A DNA stretch of 62,645 bases, filler included, from Anaerolineae bacterium (GTDB lineage: Bacteria > Chloroflexota > Anaerolineae > Epilineales > Epilineaceae): assembly GCA_029262755.1 (NCBI GenBank). It is 7 parts of 7 records of this genome, joined end to end, with 100 filler letters (N's around TTAATTAATTAA, not from the genome) between each part and the next. Parts side by side here need not be neighbours in the genome. Positions count along the whole stretch, not along the records: positions 38,717 to 55,393 come from JAJCYU010000347.1; 6 more parts are not named here. One strand, written 5' to 3'. Both the position numbers and the translations under genes were made by a program. This document shows, one piece after another, positions 1 to 62,645 of this stretch (positions within the stretch are counted from its first letter, which is position 1; each line of letters begins with the position of its first letter). A model generated the notes under the pieces. The model searched no databases. It was not told the origin of the DNA and saw only the letters and a list, made by a program, of their open reading frames with translations.

Positions 1-559
1 CTTCGACCCGACCGAAGCCGTATTTCTGCCGGATCGCGAGGGCCAAACCGTGGACGGTCGGGCGGAGGTCGCCTTGGACATCGATCGCGTGGGACCACTC
101 GAAATCACGGCACGATTGGAAGCGGGCCTGCAGAGCGAAGCGCTCGTCGTGCGGATCGAAGAACGTACGGATGCTCCACCGGCCGACGCGGCAACAGACG
201 CGGTCGATGGGGCCGTGATAGCCAGCGCACCCGTGGATTGGACGATTCTGCTCCTCAGCCACACGATGGTGCTCATCGCCGGCTTGCTGGTCTTCAGCGC
301 CGATTGGACGGCGGTGAGGACCCCCTCACGCTTGCTGCGCCTGTCATTGCTCAGCATGGCATGGGGACTTGCCGGCTACCTGCTTGTTGTCGCCGGTGGA
401 CTGCGGCTCGAAACCTTGCCCGGTGGGTGGCGCCTGTGGCCCGTCGGCTGGCGGACAGCGTACCAGGCCCCCACCGCCAGCTTTCTGTTTGCCCTCGTTC
501 CGGTCGCGCCCACCCTGTTGCGATCCGTGCTTCAGGGCATTCGGCGCACGCGGTCCTAA
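1..559 (+). CDS. 3' end (5'-truncated) of a membrane protein: Ig-like segment, linker, ~3 TM helices; probable homologue of the GH3 protein at 48273-51230
   Basis: Frame open from position 2 (FDPTEAVFLPDREGQTVDGRAEV...). Tail architecture mirrors the GH3 C-terminus (TVDGRAEV vs TASGVARG; WGLAGYLL vs GALCGYIG) and it is likewise convergent with a kinase. Confidence 0.65.
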   Translation, partial: FDPTEAVFLPDREGQTVDGRAEVALDIDRVGPLEITARLEAGLQSEALVVRIEERTDAPPADAATDAVDGAVIASAPVDWTILLLSHTMVLIAGLLVFSADWTAVRTPSRLLRLSLLSMAWGLAGYLLVVAGGLRLETLPGGWRLWPVGWRTAYQAPTASFLFALVPVAPTLLRSVLQGIRRTRS

Positions 560-1686
560 GCGCGGTGCAACAGCGGACCTGCAATGGGTCCCGATGTGCC
601 GTCGAGAACGTGGATCCCGGTCTCCCGCCGGCTTGTGTCATGCGGCACGATCTCGGCACGCGGGGTGGCGACGCTCGGCTCGTTCGGGCTGGGTGCCTGG
701 GCGCGCCAGGTTGCGACGATGGTCAGCAACAACAGCAACACGACGAGCGCGATTAGCCCGGCGTTGTCCCATATGCCTTGTCGCCACGCCGCCGAAACCG
801 TTCCGAGCTCGACATCCGGCGCCAGCTTCGCGTCGCCGCGCAGCAGCGCACGGAGCGCCGCCACGTCGGGCGGGCGCTTCTCGGGGTGGAGCGCCATGGC
901 CGAGAGGATGGCGCCCTCGAGCCGAGGCGAGAGATCCGGGTTGAGGCGCCGCGGTCTCCGGAGCGCGTTGGGCATCAAGAAGCGATCCTGCGCTGTGGCT
1001 GGCGGACGACCCGTCAAGAGGTGATAGAGCGTGGCGCCGATGGCATACAGGTCGGCGCGCGTCTCCGTGTGACCGGTGTCGCCCGCATACTGCTCGAGGG
1101 GCGTGTACGGAAGTGAGCCGACCCCACGTGCTACGGTCAACGTCCGTGGGTCCGTCGGGTCGAATGGCTTGACCAGACCGAAGTCGACGAGCTTGATCCG
1201 ATCGCCATCCGCGTCGACGAGCTTGATGTTTGCCGGTTTGATATCGCGATGGAGCACCGGCGGGTCTTGCGCGTGCAAGTACGCGACCGCGTCCAGGAGT
1301 TGGTCGATCCACAGCAGCACCCGTGACTCGGGCAACTGCTCTCCGGCTGCGCGCGCCTCGTCGAGCATCTGACGAAGATCGGGTCCGGCGACGAAGTCCA
1401 TGACGAGGTACTCGACGTCCTCCGTGGCAAAGGAGTCGGATACTTTGGGCAGGCTGGGATGGTCGAGTCGGGCGAGAGTGCTCGCTTCCCGCTGAAACTG
1501 GGCCGCCATCTCTTCCTGAATCTCCGCACTTGCCGAGGGGTCGGGCAGCACCTGCTTCACTGCGGTGATGCGGCCGTCCAAGCGCAGATCTTGGGCGCGG
1601 TATACGGCGCCACCACCGCCTCGACCGACGAGATCGAGGATGTGGTAGCGTTCGCGCAACACGGTGCCGGCGGGGAGGTCGCTCAC
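556..1686 (-). CDS. Hanks-type Ser/Thr protein kinase with single C-terminal TM helix
   Basis: GRGGGGAVY, AVK, HRDIKPAN, DFG, PLEQY, DLYAIG motifs; TM LIALVVLLLLLTIVATW; GTG start. Confidence 0.95.
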   Translation of the reverse strand: MSDLPAGTVLRERYHILDLVGRGGGGAVYRAQDLRLDGRITAVKQVLPDPSASAEIQEEMAAQFQREASTLARLDHPSLPKVSDSFATEDVEYLVMDFVAGPDLRQMLDEARAAGEQLPESRVLLWIDQLLDAVAYLHAQDPPVLHRDIKPANIKLVDADGDRIKLVDFGLVKPFDPTDPRTLTVARGVGSLPYTPLEQYAGDTGHTETRADLYAIGATLYHLLTGRPPATAQDRFLMPNALRRPRRLNPDLSPRLEGAILSAMALHPEKRPPDVAALRALLRGDAKLAPDVELGTVSAAWRQGIWDNAGLIALVVLLLLLTIVATWRAQAPSPNEPSVATPRAEIVPHDTSRRETGIHVLDGTSGPIAGPLLHRA

Positions 1687-1694
1687 AACCGCGA

Positions 1695-1777
1695 ACGGTA
1701 GGAGGCGGTGCGAGCACCGTCAACTCGGCCGCTTCGGGCGCTCGATGCTTGACCCGACCGCCTCCGGTTCCCACAAT
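1695..1777. promoter_or_regulatory. Divergent sigma70-like promoters for the kinase (minus) and the FHA regulator (plus)
   Basis: Minus: TTGACG(1723-1718)-17-TACCGT(1700-1695). Plus: TTGACC(1749-1754)-17-CACAAT(1772-1777). Confidence 0.55.
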
Positions 1778-1820
1778 TCCAACTCCCTCGATGTTATTGC
1801 GACGCCCTGGAGGCTGCGCC

Positions 1821-2453
1821 ATGAGTGCCGACGGCGCGTTGATCGTCATGCACGGCGAAGAAGAAACGCAGGAATGGTCGCTGCCCGTAGGTGGCGAGCT
1901 CGTTGCGGGCCGTGACGCATCCTGCGCTATGCACCTGCCCGACCGGCAGATCTCACGACGCCACGCCATATTTCGTCGCAGTGCAGAAGGCGTGTCTGTA
2001 GAGGATCTACAGAGCAAGAACGGGACGTGGGTCAATGGTGTGCAGGTCCAGACCGCTACCGTGCTCTCCGATGGCGACGAGGTGTCGATCGCGGCCCGCT
2101 ACAAGGTCTACTTCGTGGACGCAGAGGCCACGGCGCCGATCGTATTCGACCGGCGCGGCCTGCGGATCGACCACGAGACGTTGATGGTCTACGTCAATGG
2201 GGAGATCGTGGACCCGCCGCTATCCGGTCCTCAATACGAGCTGCTCAAGCAACTCTTCGACGCGGGTGGATCGCTGGTGCCGCGGGATACGATCGTGGGC
2301 CACGTGTGGCCGGACGCCGATCCGGGTGGGGTCAGCGAGGACGCATTGGATGCGCTCGTACGGCGGTTGCGGATGCGCCTCGGCGAGCACGACGATGAGC
2401 ATCAATACATCGTCACCGTACGTGGCTACGGCTTCCGGATGGAAATGCCGTGA
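1821..2453 (+). CDS. FHA domain + OmpR/PhoB-type winged-helix DNA-binding regulator
   Basis: FHA motifs AGRD, ISRRHA, SKNGTWVNG; wHTH DALVRRLR...IVTVRGYGFR; GGAGG RBS before ATG 1821. Confidence 0.92.
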   Translation: MSADGALIVMHGEEETQEWSLPVGGELVAGRDASCAMHLPDRQISRRHAIFRRSAEGVSVEDLQSKNGTWVNGVQVQTATVLSDGDEVSIAARYKVYFVDAEATAPIVFDRRGLRIDHETLMVYVNGEIVDPPLSGPQYELLKQLFDAGGSLVPRDTIVGHVWPDADPGGVSEDALDALVRRLRMRLGEHDDEHQYIVTVRGYGFRMEMP

Positions 2454-2526
2454 GCATGGCGCCGCCGGGTGGCGTTCGGGCTGTGGCGCGTGGAGCCCAC
2501 GGAGCGACGGGGCGGCGCGCACAGCG

Positions 2527-3756
2527 TTGAAGATCATGCTCGTAGGACCCGTGCACCCCTGGCGAGGCGGAATTGCGCAACACGGGAGCCTCCTGGCCGC
2601 GGCCTTGGCCGAGAAAGGGCACGATGTCGAGGTCCTCGGTTATCGCAGCTTGTATCCGCGCTGGCTCTATCCGGGAGCCGATCCCAGAGAGCCTTCGGGC
2701 GGGGTCACGTTGCCGCGCGACATCCCCGTCCATTCGCTGCTACGACCACTCGGACCCATCACGTGGGTAGCCGGCCTACGCGCCATCCGGCGCGCGGCGC
2801 CCGATGTGGTCCTGATTCAGTGGTGGGTACCGTTCTTCGCGCCGCTGCTGGCGTTCCTGGGACGGGGTATGCGCGGCCGTTCGCGCCGCGTGTTCATCTG
2901 CCACAACGTTTTGCCACACGAGGGCGGCGGAATTCTCGATCGCCTGCTCACCCGATTCGCACTGCGGTCCGCGGACGCCTGGCTGGTCCACGCGTCGTCG
3001 GATAGGAAGCGATTGCAGATGCTGCTCGGTGGGGCACCGGCAAGCGCGCTTCGGTGCGTCGCCCTGCCCGCCTTCGCGCTCCGGGCAGGGGCGACCGAAT
3101 CGGAAGAAATGGGTGGCGATGTCGAGGCCATGGGGGATTCGAGGGCGCAGGCTCGCGCGAGGCTCGATCTGGATTCCGATGCGCTCGTCGCGCTGTTCTT
3201 CGGCTTCGTTCGCCCGTACAAGGGATTGAAGACCTTGATCGACGCCCTGCCGGCATCGCGCAGCGGTGCGCCGAGACTGCAACTTGTCGTCGCAGGGGAG
3301 TTCTGGGAAGACATCGCGACGTACCAGAAACACGCCTTGGGCCTTGGAGTGGCTGACGCTGTCCGCCTGGACGCCGGTTACGTTCCGTCCGAGCGGGCTG
3401 TCGATTATTTCGCCGCGGCGGACATGGTCGTATTGCCGTACCACGACGCGACCCAAAGCGGCGTGGCACCGATAGCCATGGCCGCCTTCATCCCCGTGAT
3501 CGCGAGCGCGGTCGGTGGCCTGCCGGACCTCATCCGCCATAGACATAACGGATTGCTCGTGCCGGCGCGCGACGCGGTCGCGCTGGCGCGGGCTATCGTC
3601 GAGCTCGGTACGAGCCCCGCGCTGCGCGACCATATCCGCGCCAACCTCGTCGCCGAATCCGCGGATCGCGGATGGGGTGGGGTTGTCGCCGCGCTTGAAG
3701 CGTTGGCGGGGGACCGCGCGGGCGCTGAAGCGCGGTCCGCGGTGGAGCGTTCATGA
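2527..3756 (+). CDS. Glycosyltransferase family 4 (GT-B)
   Basis: LVGPVHPWRGGIAQH, FFGFVRPYKG, VLPYHDATQSGV, SAVGGLPD; start uncertain (TTG 2527 or ATG 2536). Confidence 0.92.
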   Translation: MKIMLVGPVHPWRGGIAQHGSLLAAALAEKGHDVEVLGYRSLYPRWLYPGADPREPSGGVTLPRDIPVHSLLRPLGPITWVAGLRAIRRAAPDVVLIQWWVPFFAPLLAFLGRGMRGRSRRVFICHNVLPHEGGGILDRLLTRFALRSADAWLVHASSDRKRLQMLLGGAPASALRCVALPAFALRAGATESEEMGGDVEAMGDSRAQARARLDLDSDALVALFFGFVRPYKGLKTLIDALPASRSGAPRLQLVVAGEFWEDIATYQKHALGLGVADAVRLDAGYVPSERAVDYFAAADMVVLPYHDATQSGVAPIAMAAFIPVIASAVGGLPDLIRHRHNGLLVPARDAVALARAIVELGTSPALRDHIRANLVAESADRGWGGVVAALEALAGDRAGAEARSAVERS

Positions 3757-3796
3757 GCATCACGGGTAGGGGAAACGCGGCGATCGGGTATCGACC

Positions 3797-4690
3797 ATGA
3801 CTCGCGTTGCCGTGGTGATTCCCAACCTGGACAGTCCGACCGTGGATCGAGCCGTCGACTCTGTGCTCAGGATTGCACGTGAGGCGCAGGATTTGAGCGC
3901 TGTCCTGCATGAGATCGTGGTCGTCGGACGTGACCGACCGGGGCGCCTGGCCGGGCGGAGCGATGTGCGGCTGGAGGAGACGGGCCCCTTGATGCCGGGC
4001 GCCGCCCGCAACATCGGGGTGGAGCGTAGCGCGGGAGATGTCGTGCTCTTCCTCGACGCCGATTGCGAGGTGGCACCGGGGTGGCTCCGCGCTCACGTGC
4101 GGCGGCAATGCGCGGGCCACGCGGTGGTGGGCGGAGCGGTGGCGTGGGACACGGACAATTACTGGACGCTCGCGGACAACATCGCGATGTTTCACGCCTT
4201 CGCCGCACACGTGCCTGCGGGTGAACGCCCCTATCTGCCAACCCTCAACCTCAGCGTATCGAGAGCGGCCATCGATTCCGTAGGGGGCATGAATCCTGGC
4301 CTGCGGTGCGGGGAAGACCTGGACTGGACCATACGGCTGGCAGAGGCGGGATACCCACCCTTCTTCGAGCCTCGTGCCGTGGTGTGGCACCGTCCGCCGC
4401 GCTCGACGCCGCAGGGGTTGCTCGCCCACCACTACCGCACCGGGCGTTGGATGCCGGCCGTGCGGCGCCGCTACCCTGACGTCTTCGGCAGGCCGATTTG
4501 GCTACGTGATCGGCGCGCGCTTGCCGTGTTCGGACCCGCCATGGCCGCCGGCGCCACCCTGCGGATCATGCGTCCCGGTGGCGCGGGGTGGCGTCATCCA
4601 TCGACACTGCCTGCGATCTTGCTTGCCAAAGCCGCCTGGGTCGCAGGCGCGCTACAGCCAGAGAGCGCCGCGGAGGATGCGCTAGAATAG
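3797..4690 (+). CDS. Glycosyltransferase family 2
   Basis: VAVVIP, GAARNIG, FLDADC, GEDLDW. Confidence 0.92.
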   Translation: MTRVAVVIPNLDSPTVDRAVDSVLRIAREAQDLSAVLHEIVVVGRDRPGRLAGRSDVRLEETGPLMPGAARNIGVERSAGDVVLFLDADCEVAPGWLRAHVRRQCAGHAVVGGAVAWDTDNYWTLADNIAMFHAFAAHVPAGERPYLPTLNLSVSRAAIDSVGGMNPGLRCGEDLDWTIRLAEAGYPPFFEPRAVVWHRPPRSTPQGLLAHHYRTGRWMPAVRRRYPDVFGRPIWLRDRRALAVFGPAMAAGATLRIMRPGGAGWRHPSTLPAILLAKAAWVAGALQPESAAEDALE

Positions 4691-4886
4691 CGGCGCTCCT
4701 CTAACACTGCTGTTGTACATCGCCCGTTGCGATCTCGATATGCTGCGGGCCGTGCAAGCGAACCACCCGTGACCGCGTCCTACCTGTGCCGGCCCCAACG
4801 TGCACAGCCCGCGGAACACTCGATGCTCGATGGAACCCGCGGCTGATACTTATCGAGGGCTACTGCTGCCCCGAACGAGGCGATCC

Positions 4887-5972
4887 ATGCTTCAAGACAT
4901 TCAATTCGCAGCCTACCAGGGCAGCAATCACCTGGTGCAGAAGGCCAGCTACGCGCTGGACCGCAACTTGGCGCGCCCCAACAAGATCTCCGTGCTCATC
5001 ACCGACGCCTGCGCCGCGCGGTGCACCATGTGCGATATCTGGAAGTTGCAGGCGCACAACGAGTTGACGATCGACGAATGGCGCGTGACCCTGGACCGCT
5101 TGCGCGAGTGGCTCGGACCGTTCTGGCTCGTCATCAGCGGCGGCGAGCCGTTCCAGGTGCGCTACATGTTTGATTTTCTCGCGCACTGCCGCGACATCGG
5201 AATCAAGACGAAGATGTCGAGCAACGGCATGTTTCTCACCGAGCGCAACTGCGATCGCGTGCTGGAGGTGGGCCCGGACTTCCTGAGCCTCTCGATCGAC
5301 ACCTGGCGCAAAGACGTGCATGACCATCACCGCGGCGTGCCTCTTTTCGACAAGTGCGTGGACGCGATCCACAACCTGCGCGCTCGGGACGAGAGCATCG
5401 TCCTCGGCGTCGCTTCGATCATTATGGACGAGACCTACCCGGACATGCCGGAAACGGCACGCTGGGCGCTGGACGATCTCGGTGTGGATCGCGTGTTGTT
5501 CCAGCCGCTCTATCCCACCTTCGCGACGGATGAGGGTATCGACCCGCAGTGGTTCGAGCGCAACCCGCACTGGCCGCACGATGCCGATGCGTGTTCCGAC
5601 GCGCTCGAAACCTTGCGTGGGATGAAGGCGGAAGGGCGCGCGATCTGGAATCCGGACGAACATTTGGTCGCGATGCAGTATTACTTCCGGGATCCTGCCA
5701 GCCATCCGCGGCCGGATGAATGCATGGTGCGCTACAACACGATGAACATCGGCCCGCGCGGCGACGTGAACTTCTGCTACACCGTCGATACGTCGGTGGG
5801 CAACGTGCGCACGGTTCATCCGCGCGACATGTGGCGCTCTCATCTTGCGAAGCAAGTGCGCGACGAAATGAAGGATTGCAAGGCTCCCTGTCTGCTCAAC
5901 TGCTACCGCGGCCACTCCTTGCGCGATCAGGTCGCCATGTTCCGGTTCTTCCTCGAACGCCAAGGCGCCTAG
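4887..5972 (+). CDS. Radical SAM protein with C-terminal SPASM/twitch domain
   Basis: CAARCTMC (CxxxCxxC), SGGEPF, C-terminal C...GDVNFC...CKAPCLLNC; start could be 4830. Confidence 0.92.
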   Translation: MLQDIQFAAYQGSNHLVQKASYALDRNLARPNKISVLITDACAARCTMCDIWKLQAHNELTIDEWRVTLDRLREWLGPFWLVISGGEPFQVRYMFDFLAHCRDIGIKTKMSSNGMFLTERNCDRVLEVGPDFLSLSIDTWRKDVHDHHRGVPLFDKCVDAIHNLRARDESIVLGVASIIMDETYPDMPETARWALDDLGVDRVLFQPLYPTFATDEGIDPQWFERNPHWPHDADACSDALETLRGMKAEGRAIWNPDEHLVAMQYYFRDPASHPRPDECMVRYNTMNIGPRGDVNFCYTVDTSVGNVRTVHPRDMWRSHLAKQVRDEMKDCKAPCLLNCYRGHSLRDQVAMFRFFLERQGA

Positions 5973-5983
5973 GACACCGTCTC

Positions 5984-6318
5984 GTGATTGATCCTCAAGC
6001 GGAGCCGCAAGGGGCGAGGGCGGAGGCAGCGACGGCGGAGGTATGGTCCCTCGTCCTCAATTGGAATCGTCGCGACCTGTGCTTGGAGTGTTTGGCCAGC
6101 TTGCGACGGACCGAGGTGCCTGCCGACGTTCGGCATCGCGTCTTGCTGATCGACAACGGGTCGACCGACGACTCGGTCGCAGCGGTGCGTGAGGCCATGC
6201 CGGACGTCCTGATTGAAGCCTTGCCGGAGAACCTCGGTTTCGCGGCCGGCATGAATGCAGGGATTCGCCGTGCGCTCGCGGCCGGCGCCGATTGGACGTT
6301 GCTGGTCATCAACGACGC
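5984..6318 (+). CDS. Glycosyltransferase family 2, 3'-truncated
   Basis: VLNWN, CLASL, IDNGSTDDS, NLGFAAGMNAG. Confidence 0.9.
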
Positions 6319-6418
6319 NNNNNNNNNNNNNNNNNNNNNNNNNNNNNNNNNNNNNNNNNNNNTTAATTAATTAANNNNNNNNNNNNNNNNNNNNNNNNNN
6401 NNNNNNNNNNNNNNNNNN
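6319..6418. other. Artificial contig spacer
   Basis: N44-TTAATTAATTAA-N44; stops in all six frames. Confidence 0.99.
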
Positions 6419-7329
6419 GGATAGCGCTGAACACCGTGAAACAGCGGATCCTGTCGCTCGACCGTGGTGTAGACGCCGTGGCCGGAATGGACCGTCACGC
6501 CTTCGAATCCGTAGAGGAAGAGCGCGCGCGTGCTGCGCAACGAGTTCGCTTCGTACCACAGCACGACACCCTGGCCCTCACGGTCGCCTGCCACATCACA
6601 GAGCACGTAGCGATCGCCGCGATTGTCGATGGCCACGTCGACCGGAGGATGTTGAACGGGCAGGCGTGCGGTCTCTAGGCCCGCGGCGTTGAAGCTAACA
6701 ATCTCTCGCGCCGCCCGGTCGGCGACGTGCACCGTGCCGTCCGACGCCACAGCCATACCGCGGGGCTCTTGCAGCCCTTCCAAGCGGCCCACGACGGCAC
6801 CGTCCTCTACGACCAGAACCTCGCCGGTCCCCGGAACGCTTACGTAGAGTCGTCCGCCGATCGCCGCCAAACCCCAGGGTTGTGCGGGACTCAAGTCCCA
6901 AGACGGTTGCGTGCCACCGTCGACGCCGTAGCGAACGATGCGCCCTGTGGGCGGATCGCTTACGAACACCGTATCGCCGGATGCGGCGACATCCTGCGGC
7001 GCGACGAGTTGGCCGTCTTCCGTTCCGGGGCCGCCCGTGGCCAAGAGAAACGTGCGATCCGGACCGAAGGCCTGGAGTCGCGTGTTGCCCGCGTCGACCA
7101 CCCAAAGGCGGTCGTCGACGAGGTCGATTCCACGCGGACTCAACAGCGACGCTGGGGCCGCAATACCGACGCTGTTCCAGCTATCGGCCAGGCGCCAAGA
7201 TTCCGAAAGGCTCGGCTGCGAGTGTACATCGTCGCTCACCGTAGCAAGCGAAGCCCATCCTAGCCACAGGACGCTCACGCAGATGACGGAGACCGCGAAT
7301 CGTCGAAACCAAGGCGTTCTGAGCGACAT
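6419..7329 (-). CDS. Secreted NHL-repeat beta-propeller protein, 3'-truncated
   Basis: N-terminal signal; repeats PRGIDL..LWVVDAGNTRLQAF, PQDVAA..VFVSD, PRGMAVASDGTVHVAD. Confidence 0.85.
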
Positions 7330-7449
7330 GAGCAGTACTCCGGATCGGAAGCGTGCGACGCAGCGCGAAATGCGCGCGTCGTGAGGCTGCAATTCTAGGC
7401 GATGGTCTCTCACCCGCCGATCGTCACGCGCGGACGTAACACCACGTGC

Positions 7450-9350
7450 CTACCGGCGGATGCACGGAAGCTCACGCGCGATCTCGCGATACACGCGCGC
7501 CAGGTCCTCTGCATCCGGCGCGGCGACGTAGCGCGCCTCATCCGTCGCCACAGCGCGCAACAGTTCTTCGTCGATCCCGCTACCCAATCCGATCGAGTAC
7601 AGCCACGTGCCCTCCGGGCCTCCCGCCAACTTCAGGGCCTCCGCGGCAAGGAGAACCCCTTCGGGGGTGGTGCCTGTGGGCCGGCCATCGGTCAGCAGGA
7701 CGACCGCGGCGACGCGGTCCGGTGCGGGACGGCGTCCCTCAATCACTTCGCGCGCCTCCGACAGTCCCAGATCGATGCGGGTTCCTGGCGCCTGTTCCGT
7801 GGCGGCAAGCGCGCGGCGCAATGCGCGCGGATCGGATGTCAGCGGGCTGGCGATGATCGCCTGAGCATTGAAGGTCACGATCGAGGCACGGTCCTGCTCG
7901 CGTTCGTCCGGTTGCGTGTTCTCGGCTAGGTCCAGTTGATCAAGAAAGCTACCGGCTGCATCCAGCGCGGCATCCATCTTGGTGCGCCCGGCACGTGTAC
8001 GCTCCGACATGCTCGTCGACGCATCGATAACAAGCACGACGTCCGAGCGCGCCCGGCGCTTCGGACATTTCTCATTGCGTGTCGCGGGTAGAAAGATCGG
8101 GCCGGGCGTCGGCGACGGCGGGAACGTGGCCGTTGGCGACGGTGTGATCGTCGGCGTCGGCGTCACGCTCGGTGTGATGCCCGGGATCGGTGTCGGGGTT
8201 GCCGTCGGCGCGATCACGTCTACGGTCGGCACGGGGAAGTCGACGCGCAGCGGGCTACCAAGACCGTCGACACCCTCACCGACCGCGAAGACGTTCGTTG
8301 GGCGGATGCCGGTTTGCGTGGGCTCGAGCTGATAACGCAACGTCATCCCGCTAAGCGGCACGTCGCTTAGGCGCCAGAGGAGCCGAACACCATCGAAGGT
8401 CGCAGGCGGCGACGCAGAGCCTGCAATGTAGGTCATGTCGGCCGGTATCTCATCGACGATATCCAACGACGTGAATAGGACGTTGGCAACGATCCGTTCT
8501 GCGATCCGCTGGTAAATGCTGGCAAGCTGCTGGGCGTCGGGCGCGAACGCATAGTCGCCCTGCGAGGAAGCGATCTGCTGGAGGAGATCTTCGACGGCGC
8601 CGGCTCCGAAGCCGATGCTGAAGATGCGCGCGCCCTCCAGTTTCGCGAGCTGAGCCGCCTGCAATGCGGGTGCGGCCGCGGAACCACCGTCGGAGAGCAG
8701 GATGATGACCGATGCTGCGCTCGGCCGTCGTCGCGGACCGGTGAGCTCTTGGCGGCCACCATCCAGCGCCGCAGCGATGTTTGTGCCTCCGCCGGCCTGT
8801 AGTGCCTCGATCGCCACCTCGACGTTGATGGGATTGGCGGTCAGTGGCTGCGCGAGCATGGCCGCTTGGTTGAATGCCACCACCGCAACGTGCATGTCGA
8901 CGAAGTCGAGTGCGTCCACGAACGCCGTCGCGGCGGCCTTTGCCGCGTCGAGCTTCATGCCGCCCATCGAGCCAGACACGTCGATCACCAGGGCGATATC
9001 GGCTTGATTGCGCACCCTCGGGCAGACGCCCGTCACGTGCAGGCTGACGTCGACGCGTTGGCCGAGCACGATGCGCTGCGGTGCCGCCCGTTTGTCGCCT
9101 TGCGCCGTGCACGTCGGATCGAAGTTCGGAATCTCGCCGGGTTGACCGTCCGGATCGCGGTCGAACACGACGACACGGTCTAGACCGGCATCGACAACCA
9201 GCACGCGCCCGGCATCATCGACGGTCACATCAACAACGGCCGACTGGTCGTCTTCCGCTTCCCCAGCCTGCCAGACCGCAAGCAGGCGCCCGTCGAGGGC
9301 GTACTTCCAGATCCATCCGAAACGATTGAGCACATACGCCGTGCCGTCCG
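7450..9350 (-). CDS. NHL + VWA + Ig-like + Pro/Thr linker + second VWA protein, 5'-truncated
   Basis: Two MIDAS motifs (DVSGSM, DASTSM), LLSDG/LLTDG; NHL repeat VDAGLDRVVVF; frame open to contig end. Confidence 0.9.
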
Positions 9351-9450
9351 NNNNNNNNNNNNNNNNNNNNNNNNNNNNNNNNNNNNNNNNNNNNTTAATT
9401 AATTAANNNNNNNNNNNNNNNNNNNNNNNNNNNNNNNNNNNNNNNNNNNN
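9351..9450. other. Artificial contig spacer
   Basis: N/TTAATTAATTAA/N linker. Confidence 0.99.
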
Positions 9451-9634
9451 CGCCGGGATCGAGCCAGCGTACGTATCTGCTTCACCGCACGTCCGCCTGT
9501 ATGCATCTTGGCGCTGCCCGTGCCACTTCGCCGCCCGGAGGCCGTATCAAGTACCATGGGCGGCTCGTGGAACCGCTGCCCCCTGTACGACGTAGCCTGC
9601 GGCGCCCCACCACGAACCGACGAGGAGTGAACTG

Positions 9635-9847
9635 ATGACCGAAACCACTACGGCGGATGCGGCCCAGACCTGGAGCCCGCGCGCCCGCTTGCTGACCGTG
9701 TTGTTCGTCCTTGCCATTTGGGCCGTTGGGCTCATGACGCTGGCCGGCAACGAATCGATCGGCTGGCTGCCCACGCTGATCGCCGCCTGGATGACCGCCG
9801 GCTTGATCTACACGGGTTGGGTCAACCCGGGGACGATGCGACGATGA
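9635..9847 (+). CDS. Small membrane protein (70 aa, 2 TM)
   Basis: GAGGAG RBS; two hydrophobic segments; ATGA overlap with next gene. Confidence 0.7.
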   Translation: MTETTTADAAQTWSPRARLLTVLFVLAIWAVGLMTLAGNESIGWLPTLIAAWMTAGLIYTGWVNPGTMRR

Positions 9848-10506
9848 AATCCGCCATGCTGTACATCCTCGGCGGGTTGATGCTCGCCCTCGTCGTATCC
9901 GTTGCGTGGTGGACCCGCATGGTGGTCGAGCCGACGCCTCACGTGATGACCCAAGGCGAGACCGTCGTGGAGCTCGTGCGCGATTTCGGCGTGAGCGCCG
10001 AAGCCATCGCCGACGCCAACAATGTGTCCATCAGCGAGCTACAGGCCTTCGGCACGGGCGATCTCGTTGCCATCCCGCGGCCGGCACCAAGCGGCATCGG
10101 CGTCTGGAAGGTGCACGGCTTCGGCCTCGCGGCCGAGATCCTGGGCGTCGCTCTCAGCTTTTGGCTCGCGCTGGTCGCCGGCTTGTTGCCCAAGGGCTAC
10201 CGCCAGCAGATGCTGGGCATCAGCGCTGCCTTGGGACTCGCCAGCTACGCGGGCTCGCATGCGGTGGCCGGACAGGCGCCGGTGCTGACGCCGGAATTCT
10301 TGTTCAGCAGCATCAAGGACGGCTTCGCCTGGGCCGCGGCATTCCCACTCTTCGCCTCCGTCTTCGGCGTAAACAAGCTCAGCGGCGACCGTGCGGCGCG
10401 ACGAGCGGAGAAGGCCGACGCCAAGGAAACCGGGCGTAGTCGCGACGAGCCGAGCCTGCCCCCGGGCGGCGAGGACGAGATGTCCGCGGATCCAGCCGGC
10501 GAGTAG
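9844..10506 (+). CDS. LysM-domain membrane protein
   Basis: N-terminal TM; LysM-like HVMTQGETVVELVRDFGVSAEAIADANN..GDLVAIP; three further hydrophobic helices. Confidence 0.8.
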   Translation: MKSAMLYILGGLMLALVVSVAWWTRMVVEPTPHVMTQGETVVELVRDFGVSAEAIADANNVSISELQAFGTGDLVAIPRPAPSGIGVWKVHGFGLAAEILGVALSFWLALVAGLLPKGYRQQMLGISAALGLASYAGSHAVAGQAPVLTPEFLFSSIKDGFAWAAAFPLFASVFGVNKLSGDRAARRAEKADAKETGRSRDEPSLPPGGEDEMSADPAGE

Positions 10507-11075
10507 CGGCCAGGCCGGAGGCTGATCGGCGGACCCGCCGTTCCATCGCACCGGCAGGCGCAAACGGACGCTACGCCGACCCAAGAAAATAGGCGGGGCC
10601 GCCCCGACCCCGCCCGGCACCCCAAGCCTCCCAGCAAATGGTGCCAACCCTTAGAACACGGGACGAGTTCATATCGGACAGCACCGGCGCGGCGAGTTTT
10701 TCGGCGACCTGTGGGTTGCCGGTGCGTTGCCTGTGCGGTTCCGAAGCGGCTGACAAGATCGGCTCGGCCGGCCGCTATCCGCCGTCGTCCGTTGGTGTTC
10801 TAGTCCATGCGACGACGAGGTACTCCCGTTTCTCTTCGTCGCCTCGCCCGTGCCGGCCAGACTTCGGTAACACGCGGTCATCCTCGATCAGGAGGCCGGC
10901 ACGGGCGGCATCATCCCCCCACAATTCAGAGTTTTGTCAGACTTGCGGCAGAGCCCTTCGGTAGGCTGCGTGAGCCTCGGATCGACCGAGGATTCATGCG
11001 GGCGCGACGCCAATGCCCATTTCGGGCGCGTAGTGACTCGGCGAAATCGTCCATTGTTTCGAAGGAGACGCCGTC

Positions 11076-12788
11076 ATGCTTTGTCCTTCCTTGAAGTGCC
11101 GCAGCTTTGGCCTTGGTAGTCTTGCTTGTCGCAGCTTTACCTGTTTGATGCTTGGCTTCCTCTTGTTTGCTTGGTCCACCCCTTCCTCCATCGCTACCGC
11201 GCAAACGGCGCCGCCCGAGCTGCCCGAGGCGGCCGAGCGTATCGCCGCCGAGCTCGAGACGCTCCCACCGGTGCGCGACGAACCGACGGTCCCCTTGCCC
11301 GCCGAGCGCCCCGACCCGAACGCACCTGTCCTGGCCCTGCGTTCGGCGCGCGACACGCTGCGCGATCTAGCCGCCGCGCCCGGCCGACGCGGCAACCCCG
11401 ACTTGGCGCCCGTCCTGCGGGCCGCGGAAGAAGCGATGCGCGTGTTCAACGCCGGCTCTCCGGACCTGTCGCACCTGGCGGCATCCGCTGGGGCCGTCGC
11501 GGTCGCCCAGCGCGGACTCGCCGATCTCATCGACGCGGGCGGCCCGCGCGAGCTCGTGCACGTACGGAACCAGCTGACCGGCGCTACGCACCGGATCGCG
11601 ACGGACATGATTGGTGTTGCCGAAAGGTCCGGCGTGCGCCCGCAGCGGCTGCGCGCCGCCAAGCGGCGCGTGGAGCTCGGGCTCAAGGCCGCCAAGCGCG
11701 GGGACCATGTGGGCGCGGCGAATCACATGGGCGGCGGCACGAAGCTCGCGGCCAACACGGTCTCGTTCGACGTCGACCTGTTCGAGCAGAACATCATCGA
11801 CGCGTTGGCCGGGCAGACCGTCGGCTACGCGTTCTCGATCGGCTGGCAGGGCAACCTGTACAACGGCGGCTCGAGCCTCGGCCTAGCGCGCACCGACGCC
11901 GATGAGCCATCCCGCAACCAATCGCCGAACAAGGAAATGCACGTGGCAAGCGTAAGCAAGACGCTCACGGCGATCGTCATCCTGCGCCTGCTCGAAGAGA
12001 ACAACCTGACGCCGGATTCCTTGATCGCGCCGTGGCTTCCCGGCGACTGGGCGGTCGGCGCGGGCGTGGAATCCCAGACCTTCGAGGACTACCTCACGCA
12101 CGAAAGTGGCTTCGCACAGAAGGGCGCGGGCAACGATTACGCCGCGCTGCAGGCGGCCATCGCGCAACCCCTCGGCTCCACCGGCTTCCAGTACAGCAAC
12201 GCCAACTACGGCCTGATGCGCGTGCTGTCCGCTCGACTCCAGGGCTTCGACGTCTCCACGATCTGGTGGTTCCCACCGGACGCCCTCTCCACCGGACTGT
12301 TCCTCAGCTATGCCCAGGGCCTGTTCGAGAGCATCGGCGTCGAGGTGGACTGCCGCGTCGTGGACGCCGATCCCACGATCCAATACAACTTTCCGCACAA
12401 CGACCAACCGGGTTACCTTGAGCCGGATCGCCGCATGACCTGCGGCGGCGTCGGCTGGACGATCAGCTCCAACGAGATCGGCGCCGTGCTGGCCAACCTT
12501 CGCTACACGGAGAACCTGGTTTCGGCCGAGGCGCGCGATTGGATGACGGACCGCTACCTAGGCTTCAACGATCCCGCGAACTACGGCTGGGTCGTGGGCG
12601 ATATGGGCACCTACTCCATGCACGGAGGCGACTGGGGCCATGGTCCCGGTGAAGCCCATGCCTGCGCCGTGATGTTCCCGATCCAGGCCGAGGCTGGTCT
12701 TGTGATCAACTCCGAGCGCGGCGGTTCCATGGCGTACCAGTGCTCGCTGCTGCGCAACGCCTTCGACGACGCCTGGACGGCGGACTGA
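11076..12788 (+). CDS. Secreted serine hydrolase (beta-lactamase/transpeptidase-like) with N-terminal helical extension
   Basis: SVSK, LTHESG, YSN, HGG motifs; GAAGGAG RBS. Confidence 0.88.
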   Translation: MLCPSLKCRSFGLGSLACRSFTCLMLGFLLFAWSTPSSIATAQTAPPELPEAAERIAAELETLPPVRDEPTVPLPAERPDPNAPVLALRSARDTLRDLAAAPGRRGNPDLAPVLRAAEEAMRVFNAGSPDLSHLAASAGAVAVAQRGLADLIDAGGPRELVHVRNQLTGATHRIATDMIGVAERSGVRPQRLRAAKRRVELGLKAAKRGDHVGAANHMGGGTKLAANTVSFDVDLFEQNIIDALAGQTVGYAFSIGWQGNLYNGGSSLGLARTDADEPSRNQSPNKEMHVASVSKTLTAIVILRLLEENNLTPDSLIAPWLPGDWAVGAGVESQTFEDYLTHESGFAQKGAGNDYAALQAAIAQPLGSTGFQYSNANYGLMRVLSARLQGFDVSTIWWFPPDALSTGLFLSYAQGLFESIGVEVDCRVVDADPTIQYNFPHNDQPGYLEPDRRMTCGGVGWTISSNEIGAVLANLRYTENLVSAEARDWMTDRYLGFNDPANYGWVVGDMGTYSMHGGDWGHGPGEAHACAVMFPIQAEAGLVINSERGGSMAYQCSLLRNAFDDAWTAD

Positions 12789-13036
12789 CGGCTCTGCCGG
12801 CGGCTCGCAGCGCGGAGGGCCGCACCCCTCGCGATCCTCCGCGCTCCGCGTCCAATCCAGCGTCGACCGAGCCGGTCGTCGGGCACCCGCCCGGCGGCTG
12901 GCTCGGCCCTTGTGGGTGAGCCGAAGCGTCCGCGCCCCCGTTGCCTCCTGTATCATGTTCGGCCCGAAGGCGGCGATAGCCGTGAAGGCCGTCCAGCGCC
13001 CGAGACCCGCGAATCCCCCAAGCCCGGAGTTGCTCC

Positions 13037-14524
13037 ATGGATCGTCGACCCACCCCGCCCGCGCCCCGCTCCACAATGCGACGCGCGCCGTCCACCCGCC
13101 GCGCGCACGCGCTCGCGCTGCGCCCGGCCACCGTGCACCCCGCGCACCTCGCTGCCGCGCTCGCGCTCGCCGCGCTGCTCGCACTCGCGTCCGCCTGCGG
13201 CCCTGCGGCGGAGGACGACGGCGCGGCGCCCGCGTCGGGCGACGAAACCGGTGCGACGAACCCGACCGCCGAGCCGGTAATCGAGGATTCGCCCCAGATC
13301 GTCGCCGCGACGCCCACCTTGCCCGCGCCCAACCTTGCCGGCGCCTACAAGGGATTCTTCCCCGGCGCATCCAGCCCCGGCCTCGACGCAACCCTGCACC
13401 TCGACGCGGATGGCGGCTTGCGCCTGGTCAGCGACTACCTCAACGACGAGGCACCCAACATTGAGATCGGCACCTGGCGCGCCGACGGCGCGGAGCGCGT
13501 CGTCCTGACCCTCACCGGTACGCCGGACGAGGCCTATGCCGCCACGACGTCGCACGGCCTGCGGGTCGAAGAAGACCGCCTCACATCGGACGAGTGGCTC
13601 GGCCCATGGTGGCGTTTCGAAGCACTCGCGCTTGGCGTCGAGCCGCCCTACGACGAAGAGGGCGCCGCGGCGGAGCTTGCAACGGGCGAGCTGCTCGGTC
13701 ACTACAAGCACTTCTCCCCTTCCGCGTCGTGCTGTGGCCTGGATGAGACGTTGCTGCTGGGCACCAACGACCTGGCTCGCATCTCGACCGACTACCTCAA
13801 CGACGAAACCCCGATCGTGGACGAGGGCACATGGTCCATCGACGAGGAGGGCAACGCCCAGGTCCGCCTCACGAACCGCGTCGGTGCCGACGACTACGCG
13901 CAGCCGATCACCTTCACGCTGGCGGTCGCCGGCGCCTACCTGGAGGCCGTCGACTATGACGAGGACCGCTGGGGCTCCACCGGCCGCCGCTACGCGCTCT
14001 TCCACGCCCTCGCTCGATCCCAACAACGCGCCCCGGGCGAGCCGGAGGAGGGAAATTCAGAGGACGGTGAGGGGGAGGCTGGAACCGATCGTGGGGCCGA
14101 AGCCGGCGGTGAGGGTGAAGCCGGCGCCGGTAACGAAGGCGCCGCCGCCGCGATCCCGCCGGGCAAGGGATCCACGGACGGCCGCTCGATCGAGGACACA
14201 ACGTGGCGATTGACGAGCCTGCGCTTGTCCGACGGCTCCGTGCTCGCCCCCGGCAACCCCGACGACTACACGCTCCAACTCTATGCCGGCATTGCTCTCG
14301 TGCAGGCCGACTGCAATCAGAGCCGCAGCTCCTACCGCCTCGAAGGCCCTGCTCTCACGTTGGAAGAGATGGCCCTCACCCGCGCCATGTGTCCGCCCGG
14401 CTCACTCCACGACGCCTACGTGGCCGCTCTGACCAACGTCAAGGGCTTCTCCATGGATATCGACGACCTCGTCCTTGCCACGACGGAAGGCGAGCGTCTG
14501 GTCTTCTCGAGCGGAGCGCGCTAG
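13037..14524 (+). CDS. Lipoprotein with two NlpE-N-like domains and a C-terminal META (HslJ-like) domain
   Basis: Lipobox LASAC; internal repeat YKGFFPGASSPGLDATL / YKHFSPSASCCGLDETL; META WRLTSL..ADCN..TRAMCP; start may be 13076. Confidence 0.8.
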   Translation: MDRRPTPPAPRSTMRRAPSTRRAHALALRPATVHPAHLAAALALAALLALASACGPAAEDDGAAPASGDETGATNPTAEPVIEDSPQIVAATPTLPAPNLAGAYKGFFPGASSPGLDATLHLDADGGLRLVSDYLNDEAPNIEIGTWRADGAERVVLTLTGTPDEAYAATTSHGLRVEEDRLTSDEWLGPWWRFEALALGVEPPYDEEGAAAELATGELLGHYKHFSPSASCCGLDETLLLGTNDLARISTDYLNDETPIVDEGTWSIDEEGNAQVRLTNRVGADDYAQPITFTLAVAGAYLEAVDYDEDRWGSTGRRYALFHALARSQQRAPGEPEEGNSEDGEGEAGTDRGAEAGGEGEAGAGNEGAAAAIPPGKGSTDGRSIEDTTWRLTSLRLSDGSVLAPGNPDDYTLQLYAGIALVQADCNQSRSSYRLEGPALTLEEMALTRAMCPPGSLHDAYVAALTNVKGFSMDIDDLVLATTEGERLVFSSGAR

Positions 14525-14693
14525 GGCAGGGGACGTAGGTACGGGTTTCCGCGATGTAGGTGCAAGAGCACGAGACGTAAGCGCGAGTTCCCAGGCAATG
14601 TAGGCACGGGAAAACTATGGGGCGACCGCCGGCGACGCATCGCTTGCTGGTCGCCCTATCGGCGTCCGCATGGCGTGCTACGCGCACGAACCG

Positions 14694-16568
14694 CTAGCGC
14701 GCCAACCACGGAAGATGGAGCAGCCGCGACTCGTCCGGCACCCCCGTCCCGACCGGCGCCGCCCGGCTCGGCGTGGCCGTCGGCGACGAGCCCGGGCGCG
14801 GCGTGGCGGTCGACGTCGATCCTGCAACGAGGGTTGCCGTCGCCTCCGCGCCTGCCGTCGCGGTCGACGCCGCGCCCACGGTGGCCGTCGGCGTCGCACC
14901 CGCCGTCGCAGTCGCACCCGCCGTCGCCGTCGCACCCGTCGTGGCTGTAGCGCGCGCCTGTTCGCGGACGGTGAGCGCGAGGCCGAGCGCATGACGACCG
15001 GTGTCCGGTCGCCAGATGTCCGCGTTCGCCAAGCGCAGCGCGTACGCAGGTCGGTCGGCGAGGGAGGGCGCCGGATCGGGCAGGGCTAGCTCCATCGCGT
15101 GCTCGCCGGCTTCGATCCCCGCGGGTAGCGTGAACGTCAACCGGACCGTGGCCGCGGCACCCGGCCAGGGCGCCCAGGCGCGAAGCCCGACGTCGCTCGC
15201 GACGAACGGGCCGCTGGATGCCTGCTCGCCGCCCGCATCTTCGTCGACGCCGTGACGCGCGACCACGGCAAGAGTCGCGTCGATCACCTCTTCTCTGCCC
15301 GTCTCGTTCCCCGTACCGGCACGGCGTAGCACGAGCCGGACCGGTCGATCGTTGTCGATACCGCCGAAGCCGTCGTTGGCCAGCGTCAGCGTGATCCCCA
15401 CGTTGCTGCCGGCGTCCGCCGCTGCCGGCGACGACGCGGACGTGAGCCGGTAGCGATAGCCGAGACGCCGATCGATCTCGGCGTAGCAGCCTTCCGCCTG
15501 CCAGCCCGCAACGGCTGGCTCGTAGAAATGCGGGTTCAGGTAGTCCCAATGGAATCGCTCCAGCTCGGCGAGGGTCGATGCGCACTCGAAGCGTGCTTCG
15601 TCGGGTGAGACCTGGCAGGTCTCGCCGCCCACCGCCACCCACGGTGTGAGCGCATCGAGATAGCGCTGCATGACGTTCTTTTCGGAAGGCGGCCAATACG
15701 TGCCGACGTCCGTATCGCTGGAGAGAAAGCAGTCGTTGTGGTGCCCGACCCGTCGTTGCGCGGGGTCCGCGAGTTCTCCCGCTGCGCTTGGCGGCGTCGG
15801 GAAGCGCGTCATCAGATCGGCCGGATAGCGCAGCTGGACGCCTCGCGTGACCGGCACGGATGCCAGCAAGAGCGCGAGCACACGCGCCTTGTTCTCCGGC
15901 GAATCCAAGTCGTTCGTCGAGCCGTGCCATTCACCCCACGCCCCCACGAAGCCGGCCTGCACCACGTAGATCACATCCGCGTGGCGCTCCAGCAGCGGCG
16001 CGAGCTGCTCCAGGTGGCGCGCAACCCAAGCCATCGTTGTATCGTCCTCGCCCAGGTCATGGTTGTAGGCAAAGCGGGGGATGATCTTGATCCCCGCCGC
16101 GCGCGCCGCATCGAAGCCGCGCGCGATGCGGGCGAGCTCCGCCGCCGCAATATCGCGATCGCGGTAGGCGTCCAGCCGGATGTAGCTCCGCGCGATCGTG
16201 AAGCCGTTCTCCCGCACCCAGCCCAGATCCGTCTCGTCGACGAGATCGATGTTGTCGTGAAATCCGCGCTCGGGGTTGAGGAACGCTTCGTCGGTGGAGG
16301 TGTACATCTTTGATCGCGACGCGGCGCCGACGTCGACATCGACGTTGCGTCGCGCCAACGCTGCGTGCGGCTCGGCCGCGCTCGGTCGCGCGCTCTCTGC
16401 CGTGTGCACGGGCCCCGGAGTTGCCGCGTCGACCGCGATGGCCGAGCCGGGCCGCGGGTTGAGCGCGCGCATGCCGCCAATGATCGCGATCGCTGCGAGA
16501 ATGGGAAGTAGAACCGGCGTGCCTGAAGAGACGAGCGAGGTGGGCCCGCGTCGATCGCGAGGCGTCAT
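14694..16568 (-). CDS. DUF4874/DUF4832-type secreted putative glycoside hydrolase with Thr/Ala linker
   Basis: NPERGF, IPRFAY, QAGFVGAWGEWH, GHHNDCFL, GGETC, LGYRY; C-terminus LLHLPWLAR; start inferred. Confidence 0.85.
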   Translation of the reverse strand: MTPRDRRGPTSLVSSGTPVLLPILAAIAIIGGMRALNPRPGSAIAVDAATPGPVHTAESARPSAAEPHAALARRNVDVDVGAASRSKMYTSTDEAFLNPERGFHDNIDLVDETDLGWVRENGFTIARSYIRLDAYRDRDIAAAELARIARGFDAARAAGIKIIPRFAYNHDLGEDDTTMAWVARHLEQLAPLLERHADVIYVVQAGFVGAWGEWHGSTNDLDSPENKARVLALLLASVPVTRGVQLRYPADLMTRFPTPPSAAGELADPAQRRVGHHNDCFLSSDTDVGTYWPPSEKNVMQRYLDALTPWVAVGGETCQVSPDEARFECASTLAELERFHWDYLNPHFYEPAVAGWQAEGCYAEIDRRLGYRYRLTSASSPAAADAGSNVGITLTLANDGFGGIDNDRPVRLVLRRAGTGNETGREEVIDATLAVVARHGVDEDAGGEQASSGPFVASDVGLRAWAPWPGAAATVRLTFTLPAGIEAGEHAMELALPDPAPSLADRPAYALRLANADIWRPDTGRHALGLALTVREQARATATTGATATAGATATAGATPTATVGAASTATAGAEATATLVAGSTSTATPRPGSSPTATPSRAAPVGTGVPDESRLLHLPWLAR

Positions 16569-16847
16569 TCGGCGCTCGCGCGCCGCCACGGTGCGCTTGA
16601 CTTGCCATCGGGTCGAGTCGATTGGATCGTCCACGCGAGCTCCTCGCTGAGCGGTCGAGTACAGAAGCTGCATGCCGGAACCTATCCCATCCGACGGGGC
16701 TCCGATCGGACCTACGGTGCCTGCAAATCGCTCCCTACACCGGATGTTCACGAGCGCTCGCCTCACGTCCCCGCGTGGCGCCCGGCTGTCGCAATCATGG
16801 CGCGCGCCCCCTATCGACGCCCCCATGATGGCGGATACCGTGTTCCC

Positions 16848-17531
16848 ATGCGCACACCCACCCGCCGAGTCCTGGTTCCCACTGGATCGCAAGGAAGCGC
16901 CTGCGTCGCCAAGTCCAATGCCTTCGCCATTGCAAACGCCATCGCCAATGCTTCCGCCACCGACCTTGCCCAGAGGCTCGGTCTCGGAGTCCTTGTCATC
17001 GTAGCCTGGCTCCTGTTCGTACCCGGCGACCGCGAACGTCTGCGCGACTCATGGCGCGAGGTCGCGACGTCCGCGCGCCTGGCCGGCCCGCCGGCCGATG
17101 CGGAGCGAGGCACGGTGCGCACCGTGATCGACGGCGACACGCTCGTCCTCGAGGATGGCCGAACCGTGCGGCTGCTCGGCATCGACACGCCGGAGACCGT
17201 GCATCCGGATTTGGAGCGCCCGCAGCCCTTCGGCCGCGAGGCAGCCGATCGCCTGGAATCACTCGTGGCCGGCCGCCCCATTCGACTCGAACGTGACATA
17301 AGCGACAACGACCACTACGGCCGCACCTTGCGCCACGTATGGCGCGGCCGCGAGCTGGTCGCGGAACTCCTCGTGCGCGAGGGCCTCGGCCACGCCCAGT
17401 CGATTCCCCCGGACCGCCGCCACGCCGACCGCCTACGCGCGGCCGAGAACGACGCGCGTGCTGCCCGGCGGGGCCTGTGGGGCGCCGACCGACCGACGTC
17501 GTTGCCGGTGTTCGACGACGTGCCACCGTAG
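16848..17531 (+). CDS. Thermonuclease (SNase) family protein, membrane-anchored
   Basis: VIDGDT, VRLLGIDTPE, DHYGRTL, ARRGLW; start uncertain. Confidence 0.9.
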   Translation: MRTPTRRVLVPTGSQGSACVAKSNAFAIANAIANASATDLAQRLGLGVLVIVAWLLFVPGDRERLRDSWREVATSARLAGPPADAERGTVRTVIDGDTLVLEDGRTVRLLGIDTPETVHPDLERPQPFGREAADRLESLVAGRPIRLERDISDNDHYGRTLRHVWRGRELVAELLVREGLGHAQSIPPDRRHADRLRAAENDARAARRGLWGADRPTSLPVFDDVPP

Positions 17532-17579
17532 GGTTGGGATCCGCCGTGGATCTTGAGATGGCGTGGGTGATAACGCCGG

Positions 17580-18562
17580 CTACGGCGCCCGTCGCCAGCC
17601 GAAAGGCAGATAGATGCGCTCGGTCACCGCGGGACCCGGCGTGCGCGTAGCGGTCGCCGTCGTCGCCGCGGAGGTCGGGGTGGCATCCGCTGATGTTGCG
17701 GTCTGAGTGGTCGTTGCGCCGACCGTCGCAGTCGATGTTGCCGTCACGGCAACGGTCGCGACGGCCGATGCGGTAGCCGCGGAGGTCGCCGTCGCGACGG
17801 GCGTGGCCTCCGGTGTGAGCGTCCCTGTCGCGGGCGATGTCGCCGCCGAGGTTGCCGTCACTGTCAGCGTCGCGGTCGCCGACACGTCGCTCGTCGATGT
17901 CGCCGTCGGCTCCGGGACGGTGTAGCCGAGGATCGTACCGTGATCGCCTACCGCCCAGCCTCGGTCGTGGTTCGCAAAGTACAGGCCGAACAAGTCCTCG
18001 CCGGGATCGTCGGCGAGCTCGGGCACATACCAAGTTTCGTCGGGCTGCAAGTAGGCCAGATAGCTCCGTCGGCCGATCAGGTCTCCCGCGAGCCAGCCCC
18101 GGCCCCGTGCCTGGAGCGCGATTGCACGGATCGCGCTGCTCACCGTGCTGCCTTCGGGGAGCAAGCGCACCGGGCGGCCGCGGTTGTCGAACCAACAGGG
18201 CGTCGCAGTGTCCCCATCGTGGCAGTTGCCGTCGTAATGGTTCATGCGGCCGCGCTGGCCGCCGTCCCAGCCGTAGTGGATATCGGTCAGGTCGACGGCG
18301 TACAGATGATCGACGCCCGAGATACCGCTTGCGGACCAGATCTCCCGGCCCGGCGCAAAGCGTGGCTCGTTGCCGAATTCGCCGACCATCCACGCCTCGA
18401 CGGGCGTCACGATGCGCACGTCGCGTAGGTCCGAACCGATGTTGGTGCGCGCCCTGCTCGTGACCAGCCACGCGCCGTCGGCTCCCTGGCGGTCGTCGCC
18501 GGCGACGAAATCGAGGATGAGCGCCTTCAGCGTGTCGTCCGCGTTGTCGTTGCCGGCCGCGA
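17580..18562 (-). CDS. Secreted beta-propeller (YCF48/BNR-like repeat) protein, 5'-truncated, with Thr/Ala linker
   Basis: LFGLYFANHDRGWAVGDHGTIL; C-terminus RIYLPFGWRRAP; frame open to contig end. Confidence 0.75.
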
Positions 18563-18662
18563 NNNNNNNNNNNNNNNNNNNNNNNNNNNNNNNNNNNNNN
18601 NNNNNNTTAATTAATTAANNNNNNNNNNNNNNNNNNNNNNNNNNNNNNNNNNNNNNNNNNNN
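18563..18662. other. Artificial contig spacer
   Basis: N/TTAATTAATTAA/N linker. Confidence 0.99.
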
Positions 18663-19890
18663 GATCGACCAGGCCGATCTCCCAAGCCTGGGCAAGGGCT
18701 TGGCCGCCGGCGACGACTTGGTGCTGGCAGCCGGTCGTCGGGACGAGGGGCTCAACGTTGTACGGCACGAGGCAGGCTCGTTGGGCACCATCGCGAACGT
18801 CGCGACGCCGGCCGAGGTCATCGACGGCACCATCGTGGGCGACCACGCCTACGTGACGCACTTCCAGAAGAGCAGCGAAGGTCGCGCGTTCCTGAGCGTC
18901 ATCGACCTGTCCGATCCTTCTTCCCCCCGGTGGGTGGGCGCGCTCCCCGCGATGGACCGGCCGCAGCACCTGGCCGTGGACGGCAACGTCGCCTACGTGG
19001 CCGCCAGCTTGCCGCGACGGCTGTATACGGTCGATCTCTCCGACCCCGAGCGGCCCGTACTGCTTGGACGGGCGGACGCGGAATTCGAGGGCTTGTGGCG
19101 GATCGCAGTAGACGACGGGCACGCCTTTGTTGCCGATCAACGATCCGGACTGCTTGTCTTCGACGCGTCGGACCCGTCCAATCTCCAGGAAGTCGGCCGT
19201 CTGGGTCTCGGAACGGATCAGGCCCTAAACGTCCAGGTGAGCGAAGGCTTCGCCTATGTGTCCACGTCCGCGGAGACCGGGAGCACGGGCCAGGGGCAGC
19301 TGTACATCATCGACGTCCGCGACCCGGCTGCCCCGCGCGTGACGTCCTCCATCAATCTCTGCGACAAGTGTTGGCACGTCGCGGTGGCGGGCGACACGGT
19401 GTACGTGTCGGGCGAAGACTCCGTACGGATCGTCGACGTCTCCGATCGAAGTGCTCCGAAGGAAGTCGGAAGCATTGACGAGGCGCACGGGCGAAAGGCC
19501 TGGGTCGACGGTACGACCCTCATCGTGAAGCGGGGAGGCGAGGTCGGCCTGTATGACATCACGCAGCCCGCCACGCCCATCGAAAGGGCCGTCATCCCGC
19601 TGCCGCTGACCACCTGGACCGTCAGCGTGGGGCCGGAACGCGTCTACGTGACGACGCGAGGGCGCAAACACGCGGAAGCGGGCGGTGTGCAGGTCTACGA
19701 CACCTCCGACCCGAGCGCCCCCCATTTGCTGGGCTATATCGAGACTCCCGGCGAGGCAGAGACGGTTGCGGGACTGCGCCTCGGCTCGCGAGCGGAAACG
19801 TCGGCCGATGAGTATGCGCTCGTGGCCGACAACGCCGGTGGGCTGGTCGTGGTCCGCGTCGGCCCGGCCGATCCGGCCGCGGAGCGCTGA
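18663..19890 (+). CDS. LVIVD-repeat protein, 5'-truncated
   Basis: Repeats such as LSVIDLSDPSSP, LYIIDVRDPAAP, VRIVDVSDRSAP, AYVA. Confidence 0.88.
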
Positions 19891-19967
19891 GCGGTACAAT
19901 GGCGGGGACGCCCGGAGCCGCAGGCCGCCCGATCCGGCCCGGGCACCCCCGCCTATCGGAGGATGCG

Positions 19968-21434
19968 ATGCCCACGACGACCGTCCCGCGACGCACCATG
20001 CGTTTCGCGGCCCTTCTGACGCTCGCATGCCTCGTCTACGGCGCCGCCCAGTTCGCCCCCGCCCCCGCCCCCGCCCTCGCCCAACGCCGCGTCGACGTCG
20101 CCACCGTCGCCGAGCTCCGCGCCGCCGTCGATGCCGCACAGCCGGGCGACGACATCGTGCTTGCGGCCGGGACCTACGACATCCAGGGCAAGATCGCCGT
20201 GCGGCGCGCCGGCCGTCCGGGCGCCTCAATCACGGTGCGCGCCTTGGGGCTGGGCGAGGCGATCCTGCGCTTCGATGACCCCGAGGGCTTCCACGTGCTC
20301 GCGCCGCATTGGACCTTTGAGCGCCTGCAGATCGAGGGCGCCTGCAGTTCGCACAACCGCTGCGAGCATGCCTACCACATCGTGGGCGAAGCGGACTTCA
20401 CCACCATTCGCGAGAACCGGTTGATCGACTACAACGCGCAGATCAAGGCCAACGGCGACGAGGTGGGCGGCACGCGCGTCTTCCCGGACGACGTGCTGAT
20501 CGAGCGTACGGAGTTTTTCAACCGGACGGCGCGCAACACCGGCAATCCCGTGACCCCGATCGACGTCGTCGGGGGGCGGCGCTGGATCGTGCGCGGCAAC
20601 TACATTCACGACTTTCAGAAGGGCGGCGGCAATGGCATCAGCTACGCCGCCTTCCTCAAAGGCAATTCCCGCGACGGCCTCTTCGAGCGCAACCTGATCG
20701 TCTGCGAGCAGCTGCACACCGGCGGTGTCCGCCTCGGTCTGAGCTTCGGCGGCGGCGGCTCGCAGCCGGCCCGCATCTGCGAAGACGGTACGTGCACCCC
20801 GGAGCACCAAGGGGGCGTGATGCGCAACATCATCATCGCGCGTTGTCCCGCGGATGTCGGCATCTATCTCAACAAGGCGGCGGATGCGCGTATCGTGCAC
20901 AACACGCTCGTGCGTACCGGCGGCATCGACGTCCGCTTCGCATCGTCCACCGTGGAGCTGGAAGGCAACGTGCTGGACGGCCGCATCCGCGAGCGCGACG
21001 GCGGCAAGGCCACCCAACGCGGCAACGCGATCGCGGCCACCGCCGAGCTCCTGCGCTGGTTCCGTGCGCCCGACCGTTTGGACTTCGGGCTGAGCGCGAC
21101 GGGCATCGCGAACGTGGTCGACCAAGGCGCACCGCGCCAGGACGTACCGGACGATTGGTGCGGCCGCGCGCGCGAAGGATCGCCTGACCTTGGCGCGCTG
21201 GAGTACATCGACGGCGAGCCCGGTTGCGCCGCGGACGGTGTGGCGCCGGGCCCGCCCACGGCGCCCAGCGCGACGGCGACGTCCGCGGCAACGGCCACGG
21301 CGATCGCAACGGCGACGCCCGGCGCGTCGGCCACGGCGACCGCGACCGCCGCGTCGACGGTGGTCGCGACCGGCACCGCGATGCCGACTCCCGGCCCGCA
21401 TCCCATCTACGCCCCGTTCGCGTCCCGACCGTAG
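19968..21434 (+). CDS. Secreted right-handed parallel beta-helix protein (chondroitinase-B-like N-terminus) with Thr/Ala linker
   Basis: Signal peptide; AQPGDDIVLAAGTY; beta-helix pattern; PDLGALEY; GGAGGA RBS; C-terminus PIYAPFASRP. Confidence 0.85.
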   Translation: MPTTTVPRRTMRFAALLTLACLVYGAAQFAPAPAPALAQRRVDVATVAELRAAVDAAQPGDDIVLAAGTYDIQGKIAVRRAGRPGASITVRALGLGEAILRFDDPEGFHVLAPHWTFERLQIEGACSSHNRCEHAYHIVGEADFTTIRENRLIDYNAQIKANGDEVGGTRVFPDDVLIERTEFFNRTARNTGNPVTPIDVVGGRRWIVRGNYIHDFQKGGGNGISYAAFLKGNSRDGLFERNLIVCEQLHTGGVRLGLSFGGGGSQPARICEDGTCTPEHQGGVMRNIIIARCPADVGIYLNKAADARIVHNTLVRTGGIDVRFASSTVELEGNVLDGRIRERDGGKATQRGNAIAATAELLRWFRAPDRLDFGLSATGIANVVDQGAPRQDVPDDWCGRAREGSPDLGALEYIDGEPGCAADGVAPGPPTAPSATATSAATATAIATATPGASATATATAASTVVATGTAMPTPGPHPIYAPFASRP

Positions 21435-21599
21435 CCGTATCCAGACCGACGGTCGCTCGATCGACGTTGGTCGCTGCAGCCGCACGGTTGCAACCCCACG
21501 ACCGCCGGCCCCGTCGCGCGCGCGACGGGGCCGGCCAAATCGTCAAGCTTCAATGCGGGCACGGCGACCATGGGCCGGCCACGCGGATCGAGTGTAGTG

Positions 21600-21815
21600 C
21601 TAGCAGCAGCCCTCGCCGCAGCAGCAACAGCCTTCGCTGCAGCAGTCGTCGCCGCAACCTTCGGCGCAGCAAGCGGCATCCGCGCTCTTCTCGGTCTTGC
21701 CGCCTACGGTGCAACATGCACCTTCGCCGGACGAGCCGGCTTGGCCGCGGACCACGACAACCACCGTGGCATTTCCGGGCGTGCAACAACCGGTTGCGTG
21801 CTTGTTCGTTGACAT
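21600..21815 (-). CDS. Small Cys-rich, metallothionein-like protein (71 aa, 15 Cys)
   Basis: GAGGAG RBS 6 nt before ATG 21815; MSTNKHATGCC...AACCAEGCGDDCCSEGCCCCGEGCC; directly downstream of ArsR. Confidence 0.75.
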   Translation of the reverse strand: MSTNKHATGCCTPGNATVVVVVRGQAGSSGEGACCTVGGKTEKSADAACCAEGCGDDCCSEGCCCCGEGCC

Positions 21816-21915
21816 CGTGCGCTCCTCTCGCGGGTCGCTTGAGGCAATCCCGCGGGTCATGCGGTGCACCGGGACCGACGCCCCGATGTGCATGGCAGGA
21901 ATGACGACGACATTC

Positions 21916-22254
21916 CTAGGCCCGACCATTGGTCGCCCCGATCTTCTGCATGGCCTCGGCCGCGGCGGTCTCCGGCGCCAGAGAGACCAACAACTCCCCG
22001 CAACACGTGGCGATACGGGACTGATCGAGGGTGTAGAAGACCTGGCGGCCCTCCTTGCGGGTTTCCACCAGGCCCGCCTGGCGCAGCACACCCAGGTGAT
22101 GCGACACCGTGGGCTGGCTGACCTCGCCTTCCATCGCGGCGACGATCTCGCTCACGCTACACCAACAACAGCAGCACGTCTGCATGATGCGTTGGCGCGT
22201 GCCATCCGAGAGGACGCGGGCGAAAGAAAGCATCGGGCTGTCGGCTTGTGTCAT
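21916..22254 (-). CDS. ArsR/SmtB family metalloregulator
   Basis: LSDGTRQRI, SQPTVSHHLGVLRQAGLV, GRQVFY; CCCCWC and C-terminal CC. Confidence 0.93.
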   Translation of the reverse strand: MTQADSPMLSFARVLSDGTRQRIMQTCCCCWCSVSEIVAAMEGEVSQPTVSHHLGVLRQAGLVETRKEGRQVFYTLDQSRIATCCGELLVSLAPETAAAEAMQKIGATNGRA

Positions 22255-22279
22255 ATCGATCCCTACCTATGCATGGCTC

Positions 22280-22307
22280 ATTGTATCGACCGTGGTCGAT
22301 TCGTCAA
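22280..22307 (-). promoter_or_regulatory. Promoter with overlapping ArsR-type operator
   Basis: TTGACG-16-TACAAT on minus strand; palindrome ATCGACC-GT-GGTCGAT (22285-22300) fills the spacer. Confidence 0.75.
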
Positions 22308-22532
22308 GGGGCAATTCGTTCTCGAGCTTCGTACGATGTCGGCCTCCGGCGAATGCAGCGCTGCTCGAGCCCGTCCGGTTCAGGGTGCCACTGTACTTGA
22401 CTCCTCTGTCCCGAGTATAACCCCGCACGCGGGCAGGCGGGGCGCACGTTTCGGGATGGGCCGGATCGGACAATGGATCTCGCCGATAAGCGCGCGCTGC
22501 ACCGATCCGGTCGCGCCCATCCAATGCATGCC

Positions 22533-23140
22533 CTAGTCCTGCACTGCCTCGAAACTCCAAACATGTGACTCGCCGTCGACGACCAGGGTCACCGAATACA
22601 CGCTGCCGTCGATCAACGGATCACGCGGCATGAGGATGACGGCGTCTCGCGAGTCGAGGATCTGCGAGCCAAGCGACTCCGCGGCGGCATCGATGTTCGT
22701 ATAGTCGCTCGGATCGTAGGCGCAGTGCGGGACCGGCAGTCCGTCCCGCAGCAACAGCGAAAACGAAAGCTGCGGGCTGCCGCCGCCGGATCCCACCTGG
22801 AGCGCGATGGGCGCACCGGTCGGTGCCTCGTAGCCGAGGCAGGGCGTCAACGGGTCGGGGTACTCGTCGCCGCGGTACTCCAACAAGAAGGCCTTGCCAC
22901 CCGGCCGCGGATACTCAACGGGGTAGGTGCCGGCCGGAATCGAAGCCGTACGGCCGCGCAGGATGTCGAGCACTGCGCCGTAGCGCCAAATGCCGATCGA
23001 CTCGCTGTACTCCCCGTAGCCGGTGGAGGCCAGTTGCGGATCCACGATGCCAAGCATATGGAAGGGCCCGCCCATCCAGCGGTCGATCGGAACCGTCGCA
23101 TCCAGGCCTGGGACGGATGCGATAAACAGGTTGCCATTCC
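22533..23140 (-). CDS. CAP/SCP-domain protein, 5'-truncated
   Basis: GNL...IDRWMGGPFHMLGIVDPQLASTGYG; Ig-like tail. Confidence 0.7.
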
Positions 23141-23240
23141 NNNNNNNNNNNNNNNNNNNNNNNNNNNNNNNNNNNNNNNNNNNNTTAATTAATTAANNNN
23201 NNNNNNNNNNNNNNNNNNNNNNNNNNNNNNNNNNNNNNNN
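23141..23240. other. Artificial contig spacer
   Basis: N/TTAATTAATTAA/N linker. Confidence 0.99.
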
Positions 23241-23597
23241 AACCCGAGGCATGGTGACCAAGAGCAGGGATGAGCCGGCGCGTAGACGATCGCCCACGCC
23301 GAGGGACTCAACGTTCTGACCGCGCAGCGTGAGGTTCTCGCCGAAGGCGCCCCAGGGCAGGTCAACGCCCGGCAACTCGGCCCGCCAGGCAAGGTAGTGC
23401 TCGGCCGCGTAGGCGTAGACGGCCTTGTCTTGCCCGCCGTGATGGACGCGGTCCGATTGACCATCGCCGGCGAGGTTCTCTGCGCCGACGCGCACCGCGC
23501 CTGCCTGCGGCTCCTTCCAGATCGAGGTCGTCACGAAGCCCGCACCGGAGGGCACTCGGCGCGGCTGCCCCACGTTTACCGAGACGATCGTCGCCAT
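23241..23597 (-). CDS. MOSC domain protein (YiiM-like), 3'-truncated
   Basis: IVSVNVG, TSIWK, GDGQSDRVHHGGQDKAVYAY, FGENL. Confidence 0.9.
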
Positions 23598-23605
23598 GTC
23601 TCCCC

Positions 23606-25657
23606 CTAATCCCCCGTCACCGCCGGCAGCACGTAGTCCGCCAGCAGCGCGAAGACCGGTCCGTTCGTCGTTGCGCCGGCGCCGCGGAACCAGCTCGATG
23701 TGGTCACCACGACCAGGTCCAGGTCTTCCACGACGAAGATGAACTGGCCGCCGTAGCCCCAGGCGAAGTAGGTCGGGTGGCCGGCGAAGTCGCGGCGCCA
23801 CCACCAGTAGCCGTAGGTGTGGCCGCCGCTGGCCGTCTCTTGCTCGCGGGTGGAGGCGGCCACCCAGCGCTCGTCGAGGATGCGGGTGCCGTCGATGCTG
23901 CCGCCGCGCAGGTAGAGTTCGCCGAAGCGGGCCATGTCGCGTGGGCGCATCCACACTTCCGCGCCGCCGAAGTCGCGGCCGTCCGTGTCCTGGTCCCAGC
24001 GGGTGACCGAGATGCCGAGCGGGTCGAAGAGGCGGCGCGCGGCGTATTCGTGGGTCGCCTCACCGGTCGCTTCGGTTAGCAGCGCGGAGGCAACGTGGGT
24101 CAGGCCGGTGTTGTAGTTCCAACGCTCACCGGGGTTGCTCGTGAAGGGCAAGTCCGCAACGTGTTGGATCCAGTCCTCGCTGCCGATCATCGGTCCCAGA
24201 TGGGTCGGGTCGGTCCACGGCTGGCCGCCGGTCATCGTGAGGAGGTTGTAGATGGAGGTGCGGCCGAGGCGCGGTTCGGCGGGGTTCGCATAGTACGCGG
24301 GCAAGAAGGCCGACACCGGCTGTTCGAGGCCGCGCACGTGGCCGTCCTCGATCGCCAGTCCGTAGAGCGCCGAGAGGACGCTCTTCGAGACGGATTTGAG
24401 GCAGTTGGCCATCGTGGCGTCGTAGCCATCAAAGTAGGCTTCGCCTGCCAGCTTTCCGTGGCGCACGACGAGCAGGCTGTGCAGGTTCTCGATGGCCGCG
24501 GCGCGCTCGTAGGCGGTGGCCAGCATCGTGGGGTCGATGCCGACGTCATCGGGGTCGGCCGCGGGCCACGCGAAGCCGGCGTGCTCGCCGGTCGGGCCGG
24601 CGACGTCCCAACGGCCGGCGACCGGCCACCAGATCGAGGCCCGAGAGGCCATCGGGATCACGAGCTCGCCGGCATCGGGTCCATGACCGTCACGCAGGTG
24701 CACCACCACCGTTTCCGGGTCGACCATGCCCAACGTGTCCACGCCGTCGCCGTCCCAGTCGCCCGCGACGGGGAAGAAGCCGGGATGCCCCGTTTCGACG
24801 ACGATCTCCTCGGGGCCGGTATCGTTCGTGTTGCGCAGGTACGCGACACCCGTCGCACGCACGACGACACCCACCGTGTCCACACCGTCGCCGTCCCAGT
24901 CGCCGGTGATCGGGTGCACGGGGCCGATGCCATAGGCGAACGTCTGGTCGGGCGGGCCGGCGGCGTTTGCCTCGCGCAGGGTCCAGACGTTGGTCTGTGC
25001 GTCGAAGCGCCCGATCGTGTCCGAGCCGTCGCCGTTCCAATCGCCGGCGACGGCGAAGGAGTAGCCGCCGTCGTCCGTGGCAGCCACCGGCACGCCGAAG
25101 GTGAAGCGCGTGGCCGGCGCGTCTGCGGCGTTTTCCGCATACACCGTAAAGGCGGCGATGCGAGGATCGAACACACCGAGGGTGTCCAACCCGTCGCCGT
25201 CCCAGTCGCCGACGACGGGCTGCGCGCCGTGGAAGGCCGTCCGCGCGAAGCCAACGTGGAAGCTGCGCTCGGGCGCGTCGGACGATGCCCCCAACAGCAA
25301 GCGCGCGTAGCCGCTGGAGAGCCCGTACATCCCAATCGTATCTCCCTCGGTGGCCGTGGCCGTGGCCGTGGTCGGGCTCGGGCTCGGGCTCGGGACCGAT
25401 GTGTGCGTCGCGGTGGGCGGCGGGACGGAAGTCTGCGTCGCCGCGGGCTGGGCTGTCGGCGCGGGAGCGGGGCCGGCGTTGTCGAGCGCGAGCGGCAGGT
25501 GGATCGTTGGCCGGCGGTCTTGCGCCTGGGCGCGCACCGCGGCCGCATCCTCGCGCGTCGGCATGGTGGGGACGGGGAGGGCGGCTGCGAGCAGGAGCGC
25601 AGAGGTCCCGACGGCCGCGGCAAGCGCTGCGCGTCGTCTGTAGCGGAGGAAATTCAT
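23606..25657 (-). CDS. Secreted serine hydrolase fused to GDWDGDG (VCBS/FG-GAP-like) repeats
   Basis: Four GDW[DN]GDG repeats; SVSK, WNYN, AWGYGGQ; start 25657 or 25684. Confidence 0.9.
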   Translation of the reverse strand: MNFLRYRRRAALAAAVGTSALLLAAALPVPTMPTREDAAAVRAQAQDRRPTIHLPLALDNAGPAPAPTAQPAATQTSVPPPTATHTSVPSPSPSPTTATATATEGDTIGMYGLSSGYARLLLGASSDAPERSFHVGFARTAFHGAQPVVGDWDGDGLDTLGVFDPRIAAFTVYAENAADAPATRFTFGVPVAATDDGGYSFAVAGDWNGDGSDTIGRFDAQTNVWTLREANAAGPPDQTFAYGIGPVHPITGDWDGDGVDTVGVVVRATGVAYLRNTNDTGPEEIVVETGHPGFFPVAGDWDGDGVDTLGMVDPETVVVHLRDGHGPDAGELVIPMASRASIWWPVAGRWDVAGPTGEHAGFAWPAADPDDVGIDPTMLATAYERAAAIENLHSLLVVRHGKLAGEAYFDGYDATMANCLKSVSKSVLSALYGLAIEDGHVRGLEQPVSAFLPAYYANPAEPRLGRTSIYNLLTMTGGQPWTDPTHLGPMIGSEDWIQHVADLPFTSNPGERWNYNTGLTHVASALLTEATGEATHEYAARRLFDPLGISVTRWDQDTDGRDFGGAEVWMRPRDMARFGELYLRGGSIDGTRILDERWVAASTREQETASGGHTYGYWWWRRDFAGHPTYFAWGYGGQFIFVVEDLDLVVVTTSSWFRGAGATTNGPVFALLADYVLPAVTGD

Positions 25658-25852
25658 GACGGCTCCGGCGGGGGTTGGGATCATGCCTGTCGCGGGCAGG
25701 GGATCGTTGGTGTCTACGTCGAATCAGGTGGTACGAGGTACGCAGCCTAGCGCCCGGGCGCCGGGAGGGATAGGAGGGATAGAACGACAACGCTTCCCGC
25801 AGCCTGGAATCGCGGTCGACGGAAGGCGCACTGCCGGCTCACGCCGGTGGGC

Positions 25853-27202
25853 TCACTCCGGGGCTACGGCCGAGGCCAGCACACCTTGTGCCTCGTCCCC
25901 CTCGACCAGCCGCGCCTCGCACCCGGCGGCGCCGTAGACCGCGACCGCGTCCCATGGCGCCTCCTGCGTCGCCAGCGCGACGAGGTCGTCCGCGGAGAGG
26001 GTCGGCCGGCCGGAGCGCTCCGTCAACGGGATCGCAAGCACGTCGTCGTAGGCACGGTAGACCACCTCCGTGCAGACCAGCCGGTCGCTGCGAAAGAAGT
26101 CGAAGTCGAAGTTGTAGAGCTTGCCCTCGTGCGGCGCGACCCGCTCGATGGCGCGTGCGATGGTCCGGGTATCGAGCCGGGGGCGCAGTACGGCGAACGC
26201 ATCCACGGCGAGGGTTTCCTCAAGCGGGCGGAAGCGCACGCCGTCCTTGAGCGCCTCGAGGACGCAGCGATCCTTGCACCACGGCGCGGCGTGCTCGGCG
26301 TCGAGCGTGATGCCCATCCGCTCGCGGTCCGCGACGCTGCCGACATAGAGGGCAGCGTGGGGCCAAACGCCGGGGAAGAAGAGGTTGCTGAGCGCAATGT
26401 CGTGACGCGTGACCAGCACGTCGCCGGGTGCGAGCAGTGCACGGATTCGCTCGCGGACGTCCGCGCTCACGCGCTTGTCGCTCCAGCGGTCGCGCAGCTC
26501 GGCCACCAGCCGGCCCGACGATTCGAGGACGCCGAAGGTGGTCGCCTGACCGGCCGATGCGCCGCGCCGTCGCCACGCGTGGTCGCGGTAGCCCAGCAGC
26601 AGCGCGACATAGCGCGACTTGCTCGGGTCCAGCGCCTCCTCGAGCCAAGGCAGGCGCTCACGCAGCGCCGCGAGATCCGGTCCCTCCGCCGCGGCGAGCA
26701 CGGCGGAGCGCTGGTGCTTCGCGACGGACATCGCGCGGCGCATGAACAGCGCGTTGCGCGGGTGGGAGAGCGCCTCGAAGATCGCCGTGTACTGCTTGCG
26801 CGGGATGCGTCGCTCGCGGGATCCCTCGTTGAGTTTGCGCTGTGTGAGCGCGTGCGTGGCAACGTCCTCGATCAGCAAACGGTCCAGGCGCACGAGCAGG
26901 CAAGCAGCTGCGTAGCCGACGAGGAAAAGCCGGCGCTCTTCGGCGTCGCGCGGCCTTCGCGTGAGCAGCGCGCGTCGCCCACCGCCCGCTTTGACGACAT
27001 CGGCGATGACCTCCCACAGCGCATCGCGCAGCGAAAGGAGGCGACCGAACCAGTGCACAAGCGCATCTTCCTCGATCGGCCGGAAGTAGCCCCGCGCGCA
27101 GCCGGCGTTGACCGCCGCGCGCGGCGCATCCGTGGCGAGGCGCACCGTACTCTCGGCGAGGCTGCGCACCGCGCGCGCCGATGGGCGGATGACGGATTCC
27201 AT
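25853..27202 (-). CDS. YiiX/YebB-like permuted NlpC/P60 cysteine hydrolase with N-terminal helical domain
   Basis: PGDVLV, GVWPHAALY, YNFDFDF, LVCTEVVY; GAGGAG RBS. Confidence 0.85.
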   Translation of the reverse strand: MESVIRPSARAVRSLAESTVRLATDAPRAAVNAGCARGYFRPIEEDALVHWFGRLLSLRDALWEVIADVVKAGGGRRALLTRRPRDAEERRLFLVGYAAACLLVRLDRLLIEDVATHALTQRKLNEGSRERRIPRKQYTAIFEALSHPRNALFMRRAMSVAKHQRSAVLAAAEGPDLAALRERLPWLEEALDPSKSRYVALLLGYRDHAWRRRGASAGQATTFGVLESSGRLVAELRDRWSDKRVSADVRERIRALLAPGDVLVTRHDIALSNLFFPGVWPHAALYVGSVADRERMGITLDAEHAAPWCKDRCVLEALKDGVRFRPLEETLAVDAFAVLRPRLDTRTIARAIERVAPHEGKLYNFDFDFFRSDRLVCTEVVYRAYDDVLAIPLTERSGRPTLSADDLVALATQEAPWDAVAVYGAAGCEARLVEGDEAQGVLASAVAPE

Positions 27203-27417
27203 CGCGGGCGGATCTCCTCGGCGTGGGGGGGGCACGGGCAGGTGTGGCGGGCGATTGGGTGTGGCGGGTGTTTCGGGGTGATACAAGGCTTGTCGTTCGT
27301 GGAACGTACTACGGGGCACGAGCTATCAGCGACGTTCGTGTCGGCGATCACCGGTGTCGACTCGGCGACCGCGACGTCCGGATCGCCCGGGACGACCGTC
27401 ACACCCGTCGCCCCCAA

Positions 27418-27454
27418 GCACCGCGCACCGCGCATCGCGCATCGCGCATCGCGC
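27418..27454. repeat. Heptamer tandem repeat GCA(C/T)CGC x5
   Basis: gcaccgc gcaccgc gcatcgc gcatcgc gcatcgc, intergenic. Confidence 0.8.
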
Positions 27455-27565
27455 TGCGAGAGTGCCACCGGCTGGGCTGCGAATCAACGCCGGCCGCGGT
27501 TGCGCAATCGGGGTTGCGCGCCGGCCAAGCTTTGCGTAGCCTCGGGCCATGGACTCAGAAACGTA

Positions 27566-28246
27566 GTGTTCGGGCTTTTCTGCGGCGGCATGGTTGTGCT
27601 GCTCGTCGTGACCTTCGGCTCACTTGGACTACTGCTCGTCGAGACGTTCAGGGCGCGGAGCGCGGCCCGAACCTTGGCGGCGGATCCGGCGGCCGGCGTG
27701 CGCTCGCTTGCCGCGCAGAGCAGCGGATCGCGCATATGGTACGGCGGGGAACACAACGGTCGCGCCTTCGCGCTGCGCGTCGCGGGTCTGCCAACCGGCA
27801 ACACCGGCGAAGGGCAGCGATGGCAGATTGTCCTAGCGGTCGTCATGGAAGTGCGCGTAGGCGCGCCCCTGGGGATCAAGGTGATTCGCTTGACGAACCA
27901 GAAGAAGCAGCCCAGCGACTTCGACGACGCCTTTCAGCACGATGGAGCGGACGCGCTCTCGCCGGCTGCCCGCGACGCAATGCTCTCGTTCGTGCAAGAG
28001 GGCTATCGCCATCGCAGACGTCGGGATTTCGTGCTCAGCTGGGGCACGGGCTCGCGCGATCTGCGATTGATCGATCGATCCGTGATGTCTTCCGGGATGA
28101 TGGCGGACGACGTGCTGGCGGACACGCATACGATCCTGGTGCACCATCATCGGATTCCCAACCTGACGGCGGACACCCTGCGTCCACTGCTCAACGACAT
28201 GGCCGTCGTGGCCGATGCCGTGGAACGCGGGATCGGCGAGGAGTAG
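27566..28246 (+). CDS. Hypothetical protein with N-terminal TM helix
   Basis: Hydrophobic N-terminus then a globular region; the long upstream part of the listed 799-aa ORF is antisense shadow; start uncertain. Confidence 0.65.
   Translation: MFGLFCGGMVVLLVVTFGSLGLLLVETFRARSAARTLAADPAAGVRSLAAQSSGSRIWYGGEHNGRAFALRVAGLPTGNTGEGQRWQIVLAVVMEVRVGAPLGIKVIRLTNQKKQPSDFDDAFQHDGADALSPAARDAMLSFVQEGYRHRRRRDFVLSWGTGSRDLRLIDRSVMSSGMMADDVLADTHTILVHHHRIPNLTADTLRPLLNDMAVVADAVERGIGEE
27626..27718 (+). repeat. 93-bp degenerate direct repeat, copy 1
   Basis: 80/93 identical to 30882-30974 by manual alignment. Confidence 0.85.
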
Positions 28247-28432
28247 CGCGGGCCGGGTGACCCTCACGAGCGCCGCGCGATCCGGCGCGGCTCGACTACG
28301 CAGCTCTTTTCGGGGCCCCGACAGGTCGGCAAGACTGCAATGTTGCTCGCGTTGGAGCAGGCGTGACCGACCGCAACGATCTCCGCCGCAGCCGACTTCG
28401 CAGGCCGACCCGAAGCGTCCGGTTCCGTTCGG

Positions 28433-29830
28433 TCAGAGATTCGCGGCCGTCTCATCCTCGAGCGGCTTGAGGTCGTCCAGGATCCATGGCATCAGCTCGG
28501 CGACCGTCGGGTGCGTCAGCACGACCCTGCGGAAGAGCTTGTAGGACTGCTGGGTGTACATGAAGGGCGTGAACATGTTGATGATTTCATCGCCGCCGAT
28601 GCCGAGGATCGCTACGCCCAGGAACTGCTCGGACTCCGCATCAACCAGGATCTTGACCATGCCGGCGGTCTCGTCCTTTTCCTTGGCACGGGAGATGTTC
28701 GCCATCAAGCGGGTAGCCACCAATACTTTGCGCCCGCTGGCCCGCGCCTCCTTCTCGGACATGCCGACCCGGCCCAACGGAGGGTCGGTGAAGAGGGCGT
28801 AGGTGGTGATCCGTTGCGAGAGCGTGCGATCGTCATCGCCGCTGTAGTGGTCCCAGAAGATCTCGCCATCGTTGACCGCCGTGTGCGTAAACGCACCCTG
28901 GCCATTGATGTCCCCGACCGCGAACACATTCGGCGAGCTCGTGCGCATCGTCTCATCGACCTGGATGTACCCGCGTTCATTGACCGCAACGCCGGCTGCT
29001 TCCAGGTTGAGCCGGTCGCTGTTTGGAACGCGGCCGACCGCCAAAAGCAGGTGCGTGCCCTGAACGCGCCTCGCTTTGCCGGCCTGCTCGAAGAAGACAT
29101 CGACCTGCAGCTTCTCCGGCTGCGCGAGCCGCTGGACGCTGGCACCGAGGTGAACCGCAATGCCTTCGCCCTCGAGGATCTCCTTGAGATGGGCGGCGAT
29201 GTCCGGGTCTTCGCGCGGCACCAACTGCGGCCCGTATTCGAGCACCGTGACCTCGCTGCCCATGCGCCGGTAGGCTTGAGCGAATTCCAGGCCGATGTAA
29301 CTGCCGCCCACCACGACCAAGTGTTCGGGTAGGGCTGTGAGGTCGAGTAACCGGGCGTTGTCCAGCCATTCGACCGTCTCGATACCATCGATCTGCGGGT
29401 TGCGGGCACGTGTGCCTGCGTTGATAACGATCGTCTCACCGGTCAGGCGCGTCTCGCCAACCGATACGGTGTTCGCGTCCTCCAAACTACCGTAGCCAAA
29501 GTGGATGTCCACGCCCTCCATACCGCTCAGCCAGTTCTCCATGCCATGGCTCGCGCCGTGACGCATCGTGTTCTGGCGTTCCATCACCCGCGCGAAATCG
29601 ACGCTGACCTCGCCGGTTCGTACACCGAAGTCTGGTCCACGTCGCGCCATATGCGCGGCCCGCGCGCTGGCGACGATCGTCTTGGTGGGCGTGCAGCCGT
29701 AATTTACACAGCTGCCGCCAATTCGGTCACCCTCCACGATCGCAACCGTCTTGCCCGCTTGAACTAGGCGCGGCACGACCGTGCCGGTTGCCTGTCCGGT
29801 ACCAATCCAAATGACGTCATAGTCGTACAC
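28433..29830 (-). CDS. Class-I flavoprotein disulfide reductase (MerA/LpdA/RclA-like)
   Basis: IGTGQA, GGSCVNYGCTPTK, GGSYIGLE, GDING, HPTVAE; GGAG RBS + GTG; lacks the C-terminal Cys-Cys of true MerA. Confidence 0.92.
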   Translation of the reverse strand: MYDYDVIWIGTGQATGTVVPRLVQAGKTVAIVEGDRIGGSCVNYGCTPTKTIVASARAAHMARRGPDFGVRTGEVSVDFARVMERQNTMRHGASHGMENWLSGMEGVDIHFGYGSLEDANTVSVGETRLTGETIVINAGTRARNPQIDGIETVEWLDNARLLDLTALPEHLVVVGGSYIGLEFAQAYRRMGSEVTVLEYGPQLVPREDPDIAAHLKEILEGEGIAVHLGASVQRLAQPEKLQVDVFFEQAGKARRVQGTHLLLAVGRVPNSDRLNLEAAGVAVNERGYIQVDETMRTSSPNVFAVGDINGQGAFTHTAVNDGEIFWDHYSGDDDRTLSQRITTYALFTDPPLGRVGMSEKEARASGRKVLVATRLMANISRAKEKDETAGMVKILVDAESEQFLGVAILGIGGDEIINMFTPFMYTQQSYKLFRRVVLTHPTVAELMPWILDDLKPLEDETAANL

Positions 29831-29846
29831 GGTCTCGCTCCAATGG

Positions 29847-30704
29847 TTAGAGTAGGACTTCGCCCAAGGTGAGGATGGCGACGAGTAGGAAGAGCAGGCC
29901 AAGGCTCCGTTCCAGCGTGTGTTGCGAGATGCGGCTGGCGAGCGCCGCGCCGAACTGAGCGCCGACGATGACCCCAGGGACGGTGAAGATGACGATGTTG
30001 AACACCGTGGTCATCACATCGCCTTCGGCCTGCAGGAATTGCGTCAGGTGACCGGAAGCCGCCGCCAGGGCGGTGATGGCGACGACAAAGACACTGGTCG
30101 CCACCGAGACCGCGCTGGGCACCCTGCAGCGCTGGAGCAGGAAGTAGCCGTTGAGCTCGCCGAGGCCCGTTGAGATCATGCCCACGAACAACCCGCCCAC
30201 GCCGGCAATCAACCGACCCTCGGTCTTGTTACACACGGTGTAGCAGATCTGCTCCCCGTCGGAAGGTACCAGGCAGGTCTCGCCGCGTTCCTGGCCGCGG
30301 GTCTCGTCGATCGCCGCATCCATTACGTTCACGTCTTCGGGCTTGGGTGCGCGCAAGAAGCTGATGGCCACGGCCACGAGGCCCATGCCGAGGATGAGCT
30401 TGAGGTGCTCGGCCGCGATGAGGTTGGAGGCCCACGTTCCCACGAGCGCCATGGGTACGGTCACAACCAAGAGGGTGAGTCCCAATCGGTAGTCGATGAG
30501 TTTCTTGCGCGCGTACGCCCATACCCCGCTGGCGAAACCAAACACTTCCGTGATCAACCCGATTCCGATCGCCACCTCGGGCGGGAGCCGTAACCCCAGG
30601 ATGAGGATCGGTGCGAAGAACGTCGCGCCGCCGACCCCGGAGGCCATCGCGACCATCGCAACGGCGACGGACACGAAAAACATGTAGCCATACTCGAAGC
30701 TCAC
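29847..30704 (-). CDS. TauE/SafE family sulfite exporter-like membrane protein
   Basis: SGVGGATFFAP, GFASG, STGLGE, GAQFGA; multiple TMs. Confidence 0.9.
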   Translation of the reverse strand: MSFEYGYMFFVSVAVAMVAMASGVGGATFFAPILILGLRLPPEVAIGIGLITEVFGFASGVWAYARKKLIDYRLGLTLLVVTVPMALVGTWASNLIAAEHLKLILGMGLVAVAISFLRAPKPEDVNVMDAAIDETRGQERGETCLVPSDGEQICYTVCNKTEGRLIAGVGGLFVGMISTGLGELNGYFLLQRCRVPSAVSVATSVFVVAITALAAASGHLTQFLQAEGDVMTTVFNIVIFTVPGVIVGAQFGAALASRISQHTLERSLGLLFLLVAILTLGEVLL

Positions 30705-30881
30705 TCGGCATTCTCCCTGTGATCAAGCAAATTCTTGGGCGCCGGCCTTCAATTCTGCGCAGATGTGTTACTCCATCGATCACAGGGTCGTCCCGCCCAA
30801 GCGACAGACGTTACCTTTGCGGGACGATCCGTCCTCGAGCCCGGCCCTCAACTATCCGCACTGTGGGAGTCGAATCCGACG

Positions 30882-30974
30882 GGGTTGCTGCTCGTCGAGT
30901 CGTTCAAGGCGCGTTGCGCGGTCCGAACCTTGGCGGCGAATCCGGCGGCCGGTGCGCGTTCGCTTGCGGCGCAG
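30882..30974 (+). repeat. 93-bp degenerate direct repeat, copy 2 (gene remnant)
   Basis: Encodes GLLLVESFKARCAVRTLAANPAAGARSLAAQ, matching the 27566 gene, but lies upstream of the real start at 31059. Confidence 0.85.
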
Positions 30975-31058
30975 GTCGCAGCGCGATCCGGCGATCCTTC
31001 GCCGCTCCACTACAATGCCCGGCTCGGATTCAGAACCCTCGCGGACCGGAGCCTGTAC

Positions 31059-32438
31059 GTGCAACCTTCCCTCGACCTCGATCGCGACCTCGACATTGAC
31101 CTCGACTTCGCGCGCGCCGCGTTTCCTGCCCTTGCGGGTGACACCGTGTTCATGGACAACGCCGGCGGCTCGCTCACGCTCGGCAACGTGGCCGACCGCG
31201 TGCGCGACTATCTGCTGACCACCGACGTGCAACACGGGGCGAGCTACGGCGTGTCCGCCCAGGCCTCCGCGCGTCTGCACGAGGCGCGGGCGCGCTTCGC
31301 GGAGAACGTCGGGGCCGCGTCGGCCGAAGAGATCGTCTTCGGTCCGTCCAGCACGATCCTGCTCCAGCAGCTCGCGGAAGCGGTGGGCGATGTGCTCGCG
31401 CCGGGCGACGAGATCATCGCCACCCGTGTCGATCACGAGGCGAACATCGGCTGTTGGCTGGCGCTGGAGGCCGTGGGCGCGCGTGTACGCTTCTGGGAAC
31501 GCAACGCGCAGACGGGCGATCTGGCGCTCGGCGACCTCGACGCGCTCCTAGGGCCGCGCACCCGGATGGTGTGCGTGACTCATGCCTCCAACATTTTCGG
31601 GGCGATCAATCCCATCGCCGAGATCGCGCGTCGGGCGCGCGCGGCCGGTGCGTGGACCTGCGTGGACGGCGTGGCGTTCGCACCGCATCGCGGCGTGGAC
31701 GTCGCCGCGCTCGGCGTCGACTTCTACGTTCAGAGCCTCTACAAGGTCTACGGTCCGCACCTCGCGCTGCTCTATGCGCGACGTGAGGCGTTCTTGGAGG
31801 TGGGCAGCTTGAACCACTTCTTCTACGCGCGCGACCGCATGCCGAGCAAGCTGGAGCCGGGCAACCCGAACTACGAGCTCGCCTGGGGCGCCGCGGGCAT
31901 CGTCGACTATCTGGAGGCGTTGGGGGCGCGGGTACGGCCGGACACGCGGTTGAACGCACGGTCAGAGGCTCCCGGGCCGTGCGCGACGGCCGTCGGCACC
32001 GCGGATTCGAGCGGCAACGGCGCACGCAGGTTCGCCGCGGCGCCCCCGGCGAACGCCGACGATCCGCGCGCACGTCGCGACGCGCGCGATGCGGCGTGGG
32101 CGGCCATCACGGCGCACGAGGAAGTGCTCGCGGAGCGCCTGCTGGCGTTCCTTCGTGGCCGCGAAGACCTGCGGATCATCGGGCCGACTTCGTCCGACCG
32201 CGCACTGCGCGTGCCCACGATCGCGTTTACGCACGCGCGCCTGTCTGCGCCGGAGATCGTCGAGGCGGTCGACCCGCACGGGATCGGCATCCGGCACGGC
32301 CACTTTCACGCGTACCGGCTCGTCGAGGACCTCGGTCTGCTCGAACGTGGCGGCGTGGTACGCGTGTCCCTCGTCCACTACAACACGCTCGACGAGGTCG
32401 ACCGGTTGGTGGACGTACTGGACGAGGTATTGCGCTAG
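31059..32438 (+). CDS. PLP-dependent class-V aminotransferase (cysteine desulfurase-like family)
   Basis: FMDNAGGS, DHEANI, THASN, DGVAFAPH, SLYKVYGPH, VRVSLVHYN; GGAG RBS + GTG. Confidence 0.9.
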   Translation: MQPSLDLDRDLDIDLDFARAAFPALAGDTVFMDNAGGSLTLGNVADRVRDYLLTTDVQHGASYGVSAQASARLHEARARFAENVGAASAEEIVFGPSSTILLQQLAEAVGDVLAPGDEIIATRVDHEANIGCWLALEAVGARVRFWERNAQTGDLALGDLDALLGPRTRMVCVTHASNIFGAINPIAEIARRARAAGAWTCVDGVAFAPHRGVDVAALGVDFYVQSLYKVYGPHLALLYARREAFLEVGSLNHFFYARDRMPSKLEPGNPNYELAWGAAGIVDYLEALGARVRPDTRLNARSEAPGPCATAVGTADSSGNGARRFAAAPPANADDPRARRDARDAAWAAITAHEEVLAERLLAFLRGREDLRIIGPTSSDRALRVPTIAFTHARLSAPEIVEAVDPHGIGIRHGHFHAYRLVEDLGLLERGGVVRVSLVHYNTLDEVDRLVDVLDEVLR

Positions 32439-32541
32439 CGGTCGGGCGTGGTGGCGGGAACGGAGGTCGAGGTCCCCGAGGCCGTGGCCTGTCGCGAAGA
32501 CGGGGGGTTGGTTGGCCTATAGGGCGATTGCAACGATGCGC

Positions 32542-33492
32542 CTAGCCCAGCGGGCGATAGCCAGGCGGGCGTTCGAGCGCGGCGCGGTCCCAGCCGAGCA
32601 GGTCCGCGGCGCCGGCGTAGGTACTCTCCAAGAATGCCATCAATGCGGCGTCGGGATCGTCTGCGCTGCGCACGGCCTCGTAGGGCAGCGCGAACTCGCC
32701 GAGGGCGTCCAGCCAGAAGGCGGCGTCGGGTTGGACGCTGCAAGCCGAGAAGCCTTCCGGCGTTGGGTAGGCGTAGGCGTAGAAGATCGGGTCCGGCGCG
32801 TCGGCGTTGCCCGGCCAGAAGCCGCAGCTGGAGACCTCGTGCGAGTAGGCCTCGCGGGCGACGACGTCGGGCAGATGCGGGATGCCGCCCGGATGATCCG
32901 GCGCGCCCTCGCCCGAGAAGCGGGTGACGGCGAGATCACAGCTGCCCCAGAAGAAGTGGACGGGGCTGACCTTGCCGATGAAGCGGCTACGAAACTCCGT
33001 GAAGACCCGATGCGTCTGCACGAGGGCGCGCCAGAACGCGTTGGCGTGCTCGGGATCGTAGGATGCGTGGACCGTGTCTTCGGGGAAGGGGATCGGGTCC
33101 GGAAGCTCGTTGGGGATCGGGTGAATCGATACATCGATATCCAACGCGCGCAGGGCTTCGAGGAACGCGTCGTGGAACACCGCGACGCTCATGGGGCGCA
33201 GCGCCAACGTGCGACTACGGCCGTCGCTCACGCGGATCGACAGCGTGTGGTCGATGAAGTCGAAGTCGATCTCGAACAGCCGCGCGCCATGTGGGATCGG
33301 GCCGGTTGTCAGGCCCCGCGCCGTGATGTACAGCGGCACGCTCCACGAATGGTTGATCCAGGGCGAGTCCTCCATGCGAACCTTCCCGACGATCTGCGTC
33401 CACAGGTGCAGGGTGTCCAATGTGTCGCGCCAGGCCAGATGGGGCAGTTCGGGCCAGTCGGCGGAAGTGGATCGGTACGTCGAGCGGTTCAC
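32542..33492 (-). CDS. DUF5996 family protein
   Basis: TLHLWTQIVGKVR, PWINHSW, GKVSPVHFFWGSCDLAVTRFSG, EAYSHEVSSCGFWPG. Confidence 0.88.
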   Translation of the reverse strand: MNRSTYRSTSADWPELPHLAWRDTLDTLHLWTQIVGKVRMEDSPWINHSWSVPLYITARGLTTGPIPHGARLFEIDFDFIDHTLSIRVSDGRSRTLALRPMSVAVFHDAFLEALRALDIDVSIHPIPNELPDPIPFPEDTVHASYDPEHANAFWRALVQTHRVFTEFRSRFIGKVSPVHFFWGSCDLAVTRFSGEGAPDHPGGIPHLPDVVAREAYSHEVSSCGFWPGNADAPDPIFYAYAYPTPEGFSACSVQPDAAFWLDALGEFALPYEAVRSADDPDAALMAFLESTYAGAADLLGWDRAALERPPGYRPLG

Positions 33493-33681
33493 GGGCGAGC
33501 TCCTGCGAGGGTCGAATCGAGCAACCGGCGGCGCGGCGCGCGCGTCCATTCTACCGCTTCCGCGGAACTATGAGGATCGAGCGTAGGCGATTATCGACGG
33601 ATTCCGCTTCGTTGCAGGAAGCCCCTCGTCCGGCTGGATGCTCGACCCACGCGAAGCGCGACGGTCAAGAGGGGGCCAAGT

Positions 33682-33730
33682 AGAAAGAGAGCGAACCTGC
33701 AAGGGGACGTGTCGCCCTTGCAGGTTCGCT
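33682..33730 (-). terminator. Intrinsic terminator-like hairpin downstream of the helicase operon
   Basis: Perfect 16-bp stem AGCGAACCTGCAAGGG / CCCTTGCAGGTTCGCT followed by CTCTTTCT on minus strand. Confidence 0.75.
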
Positions 33731-33776
33731 TGCTCGTTCTATGCCCTCAGCGGGCGACCCGAATGCTTGGTGTGCC

Positions 33777-34070
33777 CTACTCGCGACCCGTATGCGTCGG
33801 GGGCTTGGGGCGACTCACTGGTTTGCTCGCGGCCGGTGCGGGCGCGGCGGCTTTGCCGGCCGGTGTTTCTTTCTTCGCACCGGTCGTAGCAGCGGCAGCG
33901 GCGGCGCCTTCCTCAGCCCCGTCCGCGCCTTCTGCCGCCGTGCTACCTTCGTTCGCCGCTTCTTCTTCCGCCTTCTTGGCGAGCTTGGCGAGCCGCTTCG
34001 CTTCGCGCTTGGCCGCCTTGGCCTTGGCGCGTGCATTTCGTTCGAATGCGTAGTTCGGTTTGCGTGCCAC
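33777..34070 (-). CDS. Small basic Lys/Ala-rich protein
   Basis: GGAGGG RBS + GTG; MARKPNYAFERNARAKAKAAKREAKR. Confidence 0.7.
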   Translation of the reverse strand: MARKPNYAFERNARAKAKAAKREAKRLAKLAKKAEEEAANEGSTAAEGADGAEEGAAAAAATTGAKKETPAGKAAAPAPAASKPVSRPKPPTHTGRE

Positions 34071-34153
34071 TCAACCCTCCATGGCCGTCGGGCCATTGTT
34101 GTTCGTCGAAATTCGTGGGGCTCCGTGTAGCGCAGAGGAGCCGTAGGTCGTTG

Positions 34154-35464
34154 CTACACGCGGGCTCGACTACGATGGCCCGTACTGCGCGATCCGGAGC
34201 CGCGCGCGTTGCTGCGCGACCCGTTGGAGCGACGGTTCTGGCCACCACCACCGTGGCGATGGTTGGGCCGGCGCCCGCCGCTGCGGCCACCCGTGCGGCC
34301 ACCGTTCTTGATCGGCTCGGCCCGGATTCGGGGGTCGGGCTCGAAGCCGGGCAAGACCTTGAGATCCAAGGACTTGCCGAGTAGCTTCTCAACATCGCGC
34401 AACAACTTGTCTTCATCGACGCAGACCAAGGAAACGGCCCGGCCGATTGCGCCGGCGCGCCCCGTGCGACCGATGCGGTGGATGTAGTCCGAGGCCACGT
34501 GCGGCAGCTCGAAGTTGACCACGTATGGCAACCCGTCGATGTCCAAGCCGCGGGCCGCGATCTCCGTGGCCACGAGCACGCGTACCGTGCTGTCCTTGAA
34601 GCCGGCAAGCGCGCGGGTACGGGCGCCCTGGCTCTTGTTGCCGTGGATGGCGCTGGCCGTAATGCCACCTCGGTTCAACGCTTCGGCGAGCTTGTTCGCA
34701 AGGTGCTTCGTGCGCGTGAAGACCAGAACCTGCGACCAGTCACCGTCCTTGATCAGGTGCTCGAGTAACTCCGCCTTGCGCTTCGCGTCGACGCGATAGC
34801 CCATCTGCACGACGCCCTCGGCCGTGCTGTTGCGCCGTGCAACCTCGACCAGCCGCGGCTGGTTGAGCAGCTTGTCGGCCAGGACCTTGACGTCCTTGGC
34901 GATGGTCGCGCTGAAGAGCAGGTTCTGCCGGCGGGCCGGCACCATCGCGAGCACGCGCTTGATGTCGTGCACGAAGCCCATGTCGAGCATGCGGTCCGCT
35001 TCGTCGAGCACGAGGATCTCGATCTTGGACAGATCGATCGTGCCTCGCTCGGCGTGATCGAGCAGGCGACCCGGCGTGGCAACCACGATCTCGACGCCGC
35101 GGCGCAGCTGGTTGATCTGCTTCTGCATGCCGACGCCACCGAAGATCTGCGTGCAGCGCAGCGGCAGGTGGGCGCCGTAGGTACGGACGCTCTCGGCCAC
35201 CTGGGCGGCCAGCTCGCGCGTCGGAACCAGCACGAGCGCACGCGGGAGGCGCGACTTCGGCTTGGGCGACGCCATGAGGTTCTGAAGCAAGGGCAGCGTA
35301 AAGCCGGCCGTCTTGCCCGTTCCGGTCTGGGCGCCGGCCATCAGATCCTCACCTGCGAGGATGATCGGGATGGATTGAACTTGAATGGGGGTTGGGGTGT
35401 CGTAACCTTGCTCGCGCACAGCGCGCAGCAATTCGGCCCGTAGGCCAAGTGCTTCGAAAGACAG
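34154..35464 (-). CDS. rhlE: DEAD-box RNA helicase (RhlE-like)
   Basis: Q-motif [39 protein letters not shown]; Gly/Arg tail; AGGAG RBS then CTG. Confidence 0.93.
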
Positions 35465-35820
35465 AATATTCTCCTGGACGCGACCAAACCCTACGCACGC
35501 GCATCCGGAGCAGGCGCTGGAGTGTCGACTTGAAGGGGGTACAGAAGGTCCGAAACGCGGATTTTTCGCGGTGGTCGAGCGCCACATCGTGACGCTGCGT
35601 CGGCCGCGGCGGATGGCTCCGTTTGGCTGTCCGGACCGGCAGCACAATCGCTGCTTGATTCACATAAGCATAGACGGTGCGTGTGCGGGATCCCAACAAT
35701 TAACGTAGCGATCCATCCCAGTTGGGACCGCCGGCGACACCGACATGGGGGTTCGCGATGCGCTAGGAGATGCGGTTCAGGCGCGGCGATGTTCTCCGCA
35801 GGTAGCTGTGACCCGCGATG

Positions 35821-38616
35821 CTACCCCCCGTCGCCCAGCACGACCCGCACGACCGCGTCCCAGTCCCAAGCCCTTCCCTCACGCAGCGCCGGTTCCAACG
35901 CGTCGGGTCCCATCTTCTCGTGCAGGATCTCGGTCAAGCGCTCGTGCGTGGCCGCGTACTCCGCGGCATGCGGTGGGTCGATGCGCAGCCGGTGCGTCTC
36001 GCCGGCGCCGAGCAACCGGGCGGCCTCTGTGTAGTTCGCGCGACCGACTTGGATGGCGGCGCTGAGGGAGATCGTCTTGAGCACACCCCATTCGTTGCCC
36101 AGATCCAAAGCGATACGCGTCGCTTCGCGCACGTGCTCTGTCGCCGTGTCCAGCTCGCCCGTTTGGGTGGCGATGTGGGCGAGGTTGTCCAGCACGTGCT
36201 TGGCCCCCTGCTGGTCGCCGGCTGCGCGCACGATCTTGAGACCGTGTTCCAGATGGTCCTTGGCCTCGACCATGTCGCCGCGGTGCATGGCCAATAAGCC
36301 GAGCATGTTGAGTGCGGCCGCCATGCCGCGCTCGGCCCGCGGATCGTCCAGGTTTCGGAAGCCTCGCGCGCTCAGCTTGGCGTGCGCGTAGGCGGTCTCC
36401 ATGTCGTCCATGCCGTGCGCCAGGACGGCGAGTTGGTAGCGCGTGGTGGCGATGCCGAACGGTTCGCCGTGCTCTTCCTGGAGCGCGAGCGCCCGTTCCA
36501 GGTAGGGGGCCGCAACGGCTCGCTCTTCCAGGAAGGCCGCGAGTCCGCCGGCGACACGGAGAGCTCCGATCTCCAGCTCCGGTTCGGCGCTCGCGTCGCT
36601 CTTGTCGAGCAAGCGCACGGTGCTCTCCAGACCGGCGCGTAGATAGCCACGCGTGAACCAGTAGTAGTTCAGGCCGCCGACCAACCGCAGCCCGGTCGCG
36701 GTATCGCCGACCGCGCTCACGCACCAGTCCAACGCCGCCGTGAAATTATCGTCGTCTTTCGAGAGGCGCTCGAGCCACACCCGCTGGTCGGGCCCCATCA
36801 ACGCGGGGGCCGCCGTCTCGGCCAAGGTCGCGAAGTGGGCGGCATGCGCCGCACGCAGACGCTGCGTGCGATCGGGCTCTTCATCGAGCTTCTCCGCAGC
36901 AAAGATCCGCACCGCTTCCAGCATCGAAAAGCGCAGGTCGTCGTCCGTCGGATCCGCTCCGATCAGCGACGCATCACGCAGCTCGGCCATGCGTTCCACC
37001 GCGAGTGGATCGTCCATCAATGCTTCCGCGGCTTCCAGATCCCAGGAGCCACGGAAGACCGAGACCGCCGCGAAGTCGGCACGCGTGTCGGGTGAGAGGA
37101 GCGTGTAGCTCCAGTCGATCGCGCCGCGCAGCGATCGCTGCCGGTCGCCCAGATCGACGCGTCGGGCGGCGAGCCATTGGAGCCGGTCGCTCAGCCGGGC
37201 GAGCATCTGCCGCGTGCCGAGCACCCCGACCCGCGCAGCCGCCAACTCGATGGCGAGCGGGATTCCCTCCAACGCAACACAGAGACGCGCCACGTCTTCG
37301 GCATTGCTGGGGCTGAGGGCAAAGTCTGGGTGGGTCGCGCGGGCACGGTCGAGGAAGAGCCGTACGCTCGGCACGTCGGCCAGCGAATCCGGATCGAGCG
37401 CCCCTTCGGGCATCGGGAGCGGACGTAGCGCGAACTCGCGCTCCCCTTCCAGGCCGAGACGAGCGCGCGAGGTCGCCATGGCCGTGAGCCGCGGGCAGCC
37501 GGCGAGCAATTCCCGCACGACCAGCGAGCCCTCCTCGACCAGCTGCTCGAAGTTGTCGAGCACGAGCAGCCCATCGTCCGCACCGAGCTGCCGCCGCACG
37601 AGCTGCATCGCATCGTAGGCCTCCGGGGCGGCGATGCCCATCGCCTCGGCGATCTCGGCGCCGATAGTGCGGGCATCGTCCACGGCATCGAGCTCGACCC
37701 AGATCGTGGCTCGGCCGGTCTTGCGCTCCCATGCGGCCGCCACCTCGGTGGCAACACGGGTCTTGCCGGTTCCTCCCATGCCCGTGACCGTGACCAAGCG
37801 CGTTCCTGGATCGTCGAGCATGGCCAAGAGCGTCGCGCGCTCCTCCTCCCGCCCGATGAAGCGCGATAGGCGCACCGGAAGCCGGCTGGTTTGCGCCGGC
37901 GTGATCGTGACCGGAAGTGCCGCATCGGCCGCTGTATGGCCCCGGACACCACGCCGCAGATGGAAAAGCCGCTCGGGCGATGTCTCGACGGTGAGGGTGA
38001 ATCGACCGAGATCGACCAATCGGTCGTCTCCTTCCAGAGCCGGCCGGGCGAGGATTGCCGCCTCCTCGCTCAAGATGACCTGACCCGCCCGCGCGATGCC
38101 GGCCAGCGCACGGGCGACCGGTCCCACGGGGCTCGCGTCGTCTCCGCCTTCCGCGCCGGCCTCGCCCGTGTGCAAGCCCGCGCGCAACGCGACGTTGTGC
38201 GTGGACGCCTCCCGCACCGCGACCTGCGCCGCGGCCGCGGCATCGCTCGCCTGCGCGAAGACGGCGAGCGTCTCCTCGACGCCCGGCTTGATCACCACCC
38301 CGTCCAAGCCGCGCAAGCCGCGACTCAGGCCGCGAAGGAACGCGGCGACTTCTTCCTGCGACGCCCCCGCGGCGTCCTGACGCAGCGCCAGGACCGTGAT
38401 CGTCCCGCTCGGCACGACCGCGCCGCGCGAAGCGGGCGACATCGCGGATCGCGGGTGATCGGGCTCGGCGGCCGCGCCCTTGTTGCGTTTCCCGGTCGCC
38501 GGCTCGCCGCCCTCGCGCGACGGCGAGCGCAGGGTGGCGACGAGCTCCTGTGTCTCTTCCGATGGGGCCACCCCAAGCTCATCCGCCAGCAAGGTCTCTA
38601 GGGACCGGTATTGGCG
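35821..38616 (-). CDS. STAND-type regulator (BTAD tail, cyclase-like domain, NB-ARC ATPase, TPR), 5'-truncated
   Basis: ELGVAPSEET; LRAGLHTGE; GMGGTGKT; LLVLDNFE; LEGIPLAIELAA; TPR-like tail. Confidence 0.88.
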   Translation of the reverse strand, partial: RQYRSLETLLADELGVAPSEETQELVATLRSPSREGGEPATGKRNKGAAAEPDHPRSAMSPASRGAVVPSGTITVLALRQDAAGASQEEVAAFLRGLSRGLRGLDGVVIKPGVEETLAVFAQASDAAAAAQVAVREASTHNVALRAGLHTGEAGAEGGDDASPVGPVARALAGIARAGQVILSEEAAILARPALEGDDRLVDLGRFTLTVETSPERLFHLRRGVRGHTAADAALPVTITPAQTSRLPVRLSRFIGREEERATLLAMLDDPGTRLVTVTGMGGTGKTRVATEVAAAWERKTGRATIWVELDAVDDARTIGAEIAEAMGIAAPEAYDAMQLVRRQLGADDGLLVLDNFEQLVEEGSLVVRELLAGCPRLTAMATSRARLGLEGEREFALRPLPMPEGALDPDSLADVPSVRLFLDRARATHPDFALSPSNAEDVARLCVALEGIPLAIELAAARVGVLGTRQMLARLSDRLQWLAARRVDLGDRQRSLRGAIDWSYTLLSPDTRADFAAVSVFRGSWDLEAAEALMDDPLAVERMAELRDASLIGADPTDDDLRFSMLEAVRIFAAEKLDEEPDRTQRLRAAHAAHFATLAETAAPALMGPDQRVWLERLSKDDDNFTAALDWCVSAVGDTATGLRLVGGLNYYWFTRGYLRAGLESTVRLLDKSDASAEPELEIGALRVAGGLAAFLEERAVAAPYLERALALQEEHGEPFGIATTRYQLAVLAHGMDDMETAYAHAKLSARGFRNLDDPRAERGMAAALNMLGLLAMHRGDMVEAKDHLEHGLKIVRAAGDQQGAKHVLDNLAHIATQTGELDTATEHVREATRIALDLGNEWGVLKTISLSAAIQVGRANYTEAARLLGAGETHRLRIDPPHAAEYAATHERLTEILHEKMGPDALEPALREGRAWDWDAVVRVVLGDGG

Positions 38617-38716
38617 NNNNNNNNNNNNNNNNNNNNNNNNNNNNNNNNNNNNNNNNNNNNTTAATTAATTAANNNNNNNNNNNNNNNNNNNNNNNNNNNN
38701 NNNNNNNNNNNNNNNN
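38617..38716. other. Artificial contig spacer
   Basis: N/TTAATTAATTAA/N linker. Confidence 0.99.
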
Positions 38717-39870
38717 AACCCGCTTCGTGGGCGGGCGCCCTCGCTTTGAGCGCGGAGTCGGCGTGGGGACGAATGGGATGGATGAACGTGGCCATGCCGC
38801 CGGCCGGTCTTGCGCTCGGGGTCGCGGTGCACGTTCTCGCCGCACTGGGCTGGGTGCGGGCGTCCTCGTCGATCCCAATGCCCGCTCGTTGGTCGGCGCT
38901 GGCCCTGTTGAGCGTTGTCGCCGTGGCGTGGGTTGCATTCGCGCGCAACCTGACCGTCGATCCGCAAACCCAGGGCCGGCTCTTGTTTCCCGCGTTGCCG
39001 GCCTGGTGCGTCCTATGTGGATTCGGCTGGCATGAGGTGCTGCGCCGAAGGCCATACCGGCGGACCGCACGCGGGGGCCGCGAGGAACCGATGGATAGCA
39101 CCGGGCCTCGCACCGTGCGGACTCCGCCCGGGGGCGACAGCGGTGAACCAGCCGGGACGACGCCCGCGATGGGTGCGCCGCAGCGCAGCAGCGGCGCAGT
39201 ATTCGGCACGATCGCAGGGATGGTGGTGCTGAACGTAGCGTTGCTCGTGCACACGCTCCCAGACGCCTATCGCTTCGCGCGCGCGGCAATTCCGCCGGTG
39301 GTCTTCGAGCGCATCCTTCCTCCGACGTGGCGCGTGATCGCATCGCTGGATCGGGAGGGCGCTCAAGCGACGCAGTCGTTCACCGCAACGAGCAACGAGC
39401 TGCAGCGCGTGGAGATTCCCGTGCTCGTTCCGGAAGTCGACACACGGGTGCACCTCCGTGTCGTCACGGAGGCGGGTGCGGTGCTCGGCCGGAGCGCATT
39501 CACCGTGAAGGCGTCGGACGAATACGTTTGGCTCGGCGTCGAGCTTGGCGTTCAGGACTCCGCCGACGGGGACTCTGCCATCGGGGAGTCGGACGGTGGG
39601 CACGTGCGCAGCGTGCGTAGAGGCGAGGAGCTACGGCTGGAGATCTCCCATGCCGGACCGGCCAAGGGGCGCATGCTGCTTTGGGGCGAAGGCGAGGACT
39701 TCTATCCGCGCGGATCGTTCCAGGCATCGACCGCCCTCGAGGGTGAGCGGCTCGATCTCGTCATGCTCTGGACGCACAGCCTGGCCGGGAACGAGCCGGT
39801 GCCCGGCGACCCCGATCGGGCTCCGCGCCCTAGCGTACCAGCCGCACCAATTTCACCGGCCGCACCGTGA
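38717..39870 (+). CDS. Membrane protein, GT-C/DUF2142-like C-terminal part, 5'-truncated
   Basis: SAWGRMGWMNV, QGRLLFPALPA; several TMs and a soluble tail. Confidence 0.65.
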
Positions 39871-39912
39871 TTGGCGCGGGCAGGCACGGCGAGTCAGCCC
39901 GCGCGTACCAGG

Positions 39913-40440
39913 CTATAGTGCCTTGAAAGCCTCAAACGACTGCAGGCAGCCGTTGCAGTAATGCGCAGACCGGCAAATCGTGGGTCCGAAGCCGTTCTCC
40001 ATCACGGTTTGCGACGATCCGCAATAGGGGCAGGGAACGGGATCTTCGGAAGCGAGCAAGGGCTCGAGCGTGAGCGAGATATCCGTGCGGAAGCGGCCAA
40101 CCGGCGGTGGCGGGGCGAGGCCGATAGCCTGCATGCGCGCCCGGGCTTCCGGCGCGATACGGTCGCTGGTCCACGGAGGATCGAGCACGACCTCTACCCG
40201 TACGGCCGATGCACCGAGGTCGAGCACGCAGCTTTCGATTGCGGTGCGCATGAGGTCGAGCGCAGGGCAGCCGCTAAACGTCGGGGTGATCGAAACCACA
40301 ACCGCCCCCGAGGCAGAATCGACTTGGACCGCCTGCACGATGCCGAGCTCCACTACGGAAACGACGGGGATCTCCGGATCCTTAACCGCTTCGAGCGCTT
40401 GCATCACGACGGCTTCGTCTAGCAACCCGCTCCCGCGCAT
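39913..40440 (-). CDS. paaD: Phenylacetyl-CoA epoxidase subunit PaaD (PaaJ)
   Basis: VKDPEIPVVSVVELG, TPTFSGCPAL, PWTSD, CPYCGS, FGPTICR..YC..C..FEAFK; TGATG coupling. Confidence 0.93.
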   Translation of the reverse strand: MRGSGLLDEAVVMQALEAVKDPEIPVVSVVELGIVQAVQVDSASGAVVVSITPTFSGCPALDLMRTAIESCVLDLGASAVRVEVVLDPPWTSDRIAPEARARMQAIGLAPPPPVGRFRTDISLTLEPLLASEDPVPCPYCGSSQTVMENGFGPTICRSAHYCNGCLQSFEAFKAL

Positions 40441-41267
40441 CACCATGTGGCTTCAGGGTCGCTACGGAACATGCCCTGCATTGCTTCCAGCAACGCTACC
40501 TGCTCCGGCACATGACGACCGCTACGGCCGCCGACGCGAGGGTCTACGTCCGGGATCCACGCTTCTTCGGCCCGATGGGCCGGCGGTCGCAACCCGGCAG
40601 CCGCCAACGAGCTGCAGGTCACGTCGAGCCAGCGTTCACGCAGCAGTGCCTGGGACGGGATGAATCCGGCAGCAGCCAGCCGGTCGTGCGCGTCTTGCTT
40701 CTCAAAGAGGCCGAGCGCGAACGGAAACAGTTCGTCCAGCGCTGCTTGAATGGGGCCCCGACCCGTTTCGCTGCGGGCCAACCGTTCGATGTAGGCCCGG
40801 TTGTGGATGAGGTGGTACTTCTTCTCTTGCCGAAGTTTGGTCGCCGCAACGGCCACCTCGGCCACCCCGCATGCGATTAGGCCGTCGTAGAGCACGGCCT
40901 TGGCCAGGTCATGGAGGTGTCGCCGCATCAGGCTGAAGGGATACTCGCCGCGTGGCAGCGCCACGATTTGGGCGTTGCGCCAGTCTCCTGCATCGCGCGT
41001 AAACGCCAGCAGATCCGGCGATCGTGTCTCACCGAGGCCTGCAAGCAAGTTGTACCAGACCAAGGCATGCCCAAGTTCGTCCTGCGCCATGCTAGAAAAG
41101 GCGATGTCCTCCTCCAGGATGGGGCCGAGGCCCGTCCATTCCGAATCGCGGTGTCCCTGCAACATGCAGTCATCCGCGATGCCGAGGACGACGATAGCCA
41201 AATCGGCTCGCGCCGTATCGTCCATACTTGCCATCGCGATCGGTGCGGAAGATTCTTGGTCGTTCAC
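40440..41267 (-). CDS. paaC: Phenylacetyl-CoA epoxidase subunit PaaC
   Basis: GHRDSEWTGLGPILEEDIAFSSMAQDELGHA, EKKYH, GGRSGRH. Confidence 0.93.
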   Translation of the reverse strand: MNDQESSAPIAMASMDDTARADLAIVVLGIADDCMLQGHRDSEWTGLGPILEEDIAFSSMAQDELGHALVWYNLLAGLGETRSPDLLAFTRDAGDWRNAQIVALPRGEYPFSLMRRHLHDLAKAVLYDGLIACGVAEVAVAATKLRQEKKYHLIHNRAYIERLARSETGRGPIQAALDELFPFALGLFEKQDAHDRLAAAGFIPSQALLRERWLDVTCSSLAAAGLRPPAHRAEEAWIPDVDPRVGGRSGRHVPEQVALLEAMQGMFRSDPEATW

Positions 41268-41731
41268 GTCGACGTCCCCTTCGCTTCGGTCGTACGCGAA
41301 CTGCCTTGGATCCTGGAAGAGCGCAGGCCCTGAAAGCCGGCCGGCTCGCGGTACAGCTTATCCGTCGTGTGAATAAACACGTCTGCGTCCTCGTAGTCGG
41401 TCGCATGGATCGCATCCGCCGGTGTAACCCACAGGTTCACGCACGCACCGCGACGCGCAAAATTTTCTTTGGCCAGCACAAGCGCGACCTCGGCATCGGG
41501 TGCATGAATGGAACCAACATGGGCGTGATGCTCACCACGTTTGGCCTGTTGAAAGACTTCCCATACCCGCCATTCGGTGTCCGCCGATGCGTGGTCCGGC
41601 GCGCGGCGCCGCGCGAACGCCATGGCCTGGTGATAGGGGTCGAAGTTCCATTCGCGCGAGTAATGCGGCATTGCGTCTTGGCCGTCGGGCTTCGAATCGC
41701 TCTCGAAATCGGCTGTCGGATCGCCGTACAT
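41264..41731 (-). CDS. paaB: Phenylacetyl-CoA epoxidase subunit PaaB with N-terminal extension
   Basis: WEVF..HVGSIHAPDAEVALVLAKENFARRG..LWV, DKLYR. Confidence 0.9.
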   Translation of the reverse strand: MYGDPTADFESDSKPDGQDAMPHYSREWNFDPYHQAMAFARRRAPDHASADTEWRVWEVFQQAKRGEHHAHVGSIHAPDAEVALVLAKENFARRGACVNLWVTPADAIHATDYEDADVFIHTTDKLYREPAGFQGLRSSRIQGSSRTTEAKGTST

Positions 41732-41732
41732 A

Positions 41733-42722
41733 TCAGGCCGCCGCCCGAGGTTGCTCCGCCTGTTCCAGCGCGGTTCGTAGCCAGGAACCTTGTTCGTACA
41801 GCAGGCGCCGTAGAGCCAAACGCTCCGCGTTCAGAGGACCGCCACCTCGGATCACGCGCTTGAACTCGTCCCAGTCCGGTTGCGTGAAGTGCCACGTGCC
41901 CGAATCCTCGTCCCAACGCAGGTCCTCATCCGGGATCTCAAGCCCCAGCTCCTGAATCTTCGGTACGAATTTGCGCAGGAAGATCTGCCGCTGCTCGTCG
42001 TTCGTCTTCGGCTTGAGCGCCCATCGTTGCAAGATATCGGTATGCACCGACGCCCGGTCCGGAGGACCGAAGAACATCATGAGCGGCCACCACCACCGGC
42101 TAAACGCTTCTTGGCACATAGCCCGTTGCGCAGGCGTACCCGTGTGAAGCGTCACGACAAGATCGTAGCCTTGCTTGAGGTGGAATGCTTCTTCATAGGT
42201 GATCCGCTGGAGCGCACGCGAGTAGGGTCCATACGAGCCCGTCTGCATGATCGTTTGGTTCACGATCGCTGCTCCGTCGATCAACCACCCCACCATCGCG
42301 ATATCGGCCCAGGTCTCGCAAGGGTAGTTGAAGACGTTGGAGTACTTGGACTCCCCGTTGACAAGCTCCGTCATCATTTCGTGTCGCGGCTTGCCGAGGG
42401 TTTCCGCCGCACGGTACAGCAGTTGGGCGTGCCCGACTTCGTCTTGCACCTTGGCGATCAGGGCCATCTTCCGCCGGAAGCCGGGTGCGTATGGTATCCA
42501 TTGGCCCTCCGGCAGAGCGCCCATCAGCTCGCTATTGGCATGTTGTTGGATGAGCCGGATCAGCTGCTTGCGGTACAGCGCGGGCATCCAATCGCCCGGC
42601 TCAATCTTCTCACCACGCGCAATGCGTTCTTCAAACGCCGCCAGTTGGCCTGGTGAGGTTTCTTCCTCGGCTACGAGGCGCGGCGTGGTGGTACCGCCGG
42701 CTGAGTTCTCGGAGCTGCTCAT
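41733..42722 (-). CDS. paaA: Phenylacetyl-CoA epoxidase subunit PaaA
   Basis: [53 protein letters not shown] coupling to TetR. Confidence 0.96.
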
Positions 42723-43324
42723 TTGGTGCTCTCCTCGATGGATGGACGTGAGGCTGGGCGCAAGCCGTCCAGCAAGAGTCCCGCGATTTGTTCCGCGACG
42801 GTATCCGCCGTCAATTCGCCGTCCGGTCGGAACCACTGGTACACCCAGTTGCATGTAGACAGGCACAAGCGCGCGGCCATATCAACATCCGTGCAACCGA
42901 AGTGCCCTTCACCGACGCCGGTCTGAATCAAGTCTCGCCAGCGCTGTTCGTAGGCATCACGTCGATGACGAAGCCGCCGTAGGCGCGGCGTCGAGACGTG
43001 CCGCCAGTCTTGGAAATACACCGTGGCCGCGGGCAGATTCTCTGTGATCACGCCTACATGTGCGGCGACGGCGTGGCGAAGCTGTGCGCTCGGATCATCG
43101 TTGCAGTCGAGAGCCGCGCTCATCGCAGAATCGAATCGATCCGCGGATCGCTCGACCACCGCGGCCAACAACGCCTCTTTGCTGGAGACGTGCGCGTAGA
43201 GACTTCCCCCCTGCAAATCGAGGGCGCCCGCAACCTGGCGGATCGTCGTCGCGTGGTAGCCTTGGCGCCCGAACAACTGCTCGGCCGCCGTTGTGATCTC
43301 GTGAGCGCGCGCCGTCGTCGTCAA
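42719..43324 (-). CDS. TetR family regulator (PaaR-like)
   Basis: [37 protein letters not shown]; first gene of the paa operon; TTG start with GAGGA. Confidence 0.9.
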
Positions 43325-43380
43325 CAGACTTCCTCTTCGCGATTTCTTCGTGGGCGACCACGATCATGGGGACCGCCCGT

Positions 43381-43411
43381 AACCTAACAAGCGTTAGGTT
43401 GCATCGTAGCA
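43381..43411 (-). promoter_or_regulatory. TetR/PaaR operator with adjacent extended -10
   Basis: Perfect 8-4-8 palindrome AACCTAAC-AAGC-GTTAGGTT (43381-43400); TGcTACGAT immediately upstream on minus strand. Confidence 0.8.
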
Positions 43412-43518
43412 CGTGTGGTTCGTTGCGCCCAACCGGCTCCCCATCAGCCCGCCTCGCCTCGTCGGACCTAGTAGTGCGCCCGAGTACCAGCGGCACCGTC
43501 CAACGACGTGCGTACAAC

Positions 43519-43545
43519 GAGAAACCGCCGCCCGAAGGCGGCGGT
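43519..43545 (-). terminator. Intrinsic terminator of the lipoprotein gene
   Basis: ACCGCCGCC-TTCG-GGCGGCGGT followed by TTCTC on minus strand. Confidence 0.75.
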
Positions 43546-43576
43546 CAATCACTCGGTTGGCTAGCAGCGACTCGAA

Positions 43577-45073
43577 CTAGCGGGCGTCGCCCTCGGGCGC
43601 CGCCTGTACGTCGTTCGGACATTCGCTCTGCGACACATGCGAGCGCTCACCGACACGCAATGTTCCGCGATCCATCACGCGGAAGTACGCCGTATCCGTT
43701 TCGAGCACGTAGTCAGGCGGGGTGTCGTAGATGACGCTTACGCCTTCGGGGAAGGACGTGAGCTGCGAAGGCGACTCGAGGCCGTTCGTGGAGCCACCGG
43801 GGACGTTGGCTCGGTAGAGATGGTCCTCCCACTCGAACAGGAAGGACTCGTCCGTACCCATGTTGATCAGGTTGGCCGGCTCCGTCCGCCAATTTGCAAA
43901 GCGCGTGATCTCTGAAGCATCACCGAGCCGCTGACCGGAGTCGGCGTCGATTTCGCGGAACTGACTGTTGTAGAAGAGTTCAGGACCACCAATCGGCGTC
44001 TGCAACATGTACAGGCTGTCGCCCGCCGCGGACCAGGAAAGCTGCGGCGTCGACCACGTCACCTCATAGTCACGACCGTCGTTCGCCGTCAAGACCGTAG
44101 CGTCGTAGCGACGGAGCTGCTTGAGTTCGCCGCTTGCAACATCGAGCACTTGGACGATGGCCGAACCGACGCCCACGGTGCGCGCAATAGCCACGCGGCT
44201 CGAGTCCGGCGACCAGTGCATCTCTCCGCCGCGCAGCAGTACACCGGCGCGATGCTCATCATCCATGTCTGGTGCTTCCGCGGGCAAGGTGTCGCCCACG
44301 ACGATCTCGTTGGCACCATCCAAGCCGTACACGTATGGACGGCCTTCCGCCAGGTCGTAGACGCGCAGTTCACCCAATGTGCCAACCTCGGCGGCAACGC
44401 GTGATCCATCCGGACTCAACGACCATTGCTGAATCGGCTCCGATAGATGTACGTTGTTGACCGGAATCGGGGCCAGGCCGCCATCTTCGTTCGGGCTCAG
44501 CTTCGTATTGAGCACATCGTCCGGAACGGCACCCTGATACAGGCGCATGAGCGTGGAACTGTTGCCCCGGCTTACCGCAATCACGACGAGCCGGCCGTCT
44601 TCCGAGATCTCAACACCCTCCATCATCTCCGTGGGCCGGAAACCATCGACGGACGACTGCCCGGGACGCGGGGTGGAGTACGCTGGAACCTGACTCTCCG
44701 TATCCTCTACCTCCCACGTGCGCGCGAGGAAGTTCAGACGCGGAGCGCCGCCCTCACTCAGCTGTCGGATGTAGAGGGCGCGGTCGTCGCGGCGCCACAC
44801 CGCCTCGTCCGCCAGGTTCGGCGGACGCTGGGCGGAAATATACAGTACGGTCGAGCCGTCACCCGTCGCGGCGACGTCGAAAACGTCTCGTCCGAATGCG
44901 CGCAGACAGCCGCCGAACACGACGTTGACCACGTCCTCTTCATTTACTTCTTGGGGTTCGTCCGAGCTGAAGCTCGAGAGCAAGTCACAGCCCGTCGAGA
45001 CGGCGGCGAACGCAAACACGCTGACACCGAGAAACAACGCCCGTGCACAACGTGTGGCGCGTGAGAGAGCCAT
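43577..45073 (-). CDS. Lipoprotein with TolB/WD40-like beta-propeller
   Basis: AGGAGGAG RBS; lipobox STGC; LSPDGSRVA, WSPDSSRVA, WSAAGDSLY repeats. Confidence 0.8.
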   Translation of the reverse strand: MALSRATRCARALFLGVSVFAFAAVSTGCDLLSSFSSDEPQEVNEEDVVNVVFGGCLRAFGRDVFDVAATGDGSTVLYISAQRPPNLADEAVWRRDDRALYIRQLSEGGAPRLNFLARTWEVEDTESQVPAYSTPRPGQSSVDGFRPTEMMEGVEISEDGRLVVIAVSRGNSSTLMRLYQGAVPDDVLNTKLSPNEDGGLAPIPVNNVHLSEPIQQWSLSPDGSRVAAEVGTLGELRVYDLAEGRPYVYGLDGANEIVVGDTLPAEAPDMDDEHRAGVLLRGGEMHWSPDSSRVAIARTVGVGSAIVQVLDVASGELKQLRRYDATVLTANDGRDYEVTWSTPQLSWSAAGDSLYMLQTPIGGPELFYNSQFREIDADSGQRLGDASEITRFANWRTEPANLINMGTDESFLFEWEDHLYRANVPGGSTNGLESPSQLTSFPEGVSVIYDTPPDYVLETDTAYFRVMDRGTLRVGERSHVSQSECPNDVQAAPEGDAR

Positions 45074-45423
45074 CGGCAGTTCTCCTCCTGAGGTCCGAAT
45101 CTCCGGCGTCGGGGCGGCGCCGGCACAACCGCACCCGCCGTGATTCGCGGGAGCCAATAAGAGCGCGCCCGCGCCCCCACCTGCGAGAGCGTCGGGCCAG
45201 TCTACCAGATCAATGCTGTCAAGGTCATGACTGCCGCCGGACGACGACCTGACAATCGGCCCCCTCTCCAGCGGCGACTGTTTATCCGCCAAAGCGACGA
45301 TCCTGTCAAGTGTAAGGAGCCGTCTGTCGGAAGGGGCGACCCTGCTGTCGTTAGAGATTGGATCGGTCCGTTATACTCACGCCGCTCTGAGACCTCTGCA
45401 TGGAGCGCGCGCACTCGAGGTGA

Positions 45424-46332
45424 ATGATCGCTACGACATGGACGAAACCCACTCCCGTTCCCGGCGGAGCGTTGCCGACCAGAACGGCGGACTGGATGGC
45501 GCTCACCCGGCCACGCCTTGCCCTGCTCGGGTTGATCGTGGTCGTGCTCTCTTATGGGATTGCCGGAGCCATCGATCCCAAGCCTTGGCAGTTGACGACG
45601 CTTGTCGTGGGAGCGCTGCTCGCGTTGTCCGGTGCCAGCGCTTTGAACCAGGCAATCGAGATCACGGCAGACCGTCAAATGCGCCGCACGGCGGATCGGC
45701 CGGTGCCGAGCGGGCGGATTGGGCGCGCCGGTGCAGCCGCTTTCGGCTTGACCCTCGTTGCGATCGGCATCGTCATGCTCGCCCGAATCAACATGCAGAC
45801 GGCGGGTTGGGCCGCTGCCGGGGTCCTGAGCTACGTCCTGGTGTACACGCCCCTCAAGTCGAAAACATCCCTTTCGACGGTCATTGGCGCAGTGCCTGGG
45901 GCGATTCCCACGTTGATGGGATGGGCCGCGGCCACAGGCTCGCTCAGCGCAACAGCGTGGTCGTTGTTCTGGATCCTGTTCCTGTGGCAAATGCCGCATT
46001 TTCTAGCCGTCGCTTGGATGTATCGGCTCGACTATGCCCGCGCCGGTTTTCGGATGCTGCCCGATGTGGACGCGGATGGCGACGCGGCCACATGGCAGGT
46101 GCTTGCCTACGGAGCAGCGCTCGTGCCGGTGAGTCTTCTGCCCTCGATGATCGGTCCCGCCGGGCCTGGCTACTTCATCGGCGCCGTGTTGCTCGGCGCG
46201 GCCTATCTCGGCTTTGGACTGCAATTGAAACGCACACGTAGCGGGACTGCTGCCCGCGCCCTGCTCCGGGCATCGGTAATCTATCTGCCACTGCTGCTCG
46301 GACTGCTCGCGCTGGACGTGCTGGCCTTGTAG
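45424..46332 (+). CDS. cyoE: Protoheme IX farnesyltransferase (heme o synthase)
   Basis: LTRPR, NQAIE..DRQMRRTADRPVPSG, YTPLK, GAIPTLMGWAA, WQMPHF, DYARAG. Confidence 0.95.
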   Translation: MIATTWTKPTPVPGGALPTRTADWMALTRPRLALLGLIVVVLSYGIAGAIDPKPWQLTTLVVGALLALSGASALNQAIEITADRQMRRTADRPVPSGRIGRAGAAAFGLTLVAIGIVMLARINMQTAGWAAAGVLSYVLVYTPLKSKTSLSTVIGAVPGAIPTLMGWAAATGSLSATAWSLFWILFLWQMPHFLAVAWMYRLDYARAGFRMLPDVDADGDAATWQVLAYGAALVPVSLLPSMIGPAGPGYFIGAVLLGAAYLGFGLQLKRTRSGTAARALLRASVIYLPLLLGLLALDVLAL

Positions 46333-46436
46333 TGTCGCGGCATCGGTATCGGACATCGACGATTCACCCGGGCTGGAAGCCGCTGGACGTAGGTATGTAC
46401 GCCGAGACGATGCCTCTCAAGCGGCCGTGACAGGCG

Positions 46437-47084
46437 CTACCGCGTCCGCAGCACCGGCGTGAGCAGACGGAAGCCATGGCCGCGCACCGCGACGATGTGC
46501 TCGCCTTCCCCATCGATCGCGGTCATCCGAGAGCGGAGCCGACGTACCACACCATCGATCGCCTGATCCGAGACGCTCCCTTCCGGCGCATCGGGGTAGC
46601 ATGCGGCCGCGATCTCCGTTCTCGAATAGACCTTGCCGGGGTGATTGCACAGCAGGGTCAACAAGGCGAATTGATTCGGCGCAAGGGCCGGCTCCAGCCT
46701 CTGCGAAGCGAGCCAGACATCGCGCGACTCCGGATCGATACGAACACCGCGTTGTCGGCCGGCGGCAGGCGCCGTTGCCTCGTGGTCCACGAAGATCAGC
46801 TTGAAATGAGGCGGGACGAGGATCTCGTCGCCGTCGGTCAAGACCGCGGCTCGCTCGATGCGGGTGCCGTTGAGCAACGTCCCGTTCTTGCTTCCGAGAT
46901 CGACCAATACGTAGCGTCCCGCCTCGTGTCGGATCAGGCAATGGCTGCGCGATACCTCGCGATGTGCGAGACAGACATCGCTTTCGTCCCATCGTCCGAT
47001 CGTCGTCACTTCTTCGCGCAGACCCTGCCGGGTCGCGGCGGCTGCAGAACCATCGTGTACCATCACCATCGCGCGCTCGTTCAT
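46437..47084 (-). CDS. FHA domain + OmpR/PhoB-type winged-helix regulator (second copy)
   Basis: IGRW, VSRSHC, SKNGTLLNG; VRRLR..IVAVRGHGFR; GAAAGGAGG RBS. Confidence 0.92.
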   Translation of the reverse strand: MNERAMVMVHDGSAAAATRQGLREEVTTIGRWDESDVCLAHREVSRSHCLIRHEAGRYVLVDLGSKNGTLLNGTRIERAAVLTDGDEILVPPHFKLIFVDHEATAPAAGRQRGVRIDPESRDVWLASQRLEPALAPNQFALLTLLCNHPGKVYSRTEIAAACYPDAPEGSVSDQAIDGVVRRLRSRMTAIDGEGEHIVAVRGHGFRLLTPVLRTR

Positions 47085-47290
47085 CCGATCCCTCCTTTCG
47101 TAGATTGCTGCTGAATGGGTGCGAATCGAACGGACTCGCCGGCGAATGGGAATCGACGGGGCCACGAGGTTTTGGCTGTGACTGTGGCCCGCAGGCGGGA
47201 ACGGCCGATTCCTTGACCTGCTCTGCGAGGGACTACTACCCTCGGCTTGGACCGAATCCGCTCGGATCTACCAAAAGGGAAGAAGCCTCG

Positions 47291-48319
47291 ATGTCGCAGG
47301 ACGCAGCGTTCGCGGCGCGCTTGGTCAACGACCGATACATGCTGGTTGCCCGCATCGGCCAAGGCGGTGCGGGCTCGGTCTACTTGGCCGATGATTTGCG
47401 GCTTCCCGGCCGACAATGTGCCGTCAAGGAGATCGTGCTCCCAACGCGGATCGGTTCGGCGGCAGCCGAAACGATCCGGGCGGCGTTTCACGCGGAAGCG
47501 GTACTGCTCGCCCGCCTCGACCACCCCGCCCTGCCACGCGTCTCCGATCACTTCGTGGACAACGAGCGCAGCGTGCTGGTGATGGATTTCGTCGCCGGTC
47601 AGGATCTGGCCGCGCTGCTCGACGAAGCCCGATCGCGCGATCGTATGCTCGATGTGCGTCAGGTCTTGTCTTGGAGCGAGACCCTGTGCGACATTCTCTC
47701 CTACTTGCATCGACAGCGGCCGCCTGTCATCCATCGAGATATCAAACCATCGAATATCAAGCTTACGCCGGACGGACAGATCAAGCTGGTCGACTTCGGC
47801 CTGGCCGCAACCGGCGGCGAACCTGCCGACGGCATTACGGTAACCGTACAGGGTGGCGGATCGCGACCGTATCAGCCGCTTGAACAGTATGGAGAAGGAG
47901 GGGATGCCGACCCGCGAGCCGATCTCTATGCGCTCTCGGCCACGCTCTACCATTTGTTGACGGGGCGTGCGCCCTCGTCCGCTCGCGATCGATTCCTCGA
48001 TCCAAACGCACTGCGTGACATCGCGGATATTCGTCCGGACGTTCCTGCAACGACGGTAGGAGCGATCGCGCAAGGAATGGCGCTTCATCCCGACAAGCGA
48101 CCGGCAAGTGCAGAAGACTTGCGACGAAGGCTCATATCGCCCGCCGTCCCCGATACGGGCGTTCGTGCGGGACAGAATGGCAATGGCGGCGCAAACAGTA
48201 CAGTACAGGATGTGCCGATCACACTGTCTTGGACACAGGCGATCCGCGCCAATGGCGCGCTCGTCGGCGCCGTCATGATCCTGCTCCTCTTCGCCCTGGC
48301 CGTGACCTTCCGGCCCTGA
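47291..48319 (+). CDS. Hanks-type Ser/Thr protein kinase with single C-terminal TM (second copy)
   Basis: GQGGAGSVY, AVKE, HRDIKPSN, DFG, PLEQY; ends GALVGAVMILLLFALAVTFRP. Confidence 0.95.
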   Translation: MSQDAAFAARLVNDRYMLVARIGQGGAGSVYLADDLRLPGRQCAVKEIVLPTRIGSAAAETIRAAFHAEAVLLARLDHPALPRVSDHFVDNERSVLVMDFVAGQDLAALLDEARSRDRMLDVRQVLSWSETLCDILSYLHRQRPPVIHRDIKPSNIKLTPDGQIKLVDFGLAATGGEPADGITVTVQGGGSRPYQPLEQYGEGGDADPRADLYALSATLYHLLTGRAPSSARDRFLDPNALRDIADIRPDVPATTVGAIAQGMALHPDKRPASAEDLRRRLISPAVPDTGVRAGQNGNGGANSTVQDVPITLSWTQAIRANGALVGAVMILLLFALAVTFRP

Positions 48320-51230
48320 GTACCGCAACCACCTCGGCGAATACCAGCCCTGCGATGCCGCCGAGCAATGTAGCGCCCGCGACATCCCAGCCGGCCGGCA
48401 GTATCGGAACTGCTCCCGGCGCAGCCATCAGTACCACGACCGAATAGCCGATGTAGCCACACAGCGCCCCGGCCGCAGCGAGCAGCCCGGCCTCCCATTG
48501 CGCCTTCAGCCCGCGCTTGCGCCACGGGGGTGTCGCGACCGCGCCTCCCGTCACGACCGTGACGAGCAAGGCAACCGCGAGCTCCCACGGAGCAGGACGC
48601 GTTCGGCCTGCACGATCGCTTGACTGATCGGGCGGGATGCCGGGGGGATCACCGCTGCGCTTGTCCGGCGACCCGCCGAAGTGGTCCGACGTCAGTTCAT
48701 CCGTGGGTCGCAGGTCGGGAGTCGGAGGCGGCAGCTCGATGACAAGCGGTTCGCCTGCCGTTGCGCCGCTCGCCGTGGAGGCCTGCACGAGGACGCGGCC
48801 GCTACCTTGGAGCTCGATCTCGCCGCGCGCGACGCCGCTCGCCGTTTCCCACGAGACCGTCCCCGCAGCCAACGATGCCGCCGGCTCGGTCTGGATGCGC
48901 ACAAGCGTACCGTCCGGAACCGTGCGACCATTGTGATCTCGCACTCCGTCCACCTCGATGGCGATCCGATGGGGGTCATTCGGCGATGTCTCATCTACCC
49001 CGTTGCGAAGGATCTGCAAGTGCGTCCCCGGCATCGGTTCCAGTACCTGCGCCAACACATAGTCCGCGTTCTTTACGGTAACCGGCGACGCGCCCGGCGC
49101 ATCGCCCATTCCGAACCACGCGGCGATGGCGGCACGAATCGATGCCGGAATCTTGCTGTATGCGGAGTAGTGCGCACCCAATTGAGCGAGGTTGGTGGTA
49201 TCAATGTAGTACGGTGGACCGAAGCTCAACACAGCCACGCTGCCGTTTCCGACGCGCGCCAGGCTCTGCACTTGAGGTAGGAGTTGGCCTCGCAAGCGCA
49301 GGCTCTCGTCTGGATCCAAATCGGCAAATGCGAACACGATCCAGTTCGCTTGCAAGAGCGCATCGACAACCGCCGCATCGTCCTGCGCCGGATCACATCC
49401 TACGGATCTCTCCGGCTCCCCTTGGCCCGGCTCCTCTTGGGGCTGCGTGTCCTGAGAAGGTCGCGTCGCGTTCACTACAGGGCTCAATGCTTGATGGAGC
49501 TGGCAGAACGCGAGGGACCGAAGCATCTCCGGTTGTACGATGCCTAGGCCGCCGGGCCCGAACTCGTCCAACATCAAGGCTTCGACAAGGGTCGGCCCAA
49601 GGCCCTGCAATCGTTGCCAGGTCGCGTCGTCGAGTCCGCAGGATTCGTCCGGGCACGACAGAGGACCATCGTCGATATCGACTAGCCCGGTTCGGACGTC
49701 AATCGAGCGCGGCGTGATGACCACGATGCGATCGCCTCGGTTCGGCGGCGAATCCGCGGCTTTCCACACCGTGACCGCGGCGTCCGCAACCGACTGCACC
49801 GTCCGCCTTGCCTCCTCGCCGCCGACGAGGTCCGAGAGTCCGGACGCCGGCTTGACGGGGACATCCTCGCGGCGGGGATAGAGTCGTGCTTTCGCGCGCA
49901 AAATCCGGCCTGCAGCCTCGTCGACTCGCTCTCGGAATGCACGATCCGAACGGTACTCCGCCTCGAAGTAGTCGAGCGTATCGCGTATGTTGCGCAGCTG
50001 TGGGTCCCAGGCTCCCCGTGCGTCAAATTGCGCAAGCAAGAGCACGTCGTTACCCGCCATCAATGCCGAGCGGGCGATCTGGCGGTTCGGGAATCGTTGT
50101 TCTCGCGGCGCGAACCACTCTCGCACGGCCGGTACGCCCAACGAGTCCGATACGATCAACCCGCCGGCTTCGCGCCACGCGGCGAATCCAAATGGCCCTC
50201 CCTCCAAGAGCAGGGTCAAACCCTCCCGATCGAACGAAATCGGCGGCGTTCCAGCTTGGGTGTTACCCTGCAACCCGAAGTAGCGAATATGGCTGGTCAT
50301 GAGCGCATCCGTGACGGAGGCTCTGTCCGGGTCGCCCGGGGCATCGGCCGAGACCGCGGCGAAGGGCACAAGATCCACCGATTGGATGGCATTGGCCGGG
50401 GCGATGACCGTCGAGACGCCACTATCGGGGTCCCGATCGCTTCCTCCGTGCCCGGGGAAGTGCTTGGCGACGGTAAGAACGTTGCGCTGTCCGCCGGCAT
50501 GCACGCCGCGCACATAGGCAGCCCCCAGTCGAGCCACCCAATAGGGGCTGCCTCCGAAGCTGCGGATGCCAATGTCCCCGCCGCTGTCCACACGGGGATC
50601 GGCAAGCACGTCCAGCCCCGGTCCCAAGAGCAAGTTGACGCCGACCGCGGACAATTCGCGCCCGACGATCGTCCCGATCGCCTCCGCGGCGGTGGGGTCC
50701 CACGTTGCTCCGATGGCCATCGGCGACGGCAGGGCGCTGAAGCCCTCGCGCAGGTGCGTGAACGGGTTGCCGTCACCCTCGTGGTCCATCGCGATAAAGA
50801 GCGGCACGCCGGATCCGTTTTCAAGCGCCTGTTGCTGCAGGCGCGCGCTGAGACCGGCTATCTCGTTGGGCAGGTCGCGACCTCGTTCGTTGCGAAAGAT
50901 TCCGTTGCCCTTTTGCAACACGACCCCACCGACCGCGTCGTCGCCAACCAGAGCAAACACGTCGCCTTCGGGATCGTCGGGACGGGCGTAGTAGGCGACC
51001 ACAACGAGCTGCCCGACCCGTTCCCGCGGCGATAGCGCGTCCAGCGACAGCCAAGGCACAGCGTCATCGGGCTGCGCGAGGATACGCGGGGCGGCGCCGG
51101 TCATGGATCCCAGGACGCTGGTAGCGAGCGTTACAGCGAGCAGCGTCCTTGCCTGCCAAGAGATGTTCCGCGCGACGCGGAGCCGGCGGATCTCGGTGCC
51201 GGTCGGCGGGCTCTTATGGTCGACTCGCAA
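48273..51230 (-). CDS. Secreted, C-terminally membrane-anchored GH3 (NagZ-like) protein
   Basis: Signal peptide; IAMDHEG, PSPMAIGATWD, GVNLLLGPGLDV, RSFG, KHFPGHG, IVSDSLG, AGNDVLL; Ig-like domain; ~3 TM; start uncertain. Confidence 0.9.
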   Translation of the reverse strand: MRVDHKSPPTGTEIRRLRVARNISWQARTLLAVTLATSVLGSMTGAAPRILAQPDDAVPWLSLDALSPRERVGQLVVVAYYARPDDPEGDVFALVGDDAVGGVVLQKGNGIFRNERGRDLPNEIAGLSARLQQQALENGSGVPLFIAMDHEGDGNPFTHLREGFSALPSPMAIGATWDPTAAEAIGTIVGRELSAVGVNLLLGPGLDVLADPRVDSGGDIGIRSFGGSPYWVARLGAAYVRGVHAGGQRNVLTVAKHFPGHGGSDRDPDSGVSTVIAPANAIQSVDLVPFAAVSADAPGDPDRASVTDALMTSHIRYFGLQGNTQAGTPPISFDREGLTLLLEGGPFGFAAWREAGGLIVSDSLGVPAVREWFAPREQRFPNRQIARSALMAGNDVLLLAQFDARGAWDPQLRNIRDTLDYFEAEYRSDRAFRERVDEAAGRILRAKARLYPRREDVPVKPASGLSDLVGGEEARRTVQSVADAAVTVWKAADSPPNRGDRIVVITPRSIDVRTGLVDIDDGPLSCPDESCGLDDATWQRLQGLGPTLVEALMLDEFGPGGLGIVQPEMLRSLAFCQLHQALSPVVNATRPSQDTQPQEEPGQGEPERSVGCDPAQDDAAVVDALLQANWIVFAFADLDPDESLRLRGQLLPQVQSLARVGNGSVAVLSFGPPYYIDTTNLAQLGAHYSAYSKIPASIRAAIAAWFGMGDAPGASPVTVKNADYVLAQVLEPMPGTHLQILRNGVDETSPNDPHRIAIEVDGVRDHNGRTVPDGTLVRIQTEPAASLAAGTVSWETASGVARGEIELQGSGRVLVQASTASGATAGEPLVIELPPPTPDLRPTDELTSDHFGGSPDKRSGDPPGIPPDQSSDRAGRTRPAPWELAVALLVTVVTGGAVATPPWRKRGLKAQWEAGLLAAAGALCGYIGYSVVVLMAAPGAVPILPAGWDVAGATLLGGIAGLVFAEVVAVLRAGRSRPGRRGAGS

Positions 51231-51398
51231 CCTCTACTCCTTCCGACCGGGTCGTCGCGGGGCGCCCATGATGCTTCAGGGCGGGACGTGGTATCCGTCG
51301 CCAGATCGCCATCGTCCTGCCGAACTGCTGTCGGATCGATGCGCCTCGGGCCACTGGGCGGAGGTAATCCTTGACACAAGGCCGGTCAATCCCCGGCA

Positions 51399-52070
51399 TC
51401 AACTCGGCGGCGGTGCCTTCGCGTCCTCGCTAGAGCGACGTTCTCCGTCATCGGCATCGCGTAGGCTGCTTGCAAGGGCGGCCAGGCGGTCCGCATCGAG
51501 AACCCCTGGCGCTCGCTCAATGCTCCGCCACACATCAAGACCCCAGGGTTTGACGCGCCGGATGGCCGGCGCCACGTCTTCCAAACGCAATCGGTCGCTG
51601 GCAAGCAGCATGGGCGCCCTCGCAGCCAGGTCGCCCGCGACGTCCCAACGGCGCGCGATGGCGCCTCGCAAGTGGAGGAGCCAAGCAGCGCGCAGCGTTC
51701 GTCGCGTCTTGCGATCCAGATACAGATCCGCGGCCACCTGCGCCTCCTCGACGCTGCGTGCCGCGACGCCTTTGAACGACCAACCGCGTAAGGCGGCCAG
51801 CTCGTCGCGAGCCTCACCGCCAAACAGCTGCGCACCATCGAGCTGGCACTGATCGATGACGCGTTGGATCAGCGGTGCCGGCGTATCGACAAAGATGCCG
51901 ATCAACGGGATCCGAGCGGGGATGGCCTGGCGGATCTCCCACGCGCGAGCGGTCGTGATGTAACGGGGACTGCGTGAGTAAAACACGCATGCGATCATAT
52001 CCGCCCCGAGGGCAACAGCCCGCGCGGCGTCCGCAGGATCCGTAAGCCCCGTAACTTTGAGCAATGTCAC
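51399..52070 (-). CDS. trpF: Phosphoribosylanthranilate isomerase-like protein (degenerate active site)
   Basis: K.TGLT, GADMI..VFYSRSPRYI, GIFVD, QLFGGE, VKPWGLDV...E.APG; catalytic positions altered. Confidence 0.75.
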   Translation of the reverse strand: MTLLKVTGLTDPADAARAVALGADMIACVFYSRSPRYITTARAWEIRQAIPARIPLIGIFVDTPAPLIQRVIDQCQLDGAQLFGGEARDELAALRGWSFKGVAARSVEEAQVAADLYLDRKTRRTLRAAWLLHLRGAIARRWDVAGDLAARAPMLLASDRLRLEDVAPAIRRVKPWGLDVWRSIERAPGVLDADRLAALASSLRDADDGERRSSEDAKAPPPS

Positions 52071-52131
52071 GCCGCGTTACGTAGCAAAGACGGCTCACGC
52101 CGCGTCTCGGAGGACGTTGCCTCGCGTTGGC

Positions 52132-53697
52132 TCACGGACAGCCGACCTTATAGATAAGCGGATTACCCTCCGCGCTATAGGGTTTCGAAATCGTGCGAAG
52201 GGACAACCGACGCCGTGGCGGGTTCACCGGTGATGGCGGCAGGTTCGGATTGGCGAGCATTTCCCAGCCAAACACTTGCTCCGGGTTGGCCAGCGCCGCG
52301 TTGATCACGGCGACGGGAACACGGCCGTATACGATATTGCAAGCGCCCGGCGAAGGCGTTTGTGTAGGCGCTGGACCCGGCGTGGGCGGAACCTTCGTGG
52401 GCGCAGGTGTTGCCGTGGGCTGATCGCACGTTACGTTGACGACTTCTTCCGTGTCGTAGCGTATGCCGCCGTCGAACGATGCGCGCACCTTGATGTTCCG
52501 CACGCCGGTGGCCGTGCCGCCGATCGTGACGCGCCAGGCAACCGAGGTCGTATCGCCGGGCAGGATGTCCGGTAGGCCGCGGGTAGCGCTTTCGCCGGTT
52601 GCGACCGTCATGCCCGCAGGTAGTTCCAATGTGGCCGTTCCATTCGTCAGCGGGACCACATCGAAATTGGAGACGAACAAGGAAACGAGCATCGACGTGG
52701 TGCACCGGGCCGTAACCGGGGCGACGACGAACGCACGTCCGCCTCGATTGGCGGCGATCCCGTACCGTGTGCTGATCTCTCGTCTGCCGTTGGGAGCAAG
52801 ACGCACCGGCTCCCACAGGAGAGCAACCGCGCTGTCACTGGTCACAGGGCGGGTTACGTCGACGGGGTAGCGCCACGGTTCACGCTGAATTCTCGGCCAA
52901 TAGGCGATCGTAAACACGTCCGGGCGCGTCACACCCTCCGTGTCGAGGAGTCCCACGCTCCGTAGTCGGGACGGGTCGTAGGCAGGATCCTCGAACGCGA
53001 GCCAATATGCGGGCACCGCTGTACCCGTGAACGCCGTCTCTCGTGTTACGGTGCCAAGGCCGGGCACGAAGTAGGGCGCCCCATCGTTGTTGCCGATCTT
53101 GACGTCGAGCAACGAACGCACGCCCACATCGACCGCTGACTGCCCCTCGTTAGCGATGTTCCAATGTGCTTCGACGACATCCGAACGGGCCGAGAAGGGA
53201 TTTTGCTCGAGGCGGAGCGTCTCGGTGACCCTTAAGGAATACGCGCCGGAAGTCTGCCAGACGGTCTGAACCTCCGCATCGCCCTTCTGTACCTGCGACA
53301 CAACGTCGCGGGGATCGCGCGGCACGAAGTCTTCCACGCCCTGGCTGCCCTCCATGTGGATGGTCGTGTAGCTCGAGCCGACGTCACTGCCGCCCCCGGC
53401 GACATAGCCGTAGAGCAGGAACTTATCGTCGTCGAGAGCCGTGTCGGGATCGCCCTGCGTCGTGCCCATGGTGAACGATCCGAACGGGCTCACGTCCGCG
53501 CGCACGAAGCTGTTGACGACCCGTAGGCATGGAGCGGTCAAGGGGTTGCAGGAAAACGGGACCGGTCCGGCCTGCCGTTGCGCCGCGCTGGGCAATGGGC
53601 CACGTGTATCGATCGAAGAAAGCAAAATGTAGGCGGCCGCGAGAACGAACAAGCTCGTTCCCACGATCAACGGACGGCGACCTGACCCGGAGCGCAT
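52132..53697 (-). CDS. Secreted hypothetical protein: beta-rich domain, Ig-like domain, Pro/Thr linker, Cys-flanked C-terminal domain
   Basis: GGAGG RBS; N-terminal TM/signal; FTMGTTQGDPD..DDDKFLLYG; tail CNIVYGRVP...KVGCP. Confidence 0.8.
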   Translation of the reverse strand: MRSGSGRRPLIVGTSLFVLAAAYILLSSIDTRGPLPSAAQRQAGPVPFSCNPLTAPCLRVVNSFVRADVSPFGSFTMGTTQGDPDTALDDDKFLLYGYVAGGGSDVGSSYTTIHMEGSQGVEDFVPRDPRDVVSQVQKGDAEVQTVWQTSGAYSLRVTETLRLEQNPFSARSDVVEAHWNIANEGQSAVDVGVRSLLDVKIGNNDGAPYFVPGLGTVTRETAFTGTAVPAYWLAFEDPAYDPSRLRSVGLLDTEGVTRPDVFTIAYWPRIQREPWRYPVDVTRPVTSDSAVALLWEPVRLAPNGRREISTRYGIAANRGGRAFVVAPVTARCTTSMLVSLFVSNFDVVPLTNGTATLELPAGMTVATGESATRGLPDILPGDTTSVAWRVTIGGTATGVRNIKVRASFDGGIRYDTEEVVNVTCDQPTATPAPTKVPPTPGPAPTQTPSPGACNIVYGRVPVAVINAALANPEQVFGWEMLANPNLPPSPVNPPRRRLSLRTISKPYSAEGNPLIYKVGCP

Positions 53698-53788
53698 GAG
53701 GCTACCTCCCTGGTTGACAGGCGCACGGATGGCTACATACGGGGTCATGCAAAAAACGAGAAGCAAGCAAGACGTGTGCCGTCCGGCT

Positions 53789-54916
53789 TCATTCGCTCGG
53801 TCGGAAGGGGAGCTCCGGGTCGAGCTGATAGTAGGCGTGTGGGCCCCGCGTGTCGCGCTTCAAGAGGCCGACGTTGATCGCCTCTTTGATCAACCGCTTG
53901 ATGTCGTGGTTGGAGAGGTCGATGATCTCCTTGTTGCGCAGCCCGCGAAGCGCGTCGTAAATCTGGATAAACAACGCGGCGTTATCGAGCTGTTTCATGG
54001 CCTCTTCAAAGACGGCCCAATCCTTATCATCGAAGTCGGCGCCGCCTTCGTCCACCTCGTCCAGATCCTCGGCACTTGTGTCCGTAGGCTCGGGCGCGAA
54101 CTGACTGACCTCGTTGGGATCTTCATCGGGCAGCAGCACTTCTTTGATGGAGCCGGAAGCAAGGATGGAGACCTTGCCGGTTCGTTCCGCCTCGCGGACG
54201 AATGCCTTGAACTTCGTGTAGACCCGGCCCTGCGTATCCTTATACTTGCCTTCATCGAAAGACGGCATCAGCTCCAGCATGAGTAGCTTCAGCGTGCCGA
54301 GCGTGGTCACCTGACCGCGCTTGCGAGCTACCTTGATCGCTTCGATCAAGACCTCGAAGGGATCGCGCCCATCGTCTTTTCCGGACGCCCCGCCGATGTC
54401 CTCATCGACCTGACTGTAGTAGAGAAATTGATCGGCCGCCTGTGCGAGATGGCTCGCGGTGGCGTCCGCGACCCCGATCACCAACGTCCGCTTCCCTTGC
54501 TGCCGAATCGCGTTGACCAAGGGGATGAAGTCGCGGTCCCCCGTTACCAACACGTACGTGGTGATATTGTCGTAGGCATAGAGGGTCTTCATCATGTCGA
54601 TGCACAAGTGCATATCGACGGAGTTCTTGATGGCGCTGCCGGTGCGGCCCCTGTCCCGATCGTAGTGATAGGTCGGCACATACATCGGCTCGATGGCGTT
54701 CGCGTACAGCGCGTTGGTCACGCGCGGATAGCGGTACCAGTCGGCGTAGGCTTTCGCGATGGTCACCCGGCCATGAAGCTGACTCTGCTCCATGATTGAC
54801 TCGAAATTCGGATTGGCCTCGTAGCGGTTGCGCACCGAGATGTAGATGTTTTCGAAGTCGATGAAGACCGCGACGTCGCCGCGCTGCTGGATCGCCGGAG
54901 AATTGGAGTCAATCAC
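53789..54916 (-). CDS. NYN domain protein with LOTUS/OST-HTH domain
   Basis: AVFIDFENI, AYADW, KNSVDMHLCID, TGDRDFIPL; LOTUS-like PSFDE...KFKAFV. Confidence 0.9.
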   Translation of the reverse strand: MIDSNSPAIQQRGDVAVFIDFENIYISVRNRYEANPNFESIMEQSQLHGRVTIAKAYADWYRYPRVTNALYANAIEPMYVPTYHYDRDRGRTGSAIKNSVDMHLCIDMMKTLYAYDNITTYVLVTGDRDFIPLVNAIRQQGKRTLVIGVADATASHLAQAADQFLYYSQVDEDIGGASGKDDGRDPFEVLIEAIKVARKRGQVTTLGTLKLLMLELMPSFDEGKYKDTQGRVYTKFKAFVREAERTGKVSILASGSIKEVLLPDEDPNEVSQFAPEPTDTSAEDLDEVDEGGADFDDKDWAVFEEAMKQLDNAALFIQIYDALRGLRNKEIIDLSNHDIKRLIKEAINVGLLKRDTRGPHAYYQLDPELPFRPSE

Positions 54917-55042
54917 GAGTGGTCAAGGGCTCCTCGAGGATGGGTTCCGACGCGCCCGGTAGGCGTGCGTACGGTCCCGATATGAACGGCGACAGTATAG
55001 CATAGGCACGGGTCCGCCAATTCGGACCGGCTCCACAATCCA

Positions 55043-55071
55043 TTGACTCCGCACCCTCCCGGTGGTATATT
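55043..55071 (+). promoter_or_regulatory. Strong sigma70 promoter
   Basis: TTGACT-17-TATATT with TG extension. Confidence 0.75.
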
Positions 55072-55254
55072 CATTCGGTTGTTACAAAGTCCTCATCACG
55101 GCATGTCGCGGCTTGAGATCGAAATTCGGTCTCGACTGCGCGCTGCCGCTTTCACTATGGGGTGCCAGCCGCGCCGGCGTTTCGCGAGCGCGGCCAGTCA
55201 CGCCGCAGATTTCGAACGACTCCCGTATTTGCGCTGCCAAGGAGCAACGTCTCG

Positions 55255-55393
55255 ATGGCGAAGACTTCGGTGACCGAGGGCCAGATCACGCTGGAGCATG
55301 TGACGCCGCTGCCGCGGACGGGGCATGCCGAGCCGCTGCGTATTCGGCGCAATTATGCCCGCATCGTCAACCACATGGCGGCTCCGCCGTTGA
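55255..55393 (+). CDS. rpoB: Probable 5' end of RNA polymerase beta subunit (truncated by contig end)
   Basis: AAGGAG RBS; RRNYARIVNHMAAPPL resembles the RpoB N-terminal R-x-(Y/F)-A-(R/K)-I-x(5)-P-x-L motif; only 46 aa visible. Confidence 0.55.
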
Positions 55394-55493
55394 NNNNNNN
55401 NNNNNNNNNNNNNNNNNNNNNNNNNNNNNNNNNNNNNTTAATTAATTAANNNNNNNNNNNNNNNNNNNNNNNNNNNNNNNNNNNNNNNNNNNN
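55394..55493. other. Artificial contig spacer
   Basis: N/TTAATTAATTAA/N linker. Confidence 0.99.
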
Positions 55494-55494
55494 G

Positions 55495-58400
55495 TCCGGC
55501 GCCTGCACCCCGGCATCGGCCGACGGGCAACGCGAGATCACCGTCGACGATCTCTACGATCGCTTCGATGCCGACATCCCGCGCGCCCCCGAAGACAAAG
55601 CCGCCTGGGGCGTGGCGGACGACATCCACGTCGAGCTCGACCGCGCCGCCAGCCATGCCGAACTACAGCGGATCATCGCCGATCGGGTGCCGCTCTTGCT
55701 CGATAGCGTATACAACGCGCCCGATGTCGGACGCATCGAGGCGCCGCTGCTGCTATTCGCCCGCGAAGAGACCTTTCGCACCCTGCCCTTGGGCGTGGAC
55801 GACGGCTACGTCCAGAGCAGCGCCGAGCGGGTACGTCTCGACTTCGCGCCGGCGGGCGTAGCCGGGGTCCAGCCCGCGATCGTCGCTGCGCTGCATGCCA
55901 CGCCGTACCGCCGCGCCATGGGGGTCGGCGCCTTCGAGCCCTATCCCTTCGAGGAATATTGGGACTGGCTCGACGTCCAGTTGCAGCAGGCCGCGCCCTT
56001 CCAGAGCGACGGCACCGCGGACGGAAACGACGAGTCCGCCGGCCGGATTGCCCATGCCCAGCTCCTGATGGGCTACCTCGTGGCCGGGCGCGGCGCGCTG
56101 GTGGGGTCCGCGGGCCGCCCGACCTGGTCGCGGGGCGCCTCCCGGGCGCGCGGCGGCTACAGCGACGAACAGTTGGCCGACCGCGCCTTGACCGCGCGCA
56201 ACGAGTCCAACGTCTTCCGCGCCTTCCGCCTGACCGACCTGATCCTCTCCCCCATCGTGGAGAGCATGGCCCTGCAGGTCGCGCTGCACGATCGTGTCGT
56301 CAACCCGATGTACCGCGATCGGGGCATCAAGCCGCCCAGGCTCGGCATCAAGGACTACTACCGCTACTTCGGCGCGGCCCGACGCGGCATCTGGGCGCAG
56401 AACCCCGTCCAGGCCTTCCAGACTCATCGGGGCAAGGATCGATGGCTCGTGCGCAAGGGCAGCGCCGGGACGGCCGTGGCACTGGGCTTTGCCGCCGGCG
56501 CGGGCAGCTACATCCTTTCGAACCTGGAAGCCCAGCCGCGTGAGGCGAACCAGGTCCTGGCCTCCATCGGCCTGGCCTCGGCCGCGGGCGAGATCGCCGC
56601 CGGTCTGGCCAAACCCGCACGCGACGCCGGCCGCCTCGCGAGGGCGGCCGGCGTTACGGGCGCCGTGGTGACCCTCCTGATCGTGGAGGCGGCCGCCTGG
56701 GGCGCGCTGGTCTACCGCATCGTGGACGCCGGCTTGGGCTTCTACAGCCTGGAGATGAACCGCGTGGTAGCCGAGGCGGCCAGCGGCACAGCGGTCTCCT
56801 TCGCCCTGCTGGCCCTCGCGCTCTACGTGGCGCCCCCCTACGGCCTCATCGCCTCCGTGGTCATCGGCCTGATCGACGCCATCATCGCCGTGGCGTGCAG
56901 CTTCCTGAGCAAGGAGGACCGCAGGTCGACGGCCGGCACCTGGGTGTGCAAGGGCCTGAGCGGCCTAATGGCCTACGGCGTTTCGCGGGTGATCTACGCC
57001 GCCAACGACATGGTCACCGTGGCCGACCCACAGCGCCTGGCCATCGGCGATCTCGACACGACGCTGCGCGAGCCGGACCGCGGACTGGTTCCGTTGCAGG
57101 CGATGACCGTGACCCTTGCGCTGCGCAACACCCTCGATCTCATCGCCACCCCCTCCAACCTCGGCGCGCTGTACTGGTGGCAGTACGACGACGAGTCGCT
57201 GCGCGGCTCCTCCTTCGGCTACCAGATCAGCAGCCTGCGCTTCGAGAACGAGGACCTGGAACTCCACAACCAAGTGGCCTTCGATGCCCATCCAACGGAG
57301 TGGACGCCCGTCGACGCCGCGGACGCGGACGACGAGCGCGTGTTCGTCGAGCGCGCGGTGGAGAGCTCGCCGCTGGACGCGCACCGCGTCCGCACCCACT
57401 TCGAGCCCGGCCGCAATGTCTCGACCACGGCCTATCTCGTCGAAGGCTACACGATCCCGGTCCAAGAGTGCTTCGTCGTGCCCCCGATCTTCCCTCTCCC
57501 CACCCCGATCCCCGTGTGCTACGAGCGCGAGCGCTCCGACACGAACTACATCGACCTCAACCTGATCTTCGACGTGTTCCCCACCACGCTGGAAGCCTTC
57601 CTCGCCATCGACGGACAGCCGGGCCGCCGCTTCGCCCAGACCTGGGCCGACATGCCCCTGCTCGAGGACGCCGACGGTGACGGTCTACCCTTTGCGTCCG
57701 ATCCCGACGACAGCCGCTGGGACACCGACGGCGACGGCATCGCCGACCTCGAGGAGGAGCGCCGCGACACGGACCCCGAGCGCATCGACACCGACGGTGA
57801 CGGCCTCGACGACCCCTACGAGATCCAGCTCGGATCCGACCCGACCCGCGCCCACAGCGATGCCGACGGCCTGCGCGACGACGACGAGCTGCGCGGCTGG
57901 CGGGTGGCCTACGAGACCTCGGACGCAGGCGGAGGCAGCGCCGTCCTCACCACACTCCGCTCCGACCCGAAGAATCCGGACGCCGACGGAGACGGCCTCC
58001 TCGACGGCCGCGAAGCGCTCCTCGGCCTGAGCCCCCACGCGTCCAACAGCGGCGCGACGATGGCCTTCTCCACCCGCTTCGGGGAGCCCACCGCGCCCCA
58101 CCTCTACCTGTCGCTGGACGAGCCCGCCGGCGCCGCGCCCTTCCACGAGTCCGCGGCGGAGGCGCACGCCGTGTGCCCGAACGCGCGCCACGGCGCGGCG
58201 CCCAATTGTCCCGCGGCCGGCCACGTCGGCCGCTTCGGACAGGCCGCCTTCTTCGACGGCGCCGGCGATCACCTGATCCTCGAGGCGCCGGCCGCGCTGA
58301 ACCAGCCCCTGCGGCTGACCACGGTCGCCATGTGGATCCGGCCCGAACCCGGCGCGGGGCCCGGCATGCTGTTCTCCCCGGCGCGCACCCGCGGCGGCTT

Positions 58401-61400
58401 CACGATGCTACGGGATGGCCCGGGCCTGCGGATGGGCGTGCGGCACGCGAGCGGGGTCAACGTGGTCGACGTACCTCAGGCGGGCATCGTCGCCGGGCAG
58501 TGGAACCACGTCATGCTCCTGTTCTACGACCCGACTCCTGCCACCGAGGACCTCTTCCTGTACACCTACGTCAACCGAATGGAGCGCAGCGCCACGTTCT
58601 TGGCCCGCCGCCCCCTACCCTTCGGCGAGGGCGACCTCGTGCTCGGAGCCCGCACGGATCCCTCCGGCGCCGTAACCGAAGCCTACCGCGGCCTCATCGA
58701 CGAAGTCGTGATCGCGCCGGGAGCGCCCCTGGACGCCTTGTTCTCCGGGCGCATCAACCTCGACGACACGCGTCTGGCGCCGGGACAGCGCGCCGAATAC
58801 CGCAGCGAGCTGCGCAACGAGCTGCTCGTTCCCGCCCTCCACGGACAGCATACCGTGGCCTTCCCCGACGCCTTGACCGACGAGCCCGACGAACTCCACC
58901 TCGTCGCCCTCGCGCCCCGCGCCTCGCAGCGCCGAACGCACGACTTCCAAGTGCGCGCGTCTGCCGCCTCTGGGGCGTACACCCTCACCCAGGAGGTCGG
59001 CGCGACGATCGTGCGCGCCACGAAGGCCTCGCTGAAAGCCGAACCCTCCCAGGTTTTTGCGTGGCCGGACCCGCAGACCTTCGACGGCGGCGCGCCGCTA
59101 CCCATCCTGCTGGACGAACCGCTACGCCTGGACGGCGACTTCACCATCTCTGCCTGGGTCCGGCCCACCGCCATGAACGAGTCGCCCCCGCGACTGCGCG
59201 GCATCCTGGGCGACGGCTATCGGACGAAGGACGCCTTCCCCTACCTCGCGCTCGCGGGCCACACCTTGATCTTCGGCTACGGCACCAACACTGCCAGTCA
59301 GTTCGCAGAACTCGCCGTGACGGACGCGCTCGCCGCCTTCTCCTGGAACCACGTCAGCGTGTCCTACGCGTCGGCGGCACGCCGCGCCACAGTGCACGTC
59401 AACGGCAAGCAGGTTGCCCAGCGGCTGATGGACGCCGCCCCTTCGCACGGCGCCAAGCCCACGCTCTTCGTCGGCCGCACGACGGACCGCGCCGCGCTGA
59501 CGATCACCGAGCTGCAGCTGACCTGCGAGGGAGACGGCTCCGGCGACGGGGAGTACAACCTGGTCAGCCACAATGCGGTGCCGCCGGTGTACAAGACCTA
59601 CAGCGGTACGGCGAACGAGGACGAGTCCACGGTGCTGGCAAGAGACGTAGCCTTCGGGGTCCGGGGCGCGATCGACGTCTTCGTCTGTGAGGACGACGAC
59701 GACGATCGCAGCGCTTGCTCCGGCCCGGACGATCTGATGGGCCTCTCGGGCCACGACGCGCAAGCCGGCGCCCCCCTGCGCTTCGACACGCTCAACCCGA
59801 GCACGTCCGGCACGATCCGCGTCACGACCGAAGCAGACAACTTCGACTGTTCCTCCACGTGGTTCAGCTATCCCGACTCGGCCGAAATCGGCTACCGCTT
59901 CGATAACCCGATCCTGCCCTTCGTCGGCGGCGTGCGCGACGTACGCATCTTCACCAGCGCGCTCGGCCCCACCGACATCGTCGCGCTGCGCTCCGGCCTC
60001 GTGGCCGACTTCGGCCTGGACGAGTCCGCCGGATCGAGCGCCTTCGTCGACACAGGCGGCACGCTTCAGCTCCAATGCGAGGCGGGCCGCTGCCCGCGCG
60101 CGGGCTCTTCGGGCATTCAACGGATGGGTCTGGCCTTCGACGGCGGCGCAACGCTGCGCGCCGATGCGGTGAGCGACCATCTGGCCCAGGAATCCGCCTA
60201 CGGCGTCAGCGTGTGGTTCCGACCCACGCCGGGGCGGGTCCAGGACGGCACGCTTTGGTCTTTCGAATCCCCGGACGGGACGCTTCGCGCCCGCCTGGAG
60301 CTCCAGGCCCGCGGCCCGGACCGCTTCGCGCTGCGCTACAACGACGGCGCCAACGGCGCGGTGGAGGTGGTCGATCGCCTGCAGGCCGGGCTGTGGTATC
60401 ACGCGCTGGTCACCTTCGACGCGCAGGACCAGATCAAGATCGATCTGCTCTACCGCGACAGCCGGCTCAACACCTTCCCCATGAACCCCTTCGCGACGAA
60501 CCGCGCGCGAGCCTTCCCCACCGACGGCGGCCGCTTCGTCGTCGGCAACATCAGCCAAGGCGGCTCGGGCTTCGTCGGCGATCTCGACGAGCTGAAGGTC
60601 TACCGGACCCGCCCTTCGCTCGAAGAACTGGTCGTCGATCCGCCCATTGCGCACTACGCATTCGAGGCTCCCACCGACGGCGCAACGCCAGGCTCTGAGG
60701 GTGTCACCTGGGGCCTCGAAGGGCTCGTCGGCCGCGCGGCGGCCTTCGACGGCCGCACGGGGCGCCTGCCCTTCGAGGGCTACAACCCCTTCCGCTACAG
60801 CAACTGGGCCGTCAGCACATGGGTGCGCCTCGACGAGGCGAAGGCAACGGGCACCAGCCACGTCCGCCCGGTCTTCCACGGCCACGGCACGAACCTCGGC
60901 AGCGGCACCTTCGGCCAGACGGGCGACGTGGCCTTCTTCCTCGACGCGGGCAAGCCGACGCTGCAAACCCGAACGGGCGGCGAGGGCCGCAACGAATTCG
61001 CGTTCACCCGCTCCACCGAGGTCGTTCCACCCGGCCAGTGGACGCACCTGTTGGCCCAATACCGGGAGGGCGCCGCCGAGATCTACGTCAACGGCGGTCT
61101 GAGCATCCGCACGGCCCTGCCCGGACGTCCCGGCAACATCGAGGAGATCGACCTCGGCGGATCCTTCTTGCCGCATGCCGGCTGCCCCGCCGGTGTGGAG
61201 CGCTGCTACCAGAGCTTTTCCGGCCTGCTCGATCAGATGGCGTTCTACGGCCGCTCGCTGGACGCCAACGACGTATATGCACTCTATCAGCACGAGACGG
61301 CCTGGATCGACGAACGGATCGAACAGCCGGTCATCGTGGACGCGGACGATCCCACGGCAACCCTGCTGCTGGCCGCCGACAGCTACCTGCCCATCACCCC

Positions 61401-62645
61401 AACTCAGCTGGTGGCCACCACGGCCGACCCGACCACGCGTGTGCAGCGGGTGGAGCTCGGCGTCGACGATATCGCCTGGGTCGGCGCGCCGGCCGCGCGG
61501 GATGCGATGGACGGCACGGCGTGGGCGCCGATCTTCGCCCCGCCCGGCGGCGGCGCGTTCGCGCTACGTGTGCGGGCCGTCGACGCCGTCGGCCACATCA
61601 GCGAGGCCAGCGCCCCCGTGCGCGTCCTCGTCGACGAGCTGCATCCCGCGATCGGCCTGAGCGCCGAGGGCAATGGCCAGCGCCCCATCCGGCTCGAGCC
61701 GCGCCTGGGCTTCCCGACGCAGTGGAAGCTGCCGATCATGGGCGCGATCAGCGACCCCCTCATCACGGGCACCAACCTGCCCGGCAGCGGTGTTGCGCGC
61801 CTGACGGTCTCCCTGATCGACGCGCGCACCGGCGAGCCGGTGCCCGTCGAGCCGCACCAATCCATTCCCTTCTCCGGCGGAGCCTTCGATCACGACTACC
61901 TCCTCCACGCCGACGACCCGAGCGGCACCTACCGAATACGCGCGGTGGCCGTCGACGCGGTCGGCAACCGCCTCGACTTCGAGCTGCCCTACCCGGTCGT
62001 GGTGGACAACCGCGGTCCGGAGGTCGACAACTTCGAGGTTGCGGCCCCCGGCACCGGCGGCGGGCCCTTCACCGTGGCCGCCACCCGGGATCCGGCGCAC
62101 GGCCCCGCTTTCGGCCCGGCCCTCGCTGTCCCCTTCGGCCCCGCCTTCGCGCCGGAGCAGGTCACCGCGACGATCCCCGCCGGCCGGCTCGACGCGCAAT
62201 CCCTCCTGCGCGGCGTGGCCAGCGAGCGGCCGGCCGACGTCGCCACGCCGCTGGAGGTGGGCGGCGTCCAGGGCGTGGAGCTAGCTTTCACGGCAGCCTT
62301 CCCCCATGGCTCGGCTCTGGTGGACGCAGGCCTGCCCGCGGGCACCCTCCTCCATCTGCCCTTCGACGACAGTCCGCCCAGCGCGAGCGCCCCCGGCGGC
62401 GGCGCCGGCGACGGCGAGCCCCTCTCCTTCGCGGAGACGATCGCGCAGCTGCCGGCCACATGCGTCGGCGCGCGCTGTCCGCGGCTCGGCGTGCCCAGCC
62501 GCCACGCCTCCGCCGCGCGCTTCGACGGAGACGACGTGGTCACCGCCGAGACGGGCGAAGCATACGCCGGCCTTACGGGCGACTTCCTGGCCGCCGCCTG
62601 GATCCGCCCGGACGATCTGGACGGCACCGGCATCATCCTGGCCAA
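55495..62645 (+). CDS. Giant multi-LamG protein with DxDGDG Ca-binding repeats, Ig-like domains and a hydrophobic helical region; truncated at both ends (>2380 aa)
   Basis: Frame +1 reads as protein wherever translated and the ORF track lists no stop-terminated ORF in this frame; LamG motifs (FDG, TVAMWIRP, WNHV, YRGLIDEV, FSGLLDQMAFY); DTDGDG repeats. Confidence 0.9.

Follow-up and report, generated by a model that had tools for sequence, protein, structure and literature searches.

Where does a Ser/Thr kinase that has no part outside the membrane obtain its signal? The question is raised by a locus in the window, i.e., the whole 62,645-nt stretch of DNA that was analysed, in which a Hanks-type kinase gene lies between genes for a DNA-binding protein with an FHA domain and for a membrane-anchored protein with a glycosidase fold, here called GH3-TM. 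We examined the domain structure of the three proteins, the conservation of their genes, and the signalling schemes that these data allow.

Domain structure of the three proteins

The kinase gene (47291..48319, plus strand) encodes 342 amino acids with a Pfam Pkinase match (E 2.6e-30) and belongs to the Hanks family (PF00069, 106 bits against a cut-off of 31.7). The catalytic residues K46, HRD148-150 and DFG168-170 are present and invariant in 53 kinase sequences. Both threonines of the activation-loop sequence Thr183-x-Thr185 (47837..47845, plus strand) are likewise invariant (53/53), in agreement with the Thr-rich loop proposed in the first-pass annotation. A juxtamembrane W..A...N motif and a single hydrophobic membrane helix (residues 323-340) are encoded at 48227..48310 (plus strand). 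The protein stops at R341-P342, directly past this helix, and therefore lacks an ectodomain; the earlier description of a sensor-less kinase ending just after its single membrane segment is confirmed. The family lacks an ectodomain throughout, with a post-helix tail of 0-10 amino acids in 55 of 59 members. Assignment as a PASTA kinase was rejected, the NF033483 score being 155 bits against a cut-off of 450 with only profile positions 3-266 of 563 covered; no PASTA repeats were found in the protein, which has no ectodomain to hold them.

The regulator gene (46437..47084, minus strand) gives a 215-residue protein from an ATG with AGGAGG upstream; the longest reading frame reaches 47165, and the 215-residue form corresponds to database cluster P0001. 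In Pfam order, an FHA domain (46818..47006, minus strand; E 2.6e-19; PF00498, 69.8 bits against 20.7) is followed by a winged helix-turn-helix DNA-binding domain of the OmpR/PhoB type (Trans_reg_C, 46464..46688, minus strand; E 1.8e-14; PF00486, 54 bits against 26.2). No Response_reg match was found in Pfam at E <= 0.01, and this combination supports the earlier view of an OmpR-like regulator with an FHA domain where the receiver would be. The protein is not a two-component response regulator, since a receiver with a phospho-acceptor Asp is absent; NCBIfam response-regulator models align with its C-terminal part only, at scores far under their cut-offs. Nor is it of the EmbR/SARP type, as there is no BTAD match in Pfam and the FHA domain precedes the winged helix. 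The AF2 model has two confident domains with a disordered linker between them, the DNA-binding domain consisting of a β-hairpin, three helices and a wing.

The residues G30-R31, S45-x-x-H48 and N67, which we take to be those that bind pThr in an FHA domain, are all conserved, and 18 diverse relatives show no variation in the G, R, S, H and N columns, as expected if the domain binds pThr as first proposed. The closest solved folds are the FHA domains of GarA and OdhI (36-38% identity, TM 0.8-0.9 in Foldseek), and the matches include the solved PknB-GarA complex. Thr104 (codon 46773..46775, minus strand) is part of the linker motif F-V-D-x-[ED]-A-T-[AV]-P-hydrophobic and stands at the start of the sole low-confidence stretch between the two domains. 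It is Thr in 120/120 relatives of the regulator, and the residue at +3 is V, L, A, I or F in 103/120, which makes it a candidate both for the phospho-acceptor and for the FHA ligand. The divergent intergenic region with the promoters of regulator and kinase (47085..47290) was read directly; no operator was found there, and only σ70-like -35/-10 words recur across loci.

The GH3-TM gene (48273..51230, minus strand; 985 amino acids) runs tail-to-tail with the kinase gene, the 3' ends overlapping by 47 nt (48273..48319, from the ORF coordinates). The protein is a member of glycoside hydrolase family 3 (Glyco_hydro_3, E 6.6e-41; 141 bits against 27) with its two-domain fold. From the N terminus, Pfam, the AF2 model, Foldseek and family alignments give a hydrophobic helix, the GH3 N-terminal TIM-barrel domain (residues 69-445; 49896..51026, minus strand), the GH3 C-terminal domain, an Ig-like β-sandwich (residues 738-833; 48732..49019, minus strand), a Pro/Thr linker that is disordered in the AF2 model, and three membrane helices (residues 881-975; 48306..48590, minus strand). 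The strands of the sandwich are seen in the AF2 model, and a Pfam Big_1 match is precomputed for 3 among the best 120 of 3329 relatives. The membrane helices, at 881-904, 908-935 and 950-975 in the AF2 model, are conserved only moderately, with the strongest motif in the second helix and the outer loop. Reading frames, Pfam and the AF2 model thus bear out an exported GH3 protein with about three C-terminal membrane segments, encoded convergently to the kinase and overlapping it.

The label NagZ-like, also given at first pass, fits the fold of GH3-TM, for which Foldseek finds B. subtilis NagZ/YbbD as best match (TM 0.71 over about 730 columns), but not the catalytic motif. The NagZ motif K-H-F-P-G-H-G-x4-D-[ST]-H carries the catalytic Asp-His dyad. 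In the GH3-TM family the dyad columns vary, and conservation falls on a DR...E-E motif; aligned to 6k5j and YbbD, the window's protein has Asp in the His column. With NF003740 at 74.7 bits against a cut-off of 207, we rejected assignment as a canonical NagZ. Asp362 aligns in 6k5j and YbbD with the region of the nucleophile, and this position is kept in the window's copy. Because the nucleophile is retained in 48/53 family members and a Glu in 51/53, most of them look like working enzymes, which would suit a catalytic role no less than a sensory one. In the window's copy, Gly replaces the near-invariant family Glu at position 271.

A second, paralogous set occupies 1-2453. Because the window was put together from seven contigs of a single fragmented assembly, with runs of N between them, the two sets sit on different contigs (C342 and C347). 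The second kinase (556..1686, minus strand; 376 amino acids) is 52% identical to the first, and the second FHA-winged-helix regulator (1749..2453, plus strand; likely start ATG at 1821) is 42% identical to its counterpart. Of the convergent GH3-TM family gene, which is cut by the contig start, the last 185 codons are present (2..559, plus strand). They match a profile of the C-terminal part of the family with 43 bits (E 1.5e-15 for one target), and these 185 codons gave no BLASTP similarity to the first GH3-TM. The recurrence first reported for this region therefore holds for the kinase, the regulator and the C-terminal part of GH3-TM. The part of the gene that would encode the GH3 domain lies beyond the contig start, and the second kinase carries about 50 residues after its membrane helix.

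Linkage and co-occurrence in Anaerolineae and beyond

A gene-neighbourhood survey establishes the conservation and linkage of the three genes. Seen from the regulator, the kinase gene is adjacent and divergent in 60 of 75 related Anaerolineae loci, and GH3-TM is adjacent in 33/56 of those, with no GH3 gene occurring without a kinase. Seen from GH3-TM, 25 of 30 loci have the kinase next door, and three of the misses are contig ends. In 45 of 54 pairs, the kinase and GH3-TM genes overlap or nearly touch at their 3' ends (21 overlaps, 24 gaps of 0-50 nt; median 1 nt), and the other genes flanking the trio vary across loci. The arrangement recurs across the class beyond chance, as the first-pass annotation had anticipated for a conserved triad.

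Co-occurrence points the same way. In a hand tally of 251 class genomes, 191 hold both kinase and GH3-TM, 53 neither, three the kinase only (without a strong GH3-TM match) and four GH3-TM only, i.e., the two genes agree in 244/251, although this is partly trivial because adjacent genes are lost, or missed through assembly gaps, together and related genomes are not independent. Kinase orthologues, found in 194/251, match over their full length with about 500-580 bits. The link between regulator and GH3-TM is looser, with 16 genomes holding the regulator alone. In five genomes the trio members are unlinked yet all kept, and in two others (G224, G173) GH3-TM and kinase remain adjacent with the regulator elsewhere. 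GH3-TM was found in 0/5 genomes in which the FHA regulator has no kinase neighbour; a kinase orthologue was absent in 3/3 of these that were tested, and two control genomes scored 502-535 bits. About three quarters of the sampled class genomes carry trio genes, in one or two copies each, and rows in the kinase tree group by taxon label, e.g., Caldilineaceae, Leptolinea and Aggregatilineaceae. No kinase-GH3 fusion was found among the best 120 of 3329 GH3 relatives. The correlation between kinase-helix and GH3-helix distances fell to 0.18 with quadratic covariates, with controls at -0.13 to +0.14.

The pair of kinase and regulator has a wider range than GH3-TM. It is divergent and adjacent in 5/5 loci (L124-L128) and in 7/8 loci from other classes; it is present across Chloroflexota and older than class Anaerolineae. 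GH3-TM itself hardly occurs outside the class (32/34 in-class against 2/267 out-of-class genomes). Within the class, two kinase clades with good support (16 and 6 rows) have no GH3 neighbour; in two genomes of these clades, full-length GH3-TM was not found in G252, and G255 showed only a fragment at a contig end. Since the pair occurs without a GH3 neighbour in these clades and in other classes, GH3-TM is an added partner outside the core. Of the three-component system first proposed, the conserved gene unit therefore stands, but not the place of GH3-TM as a core component. Out-of-class kinases have an extracellular part of their own, a Pro/Thr-rich tail of about 150-200 amino acids in 6/7 cases and a PD40 propeller in 1/7, while Anaerolineae kinases stop at the helix, so the sensor appears to have moved from the kinase to a separate partner in this class.

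A putative signalling route and its alternatives

The reading that we prefer, and to which we give slightly less than an even chance, is that the three genes form one signalling module typical of Anaerolineae, which would work like a two-component system based on Ser/Thr phosphorylation, with GH3-TM as detached sensor or co-receptor. The link between kinase and regulator is well supported. The core of the module would be the membrane-tethered Hanks kinase and a divergently transcribed one-protein effector with an FHA domain in the receiver's place. The kinase would autophosphorylate the invariant Thr-x-Thr of its activation loop, and the regulator would dock on the phosphorylated loop via its FHA domain and then be phosphorylated at Thr104. 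The pThr104 could be read by the FHA domain of the same molecule (in cis, as GarA/OdhI do) or of a partner molecule (in trans, with a dimer as the result), and either event may alter DNA binding by the winged helix.

The Anaerolineae kinase, having lost everything past the membrane helix, would be paired with GH3-TM, whose large extracytoplasmic glycosidase-fold head and three-helix anchor could provide the input that the kinase lacks. If GH3-TM binds or turns over a β-linked sugar, possibly from the cell wall (GlcNAc or muropeptide glycans in the first-pass proposal), this might be passed to the kinase helix within the plane of the membrane. What the data show is the domain make-up and topology of the proteins and the conservation, linkage and shared occurrence of their genes; the membrane contact and the direction from GH3-TM to the kinase, like the other protein contacts, the ligand and the target genes of the module, are what we infer. 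In some lineages, the window's copy included, the sensing subunit is perhaps a non-catalytic sugar binder. Taken in full, as a three-protein counterpart of two-component systems with a glycosidase-fold ligand sensor, a kinase switched in the membrane and an FHA regulator switched by linker pThr, the scheme is still more tentative. If true, it would describe a class-wide pathway from the state of cell-surface glycans to transcription. The convergent orientation, which precludes co-transcription of GH3-TM with the kinase, counts against a module, and so do the kinase clades that lack a GH3 neighbour, the moderate conservation of the membrane helices, the absence of a kinase-GH3 fusion from the best 120 of 3329 relatives and the lack of an operator in the intergenic region.

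The lack of a common operon also suits an alternative that we consider unlikely but the strongest of the rivals: kinase and regulator may be self-sufficient, the kinase answering a membrane or cytoplasmic cue or being constitutive and opposed by a phosphatase, and GH3-TM an ordinary surface glycosidase that has been a neighbour since the class ancestor or is a target of the regulator. In agreement with this, the pair does without GH3-TM in other classes, two Anaerolineae clades have it with no GH3 gene beside it, and full-length GH3-TM was not found in G252. The mostly conserved nucleophile fits as well, as does the W..A...N motif, which is identical in kinases with and without a GH3 neighbour. 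What such independence leaves unexplained is that the GH3-TM neighbour is conserved while other flanking genes are not, that GH3-TM agrees in occurrence more tightly with the kinase than with the regulator and stays beside the kinase where the regulator has moved, and that it is just the GH3-TM-bearing lineage that has lost the ectodomain.

A signal running in reverse, which we regard as rather improbable, would fit the same data on linkage and co-occurrence. Here, GH3-TM would be an enzyme trimming cell wall or exopolysaccharide whose activity, placement or stability is controlled by the kinase through membrane contact, with the regulator as a second, transcriptional output. Retention of nucleophile and Glu in most family members and the wall-recycling function of the closest solved relatives (NagZ/YbbD) favour an enzyme, although that Glu is missing from the window's copy. 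What GH3-TM exposes to the cytoplasm amounts to a three-residue turn between helices 1 and 2 (905-907) and a short unconserved tail, and a conserved Ser/Thr is not evident in the membrane region or the tail; GH3-TM would therefore be a poor kinase substrate. That the trio is a mobile island with the kinase at its centre, for anti-phage defence or another accessory function, is very improbable and disfavoured, because the kinase's matches to PADLOC models (PD-T4-6, mad6; E down to 2.4e-55) do not reach beyond the generic kinase domain, regulator and GH3-TM hit none of the PADLOC models, and the genes are spread through the class in low copy with a kinase tree that follows taxon labels.

Comparison with known systems

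A literature search found no published account of the glycosidase-kinase-regulator trio. The joint presence of its genes in most bacteria of the class suggests a path from cell surface to transcription that has not been described before. In sequence and fold, the GH3 head best matches B. subtilis NagZ/YbbD and a Paenibacillus GH3 β-N-acetylglucosaminidase (PDB 4gyj, 3bmx, 6k5j; E 1.8e-31 to 3.9e-23, TM 0.71-0.78). GH3-TM shares their two-domain structure and nucleophile position, but adds the Ig-like domain, Pro/Thr linker and membrane helices and differs in the catalytic motif, with the DR...E-E motif in place of the dyad and, in the window's copy, Gly for Glu.

Glycosidase-like or carbohydrate-binding extracellular modules serve as sensors for transcription control in the RsgI anti-sigma factors of Clostridium thermocellum (PMC10328401, PMC6852018). 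In the portions of these papers used here, the sensor is fused to the anti-sigma factor and signals by proteolysis, with neither a kinase nor an FHA domain described. PknL has almost no extracellular part, and Rv2175c is not known to have an FHA domain. In this system, the neighbouring DNA-binding protein is the kinase substrate and is recruited via phosphorylated activation-loop residues, and the passages used here describe no GH3 partner (PMC6213207). The PASTA kinases PknB, PrkC and Stk1 are membrane Hanks kinases linked to cell-wall sugars and peptides (PMC6213207). Their kinase domains are related to that of the trio (the PknB_PASTA_kin match given above, kinase domain only and far under the cut-off), but the trio kinase has neither PASTA repeats nor any ectodomain.

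PknH has its own ectodomain, and EmbR is ordered as winged helix, BTAD and C-terminal FHA domain. In this Mycobacterium tuberculosis pair, a Hanks kinase phosphorylates an OmpR-like regulator with an FHA domain, as the sections consulted describe (PMC6213207, PMC9239209). The EmbR FHA domain is among the structural matches of the regulator's (2fez, 31% identity, 106 columns aligned of the 373 residues of EmbR; Foldseek). The trio regulator differs in having the FHA domain first, then the winged helix, with no BTAD detected, and PknH-EmbR has no glycosidase partner.

The domains of GlnH-GlnX-PknG (solute-binding, four-helix membrane, TPR) are not among the Pfam/NCBIfam matches of the trio; GlnX is a membrane protein with four helices. 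As far as the parts of the reports used here describe it, this Corynebacterium and Mycobacterium system, acting on OdhI/GarA, has a kinase without extracytoplasmic sensor that receives its input from separate proteins encoded by neighbouring genes (PMC9769921, PMC6069109). It resembles the trio as a functional analogue in its separate extracytoplasmic and membrane input and its FHA effector, GarA/OdhI being also the closest FHA folds. According to the same parts, the sensor there is a solute-binding protein plus a membrane protein, the kinase is soluble and the effector inhibits an enzyme, whereas the trio has one GH3-fold protein, a tail-anchored kinase and a DNA-binding effector. A sensor-less kinase that draws its input from separate proteins and acts on an FHA effector thus has a precedent, so the idea is not new throughout.

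Layout of the trio and the second set

The trio fills 46437-51230 of a 16.7-kb contig (window 38717-55393). The regulator gene (46437-47084, minus strand) encodes 215 aa, with a Pfam FHA domain (E 2.6e-19) followed by a Trans_reg_C domain (E 1.8e-14); the Pfam search found no receiver domain in this protein. The Hanks kinase (47291-48319, plus strand; 342 aa) has a complete kinase domain (K46, HRD148-150, DFG168-170) and ends with a low-complexity linker of about 35 residues, one hydrophobic helix (323-340) and two further residues. The GH3-TM gene (48273-51230, minus strand), encoding an exported GH3-fold protein of 985 aa (GH3 N-terminal domain, E 6.6e-41), is convergent with the kinase gene and overlaps it by 47 nt. 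The gene anatomy described in the first-pass annotation was right, as judged from Pfam, ORF coordinates, an AF2 model and Foldseek. Two long ORFs nearby, 43577-45292 (minus strand, 571 aa) and 52132-53766 (minus strand, 544 aa), have no Pfam match at E <= 1e-5; the former carries WD40/TolB-like 'SPDG' repeats by eye.

The second set lies on a 6.3-kb contig (window 1-6318). Its kinase (556-1686, minus strand) and FHA-wHTH regulator (1749-2453, plus strand) are divergent, as in the first set, and share 52% and 42% identity with their first-set counterparts. The gene converging on this kinase (2-559) is truncated by the contig start, with 185 codons left, and BLASTP found no similarity between the fragment and the first GH3 protein. 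A profile made from the last 250 columns of the GH3-TM family alignment, with the window's protein excluded, matches the fragment with 43 bits (E 1.5e-15, single target), both over the final part of the Ig-like domain and over the membrane region. Because this profile matches, we consider the fragment the same kind of gene as GH3-TM. The earlier claim that the arrangement recurs at 1-2453 thus holds for the kinase-regulator pair and a GH3-TM-type C-terminus; a GH3 head would lie beyond the contig start. A tblastn search of the whole assembly yielded no regulators besides these two, and a single GH3-TM gene.

A genome of the same family (G024) carries a second complete trio, the orthology of which to the window's second set is not clear. 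The likely orthologue of the second regulator, with 64% identity, is in G228, on a contig that stops short of the kinase. In locus L031, of which the kinase groups with the window's second kinase, the gene converging on the kinase does not belong to the GH3-TM relatives, and the locus was rejected as a counterpart. A GT4-type glycosyltransferase gene (2197-3756, plus strand; Glycos_transf_1, Glyco_trans_4_4) follows immediately after the second regulator and overlaps the end of its ORF. The window consists of seven contigs of a fragmented assembly (428 contigs in all), and features on separate segments are not known neighbours; N runs are at 6319-6418, 9351-9450, 18563-18662, 23141-23240, 38617-38716 and 55394-55493, and segments are joined by paired 44-N runs.

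Linkage, co-occurrence and history of the three genes

The reading that the evidence favours most is a module of three parts, in which GH3-TM would be a detached input subunit for the kinase that lacks an ectodomain, and the FHA-wHTH protein would be the output. A gene-neighbourhood survey, one of the checks proposed in the first-pass annotation, found the trio conserved. A database search with the regulator returned 318 proteins, and the 120 listed all combine FHA and Trans_reg_C under generic names only. When one genome per species was scanned, 567 regulator relatives were obtained, the best 80 loci being all from Chloroflexota, in Anaerolineae-type orders. Among these, a divergent kinase adjoins the regulator in 60 of the 75 loci with at least 1.3 kb of upstream sequence, and of the 56 kinase loci for which 4.1 kb or more of upstream sequence was available, 33 have GH3-TM in convergent orientation to the kinase; no GH3-TM gene without kinase was found in these best 80 loci. 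From the GH3 side, the kinase converges on GH3-TM in 25 of the 30 best loci, and contig ends account for three of the five misses. The 3' ends are very close: of 54 pairs, 21 overlap and 24 have a gap of 0-50 nt (median gap 1 nt). This linkage is not general synteny, because the genes outside the trio differ between loci (solute-binding proteins, glycine cleavage P protein, epimerase, GDPD, CoA transferase, MscL, ATP synthase a).

In a paralogous subfamily of FHA-wHTH regulators (L021, L033, L035, L039, L048, L053, L061, L064, L065, L067, L075) the kinase is missing from the neighbourhood. The adjoining gene there encodes an Amidohydro_1 protein of about 660 aa, a CpXC-domain protein, a large Trypsin_2 protein or a malectin-domain protein; CpXC and Amidohydro_1 genes also occur beside the regulator in some complete trios.

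Co-occurrence was examined in 251 genomes drawn evenly from the class, using the same set for all three profiles. The GH3-TM profile matched 222 genomes at E <= 1e-20, of which 195 were of full-length type (best E < 1e-100, a threshold of our own choice). The regulator profile gave full-length matches in 208 genomes (E <= 1e-30), and the kinase profile matched 194 at E <= 1e-100, which divides orthologues (about 500-580 bits) from other kinases (<= 225 bits). By hand tally, kinase and GH3-TM were both present in 191 genomes and both absent from 53, with 3 having the kinase only and 4 GH3-TM only, although such counts overstate the case because neighbours are deleted or missed jointly and related genomes are not independent. 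For regulator and GH3-TM the corresponding numbers, also tallied by hand, were 192 with both, 40 with neither, 16 with the regulator only and 3 with GH3-TM only; the kinase is also missing in 13 of the 16. Five genomes carry a regulator of the paralogous subfamily, flanked by other genes and not by a kinase. GH3-TM was not found in any of the five at E <= 1e-50, and the kinase orthologue was absent from all three of them that were examined (two control genomes gave 502 and 535 bits). All three genes are retained although unlinked in G251, G253, G254, G119 and G079, and in G224 and G173 GH3-TM and kinase are adjacent with the regulator on a separate contig. Against co-occurrence, G252 shows no full-length GH3-TM, G255 has only a fragment at a contig end, and G043, G168 and G198 carry the kinase with no strong GH3-TM match. 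A functional tie of some kind between GH3-TM and the kinase is probable.

A phylum-wide sample of 301 genomes (34 in-class, 267 out-of-class) separated the parts. GH3-TM (E <= 1e-100) was present in 32 of the 34 in-class genomes but in only 2 of the 267 others, which are of one family and have the whole trio. The regulator architecture was found in 34/34 and 32/267, respectively, the latter in other Chloroflexota classes, and in 7 of 8 out-of-class loci a divergent Hanks kinase lies beside it. These paired kinases (L129-L136) have 526-841 aa; after the helix, six of seven continue for 150-200 Pro/Thr-rich residues and one (L132) has a PD40 beta-propeller. Because the pairing recurs out-of-class, there with tailed kinases, the kinase/FHA-regulator pair is the old core. 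In this sample, the membrane-truncated kinase and its GH3-TM partner occur together in Anaerolineae, and neither was found in the out-of-class loci examined. Pro/Thr-rich sequence, as in the out-of-class tails, is also present in GH3-TM, in the linker before its membrane helices.

In the kinase tree, from which L060 and L066 (broken ORFs) were excluded, the GH3 neighbour is scattered over deep branches. Two well-supported clades have no GH3 neighbour, one Caldilineaceae-type (16 rows) and one Promineifilaceae/Ardenticatenaceae-type (6 rows), and the neighbour label must have changed 2 or more times on starred branches. The window's first kinase has a very long branch and its placement is unsure. 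The clades without GH3 and the out-of-class pairs would fit a self-sufficient kinase-regulator pair with a glycosidase that merely neighbours it or is regulated by it; set beside the joint presence and absence of kinase and GH3-TM, this seems unlikely. Even if the GH3 protein were only a neighbour, the kinase and regulator would still form a well-defined pair that is open to testing and has a predicted phospho-site.

Predicted roles of the three proteins

Of 63 kinase ORFs, 59 were assigned a C-terminal helix, and in 55 of the 59 it is followed by a tail of 0-10 residues. The juxtamembrane W..A...N motif precedes the helix with or without a GH3 neighbour. In the activation loop, Thr183 and Thr185 are invariant (53/53 kinases). 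PknB uses activation-loop phospho-residues as autophosphorylation and docking sites. By analogy with PknB and PknL, Thr183 and Thr185 are likely sites of autophosphorylation and FHA docking; for PknL, a title cited in PMC6213207 refers to substrate recruitment by phosphorylated activation-loop residues.

Action of the kinase on the regulator is highly probable. The Gly-Arg, Ser-x-x-His and Asn of the FHA domain, the residues by which such domains hold phospho-threonine, are invariant in the aligned relatives. The nearest solved folds are GarA/OdhI (36-38% identity, TM 0.8-0.9), including the PknB-GarA complex, followed by the EmbR FHA domain. Between the two domains is the motif F-V-D-x-[ED]-A-T-[AV]-P-hydrophobic, the Thr of which (Thr104) is present in 120/120 relatives, with a hydrophobic residue at +3 in 103/120. 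In the AF2 model (pLDDT 89), Thr104 begins the sole disordered stretch between the domains. In GarA/OdhI, the FHA domain is bound by a phospho-Thr from its own chain. By this analogy we infer that Thr104 is the kinase target; DNA binding would then be governed by the state in which Thr104 is bound to an FHA domain, whether in cis or across two chains. The title of PDB entry 2kb3 likewise describes a GarA/OdhI-type FHA domain with a phosphorylated Thr of the same chain.

No operator site was found in the divergent kinase-regulator intergenic regions, where only promoter-box-like words recur. The commonest shared 7-8-mers (L001-L080) are reverse complements of TTGACA-like and TATAAT-like boxes, pointing to a promoter of sigma70 type for the kinase gene. 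The start codons of kinase and regulator come within about 20 nt of each other in L023 and L046.

GH3-TM was modeled with AF2 from 30 relatives (pLDDT 75, pTM 0.73). The model has an N-terminal hydrophobic helix, which may be either a signal peptide or an anchor, a GH3 barrel, a second alpha/beta domain, an Ig-like sandwich (738-833), a disordered Pro/Thr-rich linker and membrane helices 881-904, 908-935 and 950-975. The best Foldseek matches were the two-domain B. subtilis NagZ/YbbD and a Paenibacillus GH3 beta-N-acetylglucosaminidase (E ~1e-22, TM 0.71-0.78 on target). The description 'NagZ-like' is justified for GH3 profile and fold but does not extend to a canonical NagZ: the equivalog model gave 74.7 bits against a cut-off of 207, and both columns of the Asp-His dyad of the NagZ motif vary in the family, with His replaced by Asp in the window's protein (alignments to 6k5j and YbbD). 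D265 (53/53), R266 (51/53) and Glu at 271 (51/53) are kept, and the nucleophile Asp362 is present in 48/53 members. By this pattern, most members appear to be active enzymes that use another acid/base residue. The window's protein and its two closest database relatives have Gly at 271 (residues 256-271, window 50418-50465, minus strand); because Gly replaces the family Glu, this lineage may, speculatively, be a non-catalytic variant that binds sugar without cleavage. C526 and C531 (window 49638-49655 region, minus strand) are invariant in 53 members and might make a disulphide or bind a metal in the ectodomain; they lie in an insert (510-542) of low model confidence.

The membrane part of GH3-TM is moderately conserved, the best motif lying on helix 2 and the outer loop. 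Over 53 pairs, a number too small for coupling analysis, kinase-helix and GH3-helix distances gave a partial Mantel correlation of 0.30 (0/2000 permutations as high); with quadratic covariates the value drops to 0.18, and control regions range from -0.13 to +0.14. That GH3-TM is the upstream sensor, acting through membrane contact, is a tentative proposal with slightly less than even chances. An inside-out arrangement, in which the kinase controls the GH3-TM enzyme, would suit the apparently active members; the cytoplasmic parts have few residues, and no conserved Ser/Thr stands out in the membrane region or tail of the family alignment. We regard it as improbable. No kinase domain fused to GH3 was found among the best 120 of 3329 GH3 relatives (710-1063 aa). 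An anti-phage defence island was rejected as extremely improbable: in the PADLOC comparison only the kinase domain matched, and the trio genes are present class-wide.

Significance and known systems

Sensor-less kinases are the hardest case, and in the proposed three-part module genomic linkage names a candidate sensor. All three parts are small enough for reconstitution. The FHA-plus-winged-helix regulator would be a simple, widespread and direct route from Ser/Thr phosphorylation to transcription. Anaerolineae are filamentous bacteria that abound in sludge, sediments and biofilms, and a class-wide surface-sugar pathway, if true, could bear on the building of their filaments and sheaths.

Outside subscription journals and supplements, the literature search turned up no account of an FHA + Trans_reg_C regulator or of the trio in Chloroflexota; the one preprint in which both Pfam names occur (10.1101/2021.02.01.429150) treats them separately. 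The trio has known domains and known logic in a new, very consistently conserved combination with a predicted phospho-site and a named candidate sensor. The closest functional precedent is GlnH-GlnX-PknG-OdhI/GarA (PMC9769921 and PMC6069109). RsgI factors also sense through carbohydrate modules, but their signal is passed on by proteolysis (PMC10328401 and PMC6852018). PASTA kinases, unlike the trio kinase, carry their own sensor. PknH-EmbR has the FHA-plus-OmpR-like idea in common with the trio but differs from it in architecture.
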